A stretch of 61,153 nt of DNA, counting the filler, from Porpidia crustulata (taxonomy: Eukaryota), in assembly GCA_964255105.1 (NCBI GenBank). It is 5 parts of 5 records of this genome, joined end to end, with 100 filler letters (N's around TTAATTAATTAA, not from the genome) between each part and the next. Parts side by side here need not be neighbours in the genome. Positions count along the whole stretch, not along the records: positions 24,548 to 36,696 come from CAXUWE010000564.1; 4 more parts are not named here. One strand, given 5' to 3'. The number at the start of each line of letters is the position of its first letter. The first letter of the stretch is position 1. A program made the position numbers and the translations under genes. The notes below the pieces were generated by a model. It was given only the letters and a program-made list of their open reading frames with translations. It made no database searches and had not been told where the DNA came from. Positions 1 to 61,153 of the stretch are shown piece by piece.

Positions 1-960
1 GAAAAAAGTGGGGATATCCAACTCACTTGTTATTGCAGCAGGGGGATCTACTCTGGACTGGATTGTGGATTATAAGGTAAGGTAGTTGGTATGTTGGTGT
101 GTTAGTATATATTGGTTTTCTTGACTTTTACATTAAAGGGGGGGGGGTTGCAAGAAATAGATATCTACGACGTAATGAGCCGGAGTTACTTTCGTAGAAT
201 TGTAATATACTCGCAAAGACCTTATATAGACTTAGGATATCACTGATGTACTATGCCTCTACACTTTAGCTACCTCAAAATTTATGAACCAGTCACAAAG
301 CCCAAGTCAGCTGAGATCCAAAATCACATTCTCATCATATGGAACCGGATTTTTTTGCATCGAAGCAACTTTCATATTTTTTTGGGATTTTTCTATCTAT
401 ATTATTTTCGGAAACAGCAAAGCAAATCAAGCACAATACTAAGAAAAACGGCTCTTGACAGCCAAGCTCGATGCAAAGCCATTCCGGCTATGCTGCAAGA
501 GCTCGAAAGATTTTCTCCAATCTGTCCATCCACTGCTGAAGATTCAACGTGTAGGACAGCTGAGCTTCCTGATTGCTGTAATAAGCCAAGCAATTGCCAG
601 ACTGAAAGTATCACAGCTATCTTGCCCAGACCGACTGATTGACGTACAGGTACGAAAATTCGCTGGACGAATATTGAGAGGGTAGGCGTCCAGCACGAAA
701 GCGTAGGGAAGCCTCGACAGAAGAAATTATCGTAAATGAAAGATAAGCACACAGTGGAAAAGTCATTAGATCTGCCAAGATCTGACCCCACATATCAGGT
801 GCTTGGCTTGTTGATATGCAGGGTATCTAGATCAATTGGAGGCAAGAGTCTTGAATGTACGGTGCTGTACCTTGCAGCCGTGAAATGAGAAATCAAAGCT
901 CACAAATTGAAAGAAAAAGCCCCAGGACCACAAAAGTAGTTGGGCGTTATTTGTCTCATC

Positions 961-3900
961 TCAAATGTACCACATACCCCAGCGGATACCAGTGGCATTG
1001 AGCATTGGCATAAGCGGCGCGACCTCTGTGTCTTTGGGATCCGAGTTCGGAGTTGGATGTGACTTCTCCTTGACAATGGCATCTTGAGACTTATTCTCAT
1101 GTGCGGCAGCACGATTGGAAGCCAGATGAGCATAGTAAACAGCCGGAAACAGTGACACTGGAGTAGTTGCTCGGGCGTACTGGTAGGAGTGCTCGTAGAT
1201 CATAGTCTGCAATTCATTTGCACTCACTTTTGCGTCATCCATCAGAACGTGATAGTGCGTAGGACGAGCCGTGCCTTGGATTGCGGCATGTGAGCAGAGG
1301 TAGAAGTCATACTCATTTGGGTGAGTGACGTCCTTTTCAACAAGCGTACCAGGGACTGGGTTGCCGTTACGATCTGCAGCTGGACCAGTTGGGAAAAAAC
1401 GAATGTGATGGCGCTTTTCGCAAACTATGACAGTAAAGTCGCAGTGGTAGGTCTTGTCCATCTCAGTCAGGCTATAGAGAAGTTGCTGAATATCAGCGAC
1501 CTCACTCTTCAGAACTGCCTGGTATTGTCCTTCAGATACACCGTCGCGGAAGTAGTAAATATGTTGAGGCATACGACCACCGCCAATATTCTCAGCCCAT
1601 CGTAGCAACATAGGACGAAGCATATCTTCGAGATTTCGTGTAGCTATCATCTCTGCTCGGTGTCCGTTGGTTTCACAAGCGGCAGCGTAGCGTGTACAGG
1701 TAGCATCCATTGAAACAGTCATAGCAGCCATGGATGGAGCCAAGCTTCCAGGAGCTCCATGGGAAACATCGGCACCAATTATCATGGTACGCCTAGTAAA
1801 GTGGCCAGTGGGACTGAGCAATTTGACACGGCAGGTAGTACCGCCAAGTTTTGCATTGAATTTCATGCATACGTTAGAATGGTATTGCGCCTGATTCTTC
1901 AAGACGTTTCCACCCAGGATACACTGTGACATTACTCCATAGCGGCAGTCGCAATTTTTCTTGATACGCTTGTACACGTCTGCGGCCCTATTCGGTAGTA
2001 TGAACATAAGGATCTGAGGTCGGAGCGACGCTTGATTACCGGCGCCATGCCAGCATTTCTCCACAGCCTGAGCAATATCTGGAACGCCACCCTGGATATA
2101 GGGCTTGACATTTGTAACCGTACCACCATGACCACGATAGATCTTGACAAAGTGATCAATAAAAGCTTGAAGGGCCTGCTGGTTCGGGCCCTTTCCAATC
2201 ACGCAAACACCCCATGAAGTAAGTGCATGGGGATTGCCCTTCAAAAAAACCTTACCCCTCAAGTCCCAACGACCCGAGTACTTAGGCTCAGCGGATTCGT
2301 TTTTACCATAAAGCACGGCAGGAGGATTCAAAACTCGAGCATCAGTCTTTAGCATCTTGGGATCGATCTTCAACCCATAGTCCAAGAGATACGGATCTTG
2401 CTGCCAGTTGAGAAGGTCCAGGCCGTATTGAATGTGTTTCTTACGCTGATCAGGCTTCGTAACAGCAAATTTGATCATCTTGGAAGTTTGATCGTCAGTG
2501 AGCTTGTAAGGATAACGCTGGCTAGGGGCCATGAAGCAAAGTTCCATTGGATACACCACACCTCTCCTGGTCGTCTCGACAAGGGGCGCATCAGGATACT
2601 CCAAATGGATATCGTATCGCCGCTGATAATAGTCGTAGATCGAAGTGTTGGGAATAACAGTATTAGTACTACGATCTCTGAGGTCAAACTTGTACTCCCT
2701 AGAGCTCATTCCCAAGATCTTGTGGGCCTTCCAAAGCTTTGTGGGGTTGGTGCATCCGCGATGCCTCACGTAGAATTCGTTCTTTGCAAGACGCTTGACT
2801 TGCTTGAACTGCGGTGAATCCCGTACTCCAGCATACATACTGGTGGTTGGCTTGCACATAGTACCCACCATTGCTACATCGGTGGTCTGGGCTACCTGGT
2901 GAGCAAGCATCATGAAGGAAGTCTCATGCCAGAAACAGGTGTTTGACACGTCAACATTGATCACCAATTTTTTGCCCTGGAGGAATTGTTAGTAAGGATT
3001 GATCAAGCTGAGAGGGACTATAATACCTGGGCTGCACGAAGAGACTGATAGACTCCTTTCATGGCCTCGACGCCACCATTCAGTAGCATACGATCTCCAG
3101 GCTCACGGGCAAAGTAGGAACGCTTGATATTGATAAGGTTTTTCGACGGAGTCTCTCGGAGAAGATGGTCTAGAAAATTGATAGCTTCCAAAACAGTAGT
3201 GTCAAATTGATACCTGCCATCCAAGTATGACTGAAGGACTTGGAGATTAATCTTGCTAGTTCGGCGGATTTTCACACGATGTATGTTGCTATGGCCCTCA
3301 CGTGGTGTGATACCACGGTCAGCATCAAGATCGACTTGTCGATCAATCACGTTGTCTCCGAAATCCTTCATGGACCTTTACCTGGTTAGATTCGAATATT
3401 GCAGGAAGAGCTTATCTATAGTGAGGGACCAATAATTACCAAGCGAGTTTGTTCCCATCAAATAGCCATTTGAACTCATTGGCGCCAATTCCGTTTTGGA
3501 GGGTATTGGAGTTCCAGACAGCTTTGATCAGCGCACGCTTCTCTGCGCCGCTTCCGATTGTGATCTAATGATGCAAGATTAGTCGATAAATTTCCTTCGG
3601 CTTGTGCTCCACATGTTTACTCACATCATATTGGTAAACGGTCTTTGTTGGAAAGTCCAGAACTTTATGGGAATTAATTGCAACCTGCGCTGGCCTGCCT
3701 GCGGTACTAAAGCCGGGACGTGGCATCAACACAGTCGGCATCTTCATAGCATATTGATTATAGTCAGTAATTTTCTGACGTAAAGGCATAATAGGTGTCC
3801 CATCTCTGAGCTTCAGATAGAAAGGATCCTTTTTCATCTGGGCCCGCTCTGCATCTGTGTATGCCGTGAACGCCGGATCCAGACCCGGAAGGTCTGCATT

Positions 3901-4962
3901 GTCATTCTCGTGGGCTTTACGATACATTTTGGGCTCGATATCAAAGTGGAAATAAATTCAGAAAGTAAGAAGAGGCAAGGACCCAAAATATCTAGAGCAA
4001 TCTGGATAGAATTGTGCCAAGGACTGGCTACAATTTTGAAGATATCGGCCAGCGCTGTGCAATTGATGTATTACAGGAGGCTGGTTATCGAAGGAGAATG
4101 CCAAGAGTGGAAGGCCAGAGGCCAAAGCGTAAATAGTATGTTGAACTAGATAGTAGTGTAAGATGTGTGGGCAGTGGGGGAGATGATGGTAGGAAGAAGG
4201 ATTTGTACCAAAATATTAGGAGTATAAATACCCCTTGATGAACAAAATGCTAGTGACTTTTGGATGAACAGAAATCGTGGGAAGCATGGATGAATGGACA
4301 AGACAATAGGAACATGAAGAACAGTACCAAATAAAAGGCGTGAATATTAGGGGAATAGCTGGGATGATGGAGGGAGCGAATCAACAGTGAACTCCACTGC
4401 CATACGGCTAATGTGCGATTCATTGCAACCAAAACTAGGCTTCTGCCGATCTTGGATGCGGGAGGGTGGAGCAACTCCAATCAATCTCAAACGTGGCTTT
4501 GCTGGAGTGGTGCAGACGATGCTTATATAGAACAAAGGAAGGAAAAGGTAGGTTATGCCTAACGTGGGGGATATTGAAGTCTCGTAACGTTGCAAAATCA
4601 AGGCTTACCGTAGAGTACAGATTATACGCATTTCCAGCCCAATCCACGTTGCGATTAATCACTGGGACTGGCCGAGCCGGATCTGTCAATGGCACACGAC
4701 CGGTAGCGGAGTGATGTGAGGAGCCTCGGGCGGAGGGCGCTACAGCTGATGGCGGACCATTGGAAGGCGTACGGCCACGGCTTGGAGTCGGTGGGCCGCC
4801 ACCAGATCCAGGGCCGCGACTGCGCGGAGGATCAGAGGGACCATCGTAAGTAGCTAGGCCACCCTGAACCGCAGCAGAAGAGACCCCGATGGTAGGATTA
4901 CGACTGGTGGCATTACCAGCCTGCCTGTCACGCTTGGCGCGCTTGGAGCCTGCGCCTGCCAT
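961..4962 (-). CDS. Argonaute (PAZ-MID-PIWI), probably SMS-2/Ago1-like clade; ~986 aa; exons 4962-4609, 3741-3625, 3564-3440, 3375-3027, 2976-961
   Basis: PIWI motifs IIGADVSH, YFRDGVSE, CEKRHH, QGTARPTHY, VYYAHLAS and C-terminal MWYI; N-domain FDGNKLAWS. GT-AG junctions keep the frame. Clade assignment is an inference. Confidence 0.95.
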
Positions 4963-6678
4963 TTGTTGGGCTTAGGTTCTAGAGGCAGGTCAAATGACGA
5001 ATTAGCAGGCATTTTGGTGTTTATGAGAAACAATAATCGGGGAGAAGGTGAGGGGATAATTTGAGAAGGAGAGAAGAAGGTGAGCCCAAGATTGACTTTG
5101 GAGGAGCGTGGCACTTATAAAGCTGTAAATTTTGCTGGGAGTGCACTCACTGCTATCTATGCACAAGTCGGAGATGTGCCTCTTGATGAAGTAAGCTTGA
5201 CTGCTGCGATCAGCTAGAACGTACAATGACTTGCGGTGAAATGAAGTATGAAGTGACAAATTTTTATGGTCAGCGTACTCTGGCGAGTGCGAGTACGACG
5301 ACGTTATGATTGAAGTAACGTTGACTTGATGACAATAGCCACCGGTACCAATGAAGGCAAGAAGAAGTTGAATGAGAGGTGTAACTTGAGGAATGTGAGA
5401 TGAAGGATGGACTGTCGAATATGGTATTGAAGGTTGAATCAGGAATGATGTAGGAAGGAAAGAGGATTGAGGGTGGACGACGGTAATAGGAAATGCAAAA
5501 TGAAAATTCACTTCGTGTTGGAGGGACGAAGTGTCGATGCCAGCGCAATAGAAAAAGAGATTGCCAATCGGAGGATGTAATGTATCGAGAGTTCAATAAG
5601 GTATTGAGGGTATGTAAGGTGAAGGTAGGTAGTAAGGTGGGTAGGTCGGGGTATAATAGGAAGCATCACCAGATGAATGTGAAGGAAATATCAACAACGC
5701 TAGAAAACTAGCGCCTTATTCACTTCCTTTCAGACGTGCACTGAAATTAGAGACGAGAACCACAGACGCAGCCTTTTGTGGTCATTTCTACGAGCATTGG
5801 AAGGAGAGATGGATGTCGTGGGTGTTCCGTGTGGGTTATTACTTGTCAAACAAGGAAAAGAAAGAGAGGGAACGTCTATAAATGACGGGAAGAAATCATC
5901 CCTGTCAGTCTCGTCACGCTCATTACCCACTACAATCAGCGACGGACGCCATTCTCTACAATCAATACATATGGCAAGATGGACAAAAGAGCTCGGAAAT
6001 ATGCCTACAGGTGGATATCAGATCATATAGAACATCTAAAGTAGGTGAGGAATTGGTAGGTGTTGGTGTGGCTTGGGAGCGATATCAAAGGCGTGCACTA
6101 TGCCGTCGTATTGATATGAATACTCCCAGACATCAGCGTCTATCTACCTACCTGTATTGTATCATTGAATGAGGAAGGCATCGTAGCACGCGGCTCTCTT
6201 ATAAGGCGTGCTGTAGCGTAAAGTCCCATACAGTAGTAAGGCTGCAGAGAATGGCTGTTTGTGTAATTGTTCACATTGCAAGAGGAACGAGTGCGACCGC
6301 AGGAATAGTCAGATTCTGCCCTGAGCACTACACCATTGACGTGGGGCTTAGAGAGATCAAAAAGCCGTTTCTACAGAATCTAGGTCGCAAAAACTGAGTA
6401 GCAATACATTCCAAAGCGCCAGTGAAAGTTCCCCATCCCTCTTGACCAACGCCCCGTCAAGTCCTGCCAGACTTATATGCAATGCTGCCATACGCCGACC
6501 GCCCGGAATCCCTTGTGATGACAAGACTGGACGGCATTTTCCTCTTCTCTGTACGCCAAAGAGTCGCTTTTCATGCTTTTCGCAGTATAGTCCATCGCAT
6601 GCTAGAAGAGAAGTCGCTTATAAAGATCCACGTTGTACGTTCCGTATCCAGCAGACGACTCGGTCCGGATTGCTAAGT

Positions 6679-9600
6679 TTATCGGTTGTAGAGATATGGC
6701 CCTGTGAAAATCGTTAACGTCTGTAATCCTTAGAGCTCTGCTGAAGCTGGTATGCAAGCTCATTGGAGCGAGCAGCTGGCAGACTTCCAGGCTATTGCGA
6801 GGGGAAATTAGGCAGGAAAGATGACATAGCGGCCATATTCTGGTTTGGGTGGTGAGCATGCAACAGAGCGTGATCTTGAGGCCCGACTTGAATATAACCA
6901 TGCTCAATCTGAGTGCTAGGAGCTCCCTCACTCTTTCCGCGATCCCAAAAAGATGATGCATAAGGCTCAGTATGAGAAGAACGACCAGAAGATGAGAGGA
7001 AATTGGAATACCCACCATTATATTGCCCCAGTGGCATTTGAGGCATCTGATGCATCTGTGGCATTAGTGGCCGCGGCGGTATTGAAGAGACTTGTGGCAC
7101 CTGTGGTGTCTGAGGTATACCATGCATTCCCTGCATTGGTTGTGCACCCATTGTGATCGGTGGTCGTGATAATTGGCTTACCGAACTCGGAATATTCGTT
7201 TCGCGGATCAACCTAACCATTTCTTCGGCCTTGAATTTCGTGGCATGATAAGTCTCGGCCTTGGGGATAATACTGAGGAGGAAGAGTACGTCACGTGGAA
7301 TAGGGGGTGGAGGAGGGGCTTGGGGTAGCGAATGGCTCTCAAACTGGGATATCTCATGAGGTTGCCGATTCCGCTTCTGTTGATCGAGCCGACGCCCTGC
7401 TGCACCCTTGAGAGGCGATTCCCCCCTGGCAAGCTTACGAGGACGGCCGCCTTCGTTATCCGATTCTTCTAGTGGTAGAGGGCGTTTCGGTGAATTGCTC
7501 GGTAAGTAACGGTTTGGTGGTGTATCTCGAGAGACTGGGGCCTCGATACTTGGCAGAGTTTTAGGCCTGGCTTGCGTTGCTGGCGACACTATAGGTCGAA
7601 TTGCTGTTGGGTCAAACATTTGCTGCACGAAACGCTGGGAAAACAGATGCAGCCTCTGGTCCTCGGGGAAGAGATCGCTCATTCGCTTTTCAAGTTTGGT
7701 GATTTGAGTCAGCTCGCCATAGCGAGACTCGAAATCGTGGAAGAAGGCATAAAGTGGCTTCGCCCGTGCCACGGTCTCCGGCTTTTGACCCAGTCTATTA
7801 ACAACAGTCTCAAAGACCACTCGTGCGTCTGAGCTTATGTCAGTACAAGACGAGTAGGTTGGGAATTTGAAGAGAGATTCTTACTGGTATGGTCATTATT
7901 TGCTATCAGATGTCTGATATACTCTAGAGCAAACCCCTCATCCTCGGGAAATAGCTTTAACCCACGCTCGAATATCTTCTTCGTAGCTTCCGGCTCGTAG
8001 CAGTGGAACTCAATCAAGGCGCTCGCCACATACACATCACTTGTAATTCGACCTCTCTTACGAGCATCGGTAAAGATCTGCCTCGAGCCACCGATAAGGT
8101 CCCCAACTTTTCCCTTGCCTTGGATTCGGCGCATTGCACGCATCAAAGCAATCCAAACGTAAGAGATGGTCCTAGTAAGCAGGCGGACTTGTACGGCATT
8201 GACGTTTTTGACTGCTTCAATCTGTGCAGACTTGCGCTTCTCTTTATTCTCAGATTCCTCATCCAATTGGTCTTCATCATTATCATTCCCCTGCGCTGCG
8301 TCTATATTTTGCTCACCATTGGCAACGAATTGAGCCTCAATGCGAGCGACATCCTGGGCTTCACGATCCTTAGCCTTTATGATCAGGTCATAGAGCGCAT
8401 CTAGCACTTTGTCGTAGGATGCTCGAACTGCAGCACCACGACGTTTAGCACTCTCGTCACCTTCTTCATTAGCTGTGGTAAGTTCTATACGATCTGCTTG
8501 CTTGAACGCTAGCAGGCAGCTCTCAGGATTGGCGACAATGCCTTGGGTGAGAAATTCATTGCCAACATCTGCCAGATCGTTGAGGAAACAAAAATCAGCA
8601 GCGTCAAACCACAGTTCAGGCCAAAATCTCATTGCCATCAACGCTTGTCTGTACACAAAGACAATTCGAGCTCTATATGCAGATACATCGTCATGCTTGA
8701 GAACAAGAGGATCATCCTTCTCCCATTGAATCCACCGCTTCCATGTGTCGAGTTGCTCCATGTACTCGATATCGCCGTCGAATCCTAGTGCAGGCGGTAA
8801 AACAGGCAGTGTTGTCCGACGTAATCCGCGCGAAATATTTTGAAGACCTATGTACGAGCTTCTCGCCGTCATGTACGCGGGTGACTGATCCTGAAGGAAT
8901 TTTCGTCCCTATACACAGCTCAGTATACGTGAGCTTGACCCTTGATCTAGCAACTTACGGTCATCTTGTTTAAGCCCATCTCAAAGCCATCGTACTCTTT
9001 CCAAAGTATGTTTGTGGATTGCGTTGGAACGCATATTGCTCGTTGATACGTCTTTCGGAGCAAGTCCATTTTCTGTTGATCTTGCCAATTACTACCACCG
9101 ATCGTCCCGGGACCAGACCTGATAAATTGTACATAGTCCTGCCAAAGCTTGCCAGACTCCTTATCCAGACCCACGCGCTGTAGGGCGAAGTCATAGGCTT
9201 GGTGTATTACCTGCCGGGCTTCACCAGATGCATCGGTAGTGGTATTGTGGTGGCGACGAACATGATCGATGTACATTGACCATAATTGAAGGTTTGGTAT
9301 TCCCATCAAAGTTCTCGAGAATATCTTCTCCATTTCATCTCGATTCCCCGCTTCGTTCTCCATCTGGGCATATGCAACCCATTGTTCAGCCTGCGGAAGC
9401 AATCAGAAAGCTGAGGCCATGTAGTGGACTAAGTCAGGATCTCACCGCTTGTGGAAACACCTTGAAAAGTCGCTCATAAACGCTTCGGGCTTCATTAATC
9501 TTGCCTCGCTTTTTGTGCTCACCAATCAAGCTAAGCCAAGCATCCAAGTCACCTCTCGGGTCTTGTTTGACCCTGTCTTCGAGTATACCAATTTTGTCGT

Positions 9601-10369
9601 GCGGTAATCGCGCTCTAGGAGCAGACACTTGGGGAAGGGGTTTTGGTGTTGCAGCTGGCTCTGTCTGTGTTAGATGTGGCACCGATAGGGTCTCTGAAGG
9701 CAAGGCTGTAGGGAGATTGTCAGATGAAGCGCCATTGTTAGGGGAGACAGCAGTAAGGTCAGGAACAGATTGAGAAATGCCATTCATGACACGTTCTGTT
9801 GGCGGTTGATCTTTCACATCATTTTGAATTGATATATCTGTTGCAGACAACTGTTTGAGAGAAGCATCCGAAAGAGAATGAGACACAATCGAGTGAGTAG
9901 TGCTGCCGTTCAACCCCAAATCACCATTGCTGATTGGCCTCAATGCTTCCCTACCATGGTCCTCGCTGTCGGCATTGTACGCGTCACCATTTGCGGGCGC
10001 TTCGGGTGTCGTCGCATTGATAGTGGGAGAATCGACTTTCGAGGTTGAGGAATCTTGAGTATCTGATGTGAGGATCCCAGGAGGACTTGCTTTTGCTGGA
10101 TCTTGGTCGAAGGCTAAAGCTAGTTGTTGCGGCGTACTGCCACGTGATGGCTGTGACACATTTCCAGTAACAGTAGATGACAGGTCATTAGAAATGAGAT
10201 AGGCTTCATGAGAGGTAGAAACTGCTTGCACTGCTTGAGCGGGGTCATATTCATCAGAGGAAGAATCTGGCTGTTGTTCACTAGCTATATCCATCGCTCC
10301 ATAGTTGCCTGAGGCCTCATTTGCCATCTGCATTGAGCGCAGAAATGCTGCCTCCGCATCATCTGCCAT
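6679..10369 (-). CDS. RNA14: mRNA 3'-end processing factor Rna14/CstF-77 (HAT repeats); exons 10369-9446, 9390-8959, 8908-7885, 7828-7016, 6701-6679 (or read-through to 6792 if the last intron is retained)
   Basis: HAT-repeat motifs (DPRGDLDAWLSL, QLWSMYIDHVRR, KIFERGLKLFPED, FESRYGEL); phase-consistent GT-AG introns. The terminal micro-exon is less certain. Confidence 0.93.
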
Positions 10370-10934
10370 GATGGCGACCTTGTCACCCTAAGGTGCAATA
10401 GGTTTTATCGAGATCGTGATCCTGCTCCACTGTACATCCGCTCAAATGACTAAATGTTATCGGGGGTTCGTTTACCAACGGCGCGTCAGGGCGAAGCTGA
10501 AGAAGTCGGTACTGAAATGTATGAGGCGTAAGTAGGGTTCAATCTCGGACTGAAGGTAGACTTAAGTGTTGCGAGATGCGATAGTTTCATAAGAAAGGAA
10601 GAAAAAATGAGGGAATGATGGCTAGCTTAAAGGCGCAGAATTACATAAGCGCGAGGAATGCGTGGATCACATGGCGCTACTCTTAACACGTCTTAGTGTG
10701 TCATGAAACCACTTCACGCACTCAACACGTCCAAACGCGAGATTTTGTGTTGGCGCCTTATCTACTTTACTCTCAGGCCACTCGCATACTCGCATACTCG
10801 CACACTGAGGTCTACATGCTTTAACACGATCAGCAATCCAAACTTATGACCATTGTTTGAGCAACACCATTGTGCGGCTACAAAATTACTAGATACTCCA
10901 TTCTACCCTTCCCTAAGACTACCCTACTGCGAAC

Positions 10935-11985
10935 ATGTCGGTCGTCTCTTTGCTAGGCGTAAAGGTTTTGAATAATCCAGCACCTTTCAGCGCATCATAT
11001 CAATTTGAGATTACCTTCGAGTGTTTGGAGCCGCTACAAAAAGGTACGAATGGTTTTATCTAACATTTAGAGAGAACATGGGCCTCTAATATTCGATTCT
11101 AGATCTTGAGTGGAAGCTCACCTATGTTGGATCTGCCACATCGTATGACCCGCAAAATGCTATTTGGCCAACCTGGCTCATCTGCTGAAGGGCTTTAGAT
11201 CTGAGCATGACCAAGAGCTTGACTCGCTTCTCGTGGGGCCCATTCCCGTTGGTGTGAACAAGTTCATCTTCGAAGCCGATTCCCCGAATCTCAAACGCAT
11301 TCCCACCTCGGAAATCCTTGGCGTCACAGTCATCTTGCTTACATGCAGCTATGACAATAGAGAGTTCGTGCGTGTCGGATACTACGTCAATAATGAGTAC
11401 GACTCGGAAGAGCTCAACGCCGAGCCACCTGCGAAGCCGGTAATCGAGCGCGTCAGAAGAAACGTACTAGCGGAAAAGCCCAGGGTCACACGATTCGCTA
11501 TCAAATGGTATTTGCTCATATGCCCTTTCTTTCGCCATACAGGACTAAGCTTCAGCAGGGACACTGAGGATTCCGCGCCCGCCGAATTCCCCCCCGAGCA
11601 GCCCGAAGCCGACGTAGTCGAAGACGACGGTGCAACATACGGCGCCGAAGAGGAAGAACTAGAGCCGGACGACGAAGCACAGGCAGCAGACGCAGAAACC
11701 AAGGTCGACAACGAAGACGAAGAAATGGCCGGTGCGGACGACACCGCCGGCCCACCCGCCACTCCAGCAATCAAGGCAGAAGAAGAGGAATCCGACGCCG
11801 GCAGCGAGGACCTCGAAGCCGAGAGTAGCGGCAGCGAAGACGAGGAGATTGACGAGGAGGAGGCGGAAGTCGACGGCGACGAGGACATGGAAATGGCCGA
11901 TGACGGCGAGCATGCGCCCGAATCGAGCGCGGCCAAAGAGAAACCCATGGGCCAGCAGCCGCAGGGCGAGATCATGGTACACTAG
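10935..11985 (+). CDS. ASF1: Histone chaperone Asf1; exons 10935-11043, 11103-11142, 11199-11507, 11559-11985
   Basis: [18 protein letters not shown]...[12 protein letters not shown]...[24 protein letters not shown]...[13 protein letters not shown]...[12 protein letters not shown], followed by an acidic tail. Confidence 0.97.
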
Positions 11986-12183
11986 ACGCAGCGACCGCGA
12001 AGCTCCTGCTGGCTGTTTGTGTGCTCAATGGCCTCGTTGATTCCCAAGGCGTTCTGGCGCATAGGGATTGGGAAATGAATGGTTTAGGAAAGCACGGCAG
12101 TAATTAGCTACATATCATACAACCTAACATAGACAATCGAAATCAACCTTCAATCATACAATCCCCCGTTCCTTCTTCACCCC

Positions 12184-12283
12184 NNNNNNNNNNNNNNNNN
12201 NNNNNNNNNNNNNNNNNNNNNNNNNNNTTAATTAATTAANNNNNNNNNNNNNNNNNNNNNNNNNNNNNNNNNNNNNNNNNNNN
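12184..12283. other. Artificial contig linker N44-TTAATTAATTAA-N44
   Basis: Fixed 100-nt spacer with a core giving stops in all six frames; identical at four places. Confidence 0.98.
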
Positions 12284-13849
12284 GCTTTCGGTGGGTTTCT
12301 TTGTTATCGGGGGGTTGGGTGGGGGGGGGGGGCCCATGACTAGTGGACTTATTTTTTGAACTGGAGAGTTCGTTTGCTGTTGGGAAGGTTGCTGTTGCAT
12401 CGCTGAGTCAATGGTCAAAGGCGGCTCTTCCATCTCTTCGATCGATGATTCTAGGGCCGGGTTTGCAATGGTCTGCTGGTAATATTTTGGACTCCCGGGC
12501 TCTAAAGATCCCGGGGAAGTATCATACGAAGGATCCGTGCCAATAGCAGGGAAGGTTTGACGGCGGGGACGAGAGTTGGCGCTAGCGAGAGTTGGGAGGC
12601 GTGCCTGCTGCGCTGGCAAACAAGGGCTTGGTCCGGCGCTGGATATTGGTGAGAAGATAGGGGATGTTGGGCTTCTCATTTCGTCCGAGAAGCCCGTTTG
12701 CTCAGTGTATGAGCTTCCAAGGGAAGTTGCGCTCTGGGAGTGATTGTGCCTGTAGCTAGTTGCAAAGTCAATGTAGCTAATAGGGCTTTCGGTCTTGATA
12801 TCATCCTGTCCCTGGTCTGGCAGCGAGCTCGATGCCAAACTATTGGTTGAGACGGGAGAAATGCCACTTGGGGTTTGGGAACCAGAGTTTGATGCCGGAA
12901 TCAATCCACCGTCCGTTTCTTGTCCGTCAACGGCCTTACGGGGTTTAGCACCAGGTAACGAGTTTTTCTGTTTGAATTTTTCGAGCCAAGCAGGACTATT
13001 TACCTTCACATGGCAATCAGAGGTGCCTACAGTGGTCGCGAAAAACCTTGCTTTATCTCGGATGATGTCGTCGCTCAGAGGTAGACCTTGATGCTGATGG
13101 TTCTTCGCCCAATTGGACAAAGCCCGTTCAATATCAGGGAACTTGCCCTTCGATCTTTTAATTGGTGATCGACTGCCATCATCAGGATAGAGGTATTTTT
13201 CTTTTTGTCGGAGGACTTTGGACACAGTACTGCATTGAATGTCAGCTCCGCGCGAACATTGAGCCGGAAATGTAAAGCAGAGTCACACCTTCTTTCTACA
13301 CCAAACATTGCTAAGAATCTTGTGTCAGTTTCCGTTTACTTTTTCAAAGAACTGAAATCTGTACTTACCTCCAATTTCAGTTTGCTTGATCGTAGGATGA
13401 TCATCATGGTACTGGCACATCCGCCGCCTATCATGGTCTGTCAAGGTTCTCCTTGCCGTTGGCGGCCCTGAAATTGGAGCCGGCGTGCTAGCAGATCGGG
13501 GCAACGGGGGTTTTGTTGGCATAATTGAGAGTGGCGCAATAGGTCGTGGTGGCGGAAATCCTGGTTGATGGCCATTGTCTATTGACGGATTGGTCAATTG
13601 ACTGGGCCATTGCGGCATAATCAAAGGCTGAGGCGGCTGAGTCGTCGAATATGAGGGTTGCATTGGCCGACTATAGAGAGGTTCGAGTGGGACATGAGAG
13701 TTCGACATGAAGGTAAAACCATTATATTCTTGTAAGGGCGAGTTATGCGACGAGTGATCACCAGCAATCTCAACCCATGGACCAGACCCGTACGCCTCTT
13801 CGTGGTGCGCGCCATGATGCTGCTCAATTTTCATCACCAGCGGATCCAT
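12284..13849 (-). CDS. CENP-B/Tc5-type HTH DNA-binding protein (Pdc2-like), 3'-truncated at the contig edge; exons 13849-13369, 13310-13289, 13229-<12284
   Basis: RRTLTDHDRRRMCQYH...KQTEIGAMFGVERSTVSKVLRQKEKYL and KFPDIERALSNW...WLEKFKQKN tandem HTH. A 22-nt micro-exon restores the motif. Confidence 0.85.
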
Positions 13850-15651
13850 CACGGTGTCTTGTCTGAAGCTCGTTCAAGCTCGACGTGACCAAGGTCGTTT
13901 TCTATCGCGAATCTATCGTACGTACCCACGTCCTGTAGGGGTATGCATGCATTCAATATTTCCTTCCTTAAAAGGGCACTGCGCAGTTCCTGGCTAGATA
14001 CCCTGTAAGGTTTCCTGCGGTAATCTGCATGCAATATATTATGGCATGAGGCCCTGGAACCTGTCAGCATAAGTGCATCACAATGGAGGAAGGAAGCATC
14101 AGACGATGTTCTTGTGCAGTGTAAGGAGTATGCATACCTAGGTGGTTCGACAACGAAGAGGGTTCGGTTCGCAGAGGTAGCAGAATTAGTAATTGATGGT
14201 GGGTTCAATGCGGCACGAGACTGCGGGTATCCCTAAGCCCAAGGAGCCATGGTTTAGGTAGCTCTGCAGACTGCAGTGGTGAAGTTAAGCAGCAATAAGG
14301 TGTAACGGACGTCTGCGGGGAAAAGAAGAGCCATAGCGGCTATAAGAGTGGTACTTGTACTGACTGACAGTACATAGCAGCCGGACTAGATGGCACATCG
14401 ATCTTGACCATCCGAGCCATGGTGCTGAGGACGTTCTAGCACCCAGTAGTACGTCGTAGTAGCAATGGATGAAGGCGGGAGGAAAGGCGCGGTACGTTTT
14501 CCTCCCTTTGGCACACTAGACTGAAAGTCAAAGACGAAGGAATTTAGAGGATTAGGGAATGAGCGAAATGGAAAGGGCCAGGGAGGGGCAGGTACTACTC
14601 TCATTGCAGCTTGGGGGTTGGTAGCATTAAAGACAAGACAGCTCTAAGAAACTAACAGGCCCTGCAAACTGGGTGACTTGCAGCGAATGGGAATTCAAGG
14701 CGAAATTGACGGGGATTATTTCTGCTCGAATTAATGTTTATTAGTCAAGAAATAAGAAATGACTATCGGGGTGTGGGACTGGCACAGTGGGATAATCATA
14801 ATAATTAATCGATAGGCAACCGTCCTATCATCGCATCGTACGACAGTATTAACACAAAGAATAATATTAATAAATGATCATCATCCTCATTTCGGTAGGA
14901 TTTATTTGCAATTATTGTTCTGGACGCCAGCGTTGCTGTGATTTGTTTTGACGATACAGACTATGAATTTGCTTAGTGGATGTGGGCGTCCATACAGACG
15001 CAGCGCTCGGAAGTATTGATTGCAGCATTTCTCGCTGGGATTTAATTCCGTGTTACAAATGGAATGACGCCAGGTGACTTCTCCGACCAACGAATGACAG
15101 GTGTTGGATGGCGCTGGAGCCCGTTGACTGGACGCGAATCCGGCATTCATCGCTGCTGATCCGCACCTACTCTCTAGCGGTGGAGGAATTTGATATCTAC
15201 CGGTATCTAGACCCTAAATCCTTAAGCCACGCAAGGTGTCCTGCCCGAATGCATCGCCAACCTCCGCTTGCTTTATTCGCGGCTATCCCTCTCGAGTCTA
15301 AACACTGCCTTTGGTCGCAATTGCAGATCGTAAGACGTACATCCCTATCGAATGATATGGGGTACAAGCTTCAACATCGATGTCATTCACTCTCACGTCG
15401 TAGATGCACAGCATCATCCCGGAGATTTGGCCTCTGGATTAGGATGGAGATGCTAGACATCCTCGTGAGGATCCATTCGCGCCGCATTTTCAGGCAAATT
15501 CATGACATGGACTTGGAAGGTCTAATGGCAACTCCATGTCAGCCCACGGGAGATGCCAGGGCCCCGGTGAGTCCCGCCGCATTCTCCCGCCGCAGGGAAG
15601 ATCTGTGGCGACGTCACTGCGATTTTACAGTTTCCGGACTGGTTGCCGCCT

Positions 15652-17244
15652 TCATCGTTTGATGATAGTGACTGGCGATGATCAGTAATCTCAATCCACA
15701 ATGATATACGCAATAGCAATCCTTGGACTACTCACTGATATCTTCGTCTGCCAGCTCATGTGTAAGGCCGACCCGCTGTGGCTGGTGCTTAACAGACTGT
15801 CCATAAACTATGGCATGCTTGAATTGTTCCACGATAGTCTTATGGATAGCATTACACTGCATCACTGTCAGTACCTGGATGAATAAACATGGTAAATCTT
15901 ACAAAGTCCTCAACAGCGCATGCGTTCTTCCTGAGTACGACCGGGGTATTGTAATCCGGCGACTTCCCCTTGGGTTTGGTATATATGCGACGAAGATTCA
16001 ATTTCTCCCACATCTGCTCCAGGAGCTCGTCAACATTCCATCCGTGCTCAGAACTAATCGGGCAGGCGTTGGGGATCCGGTATATTAAGTCAAGCTCCTC
16101 AATAGATATCGAGTCTATCTTGTTCAGCGCGTAGATCACGGGAATGTAACTTCTGCCTTTTGCTTCCAAGACATCAATGAGGTCATCAATAGTCGCATCA
16201 CATCGAATAGCAATATCTGCGGAGGATATCTTATATTCGCTCATGACTGCTTTGATCTCCTACTCAAAGATCAGTACGAGTTTCGCGATGGCATCTGAAT
16301 AACCAACATCGTGATCAATATGTGTCAGTGGAACGGTGTTCGTTATACTGATGCCACCTTTATCTTTCTTCTTGAAGACGATGTTTGGTGGTTCCTTGTT
16401 GATTCGAATTCCGAATCCTTCAAGTTCGTTTTCAATGACCCGCTTCTCCGTCAGTGGTTTATTGACATCAAGGACAATGAAAATCAGGTGACAAGTTTTT
16501 GCGACTGCTATAACTTGACGACCTCGACCTTTGCCGTCCTTGGCACCTTGTATGATTCCTGGGAGATCAAGCATTTGAATAGCCGCTCCATTATACTGGA
16601 CTTGACCTGGCACAGTGGTCAAGGTAGTAAATTCATACGCAGCAACTATTTGGAATTAGCAAATGGAGTTTTGGGTTATATATATTCCCTCTTCACCTTC
16701 AGAGTGTTGCCCGGTCAATCGACTCATGAGCGTACTCTTTCCCACGGAGGGAAACCCAATAAATCCAACGCTAGCAACTCCAGTTCTCGCAACGTCGAAA
16801 CCGGCTGGTCTCCGTTAGATTGTAGCCCGTAATTCCAAGGCTTGCGTGTCTTACAGCCTCCGCCGCCTCCACTTGAGGTCGGTGTCAAAAGCTCTCGCTT
16901 GAGTTTAGCAAGCTTAGCCTTCAATTGACCTAAAGACCATCAGCTTACCACAGGTCTCCATACAGACACCTATTATTACTGACCTAAATGGTACGATGTA
17001 GCCTTGTTCTTTACAAGTTCAAACGTCCGTCAGTGAGCCTTCCAAGATTAGGGAATTTTGTGAAGTAGTGCAATACTTTCTGCGTCTTGGCCATTTCAGC
17101 CTGAGAGATAATCAGTGGGTGACAGTGGAAGCATGGAAAGGCAATAACGAGCCTCAATATCTTTGATCTGGGAGCATGGAATTTAGTCTTTGATCCATAT
17201 TGCTACATATTGCGGAATTCTACCTTATCTGCTGTGGTAGACAT
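15652..17244 (-). CDS. RBG1: DRG-family GTPase Rbg1, 367 aa, 10 exons (17244-17224, 17167-17153, 17100-17077, 17008-16984, 16929-16855, 16804-16697, 16645-16308, 16259-15903, 15856-15736, 15671-15652)
   Basis: [20 protein letters not shown] (G1), YEFTT, DLPG, NKID and the C-terminal TGS domain. Exon lengths sum to 1104 nt. Confidence 0.95.
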
Positions 17245-19150
17245 CTTGTCCGACGAGTTCTTACTACTATCGAAAAAGAGTGATTGATATAAGATAGATT
17301 CTACTTCTCCACATCAAGAATCGACAGTAACCAGATGAAGATATTCAGATACTCAAATTTAATACGTTAATAACTAATTCGGGTTTTACATGTGGGGGTA
17401 AAGTAGGATCAAAGTCTGAGCGACTTAAAAAAGATATTCATGTACCTTGTCGTGCTAGTCAGGCGATTGAAGGAACATACGAGATTGCTTTAAGTGTGAT
17501 TAGAGTAAATTGAGGGCAGTCTCATTGTTTTATTCCACCACTTGCTAGTTTTCCGTACGAGTTTCTCGCCTAGCGACTTCGCACCGTTCCGTCCTCGCTT
17601 CCCCCTTCATCTCTATGTTCAGCTATTCAGAGGGCCGTGGAAGCTCTGTAAAGAAAATCGAACGGATTCCTTATCCACAAAAGCCAATAATCTGCTCAAC
17701 CTGCGATTTAATCGGAATAGCCTATGCCTTCAGACATTTTCTGGTCAGCCGAATGGGAATGAGAATACCAGAGTAATTCGGCATCTGTAGTCTTTGATTA
17801 TTGGACTAGTATCTTACTAGAGTATGAAGTCACGAATTTTCACGTGCTGAGAGGATTAGAAAGCCTTACGAGCTAGGTATCGGCGGCATGCAACCCTCCA
17901 CCCATCCGCTGCTGTTGGACTGCGTGAAGCGCCGTCGGTCCATATTTCCGCCACCAAGACAGCTGCGCATACTAGAACCACTGGTACCCTTTCTATATGT
18001 TGGCATGTGGCATCAACGTGTTACGAGCATAGCTTCAAGTTCTGTGATCTGCTACTTTGCAGACCCAATACCTTCCAACGTGGCTAAGAGACTGTTCACA
18101 TTTGCTCCTACTGGAGCCGTCTGGCGGCAACGAGTTGTGCTGTGGGGCTTGAATCATAGGTTTCGCCCCTCTCCGTGATGGAACGCGACAAGCGATTGCG
18201 CGGTTTGTGTCACCCACCCAAAGGCGTAAACGCTTAAGGTATATCGGAAGAAAGCAAAGTCGAGCCATTAGGACAAATTGCTTGTGGGGGTGTTAGGTGG
18301 ATTTACAGAAATGTCTTCGGCAGGACAATACTCGTTGTATTCATCAAGCATGTAAAGATTTGGATTTCTAGCAAGGAGAAAAACAATATGGCTAGTCATT
18401 TCTCGAGCTCATTCTTCATCTTGGAACGAAGTATAACGATGGTGAAATGAGTATGCGCGCTTTTGCCCGATCTGAAGCTAACAGAGAAACTGTAATATAT
18501 CATTCGGAGTTTCCAAGTGGTTTATAAATTTCCAAAGGAGTGCCTGAGCATTCGAAACATTTATGACGGCCTTCTACAGTATGCATGGCATATTTAAATG
18601 GGCCGCCGCAAATACTTACCTGCCGCCTGTTGTCACCATTGAAGTTTAGTCAACGGTTATACAGTTGGCTCAGTCGCACAGCCGCCAATTGCCGGAGCTT
18701 GAGCCTCCAGAAATGCATGTTGGCGGATGGTAATCTATTAGGAAGCTAAAGGAATTCGATCTTGAACAAAAGAGGTTTTTGCCTAGATCGCATGGGGCCC
18801 TTTCCCCAGATTTAGACTGCCAACACGGGAAATATCAAAAATACGCAGGAACTTTAAGGAGGGACTTACAGAAAGTGGAGTGTACGTATTGACGAGAGGC
18901 GCAATTGCCTTAGTGTTTATCTCCTTCAATTTTTGTTTTAGATCCAATCACCCTAACCCGCGTTTACATGTCTGCAAGACTCTATGCTGAGGTATGGAGT
19001 TGATAATGCGGGATTTCGCAACAAAAGACAGACTGTTCAGATAAGACATCTAAGGACGGGTCGGCAATGCGTCGCTCAAAATTTATATCTGTCATCTTCT
19101 AGATCTACCTGCTGCTCCCCGTAGAAACTGTTCAGAGAAAGTCTTCCAAT

Positions 19151-19872
19151 ATGCAATTCTCCATGACCTCTCTGTTACTGCTGCTGGCCCAGAGCGCAGG
19201 ACTCCTGTTCGCCATGCCCGCTTCAATTATTTCGCCTTCCGTCAATTTGAAGCAAAGCTTTAATGTTGTGACTGGACCTTCGAGTAATTATGCTGATTCT
19301 ATAGCTAAGTGGGCAAGCCTGGCGTCATCTTCTGATCCTTTGAATTCTACGAACGAGATGCTAATCCAACAGCAGTTCCAGTGGTACATTGTCGAGTAAT
19401 AGCCCTGATCTGCAAAGCACCGTATACATCGACTATGATGTCCCAGGCACTATGTGAGTATCGGATTCGCCAAAGTGTTTAACCTAGATAACCTTACCAT
19501 CTAAAACATTTCAGGATATCCCTCCGAATCTATATTAAGGGAAATATTCCTGAGCTACCAATGGCCAGGGCTATTCTCGCCACGCGCGACTATATTTTTT
19601 CTCAGCTTGAAAAGGGTCAAATATTGATGGACGAGGATCCGTTCGTCTTCAAAAGAGTTCCAGGGGCATATATCACTGCGCAAAGTGCCTTCCCGAACAG
19701 TCTAACGTGGAGCGCTCTGTCAATAGCAATGGATGGGCTATACCAAGCACTGTATGAAAGAAGGAGGTTTAATCAAGCGAAATTCGATATAACCGAAAAA
19801 TCGTTAAACATCCAGGTTGGGACTGGAAAATTGATAAGCGAGAATTGGGTGTCCGGGAGCGTACGACCGTGA
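19151..19872 (+). CDS. Small secreted protein, ~198 aa; exons 19151-19308, 19373-19453, 19515-19872
   Basis: Signal-peptide-like MQFSMTSLLLLLAQSAGLLFAMP. Splicing joins two ORFs in frame. Motifs YDVPGT, DPF, LTW, VGTG. Confidence 0.75.
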
Positions 19873-19894
19873 TAACTTGCCACGAATATTTTGT

Positions 19895-19938
19895 GATAGG
19901 GAGGGTCACGATTGGGAGGGTCACGATAGTGAGGGTAC
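19895..19938 (+). repeat. Degenerate 15-bp tandem repeat x3 (GATAGGGAGGGTCAC) just 3' of the secreted-protein gene
   Basis: gatagggagggtcac gattgggagggtcac gatagtgagggtac, read directly from the sequence. Confidence 0.8.
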
Positions 19939-20430
19939 TATAACAGAGGGCGTGGAGAGCTGTAAGCAAGTCTACTTTCGAGACAGCTTTGTCGTTCGGA
20001 TCCAGGGCAAATGTAGGAGGCTACACACCATGCCCTTTTCTGACTAATGTAGTATGAGTGTCCATCCATAAATACCAAAAGTGCAACGTGAGAGGCCTGG
20101 AGATCAGTACTTAAGCCTATGCTCAGATAATAGCGTAGAAGTGCAAACGATGATGAGTACCGACATACATCGTGTAGGTAGGACTGAGAGTCAATAGCGG
20201 AAACCCTCCGATTGGACCCTGACTACGACGCAGGTACCACAGTCCTCACCATGAGAGTGCAATGGTAGTACTAAAATTTCTGTATACTATTTCTTACGTC
20301 CCCGAGGTCTCCTTTCGGAAAAAAATCTCTATATAAAGTAGGTTACAAAAATCTACCATCATTGTGAAGCTGCATTTCGAGCTTTTCAGTTCCACCCCTT
20401 CGCTTTGGTTGGCATCAGGGATTTACCATT

Positions 20431-21309
20431 ATGACTACTGCGAGTGGGATCGACGCTTTCGATCCTGTTAGGAGCCCTAGACACCAAGTCGACGCATTCC
20501 ACAGGCTTGTCCAGGATCTCAGTGATGCCCTCGGGCCATCATCAGGACTTGATTCGGAAGATGTAGATCCCATGGATCTACAGAATCTTATGGAAAGATA
20601 TGAGTCTAAGAGACCTGAATGGGAGTCTTATGCTTTACGAGACTCGAGTCGAACCTTTACAAGAAATTTGGTAGATAGAGGGAATGGCAAGAGTAACCTC
20701 GTGTGTGATTCTTGAATGACGAGGCTTAGGTGCGAATGTAAGGAATAATCGATTCATACAGTTGATTTTGGTATGGACCCCAGGCAAGGAGAGCCCGATC
20801 CACGATCATGCAAACTCACACTGCGTGATGAAGGTATCTCAAAGTCCTGGACTGCAGACTAAGGAAACGTACCCTTACACAAATTAGGTCCTCCAAGGTT
20901 CTCTGACAGAAACCCGATACACATGGCCCGATCATAACATAGTCAATGAGGGCAGACTATCACCCCCTCAAGTAGTGAAAGAAACTACCTATGGCAATGA
21001 CCAGGTTACCTATATGTCGGACAAGGTGGGAAGTCCCCAACATATTGTGCTGCTGTTCTCCACTAAGTGCAATATCCACAGCTCGGCTTGCACAAAATCA
21101 CTAATCCAAACCCCAAGAATTATGCCGTATCGCTCCACTGTAAGTAATGAACCTTCTGATCCGAGCACAAGCTCTAATGAGACCAAGTGTACACACCTCC
21201 GAATGCTGCCAAAGTCGGATGCCAGATATTTGATGAGAAGACTGGAGCTTCAACACTCAAGCAATGCGAGTTCTTCTCCGAGATGGGTCATAGGGAGCTG
21301 AAGATGTAG
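20431..21309 (+). CDS. CDO1: Cysteine dioxygenase type I, ~219 aa; exons 20431-20700, 20762-20833, 20888-21025, 21082-21139, 21188-21309
   Basis: [57 protein letters not shown] (cupin with 3-His site and Cys-Tyr pair). Confidence 0.95.
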
Positions 21310-22037
21310 TATTGCTTTTGCTTCAGAGGTCGGGGTAGCATTTGCTCAAAGCTCTCTCAATCAGAGGCTCTCATACCCAGCAATGGCTTATCGAGATAGA
21401 CCAGATCAAATGATCACGAGGGGAATTTATATAGGGATTCGAGCTCATAAATTAGTAATATATCGGTGGACTACTCACATTGCTCTTTGAATGCTAGCAA
21501 TAATATCGTCGGCTTGTGAACGAATATTGATTCATCCCCATGACATCAGGAGTCGCGTTCGAGTAGGTCTGAATTTTCCTACGAACATCTCTCCCATATG
21601 AAATTGTCGGCATTGAGATATCATCGTGGAGGCACGTATTAATAGGCACGGATTAATTGTGTAGGATACGAGCGTGACGAGGTACTACGTAGATAGCACA
21701 TGGAAGTTTTCCCTAGCGCCATATGACGCAGGGGTCGGAAGTGTTCAGTAGAAATCGACCTACAGCGCCCAGTAGTCCCAGACATCTCTCGTTATATTTC
21801 TCCATTGCATGTGCGAAAGTTGCAAGTCGGTTCTACACCGCAATAAGATTTCTGAAGCTATGCTCGTATCAAAGACCACGGCACAGGTAATCTGCCGATC
21901 AAGATCGTCTCTTGGGGGAAGGACTGGACTGTTTTACAGAACCCTTTCTTGAGTCTCCCCCCGAGACGTGATTTGGGTTACATATGGTACCTCGCCCGAA
22001 TTTCGGCCCTTATGTTGCTTTGATTGCAAGGAAAATT

Positions 22038-23861
22038 ATGCGACGGACCCAGATCTTCAGTCTATTGGGTGTTTGCTGCTTCATAGGCTTCACTCTTCAA
22101 CTGCTACGACAATCAAGCACAAACCATGGCGCACCTCCCACGGATAAGGTTTCTATCGTGGACACAAAGCCTTTACCTCCCTCCACAATCGATTCTCATC
22201 CTATACACCAACTCGTCACGAAAGCCGATAAGGATTTCGAAGCCCTGAAGATAGGGCAATCGCGAACGTTGGACGCGGCAGTTGCAGAATACAGACGGAG
22301 ATACAAGATACCACCACCTCCAAATTTCGATAAGTGGTACGAAGTCGCGAGAGCAAAGGGGGTTCAATTAATTGACGAGTACGACACCATTTACCATTCG
22401 TTATTACCGTTTTGGGCTTTGAAGCCATCGGTTATTCGTGGAAGAGCAAGGGAAGCGCTAGGTTTTGACAACGCACTCCTAGGGGTACTGATACGCAATG
22501 GGTCGGTCATCAGTGCTGCAGGCGGCGATGAGTGGCAGCAAAAGTCTACGGTTGGCATGATGAACGACTTCGTCAAGCATCTACCTGACATGGATTTGCT
22601 ATTCAATATCCACGATGAACCCAGGGTGATAGTACCTCATGACGACTTGACTAGATTAGTAGCAACTGCGAAAGACATGACGATGCCGGCCGCTTTTGTT
22701 AACGAAGCCCCGAAGAACGCTTGGTCTCCGCGACCTATAGATGTGGACGACGGGAGAAGACGGCATGAAGTTAAATTTACACGATTCAATAGATTCGCGC
22801 ATCAGGCGACTTGGACAAATTCGAGGCTGTCATGCTCCCCAGATAGTCCTGCTCGCGCACTCGACGAAAACATAGCAGATGATACTAATGCTTTCGCCTT
22901 TTCAGAACTTGGGTTCGTGTCCAATAAGACAGCCTTCTCCGATATTTGTTCATCGCCGTCATTGCAAAATCGCTTCGGTTTCTTCAACCGCCCCAATGCT
23001 TTCGATGTTGTCCACGACCTCTTCCCAGTCTTCTCACAAAGCAAGATCAGCAGTTTCCAGGACATACTGTACCCTTCTCCTTGGTATTGGTCCGACAAAG
23101 TTGTCTACAAAGAAAAAGAAGACTATGATTGGGACGCCAAAAAAAACCAAATGTTCTGGCGTGGTTCCACGACCGGCGGCTTTTCCAGGGACGGTGGTTG
23201 GAGGAAACAACACAGGCAGTTTTTCATAGGAAAGATCAACGCCTTGGACACAGCGAAGGTACTACAGAACCAAGGCACCATTGCTCACGAGAATTGGAAG
23301 GCCCAAGAAATCCCACGAACTAACTACACAAGCCTCTTCTCTGTGAAGTTTTCCCATGTTGGCCAATGTGATCATGGTGATTGCGATGCCCAAAAGGAGT
23401 TCTTTGACGTTGTCGAACCTGTCAAGCAACACGACGCATGGGCTTACAAATACCTTCTTGACATTGACGGTAATGCATTCAGCGGACGATTTTACGCTTT
23501 CTTAAAGAGTAAGAGCTTGGTATATAAGATGGCCTTGTTCAGAGAGTGGCATGAGGAATGGCTAAAGCCATGGGTCCATTATGTACCTTTGGGCTTAGGT
23601 GGCGATGAGTATGTCGAGAGCGTAAGGTACTTTGACGAAGAGGAGTTGGGCAGAATACAAGGGCCAAAGTTGGCTATGCAAGGTAGAGAATGGGCTGGGA
23701 AGGTTCTCCGGAATGAAGATTTCGAGGTCTGGTTCTTCAGACTGCTGCTGGAGTATGTCCTTTCCAATGCTCTAGCAAAGAAACATACTGACTGGACATC
23801 TAGGTACGGGAGACTGGTCGACGACAATCGGGAGTCTATCGGATATGGCCATAACGGATGA
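22038..23861 (+). CDS. Glycosyltransferase family 90 (CAP10/Cxt1-like), type II membrane protein; intron 23753-23803
   Basis: YRRRYKIPPPPNFDKWY, WRGSTTGG, YKYLLDIDGNAFSGRF, EWHEEWLKPWVHYVP, RLLLEYGR; N-terminal TM anchor. Start could instead be 21984. Confidence 0.92.
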   Translation: MRRTQIFSLLGVCCFIGFTLQLLRQSSTNHGAPPTDKVSIVDTKPLPPSTIDSHPIHQLVTKADKDFEALKIGQSRTLDAAVAEYRRRYKIPPPPNFDKWYEVARAKGVQLIDEYDTIYHSLLPFWALKPSVIRGRAREALGFDNALLGVLIRNGSVISAAGGDEWQQKSTVGMMNDFVKHLPDMDLLFNIHDEPRVIVPHDDLTRLVATAKDMTMPAAFVNEAPKNAWSPRPIDVDDGRRRHEVKFTRFNRFAHQATWTNSRLSCSPDSPARALDENIADDTNAFAFSELGFVSNKTAFSDICSSPSLQNRFGFFNRPNAFDVVHDLFPVFSQSKISSFQDILYPSPWYWSDKVVYKEKEDYDWDAKKNQMFWRGSTTGGFSRDGGWRKQHRQFFIGKINALDTAKVLQNQGTIAHENWKAQEIPRTNYTSLFSVKFSHVGQCDHGDCDAQKEFFDVVEPVKQHDAWAYKYLLDIDGNAFSGRFYAFLKSKSLVYKMALFREWHEEWLKPWVHYVPLGLGGDEYVESVRYFDEEELGRIQGPKLAMQGREWAGKVLRNEDFEVWFFRLLLEYVLSNALAKKHTDWTSRYGRLVDDNRESIGYGHNG

Positions 23862-24447
23862 AAAGATTTGAGAGCACGGTACCTCACTTATACATCGCCT
23901 TGAAGCATGTAACAATCAAGATGTTGAAAATCCCATGAAATCCATTACAGATCGTCTAGTCTTACAATGAAGCTGATCTCCTACATACTACGTTTGGAGC
24001 ATCGACAGATCAATTGTATCTCGTCGTCAGTCAGCAACATCCAAGAAGCAAACGAGTCGCCATCAATGACCCACAGCTTCGACCCTCAAAACTGGATACC
24101 CCGCCACCCCGAACCCTTCATACTAGACCGATCTTTAGGCAGACAGCTCGACAATTTCCTTACGAAAAGAGCCTGTACACAGCCAACCTAAGATCAGACG
24201 ATCTGATCTGATATAATTTTGTAAGCTTGGTTTGACCGTGCGTGGGCTGTCGTGTAGCTGCGACAACTACATTTCAAGAACGTTGGATGGGGGGTATGGA
24301 GGGCAGGTCCAAAATTGGCGAGGTTTCAAGAGGATTAGTGCCTTTAAGATGGCAGAAGGCATAGCCCTCTCAGCACCAGGAACGGAGAAAGATAGAATTA
24401 CTTCAACGCCTCGTGTCTCACATGATCCATCGAAGCCATCGTATCCC

Positions 24448-24547
24448 NNNNNNNNNNNNNNNNNNNNNNNNNNNNNNNNNNNNNNNNNNNNTTAATTAAT
24501 TAANNNNNNNNNNNNNNNNNNNNNNNNNNNNNNNNNNNNNNNNNNNN
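24448..24547. other. Artificial contig linker
   Basis: N44-TTAATTAATTAA-N44. Confidence 0.98.
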
Positions 24548-24551
24548 GTAC

Positions 24552-25315
24552 CTTGGCGGCAAGAGCAGACGGTTCCTTAATGGTGCCGAATAGTTCGGTA
24601 GCCCTCTTCCGCTCGACATCTTTGACTTTCTGATAGTCGAGGAAGCGAACACCGGGACAGCGCCATATTATCCAGTGCCTATAATGCTATTCCCCCTCGC
24701 ACCCCCACGATTAGCCTCTTAAATCTCCCCTTAAACGCCCTCATCCCAGTCCAGAGGAAAAAAAAGCCCAGCGTACCTCCCGCCGCGTGACGGGGTTTTC
24801 CAACAGCGACAGATGCGTGAGCTTCGGAAACTTGCTCAGCGCGTCCAGGTCCGCTAGCTCGGCGAAATTGTTCTGCGTGAGGATCAGGGCCGTGAGGTTG
24901 GGTATCGAGGTGGCGAGCGAGGGCTGGATGCTGCTGACCCGGTTGCGGGCGAGGAGGAGGGTGTGGAGGCGCGGGGAGAGGGGGAAGTTGGAGAGGGCGC
25001 TGATGTCGTTGTCGGTGAAGTTGATGGCGTCTTGATCCTGGCTCACACCTCTGGAATCAGCCATCCATCTAGGAATCTTGATATCTTTTTGAGAGGGGGA
25101 GGGGGGTTTCTGAGAGACCTTTGCGACGCCGAGATTTTCGATGGTGGGGATTTTGTGGCCTGTGGTATTGCGATCATGATATCAATGGAGCTCATCCCAA
25201 TGTGTAGTATCTGTTCTTTTTCAGTTTGGTACGCACCTCTGAGATCCAGTTCGCGTTCTTTGAGGGGATTCAGATACGAAAGGGAATTTTGAATGAGTTC
25301 GGCTGTCAACCTCAT
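24552..25315 (-). CDS. LEA1: U2 snRNP protein A' (LRR), 3'-truncated; exons 25315-25237, 25159-25119, 25037-24777, 24686-24552
   Basis: MRLTAELIQNSLSYLNPLKERELDLRGHKIPTIENLG...DAINFTDNDI...NFPLSPRLHTLLLARNR...LLENPVTRREHYR...VRFLDYQKVK. Confidence 0.96.
25202..25227 (-). promoter_or_regulatory. Intronic element antisense to U2 snRNA (branch-recognition region through stem IIa) in LEA1 intron 1
   Basis: The plus strand reads GTGTAGTATCTGTTCTTTTTCAGTTT, matching the conserved U2 core GUGUAGUAUCUGUUCUU(U/A)UCAGUUU. The LEA1 pre-mRNA carries the complement. The match is direct; a regulatory function is inferred. Confidence 0.75.
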
Positions 25316-25317
25316 GG

Positions 25318-25343
25318 CTGCGATTGAGTGCAACCGGTCGCAG
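25318..25343 (-). promoter_or_regulatory. 5'-UTR hairpin with a U1A/U2B''-type loop (CUGCGA-CCGGUUGCACUCAA-UCGCAG), 2 nt before the LEA1 AUG
   Basis: Perfect 6-bp stem and 14-nt loop containing UUGCACUC. Confidence 0.55.
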
Positions 25344-25495
25344 AGGTATGTCCCGAGTGTTGTGGCTGTAATGTTCTAGTCCTTTTGAGGCTTTCGTATT
25401 TCAAAGAACTATCTTTCAAATTGGGCAATATCGAAGATGGAAAAAGTTTTGTGATAGCCGTTTCATAAAGATCCTCGAGCTACTCGGTAGATATT

Positions 25496-25516
25496 ACCCT
25501 AACCCTAGGTTAGGGT
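25496..25516. promoter_or_regulatory. Inverted telomere-like (CCCTAA/TTAGGG) quasi-palindrome upstream of LEA1
   Basis: ACCCTAACCCTAGGTTAGGGT, about 180 nt upstream of the ATG. Confidence 0.45.
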
Positions 25517-25906
25517 GGTCCGTTGAGGGTGAATAGCTATTTACATAAAACTATCATCATAAATCTGATATAATGAGCTTATCATCGAATTCTATTAGTC
25601 GAACGCACTGTCTGAGCATTCTTGAATGCGTGCCCGTATTTTCTTCTTGCTAATTTGATCTCATTCGAATTCGATATTTTGATGAGACTGAAGATGCAAC
25701 GGTAGGGCTGAGTCCACTGATAGCACCCCCTGTGAATGGGGTGGGCTTATTATGTTGTACTTTAAAGTTTTATAGCATAGCAGCTATGAAACAGAGGTTC
25801 GATAGCGATTCCTCTGTGCTTTGAAACCCTTTAGATAAACTACAGCTGCACCAGAGACCTAAGGCTCATCCAACCCCATCTCGTCCCAGATCAAGTACGA
25901 TGTCCA

Positions 25907-28900
25907 TCATTGGAAGACATAGATGACTCCCTGCCGATCAACACTGACCGTCATTCCCACCGGATACTCTAGTATCGCTACATCTAATATTGTATCTAGA
26001 TGACTCCTTAATAATTGCTGTTGCTGCGCCGAAATCACCGTACTCCTGGGTGGCCTGGCGCCTTTCTTAGACGGAGAATCCGGCCCAGCTGCTGCATTAG
26101 GTGCAGAAGGACCAGGCTGTGGTACTCTCTCCGTATTCAATGTTAAGGTCGTTGTGGGATACGACGTCGTAAATTTGGGTTGACCTTCATCAGCGTCTAG
26201 ACCGCTGATAACCATAGACGCCTCTACTCGTGTCACGTCCCAGAATCGGAGTTTCTTATCCGAGCCACCAGTGAGGAAAAATCCATACTTGGCTTCACGA
26301 CCATCTTCAGGGGTATCAAGGCCGAGGGCTAGGGCGCGGATGCTACGGTCGGAATTACCAGTGCTATCGCCTAATGATGGCTCAACAGCAGTGGCGAACC
26401 GAGCAAGCATTTCTTCAGGTTTCTGGTTGTCGACTTTCCAAGGTTCATATGCGCGGACACTGTCCTTATTGTTGCCTCTTGTGATGCCAGCACGAAATAC
26501 TTCGCGGCATTCCGCTTTTTCGAGATCCCAGATGGTGATATCTGGTTGGCCTGTACCGCCAGCGACGCAAACCCATCTACCTCGGCTTCTAAAGGGGTGT
26601 ATATGAATGCGATGTATAGGAGTTCCTCCTGAGATACCCCAGGCGCGAACTCGAAGCCGAAACCGGAGGTCCCAAAGATCAAGCACGCCATGCGAGGTCC
26701 CGAGGAGCAACCATCCGTGTCTGTTGTCGACGCAAAAGCACGTTGGTGTACCATGATGGACAGGGTTATTCAAAGTATAAAGCACACTCATGTCTCGAAG
26801 ATCTAGGGCCATGATCCTGGATGTATTTGTGGCAATTAGTAAAATCGAGTTGATTTCTGACTTGAAATGCTCCAGCCATACTGCATACTCGCCTTTGGGC
26901 AGCTGATGTTCTCGCACGACCCGAAGCTTGCCGTACTTTGTAGTGTCGCCGGCATAGGTACAATCGACTCTCACAACGTTGACGCTGCCGTCAGTAGCGC
27001 CGCTAGCAAACGTATAAGTGTGTTCAATAAAACTGAGGCACTTGACTTTCCCTCCATTCGGATGTCTATATGTCTGTCTGGATCGATGGGCTAGATTTCG
27101 CTCAAGTCTTAAGGTGTCCCAGACTTTGACAGACCCATCATCCGAGCCTGTTAGAAAGAAGGTATGATCTGGCGAAGGAAGAACTCGATTTATTGGTCCT
27201 GTATGCTCGCTAAAGGTGGCGACCAAGATACCCTCGGGCCTCCAGGGCCTATCAACTTCCTGGGCATCGGCCTTCTTCATTTTGTGTCGGCTACTAACAG
27301 GAGCTACCGTAGGCCCAAATTCAGTCAACTTGAGGAAGTGTCGTTCAGCCGCTAGGGAATCGAGTAGTTTTAGGACATTAGGATCATTGCCCACGTATGT
27401 GTGACCAGTCCCTACCTGAGATGTTGGGTTTTTACCTCGGTCTCCGCGCTCGATATTATCATCAGGCGTAGTATCTGAGGGTTCGCGGGCGAAAGGGCCA
27501 TCTAATTTGCCGAAGGCGTTAGCTGAAGTCGTGCTGGTCTCAGCTACTGTCTTTGAAGGGTCTCTTCTATTGAGTAAATTGATAGCACTCGATTTGTGTC
27601 TAATTCCTTTTCCCTTTTCAAGATCATGGCCAGTCTTGAGAGAATCAGTGGGCGTCAGTGTACCATCGCTTTGGTTGTCCGTCCCTTGAACCGGAAGTAG
27701 TAGGTTTGGCACACGTCTTGGTTCGATGTTCAAAGTATGAGTGTTGTCTTTGGATTTGAGGGCCCCTAAAGGGGAGCTGGATAGAGGAGAAGAAAGATTC
27801 GAAGAATTGCATCTGGGCTTGGCTCGTGTAGGTAGTACTTGCGAAGCACCGTCTGACCTGTCTTTTCTTGCGATCGCAACGGGTTTCTTCCGCTGAGCTG
27901 ATGGATCATCAATTGTAGTGGATGCATCAAGCAATGCATCAGCAATGGTATGAGGCTTAGAGGACAATTGGTTCCTGGTACTGTTGGGTGGTTTCGCACC
28001 ATGATATTGTCGCTGGGGTGTTATTTGTTTCTGCTTACGGCTCTCAAAGAAGATGGTCTGAGGCACCACCTTTATTTCCTTCAGTTTCACGATGCTATTC
28101 AAATGCGTCTGTTGAGCTCCAGCGGCCTCTTTAGGCCGCTTAGGAGCCATGCGCCATATGAACTCTCTGAGAGCAAGTAGTTTAAATTCGTCATTTGCAG
28201 CCATACCTAGATTGCGTAATCTATTGAGCCATTGCTCATCCTCATTGTTTTTGGGAAGTTTGTTAAGGGCATTAGGCTGTAAGTCCTTGGAAGCTGTAGT
28301 TGGAATTGCCTGTTCTGGGGTTCCGAACGAGAAAGTTCTTTGTCGTTGAACAGGTTTCCAAAAGAGCCCGCCTTGGGCCTGCATGGCCCATGTGACTGCA
28401 AGCTCTAACACTGGACGAGATAATGGCTTTTGAAGAGCGTCTAGAAGATTTGTTTCTGCAAAATCGATGATGGGAAATTTCAGATAGGGGTGGATTAAGG
28501 GTGAGATAATGCAGTGAATGTCAGCCATTGACAAGTATCGCGTAGAAGCTGAGACGAAGTGCGCAGCAGCTTCTCTAATCCAGGTGTTTGGATGCATTGT
28601 GAACCTTGCACATATATCAACCATCTCCCAGATCTTGGACCTTTGGAACAGTCCCAGCTCTGCCATGCTCGCGAAAGATGACAATACTTTTTCAATGACA
28701 AACTCTTCTGGATCAGTCAAGGCTTGAATCATAAGTGGCAGGATGAACTCTTCGAGACTCGTCCCACCAACAAAGGTAGCCACGCCTACAATTGTTTGGA
28801 AGAACGCACGTTTGAGGATCCAGTCTTTGTCATTCAAGTATGTATTCAAGTGACTGAGAACCACATCATTCGCTTTCGAGCTTCCAAAGAACACGCAGAG

Positions 28901-30820
28901 ACTGGAAACCGAACCAAGGAAACCTCGTCGGACTGAAGCATCGCTATCGGTTAACAAGGCTTTGGTATGGGCCTCAAAATGGTCCTCGAGGTCTAGCCTT
29001 GCAACGTCGAACAGATTGTGATAGGCGGCATCTGTCGCAACTCCATCCTCTGCTTCTGGGTCGATAGTTGGAATGGACCCGTCAGCCCGTAGAGCTTGAA
29101 CCATATCTAAGATTCTCGAGGAACTGTTTGCTAGTGTAGCTAGACATGATGCATACGTCGCACGCACTAACGGCGATACTTTTGAAGTTGGACCGTCAAT
29201 GAAGCTTAGTAGGCGAGGGCGAACGTACTCGGTGAACACGTAAGCATTCACAGGAGAGACCACAGTGATTAGCGACATCTATTTAGAATTAGTACCTCCA
29301 AATGCTTATTGGACATAGATATACCTACGATTTGTGTCAATGTTCGAATCGCCGCAATTTTAACGATATCTGCCCGATCACTGAGCATGATTACTACGTA
29401 GGGTAGTATGCGATCGAGCTTCGCCTCGTCGGTAATCCTTTCTGCGAATGCTATCATAAGATCGCATGCTCTTATCCGAGCAGTGGATCGTGCAGTATTC
29501 CGTAATGACGATACTACTAGCGCAAGGAATAGTAACGATCCGTCATCGACAGGCCGTCTACCCATAGTGGTCGCTTGGTGTCTATTGTCCGGTATGTCAA
29601 TTTGGACAGGAATAACTTCGTTGGAGGATGTTTGTGTGACCGTCCTTGCGCTATTCTGAACCTTTTCATCTTCGTAGCCTAAGAAGTAAGAGATTTTATC
29701 AAAGTCATAGTACACTCTATCGATCCTATCATCTGCTTCCCCGAAATTGGCAGTCTCGGGCAAAACCGGTGCCCGGCCGGATGAAGGATCGGTGATCACA
29801 CCCATATATTGATGAAGAAAGCTGTAGAAGTACCCAGGAAAAGCCTTATGGCGCCAAAAGTTAAGATACTCCTCTGCCGAGTATCTCGACTCGGGCTCGA
29901 GTTGTATCATATGGCTGACTAGTTCACGGATGTCACCGTCTTGGATCTTGCTAATGTAGCCATGTTCAGGATCAAACCCTCCTTTCCTATATTTGTATAG
30001 TTGGCTCAGAGAGAAGATTGGGGCTTCGAGGAACAATTCCGCAATCACACAACCGACACTGAAAACGTCCATCGCCCAAGTGACTCCCCGACCGTCGTCC
30101 TTCTCGCCCGCTGCTAAGAAACGTTCCGGTGCAAGATAACAAGTCCTTCTCCCCGAAGTGTCAAAGTAGTAAGAGAAGTCCGCAGGATTATCCTCGGGCA
30201 AATATGTCTGTTTGAAGGACGAGGAGAAGTCGGTCAGATAAAGCCAATTCCACGATGTCACCAATGTGTTCTCCGTCTTGATATCGCCATGATAAATGTT
30301 TCGAGCATGGCAATCTCGGAGGGCGCAGAGGAGCTGAAAGGCCAGCCATTTCTTCTCAATGTCTTCGAGGAAAGGACGTGTACTGCAAGCATGAGAGAAA
30401 TCATCCCGGCACAGGTTATAAAGCGTACCTCAATCGATCGTAGAGCGAGCTGTAGAGATACTGTCTGACCAAGTACCCATTCGTACTTGTCTCAAGGATT
30501 CTTTGATAGCCTAGCGCATTGGGTACGTCCAAAAGGGCCTCACGTTCGTCTGTGAAAAGAGTCAGCTTCGGAGTATGACAGGAGTCCCAGATATCAACCT
30601 ACTCACGCCGTAAAGCTTGTACGTACTTCTTGAGGTCGAGCTGGGGAAAGGGTTTCATGACTAATTTGACGACGACCAATCCATGCTGATGTCTTGCTCG
30701 AATGCTCTTCATGAATCTCGCAGTTCCTAAAGACCTTTCGTATGTAAGATCTGAAAGCTCCGGCACGTCGATACCTGCCGACCCGGCCGACAAGGTCGTC
30801 ATAGAGAATGTTTGCCCCAT
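25907..30820 (-). CDS. VPS15: Vps15 (kinase-HEAT-WD40) regulatory subunit of class III PI3K; exons 30820-30607, 30549-30429, 30382-29329, 29278-25907
   Basis: N-myristoylation start MGQ; YHGDIKTEN, LTDFSSSFK, RRTCYLAPERF; HEAT region; WD40 EHTGPINRV...GSDDGSVKVWD. Confidence 0.96.
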
Positions 30821-31186
30821 CTTCAAAGACTCTCGGTCATCTCCTTCACCTTGTGATTGCGCAGGTAAACTGCTAGTCGTGGGTCATGGACCCGTCCTCG
30901 CAGAAGCCTGATCACATATGAGGACTATGATACCAAGGTAAAATTTGAGCTATCGAGGCCTTGGAGGCTCTCTTGGCATTGCGGTGGGAGTGAAGTTGTC
31001 ACCAGTAGAGTAGTGAAAATGTTTCTCATGCCTATTCTCACGATTCTGAGGCTACATGGATACCTTACCGGGACAACGGCCCGAACCGGACAGGATGAAC
31101 CTCAGGCATACGTCTACGTTGAACTATAAGGTTACAACCCCCCATTTCCAGCTACGATACCTAGAGATATGTTAACATATCTGATC

Positions 31187-31724
31187 ATGGCCCAACCACG
31201 TCAACCGGACCTGCAACGTTTATCTGACGGCCTGAGCATGGCCGCACAAGAAGTAGTACATGTATCCAACCTGCTGCCAAATTTGCAGAATTATCAACAG
31301 CAAATAATGGATCAGTTTCGGCTCCTCAACGCACGATTTGACGGTTTAGAGCTCTACATGAGCGCTGAGTAAGATTATTCATAGACTTGACTTCAATTCT
31401 CATTCAATTGACTATACAATATAGATCACGTAACCAGGTTGCCAGGATTTTCAATTCGCATCTTGCCAGCCCTGAGATACCATTCCAGCCATTGTATAAC
31501 CGACGGAACCAGGTGGTAGACGGCTTCCCACTTAACTTATCTGCACTAGACTCAACGGCAAACCTCCTTACGCTATGTGTTCATTGTTTCACTAACACAG
31601 AGCAGATGCTGCAGTGACTAGATTGCTTAATACGTATGGACTAGAAACGGATGGGACTGCAAATATCAAAAAGCGGCGGTTCAAATACTTTGTTGGGGTT
31701 GTCATGAAGGTTTTCAGGGAATAG
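31187..31724 (+). CDS. Small Mug135/DUF1773-like protein, possibly pseudogenising; exons 31187-31368, 31425-~31558, ~31606-31724
   Basis: Coiled-coil N-terminus, then NQVARIFNS..P..PL...GFP..L..L and LLNTYGL...G...KKRRFKYFVG. The first intron is canonical; the second donor is defective. Family recognised from memory of the motif. Confidence 0.55.
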
Positions 31725-32099
31725 ATGCTTACAGGGAGGGCAGAGGGCAAGCTTTGTTGCACATACTTCATTAAAAACAGCTTGTATAGCTTCAACTAGA
31801 TACTCCGGAAATCGGCTTCTAAGCTCTCCAAATATTGACCCCAAAGCCTCCAAAGTATATATTAGCTATTATTATTATTGCCCATTCAAAGCCAATTTTG
31901 AAGGATAGGCCTTGGAAACACGAAAGCCTCAAAAGGAATAGAATATTGAAAACTTTCTTTGAAGCCTTTCTCATCCTCCGCACCACCTACAGCCATCTGT
32001 AGGCTCTTTTGATGCGTATCTTGGGCAACAGAAGCAACCCGTAAAGTACTCTCGTTCCCTGGGAAGCGCTCTGATTCCCTTTTGCAATTAAACTTATCC

Positions 32100-32860
32100 T
32101 CTAGATATCCTAGTCATTTCTAGGCATTGATATCCCCGTTTGGGAGAACAGGGGAGCCAGAATTGTACCTAAATGCACGGATTGAAGCTAGGCCCTACCA
32201 TAGACTTGGAGGGTTTCCAGCGACGGTAACAATGTGTATTGCGTTTATTACATGAAACCGAGACGGCCCCAGGCTAGAAGGCCCTTGGTGCTGTTGACGT
32301 CGGTCACCCTCATAGATGGGATTTTCAAGCAACACTGTTGTCATAACCAGGCTTGGTATTAGATGACAGATATAGAGAACTCCTCGATATCTGGCAGCGT
32401 TGCAAGAGCACATGCAATCAGCGCATGTTTGTTGCCGCAGACAATCGGAAGTAGGCATGGCTTCAATGTTCCAGCTACAAGGAAAGGTACCCGATTAGCA
32501 ATTGCTTTGGGCTCGGCTACACATAATCCGACTTCAAACCACTCATTGATGATTCCTGCGTCGTTTTCGGCTTCTGGATTCCAGTATCTGCGAAGGAGAA
32601 GGGAATCTCGATAGTAAGGCATATCGGATAGAGAGCAATTCTAGGCTTAGCGCAAATAGCAAACAATACACTCGAAGCTTCTCCAATATGTATCCTCGTA
32701 AAGAGTCGTTTGCGGAGATTATGTATCTCATTCAATGGGTACGCTAACACTTGAAGAAATGGGAAAGCTGCCGAGAAGTTTTTGATATCGTCCGGCAATA
32801 TGTACTTTACGCAATGGTCAGAGAATCCGTTTGGTAAGCCATACAATGTTCAAGATCTAG
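32100..32860 (-). pseudogene. Decayed F-box-like gene
   Basis: LYGLPNGFSDHCVKYILPDDIKNFS (F-box-like), then ...KPRIALYP, LIACALATLPDIEEFSI and GLASIRAFRY fragments separated by frameshifts and stops. Confidence 0.55.
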
Positions 32861-33754
32861 CCGCTTGAACCCGATTGGTGCCTTCCGCTACAAAATTTTG
32901 TCGCTGGATCGCTGGATCGTCCATGGCGAAGATAAGAACGCCAATGAGGATATAATTATTTGCGTACGCCATGTCTTCGATGTCGAACGCGAATGGCAGA
33001 GACGTTTGGTTTTTGCCTTGCGGGATTCGACTCCTTTAAGGCCCGATAACACATGAGGCAAGTGAAGCAAGGAAAAATCCTTACAAAGTACTCTTACACC
33101 CCACAAAAGATGCATTAAAGATTGTAAAAGGACAAGCGTTGAATAATTCGAAAAGGTTGTTTGGGCACATAATTTGACTGACGAGCAAAGACCGAAGTGT
33201 GTAAGAAGCCTGCGTAATTTTGACAACTGATGTACTCCAAGGCAAAACGGCTTACATGGGATAGATCGACCTTCTCCATCGAGTTGGAAGTATTCAGCGA
33301 CCAAGTCTTACTAAGAAAGTCCACTTTGGCCTTTGCGTGCAGATGTTATTTCTCTGGCAGCGTAGTAGGGCTGAAAACATGCTGAAAGGACCCACAGCCC
33401 CTGAATCTTTGTCGGCTTGGTCCTGCAACAACTGGAAAGAAAAGGGATTACGGTGGTCCTAGGATAACATTATGCTGATGTGATCTCTGAGTAATCTGAT
33501 ACACAAAAGTCTCTCTTTGTTCGAAGAAAACGATGATAGTATTTTGATCTGGTACTTTGCAGGTCAGTGCAACGCTGTGATCATCGCGTACTTCAAATTG
33601 TTGACTGTCCTTCTCTAAAGACCTATGAGATCATATTCATTGCGATGGTCAATCGCAAGGTATAAGCGTAGAGCAACCGCAAGGTCGCGCTACAATGAAG
33701 GGCACATTTTCGGTTAGGCACATCGGAAAGAATCACACGTGTAGCTTCATGGAT

Positions 33755-35176
33755 TCATAGTTTGGTCTCCTGTCTTGTCGAGTCGCTGAGTCTTCTCATA
33801 GGTAGGTTGTCTGGACCGAGAGGATCACCAGGACTTGCCGAAGGACCTGCAACTGTATCTTCCCCAGTGCTAAGAGTTCTACCTACTGCCATCCTTTGTT
33901 GGCTCTGTAACCTTAAACTCATTAGCCAATGTAGTTGCATTCGCATTCCCCCAATCGCAGCATTTGTGTGCGTCAGATCCTCTTTAGTGCGGAGGCTTTC
34001 GTTCATGACCATCATACTTGCTTTGGCATCTAATGCAGAAACCGCGGCAGAGACACGGCCCACTTCCTCTCGGAGAGATTCGTGAAGGCAGAGAAGATGA
34101 TGAGCTGTCGAATCGAACGGCGCGGTGTCCGACATATCACTTGGGGCAGAAGGTGCATCGACCAGGCTTCTGGACGGCCCCAAGGCTTCCTGAATGCTTT
34201 GGAAAGAGCTTTCCAGGATTGTGTTCTTGTGCTTTAAATGTCTTAATGCAGCCTCATGAGCCTCAAGACGCTCGTTCTGGACCTTGAGGAATGGCACTAG
34301 TTTCGCAATAGGGCACACCGCAAGGTGGCCATCAAGATTTGCGCGTTTCGAGATAAAGTTGCAGCCATAACATGCGCCTTGACAAGGGCACATGGCCTCA
34401 GGACAACGGTCGATGTGTTGCTTGAGGTTTTCATGGAGGACTTCAGTCTGACAGTGAGGACATTCGACGTTGCTGCGAACACATTGAATGGTACGGTGAT
34501 GTTCCAGATCTCTCTCCATGAAGGAGAATCCACAGTCCTCGCAGCTAATCACGTTGTGAAGACATCGATTCTTCGCTAGGTCCTTTCTCTCAATAGTATG
34601 TGAACAATCCACCGATGGGCATTCGATCTCTGAGTAATTACAATATCGATCAACGTGATTTTGAATAGATCCACGAGCCAATTCTCCAATGCAACCCATG
34701 CTGAAGAAAGGACACCTGACTTTTAATTCGTCTAGGATATGATCAATGATCTTCGGTACAAGGGTTGGAGTTCGGTTTGTCTTTCTGCGACATGCAGGAC
34801 AACATCTCGCGCCAGCATTCTGATGGGTCATGGCTTCAATGACACACGAACGACAAAAGTAATGGTCACATTCAAGCTTGACGGGGGACACAAAGGGGCT
34901 ATGACATATGGCACACATCAGATTATGGTCAACAACCCCAACGTAATCCAAAGTCCGCAGGTCAACGGGGTCAACATTTGGTTTTTGCGGAGGGCCTGCC
35001 ATGGAGAGTAAAGGCAACAATGATATCGACGGGGATAGGGTATGATTATCACATAGGACCGTCCCAGTTTCTTCAGAAGATAATGGTGTTTGGCCAGGGA
35101 GGTCTTCGGAGAACCCTTCTCCGGTATGATCCTGTAGATCTGGGTCTCGGGAGACCAGATGATTTGGTGAAGACAT
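33755..35176 (-). CDS. RING finger plus TRAF-type zinc finger protein (intronless; start may be 35002)
   Basis: C3HC4 RING CAICHSPF...CDHYFCRSC...CPACR, repeated CxxC..H...C TRAF fingers, coiled coil. Confidence 0.9.
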   Translation of the reverse strand: MSSPNHLVSRDPDLQDHTGEGFSEDLPGQTPLSSEETGTVLCDNHTLSPSISLLPLLSMAGPPQKPNVDPVDLRTLDYVGVVDHNLMCAICHSPFVSPVKLECDHYFCRSCVIEAMTHQNAGARCCPACRRKTNRTPTLVPKIIDHILDELKVRCPFFSMGCIGELARGSIQNHVDRYCNYSEIECPSVDCSHTIERKDLAKNRCLHNVISCEDCGFSFMERDLEHHRTIQCVRSNVECPHCQTEVLHENLKQHIDRCPEAMCPCQGACYGCNFISKRANLDGHLAVCPIAKLVPFLKVQNERLEAHEAALRHLKHKNTILESSFQSIQEALGPSRSLVDAPSAPSDMSDTAPFDSTAHHLLCLHESLREEVGRVSAAVSALDAKASMMVMNESLRTKEDLTHTNAAIGGMRMQLHWLMSLRLQSQQRMAVGRTLSTGEDTVAGPSASPGDPLGPDNLPMRRLSDSTRQETKL

Positions 35177-35426
35177 AAAGATAGAGCGTATCAGGCTTTC
35201 CTCCTACTCGCTCCCTGATAATCTGGCCGGATGAGATGCTGGGTACCTGAGATCGTCGGGAAGGATTATAGCGCTACTACTTGGATTAGCGTGCAGACAC
35301 TAGCTTCAATCCACGTGACCGTGTCTTACTCTTGTCTTACCTTAGGTATCCTATCCGCAACGTCTGCTTTGATGCTGAGTACCTACTGTGCTATATCAAC
35401 TTTCAGCCAGATACTAGATCCCAATC

Positions 35427-36313
35427 ATGGCAAATCCATCACAGCTCTATCTCTTAGCTGATCATATAAAACTCTCATTACTCGAACGACAACGAGCAAT
35501 ATCCCTGAACCTCGAGCCTAATTCCCAGGATGGCCATATTTCAAGATCCTTAGATTCGATGCGAGAAGGCATCGAAGCGCTAGAACAAGAACACAGACAG
35601 AAAGAAGAGAATGGCGACTCGTAAGACTATGTACAAGTAGGCCGGAAGACGAAATGCTGACGGTCAACAGTAACGCCTCAGCCGATCTCCGAGATCAAGC
35701 AGAACGTCTACGAGCGCAATTCGACGATCTGACCTCTCAATTCCGCGGCTTCCCCTCTAAATCGACCTCGTTACTCTCACAACCCAACAACACAGCCTTG
35801 TCGCCCGACTTCGCCCGCGCCAAAGACCCGCGACCACGGAACCCCTCCTCCTCATCCTTCCTCAAACGTTCCAATAATGAGTCCCCCAATCCATCCAAAT
35901 CCGTCCGCTTCACAGACGCTCCGTCGGACGCACAAGAAGAAGCGAACCGAGCAGCTCTGTTTCCTTACCGCGACGAGCCGGATGCAGGGCCGGATCATTC
36001 ATCACTAGATAATCAACAAATCCACGCTTACCATAAGAACGTCATTCAAGAGCAGGATCAGCAATTGGATCGGTTGGGCGACAGCATAGGCCGGCAGCGG
36101 GAGCTCAGCATACAGATCGGGGACGAGTTGGAGGGTCAGGTGCAGATGCTAGATGATGTAGAAGTGCACATGGATAGGCAAATATCAAAGATGGGAAAGG
36201 CACGGAAAAGGCTAGGGACCGTTGCCAGGAAGGCGAAGGATAATAAGCAGATTACGACCATTCTGGTACTGATAATTGTGCTGGTGTTGCTGATTATTAT
36301 ATTGAAGTCGTGA
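35427..36313 (+). CDS. SYN8: Qc-SNARE syntaxin-8-like; intron 35621-35670
   Basis: LADHIKLSLLERQRA N-terminus, SNARE motif EQDQQLDRLGDSIGRQRELSIQIGDELE, C-terminal TM. Confidence 0.9.
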
Positions 36314-36629
36314 CGGGTCGGGCTGTATAATTTTGCTTTGCATTATCTTGGGGTCTAATGGCGCGGAATGAAGGACGGCGCATGGCACTATTGGGGAATT
36401 CGTGGTGTTATCCAACCAACGTATTTGAGTGGAGTCAAGAACTACTCGTATTATAAATCCAATTTTCTCGGGAGTCTCTACAACACCCAGGAATTTTGAA
36501 AATCAGTATATTTTTAACAGAGACTAGTTAGAGAAACAATGTGCTATACATCGAGTGGCCTCTAGCCTTCCTCTCCTTCCCCGTGCCTCCAGCACTCATT
36601 CCCCCCTCATCTCCACGCACCATCCACGC

Positions 36630-36695
36630 TCACTTCCCCTCTTTATGCTGACTCTGCAAATGCTCCGACGTTTCCTTCTGCATCTTCGCCGTATC
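36630..36695 (-). CDS. Possible C-terminal fragment of a gene cut by the contig end (..DTAKMQKETSEHLQSQHKEGK*)
   Basis: Open frame from the contig edge to TGA with coding-like codons, convergent with SYN8. No family recognised. Confidence 0.3.
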   Translation of the reverse strand, partial: DTAKMQKETSEHLQSQHKEGK

Positions 36696-36696
36696 C

Positions 36697-36796
36697 NNNN
36701 NNNNNNNNNNNNNNNNNNNNNNNNNNNNNNNNNNNNNNNNTTAATTAATTAANNNNNNNNNNNNNNNNNNNNNNNNNNNNNNNNNNNNNNNNNNNN
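36697..36796. other. Artificial contig linker
   Basis: N44-TTAATTAATTAA-N44. Confidence 0.98.
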
Positions 36797-37320
36797 ACCC
36801 CAAACCCCCCCCGCATCTTCTCCTCGTTCATACCCTTCCTTTTCTTTCATTATGCTTCGGGTACAGAGAGGTTGGGGGTTCGGAATTGTGAGATCGTGAC
36901 GTACAGGGACAACCGTTAATCTGAATGCCTCTTTGCACAGTAAATATAGGGAACCTTTGGTGATCGCTTTCGCCGAAGAAAATGAGAGAAATCAGTATAT
37001 CTCCAAGTCGGGGGACTACTAGCTGATACCAGAGAATGACTTGCATCAAGTCCTTCCCGAGGACAGGCAACTAGTTTGCTTGAATGTATGTCAACATGGC
37101 GATCGAGTCACGGAAAGTGTGAGGTCTTACCTCGCAGCAGTTTTCGTGATTACAAAGAGGTTTTCACTCGTAGAATCCGGTAGATCTTCCCGAGAGTCCT
37201 CTGAGAGCTGATATATATTAATTTCTTCATTCCCCAGCAGATACCTTGAAAAGGAAAATCATGAAACTCTGTGTAAAAGGCACCAAAGACTCTTTTTTTC
37301 GTGAATGGAAATGATCCATA

Positions 37321-39272
37321 TTAAGCCAGGCATATTCCGAGTGGTTTCATCAATTCCAGAACCTTATCGCTATATCCCTTGTTCTTTGCTGTCGTCTTTC
37401 CCTTCTGCAGTGTGATGCGAAACGCAGGAAGTTCAACGCTATTTACGACCCCGTTGGCGTCCTGATGAAATATAACCTCCTCAAGGCTACGCCCTCCATA
37501 CATCAGAGAGTCGACATCGTCAAGCAAGCAGCTTTCGATGATAGTCCCTTGTCTCGAGTCTGGTGAAACGAACATGATCCTCCAGACTTCTCCAGACGCG
37601 CCTCTCCGAAAATTTGATGGGATTAGCTGCGCTTTCCCAGTCTTTTTCCCCTCGAACATTTTTCGGTAACGATGAAGGAAGTCGGTCCCGTTGGATACCC
37701 ACGAAGACACAACCAAGCCAAAGGTATCGTCTACCTCAAGTACCATCGACGAATTAATAGCTTGACTAGACGCAGCATGATATGTATCTGCGTATTTATG
37801 CTTTACCTGGTGTTTTGCTATGCTATCAACTCCTGGAATTAATTTCGACAATAATATTTCTTCCATCCATTTCAAAGCCGTGTCTTCACCAGCAACTAGC
37901 ACTGTGACGCCTATGTCATACTCGGGTATAAGGATGATCCGAGACACGTATCCACTCAAACCTCCCAACTTTGTAAACATATCGATTCTGCGATCACTGC
38001 CCGGAAGAAGTTTATACGGACGGAATACTTCCCATGGCATACCGTATGCGAAGTCTGCACTCGAAGAATACGAGTGCGGTTTCAACCATGCGTTTGTTCT
38101 CGAGGGATCCAGTAATTTATGACAAAGAATTGAGCGAATGAAGATTGACAAGTCCGATAAACTTGAGTACAAACCACCAGTACTAAAAATGATAGGGTAA
38201 GCAAGGTAATGAGCCAGGCACAAGTCAGGCAATGCCGTACGGATTATATGCTCCAAAATCATATCCCCAATCGTTCCTCATCATAGGTATTATACCATTG
38301 GAGTCTCTGGGCTTCTTGAGGGTTGAATCTTGCATAGCAAGTGACTTGAAGATCATGCTTTCGACAATATCCCCATAGGGCTTACCGGTAATGTTCTCGA
38401 GGACAATACCCAGCAATATAAAAGCCACATTGGAGTAAGTAGCTTTGTGATTCGGCAAGAATATGTGGGGCCTGCTCATGAAGCCCTGAAGGATCTCTGT
38501 AGCAATCAGTAAGACCTTTTTGCATTTGATCTTGGGATTACTTGATTTACCATTTCGAGAGCAGGACCTTCCTGATTGGCGGTTAATCCCGCATTCCGCG
38601 GTATCGTTGTCATGGATCGGAGGAAGTCCAATAAGTATTGGATCATCGAACCCCCAGTCCTGATCTGCTAACTCGTCTGTTAGATCTTGTACGCCATCTA
38701 CCTGGGTGTCAGCATCTGAAGCTCTCAGATTATTTCTGTACTGGCCACCTACAATCTCGCGGAATACCACTCAGTTGGCTTGCTAACGATTCGAGCGTGA
38801 TGGTCTCCCACATAAGGCCCTCTTCCGTTGTATTTCGCATCAATTCTGGAATATATTTTGTCACAGGATCTCTCAAGTTAAGATGGCCGGCTTTCTCTTC
38901 TAACAGCGTAGCCAGAACAGTAAACACTTTGCTTATACTAGCAATCCGAAAAGCCGTATTTGAAGTTACGGGACTCGGCTGGGAATCAGTGTAGTCGCCC
39001 AAAAGGGGCGCCGTATAGTATTTGCCCCATAAAGTCTTCTTTGAAGATGTAATTTCCACCGCGAACGAGGTCGTGGTTGAATTAAAGAAGGGGTTAGAAC
39101 CATGGAGGCCGGTGTTCAATTCCGCCTCGATATCTTTCAAATTCGAGATTAGTGCCTCATCATCTAGCTGTAGGATTGGCGCAGGATAGGGACGGCTAGG
39201 ATAAGAGCAATATGAGTAGACTCTGCTCAAAGTGAGAGCAAGATAAACCAAGTAGCTGAGCACTTGCTTCAT
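37321..39272 (-). CDS. Secreted beta-lactamase/transpeptidase-fold serine hydrolase; exons 39272-38753, 38697-38551, 38496-38241, 38182-37321
   Basis: Signal peptide, FRIASISK (SxxK), TYSN (YxN), FTKLGG; phase-consistent introns. Confidence 0.9.
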
Positions 39273-39744
39273 GATATACTCAGCAGTCCAGCTGCAGAAC
39301 CGTCATGATCAAGATTACTACAGCAACGATACAAGTAGGGTTGGGTATACTCTTATTTAGTAGAGAAAGCCTGTTTATCGAGATTGCGGCTAGAGTACCA
39401 TAAGCGCTCACGCGTCCTCGAAGGGTTTAGGGCTTCTTGTAACAGAGAAGCCGTTGCAATCAAGGATTGAGGAAAAGTACTCGTTTCTACAGCACACGTT
39501 CATCATATTAGGATATCTAGTATTTGCTGTGCTTGTACACAATTTCTGGATCGAGTGACCAGGCGTGCCAGGAGTTCGACGTTGGACTATGAAGAACAGA
39601 ATGATTTATAATATGTACACAAAGAATCCTCAACAAGCAGCGTCATTTAAACATATACATCTTGGATATGATGATATCGGGACTACAACCCGCAAGCGAT
39701 AACGCGAGGCCGTATCCTGTAGAGGGATCAAGGGTATCTTGAAT

Positions 39745-40988
39745 CTACTTCTTGCTATCCTTCCCTGTACTGTCTTCGTCTTTCTTTTGCGACTTCTTGC
39801 CATCATCCTCCTTGCCATGTTTCTCGTTCTCTTCTTCATGGTGCTCCTCTTTTTTGGGCTTAAATTTTCCGGCTTTGGCATCCTTTTCCTCTTGCTCCTT
39901 TGCTGCTGCTTCGCGCTTCTTCATCTTCCTCTCCTCAGTCTCGACCATATCTATAGAAGATCAGTAATTTAAGCAACCAAGGAAAATATAACATTCAGTC
40001 TTCGATAACAAACATACCTCTCCACATATCCTCACCAGCATACCGTTCGTGATGAATCTTTTTGTCGATTAAATGCTTATGCTCTGGATCATCCGGGTCC
40101 ATGACTTTTACAGTCTCCCATCTCCCTTCACCCTGACCTTTGTCTCCAATCTCAAACGCAGCTGTTGCCACCAAAACGGCGAGTGTGAGTCCTTGAGCGT
40201 AGACACGGGCCTGCACGAGCTTTTGTGAAGTGGAAAGATATGGACTTCGTCCGACAAGTCCCAGAGCAATCGCCATTGAAGCTACCCACGACGCACCGAC
40301 TATGGGGTATCGATTTTCTTTGCCCCATGCCATGAATTTTTCGTATCCCGATTTTCGTGACTCTATATCTATTCGTTGTCGTTCTGCTTCATCTTTGTAT
40401 TGTTCGTCGGGATGACGGGAAGCTTCATATGCACGTGAGTATTTGTCGGCAGAGACAATAGCTAGGAATAATTATCGTCAGCCAAAGTCTCATCTGATCG
40501 CTGACTTTATATTTTCGCTTCCGATACGGTCTGAAATGTGCACCACTTCGTCCCAATAGAAGATGCCTCGAAAGCCTGCACTCAGCGAGCATGCCTCGTG
40601 GACTACTCGTGGCTCTCTAACATAAACCACCGGTTGCGCCCAAGTTCAATGCAGCAACAAACCCATACCATAGCTTCGAGGCATAAGACCTTTGCAAGCC
40701 TTGGAATAACGACTGAAAATATAGCTGAGGAGTATCCATACCAGCAAATGTCCCAGAAGACGTGATGAGAAAGGCTCTTAGAGGTACTGTTAACTGTCGG
40801 AAGGCGGGGTATCGTATTGTCGCGCCGTAGACACCCAAAGCACCGATAGTAATACCAGCGAGACCACCGCCAATACCACCTTTCAGAGTAGCACTGTACC
40901 TGTCAGTGAAGTGTACAGCAAATAGTCCATGTGCCATGAAATCTTACTTGTAGTGGTCTTCCTCTTCTTCCTTGGTAAGGATTTTCAT
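39745..40988 (-). CDS. RCF2: HIG1-domain respiratory supercomplex factor Rcf2; exons 40988-40948, 40893-40742, 40461-40018, 39950-39745
   Basis: MKILTKEEEEDHY..., ENRYPIVGASWVASM, QKLVQARVYAQGLT (HIG1 motif). Confidence 0.92.
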
Positions 40989-41372
40989 CGTGGCCGCAAC
41001 ACCCAGCAATCCTGGGGGAAACGAGGATGGATATCACTCAACGGCGTCGGGATGTAGCGATACCAATCAAAGAGATTATTACAATTGCAGCGACGGCTGC
41101 AAACACGGCCGCAGATAAGTTACTGCTTGCGCAATTGAAAATTGAAGGCACAACGCCATGGTTCGGGAGCTTGAAAAGACAACTTAAACTCTGCATGTGA
41201 CGTCAATCTCCCAACATGACCGAAATTAGGCAGAGGACAAATGGAATACCAACCACCAAACAGTCACCAAATTCCAAACCGATAAATAATTTTTGTAGCC
41301 TATTAACACATCTACTCACATTCTTTCAGAGGTGCAGTTTAGTGTGAATAAATTCTATTCGTCTATTTATGC

Positions 41373-43478
41373 TCACTTCTTCTTTCCCTTTGTCTTATTA
41401 ACCACCTCAATCCATTGCCTGTGGATTCCCCGCCTTTCCAACGCTTTGATAACGATATCCTTTTGCGGGCCCTGGACCATGATCTCCTGCACTGGGTTCT
41501 TCGGACTACTTCCGACCAGTTGATTGATGCTTGTAGAACTTGCACAAGCCTTTTGTAGGTCATTCGCCAGCGGTTGCGGGTTGACATGATAAATCTCTAC
41601 ACCCGAGACCTTAGTGACGGTCTTGTTGCCTGACCGGGTCTCAAGGACTATTTGTATCTTAGGGGCGTTTCCTGATTTAAGTTTGGCGCTTTCCCTCGTC
41701 TCATCGTTCCTTGTAATCGCCCAGAATGGGGAGCAGGTCTCCAAAATTCGATCGATCAAAGCGTCTCGTGGTACTGTTCCTTTTGCAAGAATTTCTCGAT
41801 CCAAAGACGATTTCCCATCAAAGACCGCATTAGCAAGGATGGGGTCCAGATTTACCAAGCGTTTATTTGTGTCCGAAACTAGTCCCTCGGATTCAATGTA
41901 TGATGTAATGATTGGACGCAATTCTTGCGGGAGATATAGTGCCTTGACACTTGCATTGGATGCTTCGAAGATGGGTGAGAGCTGCTCCTTCGCACGGTAA
42001 AGATTCATGATGTTGAGTCGCTGTCCTAAAGAGTCGTCGCCAAGCGTATTGGCGGCCATCATGACTTTGCTTCCACCTGTATCTGCACTGGAATCATGTG
42101 TCTTTGCTAATTTGTATGGGACGAAGTTTATGATCGCTGGATCATCAAAATTGATATCTAGAATAACTGTTTCCCCTCCATCTCGATCTTTCGACTTGAG
42201 TAATTTTTCTTTATCAAGAGCTTTGATGAACTTTCTGGCGTTTTTCCAGCTGGTCCTCTTGATGTTCAGCGACGCGGCTTGAGTCGGTGGCAAATCCGGC
42301 AAGTATGAGAGCACAAAGTTAGAGATGATAAGGGACTGATAGATTGGAAATTTGATGCCGTGATGGATATCCAGTCTGTTCTTATTCCGATGTTGATGCA
42401 TAGCATATAGAAAAGCGTTCCAGAATGCTTCATCGATTTCTACATGACTTGATGAGCGACTTGATGCATAATATATTGATGATGACAAGACTACCTTTCG
42501 TAGACAAGTCCCTATCATTGATAGATACCTCTTCATAAGGACGGCCTTCCTCGCCAGCGACAAGCCCGTTATAATGGCCTTTTGTGGGCTGTTGGTTTGC
42601 ATCACTAGTAAGCAATACGCCACCTTCTCCGTCATCCTCAGGACTCTCAAGAGAAAGGTTGTCCACTCCCTGGTTTAGCTGCTCAGCAGTTTTCGCGTCC
42701 CATCCATCGATGTGGTCTGGTGCAACCCCGCCTGACTTGCCCCCATGACTCCAGGCCCAGATTTCATCGCCATCCCAGTGGTCACCACGGACGGCATGCC
42801 CCTTTATGCCTTGTACCTGCTGCAAAGCTGCGACGTCAATGATACATACACCAACTACCATAGGCACACTTGGCTTCTCCAGACTGGCAATAGCTACGAT
42901 ACTACCCTTTGTGGCTTTTAATGGAAACGGAGGCCCACGTGCCAGACCAGGGATCATTAAATCCGCTCCGCCACGTAGCTTTTGCAGAACATAGTCCGGA
43001 GTATGCAGCAAAGGGACAAGTCGTGGGTGCTTCCACAAGGTGTAGACTAATGGCAGGAATCAAATCTGCACCAGTAGCACCTCTCCACAGAACCCACCTG
43101 TCGGAACAATTCTATCTTCAATTTTGAGCCATAACACTCGCTGCTCTTCTCCTGGATGAGCGCCAACATACATCGTCCCTGACACCGGACTCAAGTTCGG
43201 TCCAGCTGTTGTTGTAAACCTCGCCGACAGACAATTGTCTGGAAGTAGAGCATTACGGGTCGCCCCAAGACTAAGAGGTGCCGCGTCCTGTGGTTTGTCC
43301 TCGTTTTCGTCAATCTCCTTATCAATCACCTCAATGTCGAAATTCGTGATGATCTGATCAGCAAATTTACGGCGATCTGATGAGCGAAGCGGCGAAAGTG
43401 GTTTGATCTTGCGAAGTGTGAGTAGTCAAAGCAGCGATATGAATGGATTTGACGGACATTGGGCTTCTTTTTGAACAT
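41373..43478 (-). CDS. TMA64: eIF2D/ligatin (PUA-SWIB-SUI1); exons 43478-43458, 43407-43098, 43046-42495, 42439-41373
   Basis: MFKKKPNIKPLSPLRSSDRRK, PTVYTLW, GGADLMIPG (PUA), RSGNKTVTKVSG...EIMVQG (SUI1). Confidence 0.92.
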
Positions 43479-43964
43479 TTTACAGCGTAAAGCTTTTCCC
43501 GAGCGATCACAGATGTTGAGATTGATTGCTCGAACAAACTATGAAATTCAAGGTTGCAGAACAACTAGCCCATGAACACCGAAGAGAATTGAAGAGTAAC
43601 AAGCCCGATGAGCTCTCATGGATTTCTGAAAGGCTATTAATCTAGGATTTGTGATGCTATGGACTCTAGGATACCATGAAGTGCATGCAACCACTGCTGC
43701 CCAATTAGGTGTTGAATGGTGCCGAGACAGGTGCGTTAAACTGCAGATAGCGCTTACCATCTACGGCTTAAAACATATCTTCAGTCACGGATCTCACCCA
43801 TAAGGTAATTACCAGTGTGCCCAGTCTAAGTCCGTTCTTACATTAGAACAACCTACTCCGAAGCCCGCAAGCCATACACACCCCGGTGATTCTACGCCTT
43901 TCGCGTCACATGCATTCTTTGCTTTCTAGACAAATTCCTTAGTTTCATATCACCCTGCTGCATC

Positions 43965-46780
43965 ATGAGTGCGGCCGCCTCTCCACAGCGTATTGGGAAA
44001 GAAAATCATCGACCTTCGAACAGTGGTAGACATCCCACAGCTCCCTCGGTCATGACGGTCAACGGACACTTTGCACATGTTGGGGGGGAACCCACCAAAG
44101 AGCAGTACGAACATGGGATCCAGGTTATAAATGAGGATCAAGAATTTAAGTACGCATATGCAGCATTTGGTCAAAGGCAGCGCTGATGGCTCTATGTCTT
44201 CCCTAGTGCTGGTCTACCAAATTATCTATCTTTCGAGAAGGTTGGCCATGTCGGCTTTAAGTACCACCTTATTTCAGTCTTTGGCTCGCAGTCAACAGGA
44301 AAATCTACACTGCTCAACCACTTGTTCGGAACGGAATTTGGTGTCATGTCCGAGACAGAGCGAAAACAGACCACTAAGGGGATATGGATGTCGAGAAATA
44401 AGAAAGATCATTCCGAAGGCTTGACGAAGAGAATGGCAGATAACATCTTGATCATGGATGTGGAGGGTACGGACGGCCGGGAAAGGGGAGAAGATCAGGA
44501 TTTTGAGAGGAAAAGCGCCCTTTTCGCTCTGGCGACAAGCGAAGTTTTGATAGTAAATATCTGGGAGCATCAGGTTGGACTCTATCAAGGCGCAAACATG
44601 GGCCTTCTAAAAGTGGTGTTTGAAGTTAATCTGGAGCTGTTTCTGAAAGATAAAAAGTAGGAATGGTACTATAAGATTTTTGACATCCTTACTAACCAGT
44701 ACAGGTCAAACACTCGGTCACTTCTATTCTTCGTCATCCGTGATCATCTAGGAACCACGCCTTTGGAAAATCTACGCAACACACTCATACAAGATCTTAC
44801 CCGCATATGGTCTGGGCTATCGAAGCCTCCTGGTATGGAGAAATCCAAGATTGAGGATTACTTCGATTTTGCCTTTGCAGCCTTACCACATAAGATATTA
44901 CAACCTGAGAAATTCGTATCAGAAGTAGCGAAATTAGGCACAAGATTCAGAGAAGGCCACAGAGATCCGAGAAGAGATCCGTTGAAGGGCAATCAGGAGC
45001 TTGATGGAGGAGTATTCTTCCCGGAATATCACCGTCGGATACCTGTGGATGGCTTTTCTATCTATGCCGAGGGCGTTTGGGAGGCAATTGTGAACAATAA
45101 AGATCTGGATCTCCCAACACAACAAGAGTTGATGGCGCAATTTCGGTGCGACGAGATCTCACGCGAAGTACTAGTCGCTTTTGACGAAACTATCACACCG
45201 TTTGAGAATAAGCAAGCCGAAGGAATTCGCCGTGGCGCACCGGAAGTTCTTGGAGGCCTGGGAGCGGCCATGCGTACCATGCGGATGAAGACAGTCAAGA
45301 ACTTCGAGGTCGAAGCATGCAGATACCACAGAGGTGTTTTTGCCCGCAAAAAGTCCGAGCTTGAGAGTAAGATAGATGGACGATTGAAAGCGCTCTTCCT
45401 TGGACAGCTTTCAGCAGCCCACAAATCAGGTATAAGCGATTTCAGTGAAGCAGTGAGTACCGCTGTCAAAGCTGGGCAGAAAAAGGGCGCCAGCTACGAT
45501 TTCGCTGAGATCGTCGAGCGTGAGAAAAAAGCCGCTCTGACACGATACGAAAAGGAGGCCAAAGGTGTAGTGGTCGAAGGAGCACCTTGGAGTAATTATA
45601 AGCAAGAAATGTTGCTATTCCACAAGGACCTGGCAGAGGTCAGCGGCAGATTACGGCGAGAAGAGATGCGGCGGCTAGCAACGCGAGTAGAACGGTGGGT
45701 ACGATCACGTCTAGGAGAATCCGTGGGCGTCGAATTTAATGCCCTTGGATCAGGCCGAGGAGGTTCAGGAGCGCCTGAGATGGGCGAGAAGCCTAAAGAG
45801 AAAGGGATATGGGATCGGATATGGAGCGTATTTGTCAAGACCGTTCAGGAGGCGGAGCGGAGGTTCACCGACCGGGCAAGAAGCTTTGACGCCAGTACCG
45901 ATGAAGTAGACGTGGGTCTGTGGAGGTTACGTCGAAAGTCTTGGGTCGTTCTCCGAGCGAAGATTGAGGAAGAAATGATGGAGGGCAATCTTCTGCTCAA
46001 GCTCCGTGAAAACTTTGAAGACAAATTTCGGTACGACGAAGCAGGTGTTCCAAGGATATGGCGACCAACGGATGATATTGAAGGGATATATACCAAGGCT
46101 CGGGAGTCAACCTTGACGTTGATACCATTGCTCTCTCGATTCCAATCATCTCATACATCATCGCCTCCACCTTTAGATGATTGGATCGGAAATGCGCCAC
46201 CATCGGTGATACCCGCGGATGAAGAAGATCTTGCACCTATTGGTGGAGTTGATGAAGAGGAAGGTAAAAGCCTAGAAGAAGAAATGACAATCCTGAGCGA
46301 TGGAAAGAAACAAGATATCACGGTGCGCTTCAAGAAAACGGCTGATGGTGTATACGTTGAGGCCAAGAGAAGTGCTATTGGAGGTATGACTCAGGTGCCG
46401 CTGTATTTCTACATAATACTTCTAGCTCTCGGATGGAACGAGATTGTTGCAGGTGAGTTCATCGTGGCACGTTCCGTCGTAGACTTCCGTTCTAACATCT
46501 CCCAGTACTCCGAAACCCTATGTATTTCTTTTTTTTGATAATAGTTGGCGTCGGCGCCTACGTGACATATACGCTCAATCTTTGGGGCCCAATATATCAG
46601 ATGACAAACGCGGCATCACAGCAAGCCCTAGAAGAAGGCAAGAAACGCCTTCGAGAATTTCTGGAAGCGTCAGATACGGGACGGCAAGCTATGGCGATGT
46701 CTGGGCAAGACGACATACAGTTGAGGAAGCTCAATGGAAATGGCAAAATAGCTCCTGTCGAAGAGGATGACGATATCTGA
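43965..46780 (+). CDS. SEY1: ER-fusion dynamin-like GTPase Sey1/RHD3; exons 43965(or 44052)-44149, 44207-44656, 44705-46452, 46506-46780
   Basis: [50 protein letters not shown], two C-terminal TMs. Confidence 0.96.
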
Positions 46781-47284
46781 GTGCGATCAGCATACTGCTC
46801 CGGAGTTGGATAGCGACTCATTGCGTGGATTTGTCATATCCTATCTGATTTCCGGTTGTGCGAATGTCATGCTAGAGACTTTCACGCCAACTTTTGTAGA
46901 CGCATTAAATCAATACATATATTTCTCTTGGTGGCTTGGCTTCTAAGTATATTTTCAGGAGACTGCTGACGGACCAGATCCAGGCGCAAGCGGTGCCTCG
47001 GGTGAAGTTAGTAAGGCTGAAAAGATACCTCGGCAAAGTATAGCTGACCTACTTATCTTCCCAACAAATCATGGATATCTTCCGGTACATGGCCTTCTAG
47101 GTCCAATTCGATTACGTCCGTAATGATGCTGACTGCCATGCTTATCACATATGAGCAAACCTGGGGTCTCTCCAGCCCGTCCTCATCTTCGGCACTGACA
47201 CCTACAAATACCTAGTGGATGTGCTCCTAGTACGATTGATAGACTGGAATACGCTCGACTATTCCACCAAATTTATCATTGGCT

Positions 47285-48385
47285 ATGGCGTTGCAACCTA
47301 TACTGGCACTTATCCGCGAGTACCTGGGTCTCTCGACCCCTGGAGGTATATGGAGACTTCTTGCCGTTGTCTTTGCCCTTCTCAATTTGAAGAATCTACC
47401 GTTTGCCTGGCATGTGAGGGAACCCTGATGGACAGCCTAGTTGTAGCGTGATACTGATTGTATGCAGGTCCGACTTCTAAATGCCATGTTTACCCAAGTC
47501 TTCGCCGACCGTCGCCAACCAGTATCAAAAATTGGACCGGCCGCCCTCTTCCAACCCATGATCACCTCCTCATACAACCCACCCCTCGACTGCGATTACA
47601 ACCTCCATAAGTCAAACAGCACCTACTTTGCTGATTTTGATGTAGCTCGCCTTAATGGGGTTGCTCGATTGTGTGGTAAAGGGATGGCCAAGACAAAAGC
47701 GGACATGGCCAAGGAGGGTGGAGGGAGTGTAGCCATCATGCTAGGTGGTGTGAGCTGCAACTTTAAACAGGAGATAAAGCCGTTTGAGGGCTTCGAGATT
47801 TGGACACGAATACTGTCTTGGGATCGGAAATGGATCTACGTTATATGCCATTTTGTCAAGAAGGGTGCGGTTCTGCCCAAGGCCTATACGCTTCAGCCCT
47901 GGAAGGAGGTCAGGGCTCAGCAGGGAGCAAAGAGTACAGATGAAAACACCAAAAATGGTTTAGATGGGGGCACGCCGAAAGCGGCACATGCTGCCATCTT
48001 TGCGTCCAGCATTGCGAAATACGTTTTCAAGAAAGGCCGTCTCACGATACCGCCTGAGAGAATATTGCAGAACTCGGGACTACTGCCACCCAAACCCTCC
48101 AATACCGACTCGGTGTCAGGAAGCTCCTCCCCACCATCTGACGAAGCATCAGGGGTCCTTGTACCCGAATCGATCCAAGATATGGCATTAGGCAAAGCTG
48201 AAGACTTGATGGATTCGTCGCTCACACCTAGCACTACGGATGTAACTTGGTCCTGGGAACAAGTAGAGCAAGAACGTGTCCGAGGCATGAAGATTGCAGA
48301 CTGTTTCAATGGCACCGAGGCACTGAATGACGAGTTCACGGCGGAGAAGACAGCAGTTCTGGGGAGATACGGAGATTGGTACTAA
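47285..48385 (+). CDS. Hot-dog-fold thioesterase-like protein (THEM6/YBR096W-like); intron 47414-47467
   Basis: NLKNLPFAWH|VR, DCDYNLHKSNSTYFADFD, WTRILSWDRKWIY, SKYVFK-like motif. Confidence 0.82.
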
Positions 48386-48931
48386 TATAAAATAGACGTG
48401 CAGTACACCGGTCCCATGCTCATCATACAGCAAATCATAGACTTAGACTAGAATGGTGCATGTTATTGGGTCTGCGACTGCGAACTAACAGGTAACAAGT
48501 GCCTTAGTAAAGACTTTCCGGGGAGATTCAGGACAGGGACTCCAAATTCAAATCGTCTTGTATGATTTGCGCTGCATGCCAGCAATAGTTGAAAGTCAAA
48601 GATCCCAGCAGATATGAGAGAATATATCTTGCAACCAATATAATCGTAGTGTTAGCAAGAAGTTTATTCGGGCATCACGACACAAGACCGCATGATCAGG
48701 TCATACCTTACCAAGCGCGTGCGACGACGACGAGCCGGTATTAGCAGCAGTGGGGGACAAACTGAAGCAGGAATTTCTGTAGAGCCGTACTCGGCCATAG
48801 CAGTAAGATTCGCACGCAGCTTCCCATCGAGTATGCAAGTCACTACACTAGTTATGGAAATTCCACAACAGGATCTCCGAATATCGCATTGTCCAATATG
48901 GAAATGGAATCTTATCTTGGCCCCTTTGGCC

Positions 48932-49031
48932 NNNNNNNNNNNNNNNNNNNNNNNNNNNNNNNNNNNNNNNNNNNNTTAATTAATTAANNNNNNNNNNNNN
49001 NNNNNNNNNNNNNNNNNNNNNNNNNNNNNNN
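48932..49031. other. Artificial contig linker
   Basis: N44-TTAATTAATTAA-N44. Confidence 0.98.
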
Positions 49032-51800
49032 AAAGCCCACCCTCTCTTCTTCGTCACTGTTAGTACCGTCCACGATGAATCCACCGGCTGTGTCCTCATC
49101 ATGCGGGTTAAGTGCTTTTCCAGAGATCGGAGCTGGCGAATCCGGGCCATTTGCAGCGAACTTGCGGGATGTGTTTTTGTTCGTAAATGGATTTAATTCC
49201 TCCTTCATATGTGCATCGGCGTCTCCGCCGTACTCCTCGCGAACTCTCTCTACGATCCTCAAACCCATGAGGAACTTCCGCCACAGGCCCAATGCAATCT
49301 TCTCCCTTTTTCCTTCTTCCTTTATCCTACGCTCTTCCTCATCTTTCTCCCATTCATCGATCACGGAGTCTTCATGCTCCGCGGCGACGACAACTCCAGT
49401 TATAACGGGAACCGCCCGCTGCTTTCCGAACTCGAAGCCAGTCACTGCTTCCGCATAGTCGATGTTTAGTCTTTTGCATATCCTCCCGGTGCTCTTTAAC
49501 GGTATATGGACAGCTCCCTTCGGGACCATGCTCGGAACATAACAGTCCATGTTACCAAATGCGTTCTTAGGAATTACACCGTGCTCAACCGGAGGTGGGA
49601 TGATCCAATCCGTCTGATCCCATGAATATAAACCCTGCTTAAGTTTCTCGCCACCATCTCTCTCGGCCTCCTCAACCTCCCGCTTCCTTATCAGCGTCAC
49701 CGCTCGCACGGGAACCATCTTGATTGGATGTTCTCCAGTTCTGACCTCGCGTCCTTCTTTATGCCAGCTTTCGCTCGTGCGGCAAACAAGGACGTCTTTG
49801 CGTCTGAAGACGGGTTCGTCTTTTGCGTTCTCTCCCTTTCCCGCGACGAATGACTTCACTGGCACCGAACCTGGCCGAAGTGCTTCTTCGCGACGTAGGT
49901 GGCGCTGGAGGACAAATTCGGCAGAGCTTTTGTAACCCTGTAAGGTTTCTTCGCCGGCTTTGGTTTCTTTCTTTTCTGGCTTCACAGCTTTGAGGTCTTT
50001 GGCTTCTTCTAGATCGTCCACAGCTGTCTTCATCTGGTGCGTCCTCATGTAACTGCTCATAACGCTCTTGAACCAATCATATTCCTCGTAATGCTTGATC
50101 TTGCCCTTTTTATTGTAAACGGGCACCTTCTCTACAGGTATCCTTACACCTTTGGTCCTCCCAGGCCACATGTGCCGCTTCAGATATCGAGTTGTGACAT
50201 CTTTGGCAGTACCATCTGATGAATATGCTACCACGTATGCGAATACCTGTCTTGCTTTATCTGTATTCGGGCCTCTGGATTCGAATGCCGCAAGCTGTTC
50301 TGAGTTGGCAGCTACTGCAGGAGTAAGTATGAATGGATCAACAGGATATATCTCACTGGTAATGGGTGAAATGACTTCGGTCCAATAGGTGGGAAAGCGG
50401 ATGTCTTTGTCATAATTCATATTTGGCTTTCTTCGAGGTATCGATGGTGTGATGTCGACCACTGAATTTTCGTCGTCTTCGTAATCAAAGATCTTACTGC
50501 TGATGTCGCTAGCATCTCCTGACAGATCGTTGGGTGCACCTCCACCGCCCCCGAGTAGGCTTTTCTTTTTCACACTCGCCTTGGTAAATTTGGACGGCTT
50601 CTGAGCCGGCTTGAGAAGTTTAGTCGACTTTACAACTGCAATGCTAGATTCTTTATCTGAACTATGTTCGTTGTTACTATCATGCTTCTTTGCTTTCGAA
50701 ACCCTCTGTTGCCTTAGACTCGCTTCCTCGGTTTTGCTCCAACCAAACCCAACAGGCTGTAAGCTTGAGACCAGTCTTACTTCCAAACCTACACCTCTAA
50801 GTAATGCAGTGAACAGTTGTACCCCTGTATCCCTGCTACCCTCGCAAGTTCTCGCAAGGTCCCTGAACTCCTCAATTGCTTTCACACGCTCGCCGTGCTC
50901 TTCTGGATCATGCGTATCATTCTTAAACGATGCAATTTCTGTTTCCAGATACTCTAATGACTTGTAGCCCTGCTTGCGCAGACTTGGAGCCGTGACGGTA
51001 AAGCGCTGTTTCCAGTACGCGGCCAAGACCTTAAGGAGCTTGATGACGGGATCCCCACGGCTCATGTTCGGCACTCCTCTTTCCTGCATTTCTGCCGGCT
51101 GTCCCCAATCTCTTTGGTTCCTCTCATCATGTGCATTTCGATCCACTCTCCTCCTTCCCTTGGAGCCAGATTTTAGTGGCACTATTGCAGGTGTTGGATC
51201 AATCATGCCCGAAGACCTCTTCCACCTTTCAATCGCCTCTCGTACCGCAAGTGGCAAGATGCCCGTTAGCAGGCTCTGCACCTCCTTGTCGCATGCCCAG
51301 GCATTCCTCATCAAGTTATGGAATAAGAGAAATTGCACATGCATACAATGCGTATACGTTCGAATTTGCCTCTCAATCTTGCTGGGTCCCTTTTTTTTAT
51401 CATGAAGATTAGTTAGCGAGCCAATTCGATTGCCACCGTCTAGCGTGAGCTCCAAGTCGCCCGATGGTCCTGCAGCGGATGGAGGCAAAGCCAGTGCCTC
51501 CGACTCTATGGCATCTTCCCAATCTGCCTCCTCATCATCGTCCAAATCATGGTTGAGCTTCTGTCTTTTAATGCTTGGGGTTGGGAACGCATCCTCGAAC
51601 TCGGCACTGCTCACGTCACTCAATGATGTATCAGTATCTGAGCCATTGAGTCTTTCGATAAAGGCTTTATTGTCTCGCAAAGCACCTGTGCTTGGTGCCT
51701 TCTCCAGTGTATCGAAAATGTTAGGCTTCTTGATCAATTTGGAGGCTGGTGTGTCCGGGGGCGTCGAATTCGGACGTTTGCGAGGTATAAATGGCGGCAT
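49032..51800 (-). CDS. RAD4: Rad4/XPC-family nucleotide-excision-repair protein, 3'-truncated
   Basis: Transglutaminase-like GSRDTGVQLFTALLR...RLVSSLQP, YWTEV, AKDVTTRY; BHD domains FVLQRHLRREE, IPKNAFGNMD, YAEAVTGFEF. May be a paralogue (Rad34/Rhp42-type). Confidence 0.88.
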
Positions 51801-52322
51801 ACTTTTGAGAGTGAGGCGTACAAAGAAATTGAGTGAGGAAACATAGTAGATATGAAGTGGCTACGACGGAGTATTTATGAAGATGCGAAAGCAGCTAATT
51901 TTCAAGACTCAAATCTTCAAAGCATTGGTGCATGATGATGATGGAAATCCGCGAACCTCTAGACCCCTGTCAGCCTTATCTAGTGTGCCATTCAGCCTTG
52001 TAGGCGCATGGGCTGGGTGCCACGGTGCCACGTGCCAGGCAAAAAGATCCATACCGCAAATATCGATCGTCCGCTCACATCGTCAAGTTCTACTGCATCT
52101 GTAGAACTCATCATCTGAACGCTAAAAAATTAAAGGATTGAAACGACACGCTGTCAGATTATATCGATTCGTCGAAAAATATTCTCGAACTAATCATTAA
52201 ATCTGATCGATATTGGTGGAAGTTGATTTTTGCGGTATGGATTTTTTTGCCCGGCACGTGGGTGCGTCTCACTCGCCTTGCGAATTAATTATTTGCCTTA
52301 GTAAATGTATGCCGTTACACGA

Positions 52323-53276
52323 TCACTTTCTTCTTGCAAGTAGTAGTCCACTTCCCCATTCAATCTTGACCTCTTTTCCTTCGCCTTCCACCCAATCTGG
52401 CTCAACTGATTTCATGTCGTCGAACATCTCGTCTACAATATCTCCGGTCCCACCTTCATCACGTCGCTTCTGGGTAGGATGCTGCTCGTGCCAAGCGTGA
52501 AACGAACTCCACGTTCTGATGTAATTCATACATTCTCCGAGCTTGATCTGCCTTTGCAAGAAAATGGTACCTTCCCATTAGTCTGATCCGTTGGTCCCAG
52601 GCTCATAATCAATCCTCTGGATATCTTCCCAGTCGCTTATAGGTGGCTGTATGTCATGAAGTTTGTTTTGCACAATTGATCTCCCAGGCTGAGACCAATA
52701 AGAGCCTAGCCGTCGTCTATCTTGACCGTGGGCATACTCATTAAGGACCTTTGTAGCCTTGGGATAGTCGACAAACACAAGATCCTTGTACCCCCACAAA
52801 GCAAGAGTGCCATCTTTCCTAAGGATCCTTTTCATCTCCGGAAAGAATCTGGCATAGTCAAACCAGTGGGCTGCTTGCCCTACCACTACCATGTCAACGT
52901 CGCCAATTCCAAGGAATGGCAAGCTCTCTGCAGCTGACTGGCGGAACGTAACATTCGGATACGAGTCCGGATACGACGACAGAGTTGTCGAGGATGAAAT
53001 TTTGGCCTGTTCTATCATACCAGATGAAGGGTCTACACCAATGACCTGATCGAAATATGTAGAGACTGTGCGCGCTACGACGCCATGCCCGCAACCTAGG
53101 TCCACACAGCATGACCTAGGGCCATGATGGTAGTTGAGAACGGTTTTATGGAGAGATGCTGGGTACGAGGGACGATGTGCAGCATATGAAGCATGACTGA
53201 AGGTACTCTTGCTGATAAGATATTAGATGAAGGCATTCAAGTTTCAACTATTAGAAACACACGGGAATTGCGCCAT
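52323..53276 (-). pseudogene. TMT1: Trans-aconitate-type SAM methyltransferase (Tmt1-like) interrupted by an in-frame TAA at 52580-52578; intron 53262-53212
   Basis: YAAHRPSYP, DLGCGHG, GVDPS, QAAHWFD, YIRTWS. The two ORFs are in the same frame, separated only by TAA. Confidence 0.8.
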
Positions 53277-53568
53277 TCCGCTTCCAGGCTCTATGGTTTA
53301 GTCGTCCCCTGATCCAATTCTCGAAATGAGGCTTTACAGCATCTCCGTATGACAACCTGATAGAATCTTCGGAAGGCCCTCTCTAAGAAAGCCCGCCTTG
53401 CCGTAGCAATTCAGGTAACTTATCGATCGAAGGATATTAGAATCCACTAACCCCACACTTCGTCTCCTCGCTTACCGACCATATATGATTGACCGCGAGA
53501 TGTCCCTCTCACAGTGCCATCGTGATCACGAAATTAAATTTCCCATATCAGACATTGGTACTTTGATC

Positions 53569-54098
53569 ATGGAAGCAGCTGTGAGAAACTTCTTTGCCTC
53601 TTCGCATTTTGCTGTTGCTGGCGCAAGTCAGAATACACATAAGTACGGGTACAAAGGTGCTTTACCCTGTGACCTTCTATGATACTACCTTGGCCTACTT
53701 ATCTGTCTGATACTTTTGCAGTCCTCGCCTGGTACCATGCACGCTCATTGCCAGTTCAGCCCGTTACGCCTTCTCGCCCTAGCATCAAGATAGGTTCAAC
53801 AAATTACCAAACTGTACCATCACCGTCCTCTCTGCCTTTTCCGGCCGAAACGTCCCTCAGTGTCATCACTCCACCTTCTGTAACTTTGCAAGTCCTTCGC
53901 GAAGCTAAAGCAGCAGGTGTGAGCGCTGTTTGGCTGCAGCCCGGGTCCTTCGATGAAGAAGGGTTAGAATACACGAGGAAGGAGTTCAAGGCAGGTATCG
54001 GAGGATCCGGCGGGATGGGAGGTGAGGGTTGGTGCATACTTGTCGATGGAGATAGGGCACGGAGAGAGGCGTACGACGAGAAGAAAGAAAAGCTATGA
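53569..54098 (+). CDS. CoA-binding (YccU-like Rossmann) protein; intron 53657-53721
   Basis: FAVAGASQNTHKYGYK|VLAWY, SVITPP, AVWLQPG, CILVDG. Confidence 0.88.
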
Positions 54099-54443
54099 TA
54101 GAAAATCAAGGATACATGAATCGAGTGCGGAAATCAATTGAAAGAGAGTGTCATCCTAATTATTGTTTCAAGCTCAGATCTTTGTCACTCGTAGTAATGT
54201 AACTTCAAGGACTGTGGACTCGATAGACTCACATTCATATGAGAGAAGATTCTGTGGTAGACAGAGATATGGATGAGGTTGCCATGAAGCTGGCCTTTAT
54301 TGACTTGGTTTGGCGGGGCACTATTTGCCCATAGCAACCGCAGGGCTGACCTGCTGCTCTAACCCCGCCGTATCAGGCCCAGGTTTTGCATTTCACCATT
54401 CCCGTCAGTTGTTTCAGAAGCTCTCCAGAAATTCCAGCTCGAA

Positions 54444-55772
54444 ATGGCATCACCTCAACCTGTCATGCCTGGTTCTTTCTCTTTCGACAGTACGCTTCCC
54501 CCAAAGCTCGACCTAAAGGTAGGACCGAAATCACACATCTTCCAACCGCCAAGCACGCCTTCCGCATCAAGCTCTCTGTACAGGACGACCTTCTCTACTT
54601 CGAAAGACGTTGAATTAAGTATCACGAGTCGAAAGCGCGCACGCCATGGTTCTTTCCAAGCTATCCCGCACTCTCCAAATGCTAGTAGTTGGTCACCTGA
54701 GGCTTCGTCAACAATAACCACTCCACGCACAATCAGTCCGGTACCTTTCGTCAACACGAAATACAAGCTCGCTGGCGGTCTCGATACTCCGACTGTATTC
54801 GCTTCGGCAACAGAGAGAAGCGATGTGTATCAGACAATGCCGGACATGACCTTACGGGCAGGTAGAGGTTGGGACAGAAGTGCTGGGTTGTGGATGGACG
54901 GGTCTCCCCCTCAGCTTTCGTCAGCACTGGGAAGAGAGGCCAACGGTCGTCCTAGAATATACAAGCCTCGTGGTCTACGAGATGGCTTAGGTACAGTGGT
55001 TTATCGCGTAGTTGGTGCAGCTGGCAAGGTGTGGGAGTTCTGTAAGGAAAATACGTTTCCAGGTTTCTTCGCGGGAGGGGGCCAGGGTTACGAAATGAAC
55101 TCGTCAAGACCTGCCACGGATCAGACTTTATGGCATAAAATAGATGACTTCAAGGGGATTCAGGCGACTATCAGAGAAACAACACCCATCACTGGAGGAT
55201 TCTCAGAAAAGGACTTCATACCCGATTACATGTCACAGGATCATACAACACCGATAAGAGCAGCTAAAAGAGTACAAAAGGAAAAGGGTGAGGGGAATCT
55301 TAGCGCGAGTTGGGTTGTGGTAGACAACGGAGGAGTTTCTCGCGAAATGAGTCCAGTTCGCCTGTCAGCCCGAAAGGTCCCGCTGACGAACTCGTCCGGC
55401 CGGAAGCCGCCACCGAGAATTGCGAGGGGGGCCAATCTACCCGCACCAAGACCTTCTCTTACATCTTATGCCGGATCACCGTTGCTGCGTCCTGATCGTC
55501 CTACATCTTTCGCATTATCACGGTCACCAGTGACATCGCCTAAACATGACAGCCCAGTGAGTGTAGAGGTTAAGCGCCATGCTATGAGGATGAGGAGAAG
55601 GGAATTGGAAGAAGATGCGAATCTCAAGCGATTGAACCAGCAGCTAAAAACCATGATTAGGGAAGGGAAAGAAGCCCTCGGCACGAAGGTTGAGGTTACG
55701 GAGGATCCGGACGGAATGGTCGATGAAGGCTATGCGGAAGGCGATTGTTTTGATGAGCGAGAAAAGAGATGA
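54444..55772 (+). CDS. Hypothetical S/P-rich protein, 442 aa
   Basis: Long uninterrupted ORF from ATG. Blocks YKLAGGLDTP, GKVWEFC, GFFAGGGQGY, MIREGKEALGTKVEV look conserved. Confidence 0.75.
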   Translation: MASPQPVMPGSFSFDSTLPPKLDLKVGPKSHIFQPPSTPSASSSLYRTTFSTSKDVELSITSRKRARHGSFQAIPHSPNASSWSPEASSTITTPRTISPVPFVNTKYKLAGGLDTPTVFASATERSDVYQTMPDMTLRAGRGWDRSAGLWMDGSPPQLSSALGREANGRPRIYKPRGLRDGLGTVVYRVVGAAGKVWEFCKENTFPGFFAGGGQGYEMNSSRPATDQTLWHKIDDFKGIQATIRETTPITGGFSEKDFIPDYMSQDHTTPIRAAKRVQKEKGEGNLSASWVVVDNGGVSREMSPVRLSARKVPLTNSSGRKPPPRIARGANLPAPRPSLTSYAGSPLLRPDRPTSFALSRSPVTSPKHDSPVSVEVKRHAMRMRRRELEEDANLKRLNQQLKTMIREGKEALGTKVEVTEDPDGMVDEGYAEGDCFDEREKR

Positions 55773-55953
55773 TCTTTGATACCCTAAGCGCCTGTCGACA
55801 TTTATATTGCAAGTCTTGTGACCGCTAATTTCCCCGACTGTTTCCAAACTCCACCTGTCATAGTGCTACACACATATCCCCCAGAGCCATGTAATGAATA
55901 TCAATCGCTCGCTAAGTCGCAGTACAGTAAACAGACATGACACACAATAGAGA

Positions 55954-56445
55954 TCACTTGGCCGAGAACTTCTGGCTTTGAATGACTGGTCCACCAGTGG
56001 GAGATTTTTCTTTATTCTGGCTTTTCCCGCAGACAGCGCAGGCTATAGCATCTGTCAATCCTGCCTATACCAGAAGAAGCCAGTCATTAGGTGTGGTACG
56101 CACCATTAGCCTTATAAGCACACCGATGGCAGTATTTTCTTCCTTGCTCTGTCTTGGTTTTGCATGTACTGCACGAACTCGAGTATGCTGCGTAAGGATT
56201 CTTCGCATTTTTGCCCAAAAGTTTACTCTGCAACATGTTTATCAGATCATACTCTCCATTAGATGTATGGATTCTTTCACCTTCCCGACACCAGTTGATC
56301 CTAGCGTAGCTGACGATTTACTCTTTGCATCGTCCCCCTTCGCGGATAAGGCGGGCGAGCCATAGTACGACTCATTTTTTCGCTTGACACCTGGTGTGGC
56401 CAGCTCCGTGCTCTTCTGTAGCTTTTGACATTTGGCACATACCAT
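55954..56445 (-). CDS. CRIPT: Cysteine-rich PDZ-binding protein (CRIPT family); exons 56445-56281, 56227-56104, 56042-55954
   Basis: MVCAKCQK, KLL...NPYA, CSTCK...YCHRCAYK..ACAVCGK. Confidence 0.9.
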
Positions 56446-56991
56446 GATTGAAGTGTAATCGTATCAAGACTGTCCAATTAGTTGCTATATTAAATCTGTG
56501 CTGTACGTGTTCGGCTCCACTAAGAAGATGCTCGTTCCGACCTCCCGCTTAGGCGGGCTCAGGACCATAGGAGGTCGAACACAGACAAGCTCTGACACAA
56601 AACGTTGGACGACAAATATTGGATGATGTGCGCACTCCTTGTTGAAGGACGGTTGTAATGTGGTTGCTGTGGTAGTGAAGCCGGAAGACGTGGTTGCTTG
56701 GAGCAGTATTGCGTGCATAAATTATCATTTATCAGGATCCCTGCGGCGGCTTTGAGATCTAAAGAAAGACCGCTGCGGTGAAACGGGTACATACGAATCA
56801 CTCCACACTTGTCCCAATCGGCTAAACTGCACCTTTCTTTCTCTTTCCAGGTCACAGGTTGCGCATAGCTTTGACGAATCTTGGAGAATGCACATACTTG
56901 AGTCCACCATCTCTGCCCAGCGACGTTGCAATCTCTTACTTGGTAAGAGCCTTGGCCTCCTTCTGGCGTGTGATTGTCAACCTCATCCGGC

Positions 56992-59900
56992 ATGGCTGGT
57001 AGGCCACCCGGAGGAGGTCATGAAGCACCGCGGTTGAATGATCACTCTCTTCTCGATCTCGAAGACAACAATCCAGTATATAACGATGGAAAGCCTCCGC
57101 CGGTCAACGATGAGGAACTTCTTCGTCGGTACGATATCAGTGACGCAGACGCAGGCCCCCCTCGGCCTTCCGTCTCGTACGATGAATTTGTCGGCGCACA
57201 GCACTCAACGGTAGATTTACCTGGTGGACCAGACACACGACGGAATGGACCAAATGAGCCTCCCTACATGGGCGTTGGCGCTTCTAGGACTTATTCACAA
57301 ACGTCCGGGCTGAACAACTATCAGCGATACTCGGATATGGATGAATATCCAGACGATGATCGGTCAATGCAAGGAAGCTATCACAATGCTGGTGGCGCGT
57401 TGCATGATGGTACAACACTTGCTGCGGGAAGCAAAAGACATCGGAACCGCAATAGCGTGCTCAGCATGGGTGGTGGGATCATGGGCAAGGCGAAAAACAT
57501 GTTAGGGATGGGGCCGGAGTACTCGGAAATGGATATGCCTTTGACAGACACTCGGCTTGCTCAGGGTAGGGTAGACCGTAGCGGAACGGAAGACACGCCT
57601 CAGAAGCCACCGAAAAGGAGATTCACTCCTGGGACTTTCAAATTTGGATTGGGAAGAGGAAAGCCCGATCCTTCAACAATAGGCCCAAGAATCCTCCACC
57701 TCAACAACCCGCCGGCTAATGCACAAAACAAATATGTGGACAACCACGTCTCAACTGCCAAGTACAATATCGCTACCTTTTTGCCTAAATTTCTTTTTGA
57801 GCAGTTCTCCAAGTATGCCAATCTTTTCTTCCTCTTCACAGCGGCACTGCAGCAAATACCCAATATCTCGCCTACGAATCGTTATACGACCATTATACCT
57901 TTATGCGTTGTGCTGTCAGTCTCAATGGGAAAGGAATTAGTGGAGGATTACAAGCGAAAGAGCTCTGATAAATCTTTGAATCATGCGAAAGCCAGAGTGC
58001 TGAAAGGAACTGCCTTTGAGAATACGAGATGGGTCAACGTGGCGGTGGGCGACATTGTAAGGGTGGAATCCGAGGAACCGTTTCCGGCAGATCTCGTCTT
58101 GCTAGCAAGCTCTGAGCCCGAGGGACTTTGCTACATCGAGACGGCTAACCTCGACGGGGAGACCAATCTTAAAATCAAGCAGGCTATTCCGGAGACCGCA
58201 AATCTCGTCAGCCCAAGCGGACTAAGCCGGCTTTCTGGTAGGGTTCGGTCAGAGCAACCCAATAGCAGTTTGTATACTTATGAAGCTACTTTGACCATGC
58301 CGGCTGGTGGTGGAGAAAAAGAAATCCCTTTGGCGCCAGATCAACTTCTTTTACGAGGAGCCACGCTGCGGAACACTCCATGGATTCATGGTATCGTTGT
58401 TTTTACTGGTCACGAAACGAAGCTCATGCGCAACGCAACCGCCACCCCTATCAAACGAACACATGTGGAACGACTTGTCAACATCCAGATTCTCATGCTA
58501 GTTAGTATTTTAATCACATTGAGCATCATTAGTTCCGTTGGGGATCTCATTGTCCGATCTACCGCCCATCAAAAATTGGCGTATTTGGTTTACAAAGATC
58601 AAAGCACCGCTTCACAATTCTTCTCCGATATCTTTACCTATTGGGTGTTGTATTCCAATCTCGTTCCGATATCATTGTTTGTCACCATCGAAATCGTCAA
58701 ATACTACCATGCTTTCCTTATCAACTCGGACCTTGATATGTACTATGAACCCACTGATACACCTGCCATCTGCCGTACATCTTCCCTTGTCGAGGAGTTG
58801 GGTCAGATAGAATACATTTTCTCCGACAAGACCGGAACGTTAACGTGCAACCAAATGGAGTTTAAACAATGTTCGATTGGTGGGATACAGTATGCCGATG
58901 AGGTTTCTGAAGATAAGAGAGCAACTGGTGCGGATGGAAACGGTGTTCATGACTTCAACCGACTTCGTGAGAATCTCAGGAATCACCAGAGCAAGACTGC
59001 AATACATCACTTCTTGGCCCTTCTGGCGACCTGCCATACAGTCATACCGGAGAGAAGAGATGAGAAACCGGGCGAGATCAAATACCAGGCCGCTTCTCCC
59101 GACGAAGGGGCTTTGGTGGAAGGAGCGGTCATGCTAGGTTACCGTTTCGTTGCTCGACGACCAAAGTCTGTGACAATTGTCGTTGAAGGCGAGGAGTTTG
59201 AGTACGAGCTTCTGGCGGTTTGCGAATTTAATTCTACGCGGAAGCGGATGTCAACCATCTTTAGATGTCCGGATGGCAAGATACGATGCTACTGCAAAGG
59301 AGCCGATACCGTTATTATTGAGCGATTGGCCAAGAATAATCCAACGATTGAAGCAACTCTCCAGCACCTGGAGGAGTATGCGACGGAAGGTCTCCGAACC
59401 CTATGTCTGTCTATGCGAGAGATCCCGGAAGAGGAATTTCAGCAATGGTGGCAAATCTATGACAAGGCTTCGACAACGGTGAGCGGGAACCGTGCCGAGG
59501 AGCTTGAAAAAGCGGCAGAGCTTGTAGAACATGACTTCTATCTCCTTGGAGCGACTGCGATTGAAGACAAGCTCCAAGATGGCGTACCAGACACCATTCA
59601 TACCCTGCAAGAGGCTGGCATCAAGGTGTGGGTGCTTACAGGCGATAGACAGGAAACGGCCATTAATATTGGCATGAGCTGTAAACTTATCAGCGAGGAC
59701 ATGACACTTCTGATCGTGAATGAAGACAATTCAGTAGCCACAAAGGAGAATCTATCGAACAAGCTCACTGCGATACGAAGTCAAGCGTCGGGCCAATTGG
59801 AAACACTCGCGTTGGTTATTGATGGCAAGTCGCTGACGTTTGCTTTGGAGAAAGATATGGAAAAGATATTTCTGGATCTCGCGGTCATGTGCAAAGCTGT

Positions 59901-61153
59901 GATATGCTGGTATGTGCAATCTTGACCTTTGTCCGAGCCATCACTGACATGGTATAGTCGTGTATCGCCTTTGCAAAAAGCACTGGTCGTGAAGCTTGTG
60001 AAGCGAAACCTAAAAGCAATTCTTCTAGCAATTGGTGATGGTGCCAACGACGTCTCGATGATTCAAGCGGCCCACGTTGGAGTAGGCATAAGTGGTGTCG
60101 AGGGCCTCCAGGCAGCAAGAAGCGCCGATGTAGCTATCGGACAGTTTCGGTATCTTCGAAAATTATTGCTTGTACATGGGGCCTGGAGCTACCAGAGGAT
60201 CTCGAAGGTCATTTTATATTCGTTCTATAAAAACATTGCATTGTACATGACACAATTCTGGGTAAGTCCATCGTCAATTTCATAGAGACCCTCTCACTGA
60301 TGATCGCGCATAGTATTCCTTTCAAAACTCCTTTTCCGGCGAAGTCATCTTCGAATCATGGACCCTGTCCTTTTACAACATCTTCTTCACCGTCTTCCCC
60401 CCTCTCGTCATGGGCGTATTCGACCAATTCATCTCCGCCCGCCTCCTCGACCGCTACCCGCAACTCTACCAACTCGGACAGAAAGGCGTCTTCTTCAAGA
60501 TGCACTCCTTTTTCTCCTGGATCCTCAACGGCTTCTACCACTCCCTCATCGCCTACTTCGTCTCCGAGCTCATCTGGTTCTGGGACCTCCCCCAAGGCGA
60601 CGGCAAAGTGGCCGGCCACTGGGTCTGGGGCACGGCCCTCTACACCGCCGTCCTGGGCACCGTCCTCGGCAAAGCCGCGCTCGTCACCAACATCTGGACC
60701 AAATACACCTTCCTCGCCATCCCCGGCAGCATGGTCATCTGGCTCGCCTTCATCCCCGTATACGCCACCGTCGCGCCCAAGCTCGGCTTCTCCACCGAAT
60801 ACTACGCCGTCATCCCCCGCCTCTTCACCTCGCCGGTCTTCTACCTCATGGCCCTGCTGATCCCGCCGCTCAGCCTGCTCCGCGACTTCGCCTGGAAGTA
60901 CGCCAAGCGCATGTACCGCCCCCAGACCTACCACCACGTCCAGGAGATCCAAAAGTACAACGTCCAGGACTACCGGCCCCGCATGGAGCAGTTCCAGAAG
61001 GCCATCCGCAAGGTCCGCCAGGTCCAGCGCATGCGCAAGCAGCGCGGGTACGCCTTCAGCCAGGCGGACGAGAGCCAGGGCCGGGTGCTGCAGGCGTATG
61101 ATACGACGAAGGAGAGGGGAAGGTATGGGGAGATGAGGAGTGGGAGGGAGGAG
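56992..61153 (+). CDS. DRS2: P4-ATPase phospholipid flippase Drs2, runs off the window end; exons 56992-59909, 59958-60261, 60314->61153
   Basis: DGET, PISL, DKTGT, LTGD, GDGAND; C-terminal GYAFSQ autoinhibitory motif in the last exon, which the ORF track does not list. Confidence 0.96.

Follow-up and report, generated by a model that had tools for sequence, protein, structure and literature searches.

The first intron of the LEA1 (U2A') gene of Porpidia crustulata carries a long antisense image of the branch-recognition region and stem IIa of U2 snRNA, which leaves no adenosine to bulge, recurs in related fungi and varies in the manner of a strand paired to an invariant partner. We put the chance at roughly one half that intron 1 is a bulge-less U2 decoy which gates LEA1 splicing and for which U2 snRNA serves as the sensor.

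The host gene

The window, i.e., the whole analysed stretch of 61,153 nucleotides (filler included), carries the host gene on its minus strand (Table 1). Judged by its predicted product, the gene is the U2A'/LEA1 orthologue. Exon 3 (25037-24777) encodes an LRR_9 segment (PF14580, E = 3.7e-26), and the closest matches of its product are the U2 snRNP A' or U2 snRNP complex subunit proteins of Xylographa spp. (84-85% identity). Searches with the host protein returned 408 homologues, the top ones being named U2 snRNP complex subunit or U2 small nuclear ribonucleoprotein A', and exons 1, 2 and 4 agree with the homologue alignment. The gene ends at the boundary of the contig piece after exon 4, next to the spacer at 24448-24547, and its C-terminus lies outside the sequence. 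Unspliced DNA identical to the window over 25053-25578 (0 differences) was also present in a set of contigs (X1) that possibly stems from the source sample and is thus not independent. As a side observation, public gene models mis-call LEA1 intron 1, which calls for caution in gene prediction.

Table 1. Features of the partial LEA1/U2A' gene and its first intron (positions along the window)
Feature	Position	Strand	Remarks
LEA1/U2A' exon 1	25237..25315	minus	ATG at 25315; 26 codons + 1 nt; N-terminus MRLTAELIQNSLSYLNPLKERELDLR agrees with aligned homologues
Intron 1, 77 nt, phase 1, between R26 and G27	25160..25236	minus	GTGCGT...ACAG
5' splice site GUGCGU of intron 1	25231..25236	minus	near-invariant unusual hexamer
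U2-complementary element, intron nt 10-40	25197..25227 (core 25201-25227)	minus	antisense to U2 nt 27-55
GAGCU box, intron nt 44-48	25189..25193	minus	3 nt upstream of branch-site block
Presumed weak branch site AUUGAUAUC	25178..25186	minus	putative branch A = intron nt 55 = 25182, 22 nt from 3' splice site
Exon 2 (GHKIPTIENLGVAK)	25119..25159	minus	sequence and homologue alignment
Intron 2, ordinary, canonical CTGAT branch site	25038..25118	minus	internal control
Exon 3, 87 codons, LRR_9	24777..25037	minus	domain and homologue matches
Exon 4, cut off by contig-piece end	24552..24686	minus	sequence

Complementarity of intron 1 to U2 snRNA

Pairing was assessed against the U2 gene of locus L095 (RF00004 at 183.5 bits) and the Rfam consensus. 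The L095 gene belongs to a non-fungal eukaryote that contaminates a prokaryote assembly, and may not match these fungi at position 48 or beyond nt 55. Intron nt 10-36 (25227-25201) read AAACTGAAAAAGAACAGATACTACACA. Within this stretch, all 17 positions of nt 19-35 are complementary to nt 31-47 of the L095 reference, and nt 10-16 complement U2 nt 49-55, with one additional A separating both paired stretches. The pairing can be extended to U2 nt 27, and intron nt 10-40 and U2 nt 27-55 together form 27 Watson-Crick pairs, 1 wobble, 1 mismatch and 2 gaps. The preliminary description of this sequence had placed a U2 complement at intron nt ~10-35, and a near-perfect one is indeed found there. It covers the GUAGUA box of U2 (33-38), the region 3' of GUAGUA, and the 5' strand and loop of stem IIa (47-55). 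Opposite U2 position 48, the intron nucleotide is an A in 35/39 aligned introns.

The central part of the element, UACUACAC, pairs gap-free with U2 31-38 and leaves no adenosine to bulge. The absence of a bulged A had been claimed for the window intron and holds for all 48 distinct intron-1 sequences from this gene and its relatives (see below), among which TACTAAC does not occur (0/48). RNAduplex predicted an energy of -43.7 kcal/mol for the intron with U2 nt 1-70; 1000 dinucleotide shuffles gave -23.1 +/- 3.9 kcal/mol (best -40.3), and none of them reached the native value. The median duplex energy with U2 was -22.9 kcal/mol for intron 2, which served as control (34 distinct sequences).

Within the DNA scanned, the complement is also specific to this intron. 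Its 15-mer GTGTAGTATCTGTTC occurs a single time in the window, and when both strands of 320,900 bases of fungal DNA were searched, 50 of the 54 antisense-U2 words of at least 11 nt were located in LEA1 intron 1. The remaining four were only 11-12 nt long (in L037, L028, L017 and on the minus strand of the window); that at position 2342 of L037 codes for HYRYY in exon 4, and that at position 1102 of L028 lies in the 3' region. No complement comparable to the element was thus present elsewhere in the scanned DNA; frequent similar complements in unrelated introns had been named as evidence against the idea. Rfam returned no match for the entire window or for 25100-25300 at E up to 10; a fragment of 27 nt cannot score. 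The U2 core pattern had 0 matches in viral contigs and occurred in 119 stretches of genome contigs, many of which are eukaryotic U2 genes in contaminated assemblies and none of which looks fungal. Two prokaryote assemblies contained U2 as contaminant genes only, and 14 control genomes contained none.

Conservation among related fungi

The best 80 of 209 related loci, obtained from metagenomes, were compared. These are the nearest relatives of the query, and Sordariomycetes and Dothideomycetes are therefore not clearly sampled. Of the 80 loci, 72 cover the intron-1 site, and the position is occupied in 71 of them: 67 have the long element and 4 (L059, L064, L065 and L073) a remnant of 9-14 nt, and in the single intronless locus (L068) intron 1 has been lost and the spliced junction is continuous in the DNA. 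The element is hence dispensable in some lineages. Intron 1 was delimited in 67 of the 80 loci and in the window, yielding 48 distinct introns, 44 of which form 21-31 Watson-Crick pairs with U2; the element also occurs in 4 loci beyond the 67 with automatically delimited introns. Intron 1 is retained where introns 2, 3 or 4 have been lost, and L046 possesses intron 1 alone.

By their best hits, the loci belong to Lecanoro-, Leotio-, Eurotio- and Pezizomycetes, i.e., four classes of Pezizomycotina. A one-off insertion of a U2 fragment had been named as the finding that would speak against a function; the presence of the element in orthologous introns of distant genera and classes shows that it is not such an insertion. 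A U2 snRNA gene or a truncated U2 retropseudogene was likewise rejected, as there is no RF00004 match to E 10 and the element sits at one intron position in four classes.

Substitutions fit pairing with U2

The substitution pattern was scored over U2 29-52, excluding position 48. Opposite a U or G of U2, where a transition can leave a G.U wobble, 612 cells were complementary, 60 wobble-compatible and 5 breaking. Opposite an A or C, 351 cells were complementary, with 0 transitions and 1 transversion. Transitions thus affect 13/15 sites opposite U/G versus 0/8 sites opposite A/C (Fisher p = 9e-5), and on the exon tree, which holds 41 of the 48 introns, the minimum number of changes was 41 versus 1. 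Covariation with U2 had been suggested as a check, and the substitutions do fit U2 pairing. As a comparative signature, the pattern is that of a pre-mRNA strand which pairs with an invariant U2-like partner; since substitutions are tolerated only where G.U survives, it amounts to an unusually clean comparative proof of intermolecular pairing with such a partner.

These data bear directly on readings in which the stretch does not pair with U2 in a functional way and instead represents a U2-fragment relic, a protein-binding site, a snoRNA/scaRNA guide or a feature of the opposite strand. The intron does contain a CUGA, and the window intron has GAUGA-like words. However, a lack of pairing is difficult to reconcile with conservation across four classes, with 60 wobble-compatible against 0 forbidden transitions and with 41 against 1 changes on the tree, and Rfam had no match either at gathering threshold or at E up to 10. 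C/D box RNAs have their C and D boxes in order, the guide directly upstream of D or D', and a terminal stem. Here, the CUGA lies upstream, not downstream, of the complement, the C-box-like word is not conserved (most introns have GCGAGC), and no terminal stem is predicted. We therefore disfavour these readings and regard them as most improbable. An intronic C/D box snoRNA or scaRNA in particular was rejected as a candidate, the CUGA being upstream and itself part of the complement, the GAUGA-like word unconserved, and predicted pairs as well as an Rfam match being absent.

Internal RNA structure was ruled out as the explanation of the conservation. RNAalifold predicted 0 pairs on 33 of the 48 introns, and the window intron folds no better than its shuffles (z = 0.16).

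Splice signals and reading frame

Intron 1 was expected to have a weak branch site, and this was found to be the case. The window intron contains no CTRAY, only TTGAT and ATGAT, and TACTAAC is absent. Among the distinct sequences, CTRAY occurs in 1/48 of intron 1 versus 24/34 of intron 2. The 5' splice site differs in the same way: GTGCGT is found in 43/48 distinct intron-1 sequences versus 1/34 distinct intron-2 sequences of the same genes, and the intron start carries the conserved GUGCGUAC. TTGAT is present in 41/48 distinct introns, and T52, T53 and A55 are invariant in alignment A2. RUUGAU, which can pair with U2 through G.U wobbles only, is located 21-50 nt (median 24 nt) before the 3' splice site; the base preceding UUGAU is A in 14/26 and G in 12/26 introns, either of which can pair with U37 of U2. 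We presume from these features that RUUGAU is the true, putative branch site of intron 1. GAGCT occurs in 37/48 distinct introns, with a spacer of 3 nt to the branch-site block in 26/26 parsed cases, and where the local alignment extended far enough (9-13 introns), AGCT fell opposite U2 19-22; the GAGCU box may thus pair with U2 nt 19-22. The idea that AUUGAUAUC imitates the loop of U2 stem-loop IV, to which U2B''/U2A' bind, was rejected, since the two have just AUUG and a few further letters in common, and this only if two deletions are allowed, and since a closing stem is not predicted.

The stretch could itself be a working branch region, to which U2 pairs productively with a non-bulged or shifted branch nucleotide and from which a downstream AG is used. 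The UACUAC core persists even in degenerate lineages, and AG dinucleotides follow 9-14 nt downstream in many introns. Use of these nearer AGs would, however, disrupt the frame of a conserved protein, and an annotated, conserved 3' splice site is present ~43 nt downstream, with RUUGAU well placed 21-50 nt before it. In addition, the bulged A is missing from 48/48 introns, and substrates without a branch A have been described to stall (PMC11482624). We consider this reading very unlikely.

It is less improbable, but in our view still unlikely, that the complement is a tether or enhancer which recruits U2 to a weak intron and hands it over to RUUGAU further downstream. The pairing evidence applies to such a tether equally well. 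The spacing from the putative decoy to the branch site is fairly constant (median 16 nt), and weak branch site and element decay jointly in L059, L064, L065 and L073. Moreover, the known U11-binding USSE is an enhancer (PMC5473595), and toehold formation and scanning of pre-mRNA by U2 have been described (PMC11482624). On the other hand, a single U2 5' region cannot pair with both sites simultaneously, and U2 would not easily come off a helix of 24-31 bp. For an snRNP protein with a housekeeping role, negative feedback is more to be expected than positive feedback, and the bulged A appears to be selected against (0/48), which suits a dead site better than a helper. If the tether existed, more U2 would lead to more LEA1 splicing, or the element would shield LEA1 splicing against a shortage of U2.

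Retention of intron 1 is predicted to be non-productive throughout, as it introduces an in-frame stop in 45/48 introns and a frameshift in the other 3. In the window, for which a premature stop at ~25043 had been predicted, the retained intron shifts the frame and a stop is reached at 25043-25045, reading through intron 2 too. This consequence also weighs on the idea that the RNA acts in trans, that is, that excised intron or unspliced RNA is a sponge, chaperone or storage partner of U2, with effects on how U2 folds (BSL, stem IIa) or how much of it is available and not on LEA1 output. What the complement covers is precisely the functional core of U2, and its pairing would open stem IIa; the element is predicted to be single-stranded. 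One low-copy pre-mRNA is, however, unlikely to titrate an abundant snRNA, and an action in trans would leave unexplained why the host gene encodes a U2 protein, why the splice signals are weak and why retention is always non-productive. We regard it as quite unlikely.

A bulge-less U2 decoy as a model for LEA1 control

The decoy reading joins these observations as follows. A single-stranded stretch of 24-31 nt in the 5' half of the intron would pair with U2 nt ~27-55, into stem IIa, with no bulged adenosine. U2 snRNP, or an SF3-free U2 core particle, would form on the element a branch-like helix that is incapable of chemistry, and assembly would probably stall before entry of the tri-snRNP, by analogy with substrates lacking the branch A. 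The GUGCGU 5' splice site and the RUUGAU branch site would be kept weak; with weak real signals the decoy could compete effectively, so that the productive share would depend on the amount or state of U2. The unspliced RNA, with its stop or frameshift, would yield no U2A' and might, as suggested in the preliminary description, be sent to NMD when U2 is in surplus. Absence of Lea1 or Msl1 has been reported to block spliceosome assembly ahead of U2 addition (PMC2752994). Binding of U2 would repress rather than activate LEA1 and, as U2A' is needed for U2 snRNP function, a negative feedback loop on U2 snRNP would close.

The element had been thought to lie right beside the 5' splice site. This part of the preliminary description did not hold: UACUAC lies 19 to 47 nt away from the 5' splice site, depending on the intron, and blocking of U1 by crowding is therefore not conserved. 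A second point concerns dosage. If decoy and true site bind the same ligand at equilibrium, the ratio of their occupancies is constant, and dose-dependent repression would need an extra assumption. This could be kinetic, first-come binding, or a form of U2 that sees the decoy only. In the mature 17S U2, the branch-recognition region is described as part of the BSL and nt 47-52 as part of stem IIa (PMC11482624); full pairing would require the opening of both. In its wider form, the decoy reading portrays intron 1 as an ancient Pezizomycotina riboregulator with U2 snRNA as its ligand, in which an antisense image of U2 nt ~19/27-55 opens BSL and stem IIa, stalls a weak intron and sets U2A' output. 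We hold this wider form tentatively, at somewhat short of even chances.

The balancing of major-spliceosome parts is largely an open question. Known homeostatic loops are mostly proteins that bind their own messages, and the only loop in which an snRNA does the reading, that of the U11 USSE, is part of the minor spliceosome. If the decoy reading is true, LEA1 would provide the first homeostatic loop of the major spliceosome by direct antisense pairing of snRNA and pre-mRNA, a natural and deeply conserved instance of U2 apparently reading, through its catalytic-core region, the message of its own protein. The intron would then also be a natural probe of the conformational state of U2 (SF3-free core versus mature 17S particle) and a natural substrate on which to study how BSL and stem IIa open. 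It would exemplify in nature the branch-A-less stall, so far studied only on engineered substrates, and would allow U2 snRNP homeostasis to be tested directly in tractable (Aspergillus-like, Helotiales-like) fungi.

Comparison with known systems

The USSE consists of tandem 5'-splice-site-like repeats that are read by the U11 5' end and enhance an upstream 3' splice site. It is a U11 snRNP-binding splicing enhancer in the U11-48K and U11/U12-65K genes, where recognition by the own snRNP gives rise to unproductive mRNA isoforms and a negative feedback loop (PMC5473595). Like the USSE as described there, the LEA1 element is a conserved non-coding element inside a gene for a specific protein of an snRNP, and it is complementary to the snRNA of that snRNP. 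However, the USSE acts in the minor spliceosome of animals and plants, whereas the LEA1 element would act in the major spliceosome of fungi. The latter has no tandem 5'-splice-site-like repeats; it consists of one long stretch complementary to U2 (27-55), from the branch-recognition region into stem IIa, with no branch A and with intron retention as the predicted outcome. By its sequence, the LEA1 element is accordingly an analogue of the USSE and not a member of this class.

The term decoy branch point has been used, with reference to earlier spliceostatin A work, for sequences that pair with U2 yet are inactive for splicing (PMC5727392). The LEA1 element resembles branch-point decoys, as characterised in that source, in being complementary to U2 and without a usable adenosine: by sequence and energy it can pair with the GUAGUA box, and no adenosine is free to bulge. 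Such decoys lie 5' of the functional branch point and are described as non-productive binding sites; the LEA1 element would share this position if the conserved RUUGAU downstream of it is the branch site. The known decoys are short motifs of human introns that were studied with drugs or by deletion of the A in reporters (PMC5727392). In contrast, the LEA1 element is natural, 24-31 nt long, conserved across fungal classes and located in the gene of a U2 snRNP protein. On substrates without a bulged branch A, pre-A complexes stall, with proofreading by Prp5/DDX46: Prp5 stays bound, and entry of the tri-snRNP is prevented (PMC11482624). Such complexes would, by analogy, be the expected fate of U2 on the bulge-less LEA1 helix; the account in PMC11482624 concerns engineered yeast substrates and, in the part available, describes no natural regulatory use.

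No description of a U2 complement in a LEA1/U2A' intron was found in a search of the non-subscription literature. Among the snRNP proteins, U1A binds an element in its own 3' UTR, an autoregulation through an snRNA mimic. Cross-regulation has been reported for U1C and U1-70K (PMC3798272). Both systems maintain the homeostasis of snRNP components through their own pre-mRNA, as proposed here for LEA1. In regulation of the U1A type a protein reads an snRNA-like RNA, and in that of the U1C/U1-70K type, as outlined in PMC3798272, alternative splicing responds to snRNP assembly. The LEA1 element is a complement of the snRNA, and the likely reader is therefore the snRNA itself.

Host gene and layout of the window

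The stretch with complementarity to U2 snRNA is located in intron 1 of a gene on the minus strand (see table below). Exon 3 of this gene matches LRR_9 (PF14580, E = 3.7e-26), and its closest homologues are annotated as U2 snRNP A' or as U2 snRNP complex subunit, the top ones originating from Xylographa spp. (84-85% identity), a genus within the Lecanoromycetes. Together this marks the host gene as the U2A'/LEA1 orthologue of a lichen-forming fungus. The gene is cut at 24548, and the last exon or exons are missing from the window, which consists of five pieces of ~12.2 kb that may be non-adjacent in the genome. The spacers between them have the form N44-TTAATTAATTAA-N44, a six-frame stop linker.

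Positions of the LEA1 exons and introns and of the spacers in the window
Feature	Position	Strand	Remark
LEA1 exon 1	25315-25237	minus	
LEA1 intron 1	25236-25160	minus	77 nt, holds the U2-complementary stretch
LEA1 exon 2	25159-25119	minus	
LEA1 intron 2	25118-25038	minus	
LEA1 exon 3	25037-24777	minus	LRR_9 segment
LEA1 intron 3	24776-24687	minus	
LEA1 exon 4	24686-24552	minus	followed by the end of the contig piece
Spacer	12184-12283		
Spacer	24448-24547		
Spacer	36697-36796		
Spacer	48932-49031		

Upstream of LEA1, the region 25484-25700 is repeated in X1, a sequencing run of unspliced DNA-like contigs that may be the source sample, at several-fold higher depth and with many loose-ended contigs and one opposite-strand joint. 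A short palindrome of units resembling telomere repeats (CCCTAACCTAGGGTTAGGG) lies within this region, which may be a small dispersed repeat.

Complementarity of intron 1 to U2 snRNA

An Rfam search detected no U2 gene within the window. Reference U2 genes, none of which looks fungal, were therefore taken from public contigs by a 17-nt pattern search followed by Rfam confirmation, and 11 of 20 tested loci matched RF00004 (183.5 bits for locus L095). The identity of nt 31-47 among these genes is a consequence of the search pattern itself; the capitals in the Rfam consensus, along with general knowledge, are the basis for regarding this region as near-universal. The numbering also follows the consensus, with GUAGUA at nt 33-38 and stem IIa formed by nt 47-52 and 61-66. 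During this search, tandem arrays of eukaryotic U2 genes were also observed in prokaryote MAGs (L082-L093, L105-L109, L120-L122, L151 and others), some adjoining 5S rRNA or tRNA genes; these contigs are clearly mis-binned host or other eukaryotic DNA.

Nucleotides 10-36 of intron 1 read AAACTGAAAAAGAACAGATACTACACA. The window intron exactly complements U2 31-47 (17 nt) and U2 49-55 (7 nt) with one extra A in between, and pairing can be extended to U2 nt 27, so that intron nt 10-40 and U2 27-55 form 27 Watson-Crick pairs and 1 wobble with 1 mismatch and 2 gaps. The duplex energy of -43.7 kcal/mol was reached by none of 1000 dinucleotide shuffles (-23.1 +/- 3.9). The long antisense copy of U2 claimed in the preliminary description is real and far beyond chance. 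As UACUACAC and U2 31-38 pair without any unpaired nucleotide, the predicted helix has no bulged branch adenosine.

Conservation across related fungi

Exon 3 was aligned with 35 homologues (alignment A1) and used to find relatives in metagenome contigs. A relative is encoded at 209 loci, of which the best 80, that is, the nearest, were analysed. By script, the borders of intron 1 could be set in 67 of these 80 loci and in the window, yielding 48 distinct introns. Among the 13 undelimited loci, four carry the element (L021, L028, L029, L078), eight have just 33-131 nt upstream and stop short of the intron-1 site, and one, L068, spans the site without intron 1. Between 21 and 31 Watson-Crick pairs with U2 are present in 44 of the 48 introns, and 8-13 remain in the other four (L059, L064, L065, L073). 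Counted by locus, 67 of the 72 that cover the site among the best 80 of 209 have the long element, four a remnant, and one has lost the intron. The latter locus (L068:98-880) lacks introns 1, 2 and 3, keeps intron 4 and encodes a more divergent protein (exon 3, 71% identity). Loss of the element along with its intron is therefore possible.

By best hit only, from 120 listed proteins and with some assignments blurred by fused models (P0093, P0115), the element carriers among the 80 nearest of 209 loci fall into four classes: Lecanoromycetes (Heterodermia, Acarospora and Cornicularia types), Leotiomycetes (L039, 85% identical to Rhexocercosporidium), Eurotiomycetes (L035, 90% to Nannizzia gypsea; L043 and L049, 74% to Thermoascus; L075 and L079, 75-79% to Aspergillus) and a Pezizomycetes-like group (L058, L060, L062, 67-72% to Geopyxis carbonaria). 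A one-off insertion of a U2 fragment does not account for this distribution.

Substitutions follow the pairing rules with U2

Classical covariation is not visible because U2 does not vary. Opposite a U of U2 either A or G pairs and opposite a G either C or U, whereas opposite an A or C every change breaks the pair. We scored U2 29-52 without position 48, which varies among eukaryotes, in the 48 introns. The 15 sites opposite U or G comprised 612 complementary, 60 wobble-compatible and 5 breaking cells; the 8 sites opposite A or C, where wobble is not applicable, comprised 351 complementary cells with no transition and 1 transversion. Transitions thus occurred at 13/15 tolerant versus 0/8 intolerant sites (Fisher p = 9e-5). 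As cells are not independent events, changes were also counted on a tree from exon sequences for 41 of the 48 introns (leaving out L031, L059, L063, L064, L065, L072 and L073), where the fewest changes required were 41 at tolerant sites and 1 at intolerant sites. The substitutions hence fit pairing with U2. Read on the opposite strand, the same changes are U to C and G to A, by which pairing with a fixed partner is lost. The constrained molecule is hence the LEA1 pre-mRNA strand and its partner a molecule of U2 sequence. An A is located opposite position 48 in 35 of 39 aligned introns, which predicts a U at this position of U2 in these fungi; in the U2 of budding yeast, four consecutive U are located there.

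Splice signals of intron 1

The 5' splice site GUGCGU (25231-25236) occurs in 43/48 first introns versus 1/34 second introns, in which GUAAGU and GUACGU are dominant. The canonical branch motif, already described as missing in the window intron, is indeed rare: its consensus CTRAY was found in 1/48 first versus 24/34 second introns. In its place stands the block GAGCU-N3-RUUGAUAUC, with GAGCT in 37/48 introns (25189-25193 in the window) and TTGAT in 41/48. The spacer between GAGCU and the branch block is 3 nt in 26/26 script-parsed introns, and 21-50 nt (median 24) separate the A of UUGAU from the 3' splice site. If used as branch site, RUUGAU would pair with U2 33-37 solely via G.U wobbles around a bulged A; at the variable first position, 14 of 26 introns have A and 12 have G, and either base pairs with U37. 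Intron 1 would thereby combine a very strong dead site, the long complement lacking a bulge, with deliberately weak live signals. A live alternative, opposite in sign to the U2 trap proposed below, is a tether, by which the element would help this weak intron to splice.

The AGCU of the GAGCU box could pair with U2 19-22; some lineages have a complement that continues, with small bulges, through U2 19-28. GUGCGU and GAGCU are both more strongly conserved than splice-site function by itself can explain. Where the element has decayed (four introns), the GAGCU and UUGAUAUC blocks are missing as well, suggesting that element, GAGCU and UUGAUAUC work together.

Public U2A' models err at this gene: two proteins (Pseudogymnoascus, Verticillium) have extra residues exactly at the intron-1 position, several are short (~202 aa) and some are fused to a neighbouring kinase gene (P0093, P0115). 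Such oddities were seen among P0081, P0006, P0002 and P0004 in the homologue alignment, and gene predictors may be led astray by the unusual splice signals of intron 1.

Other readings of the conserved stretch and consequences of retention

RNAalifold predicted no pairs for 33 of the 48 distinct introns (67-84 nt, near-duplicates removed), and the fold of 25150-25250, which spans the window intron and 10-14 nt of exon on its flanks, is no more stable than those of shuffles (z = 0.16). The element is accordingly predicted to be single-stranded and free for pairing in trans; that the intron RNA itself acts on U2 in trans is a second live alternative. The intron stretch had no Rfam family match, and a C/D snoRNA was ruled out by box order and poor box conservation.

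Similar complements are not common elsewhere in the 320,900 bases of fungal DNA scanned, which comprise both strands of the 80 loci and the window: 50 of 54 antisense-U2 words of at least 11 nt lie inside LEA1 intron 1, and the remaining four are 11-12 nt each (exon 4 coding sequence of L037, the 3' region of L028, L017, and the window minus strand). In these genes, intron 2 does not exceed shuffles in its pairing with U2 (median -22.9 versus -45.5 kcal/mol for intron 1).

Retention of intron 1 is predicted to give an in-frame intronic stop in 45/48 introns and a frameshift in the other three. The window intron belongs to the latter; as claimed, its shifted frame ends prematurely, at 25043-25045, after reading through intron 2 as well. 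Intron 1 is also the most persistent LEA1 intron, and several loci that keep it lack intron 2, 3 or 4. In L046:1-1003, a 1003-nt contig with 38 nt ahead of the ATG and ~130 nt beyond the stop, the sole intron is intron 1, U2 complement included; this represents either a genome retaining intron 1 alone or a transcript with intron 1 retained.

Proposed mechanism and comparison with known systems

In the pre-mRNA of this U2 protein, the element is very probably a pairing site for U2 that is old and under selection. According to PMC11482624, the branch-recognition region of 17S U2 lies in the BSL (branchpoint-interacting stem-loop), suitable substrates lengthen the branch helix to ~15 nt, and Prp5/DDX46 blocks splicing when the branch A is not bulged. 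The element may act as a U2 trap in competition with the weak true branch site, located ~16 nt further downstream: any U2 captured by the trap would stall, intron 1 would stay, and no U2A' would be made. Such a loop would be homeostatic because U2 joining pre-mRNA requires Lea1 and Msl1 (PMC2752994). The weak point of the trap is the dose response, as two exclusive sites for the same ligand are occupied at a constant ratio at equilibrium. The trap therefore needs one of two extra assumptions, either kinetic first-come binding, in which the decoy has the advantage of earlier transcription, or a form of U2 that recognises the decoy alone, e.g., SF3-free core particles with BSL and stem IIa open. 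Of the decoy originally proposed, the long bulge-less complement, the weak branch signals and the non-productive retention stand, while the sign of the regulation is what we infer.

Searches of the open-access literature and bioRxiv yielded no report of such a U2 complement in a LEA1/U2A' intron. In a paper on SF3B drugs (PMC5727392), a decoy branch point is a sequence that pairs with U2 and is splicing-inactive; the LEA1 element would fit this definition, but is natural, far longer and conserved. The closest analogue is the U11 snRNP-binding splicing enhancer (USSE; PMC5473595). The two differ in the type of spliceosome, the region of the snRNA involved, their architecture and the predicted outcome.
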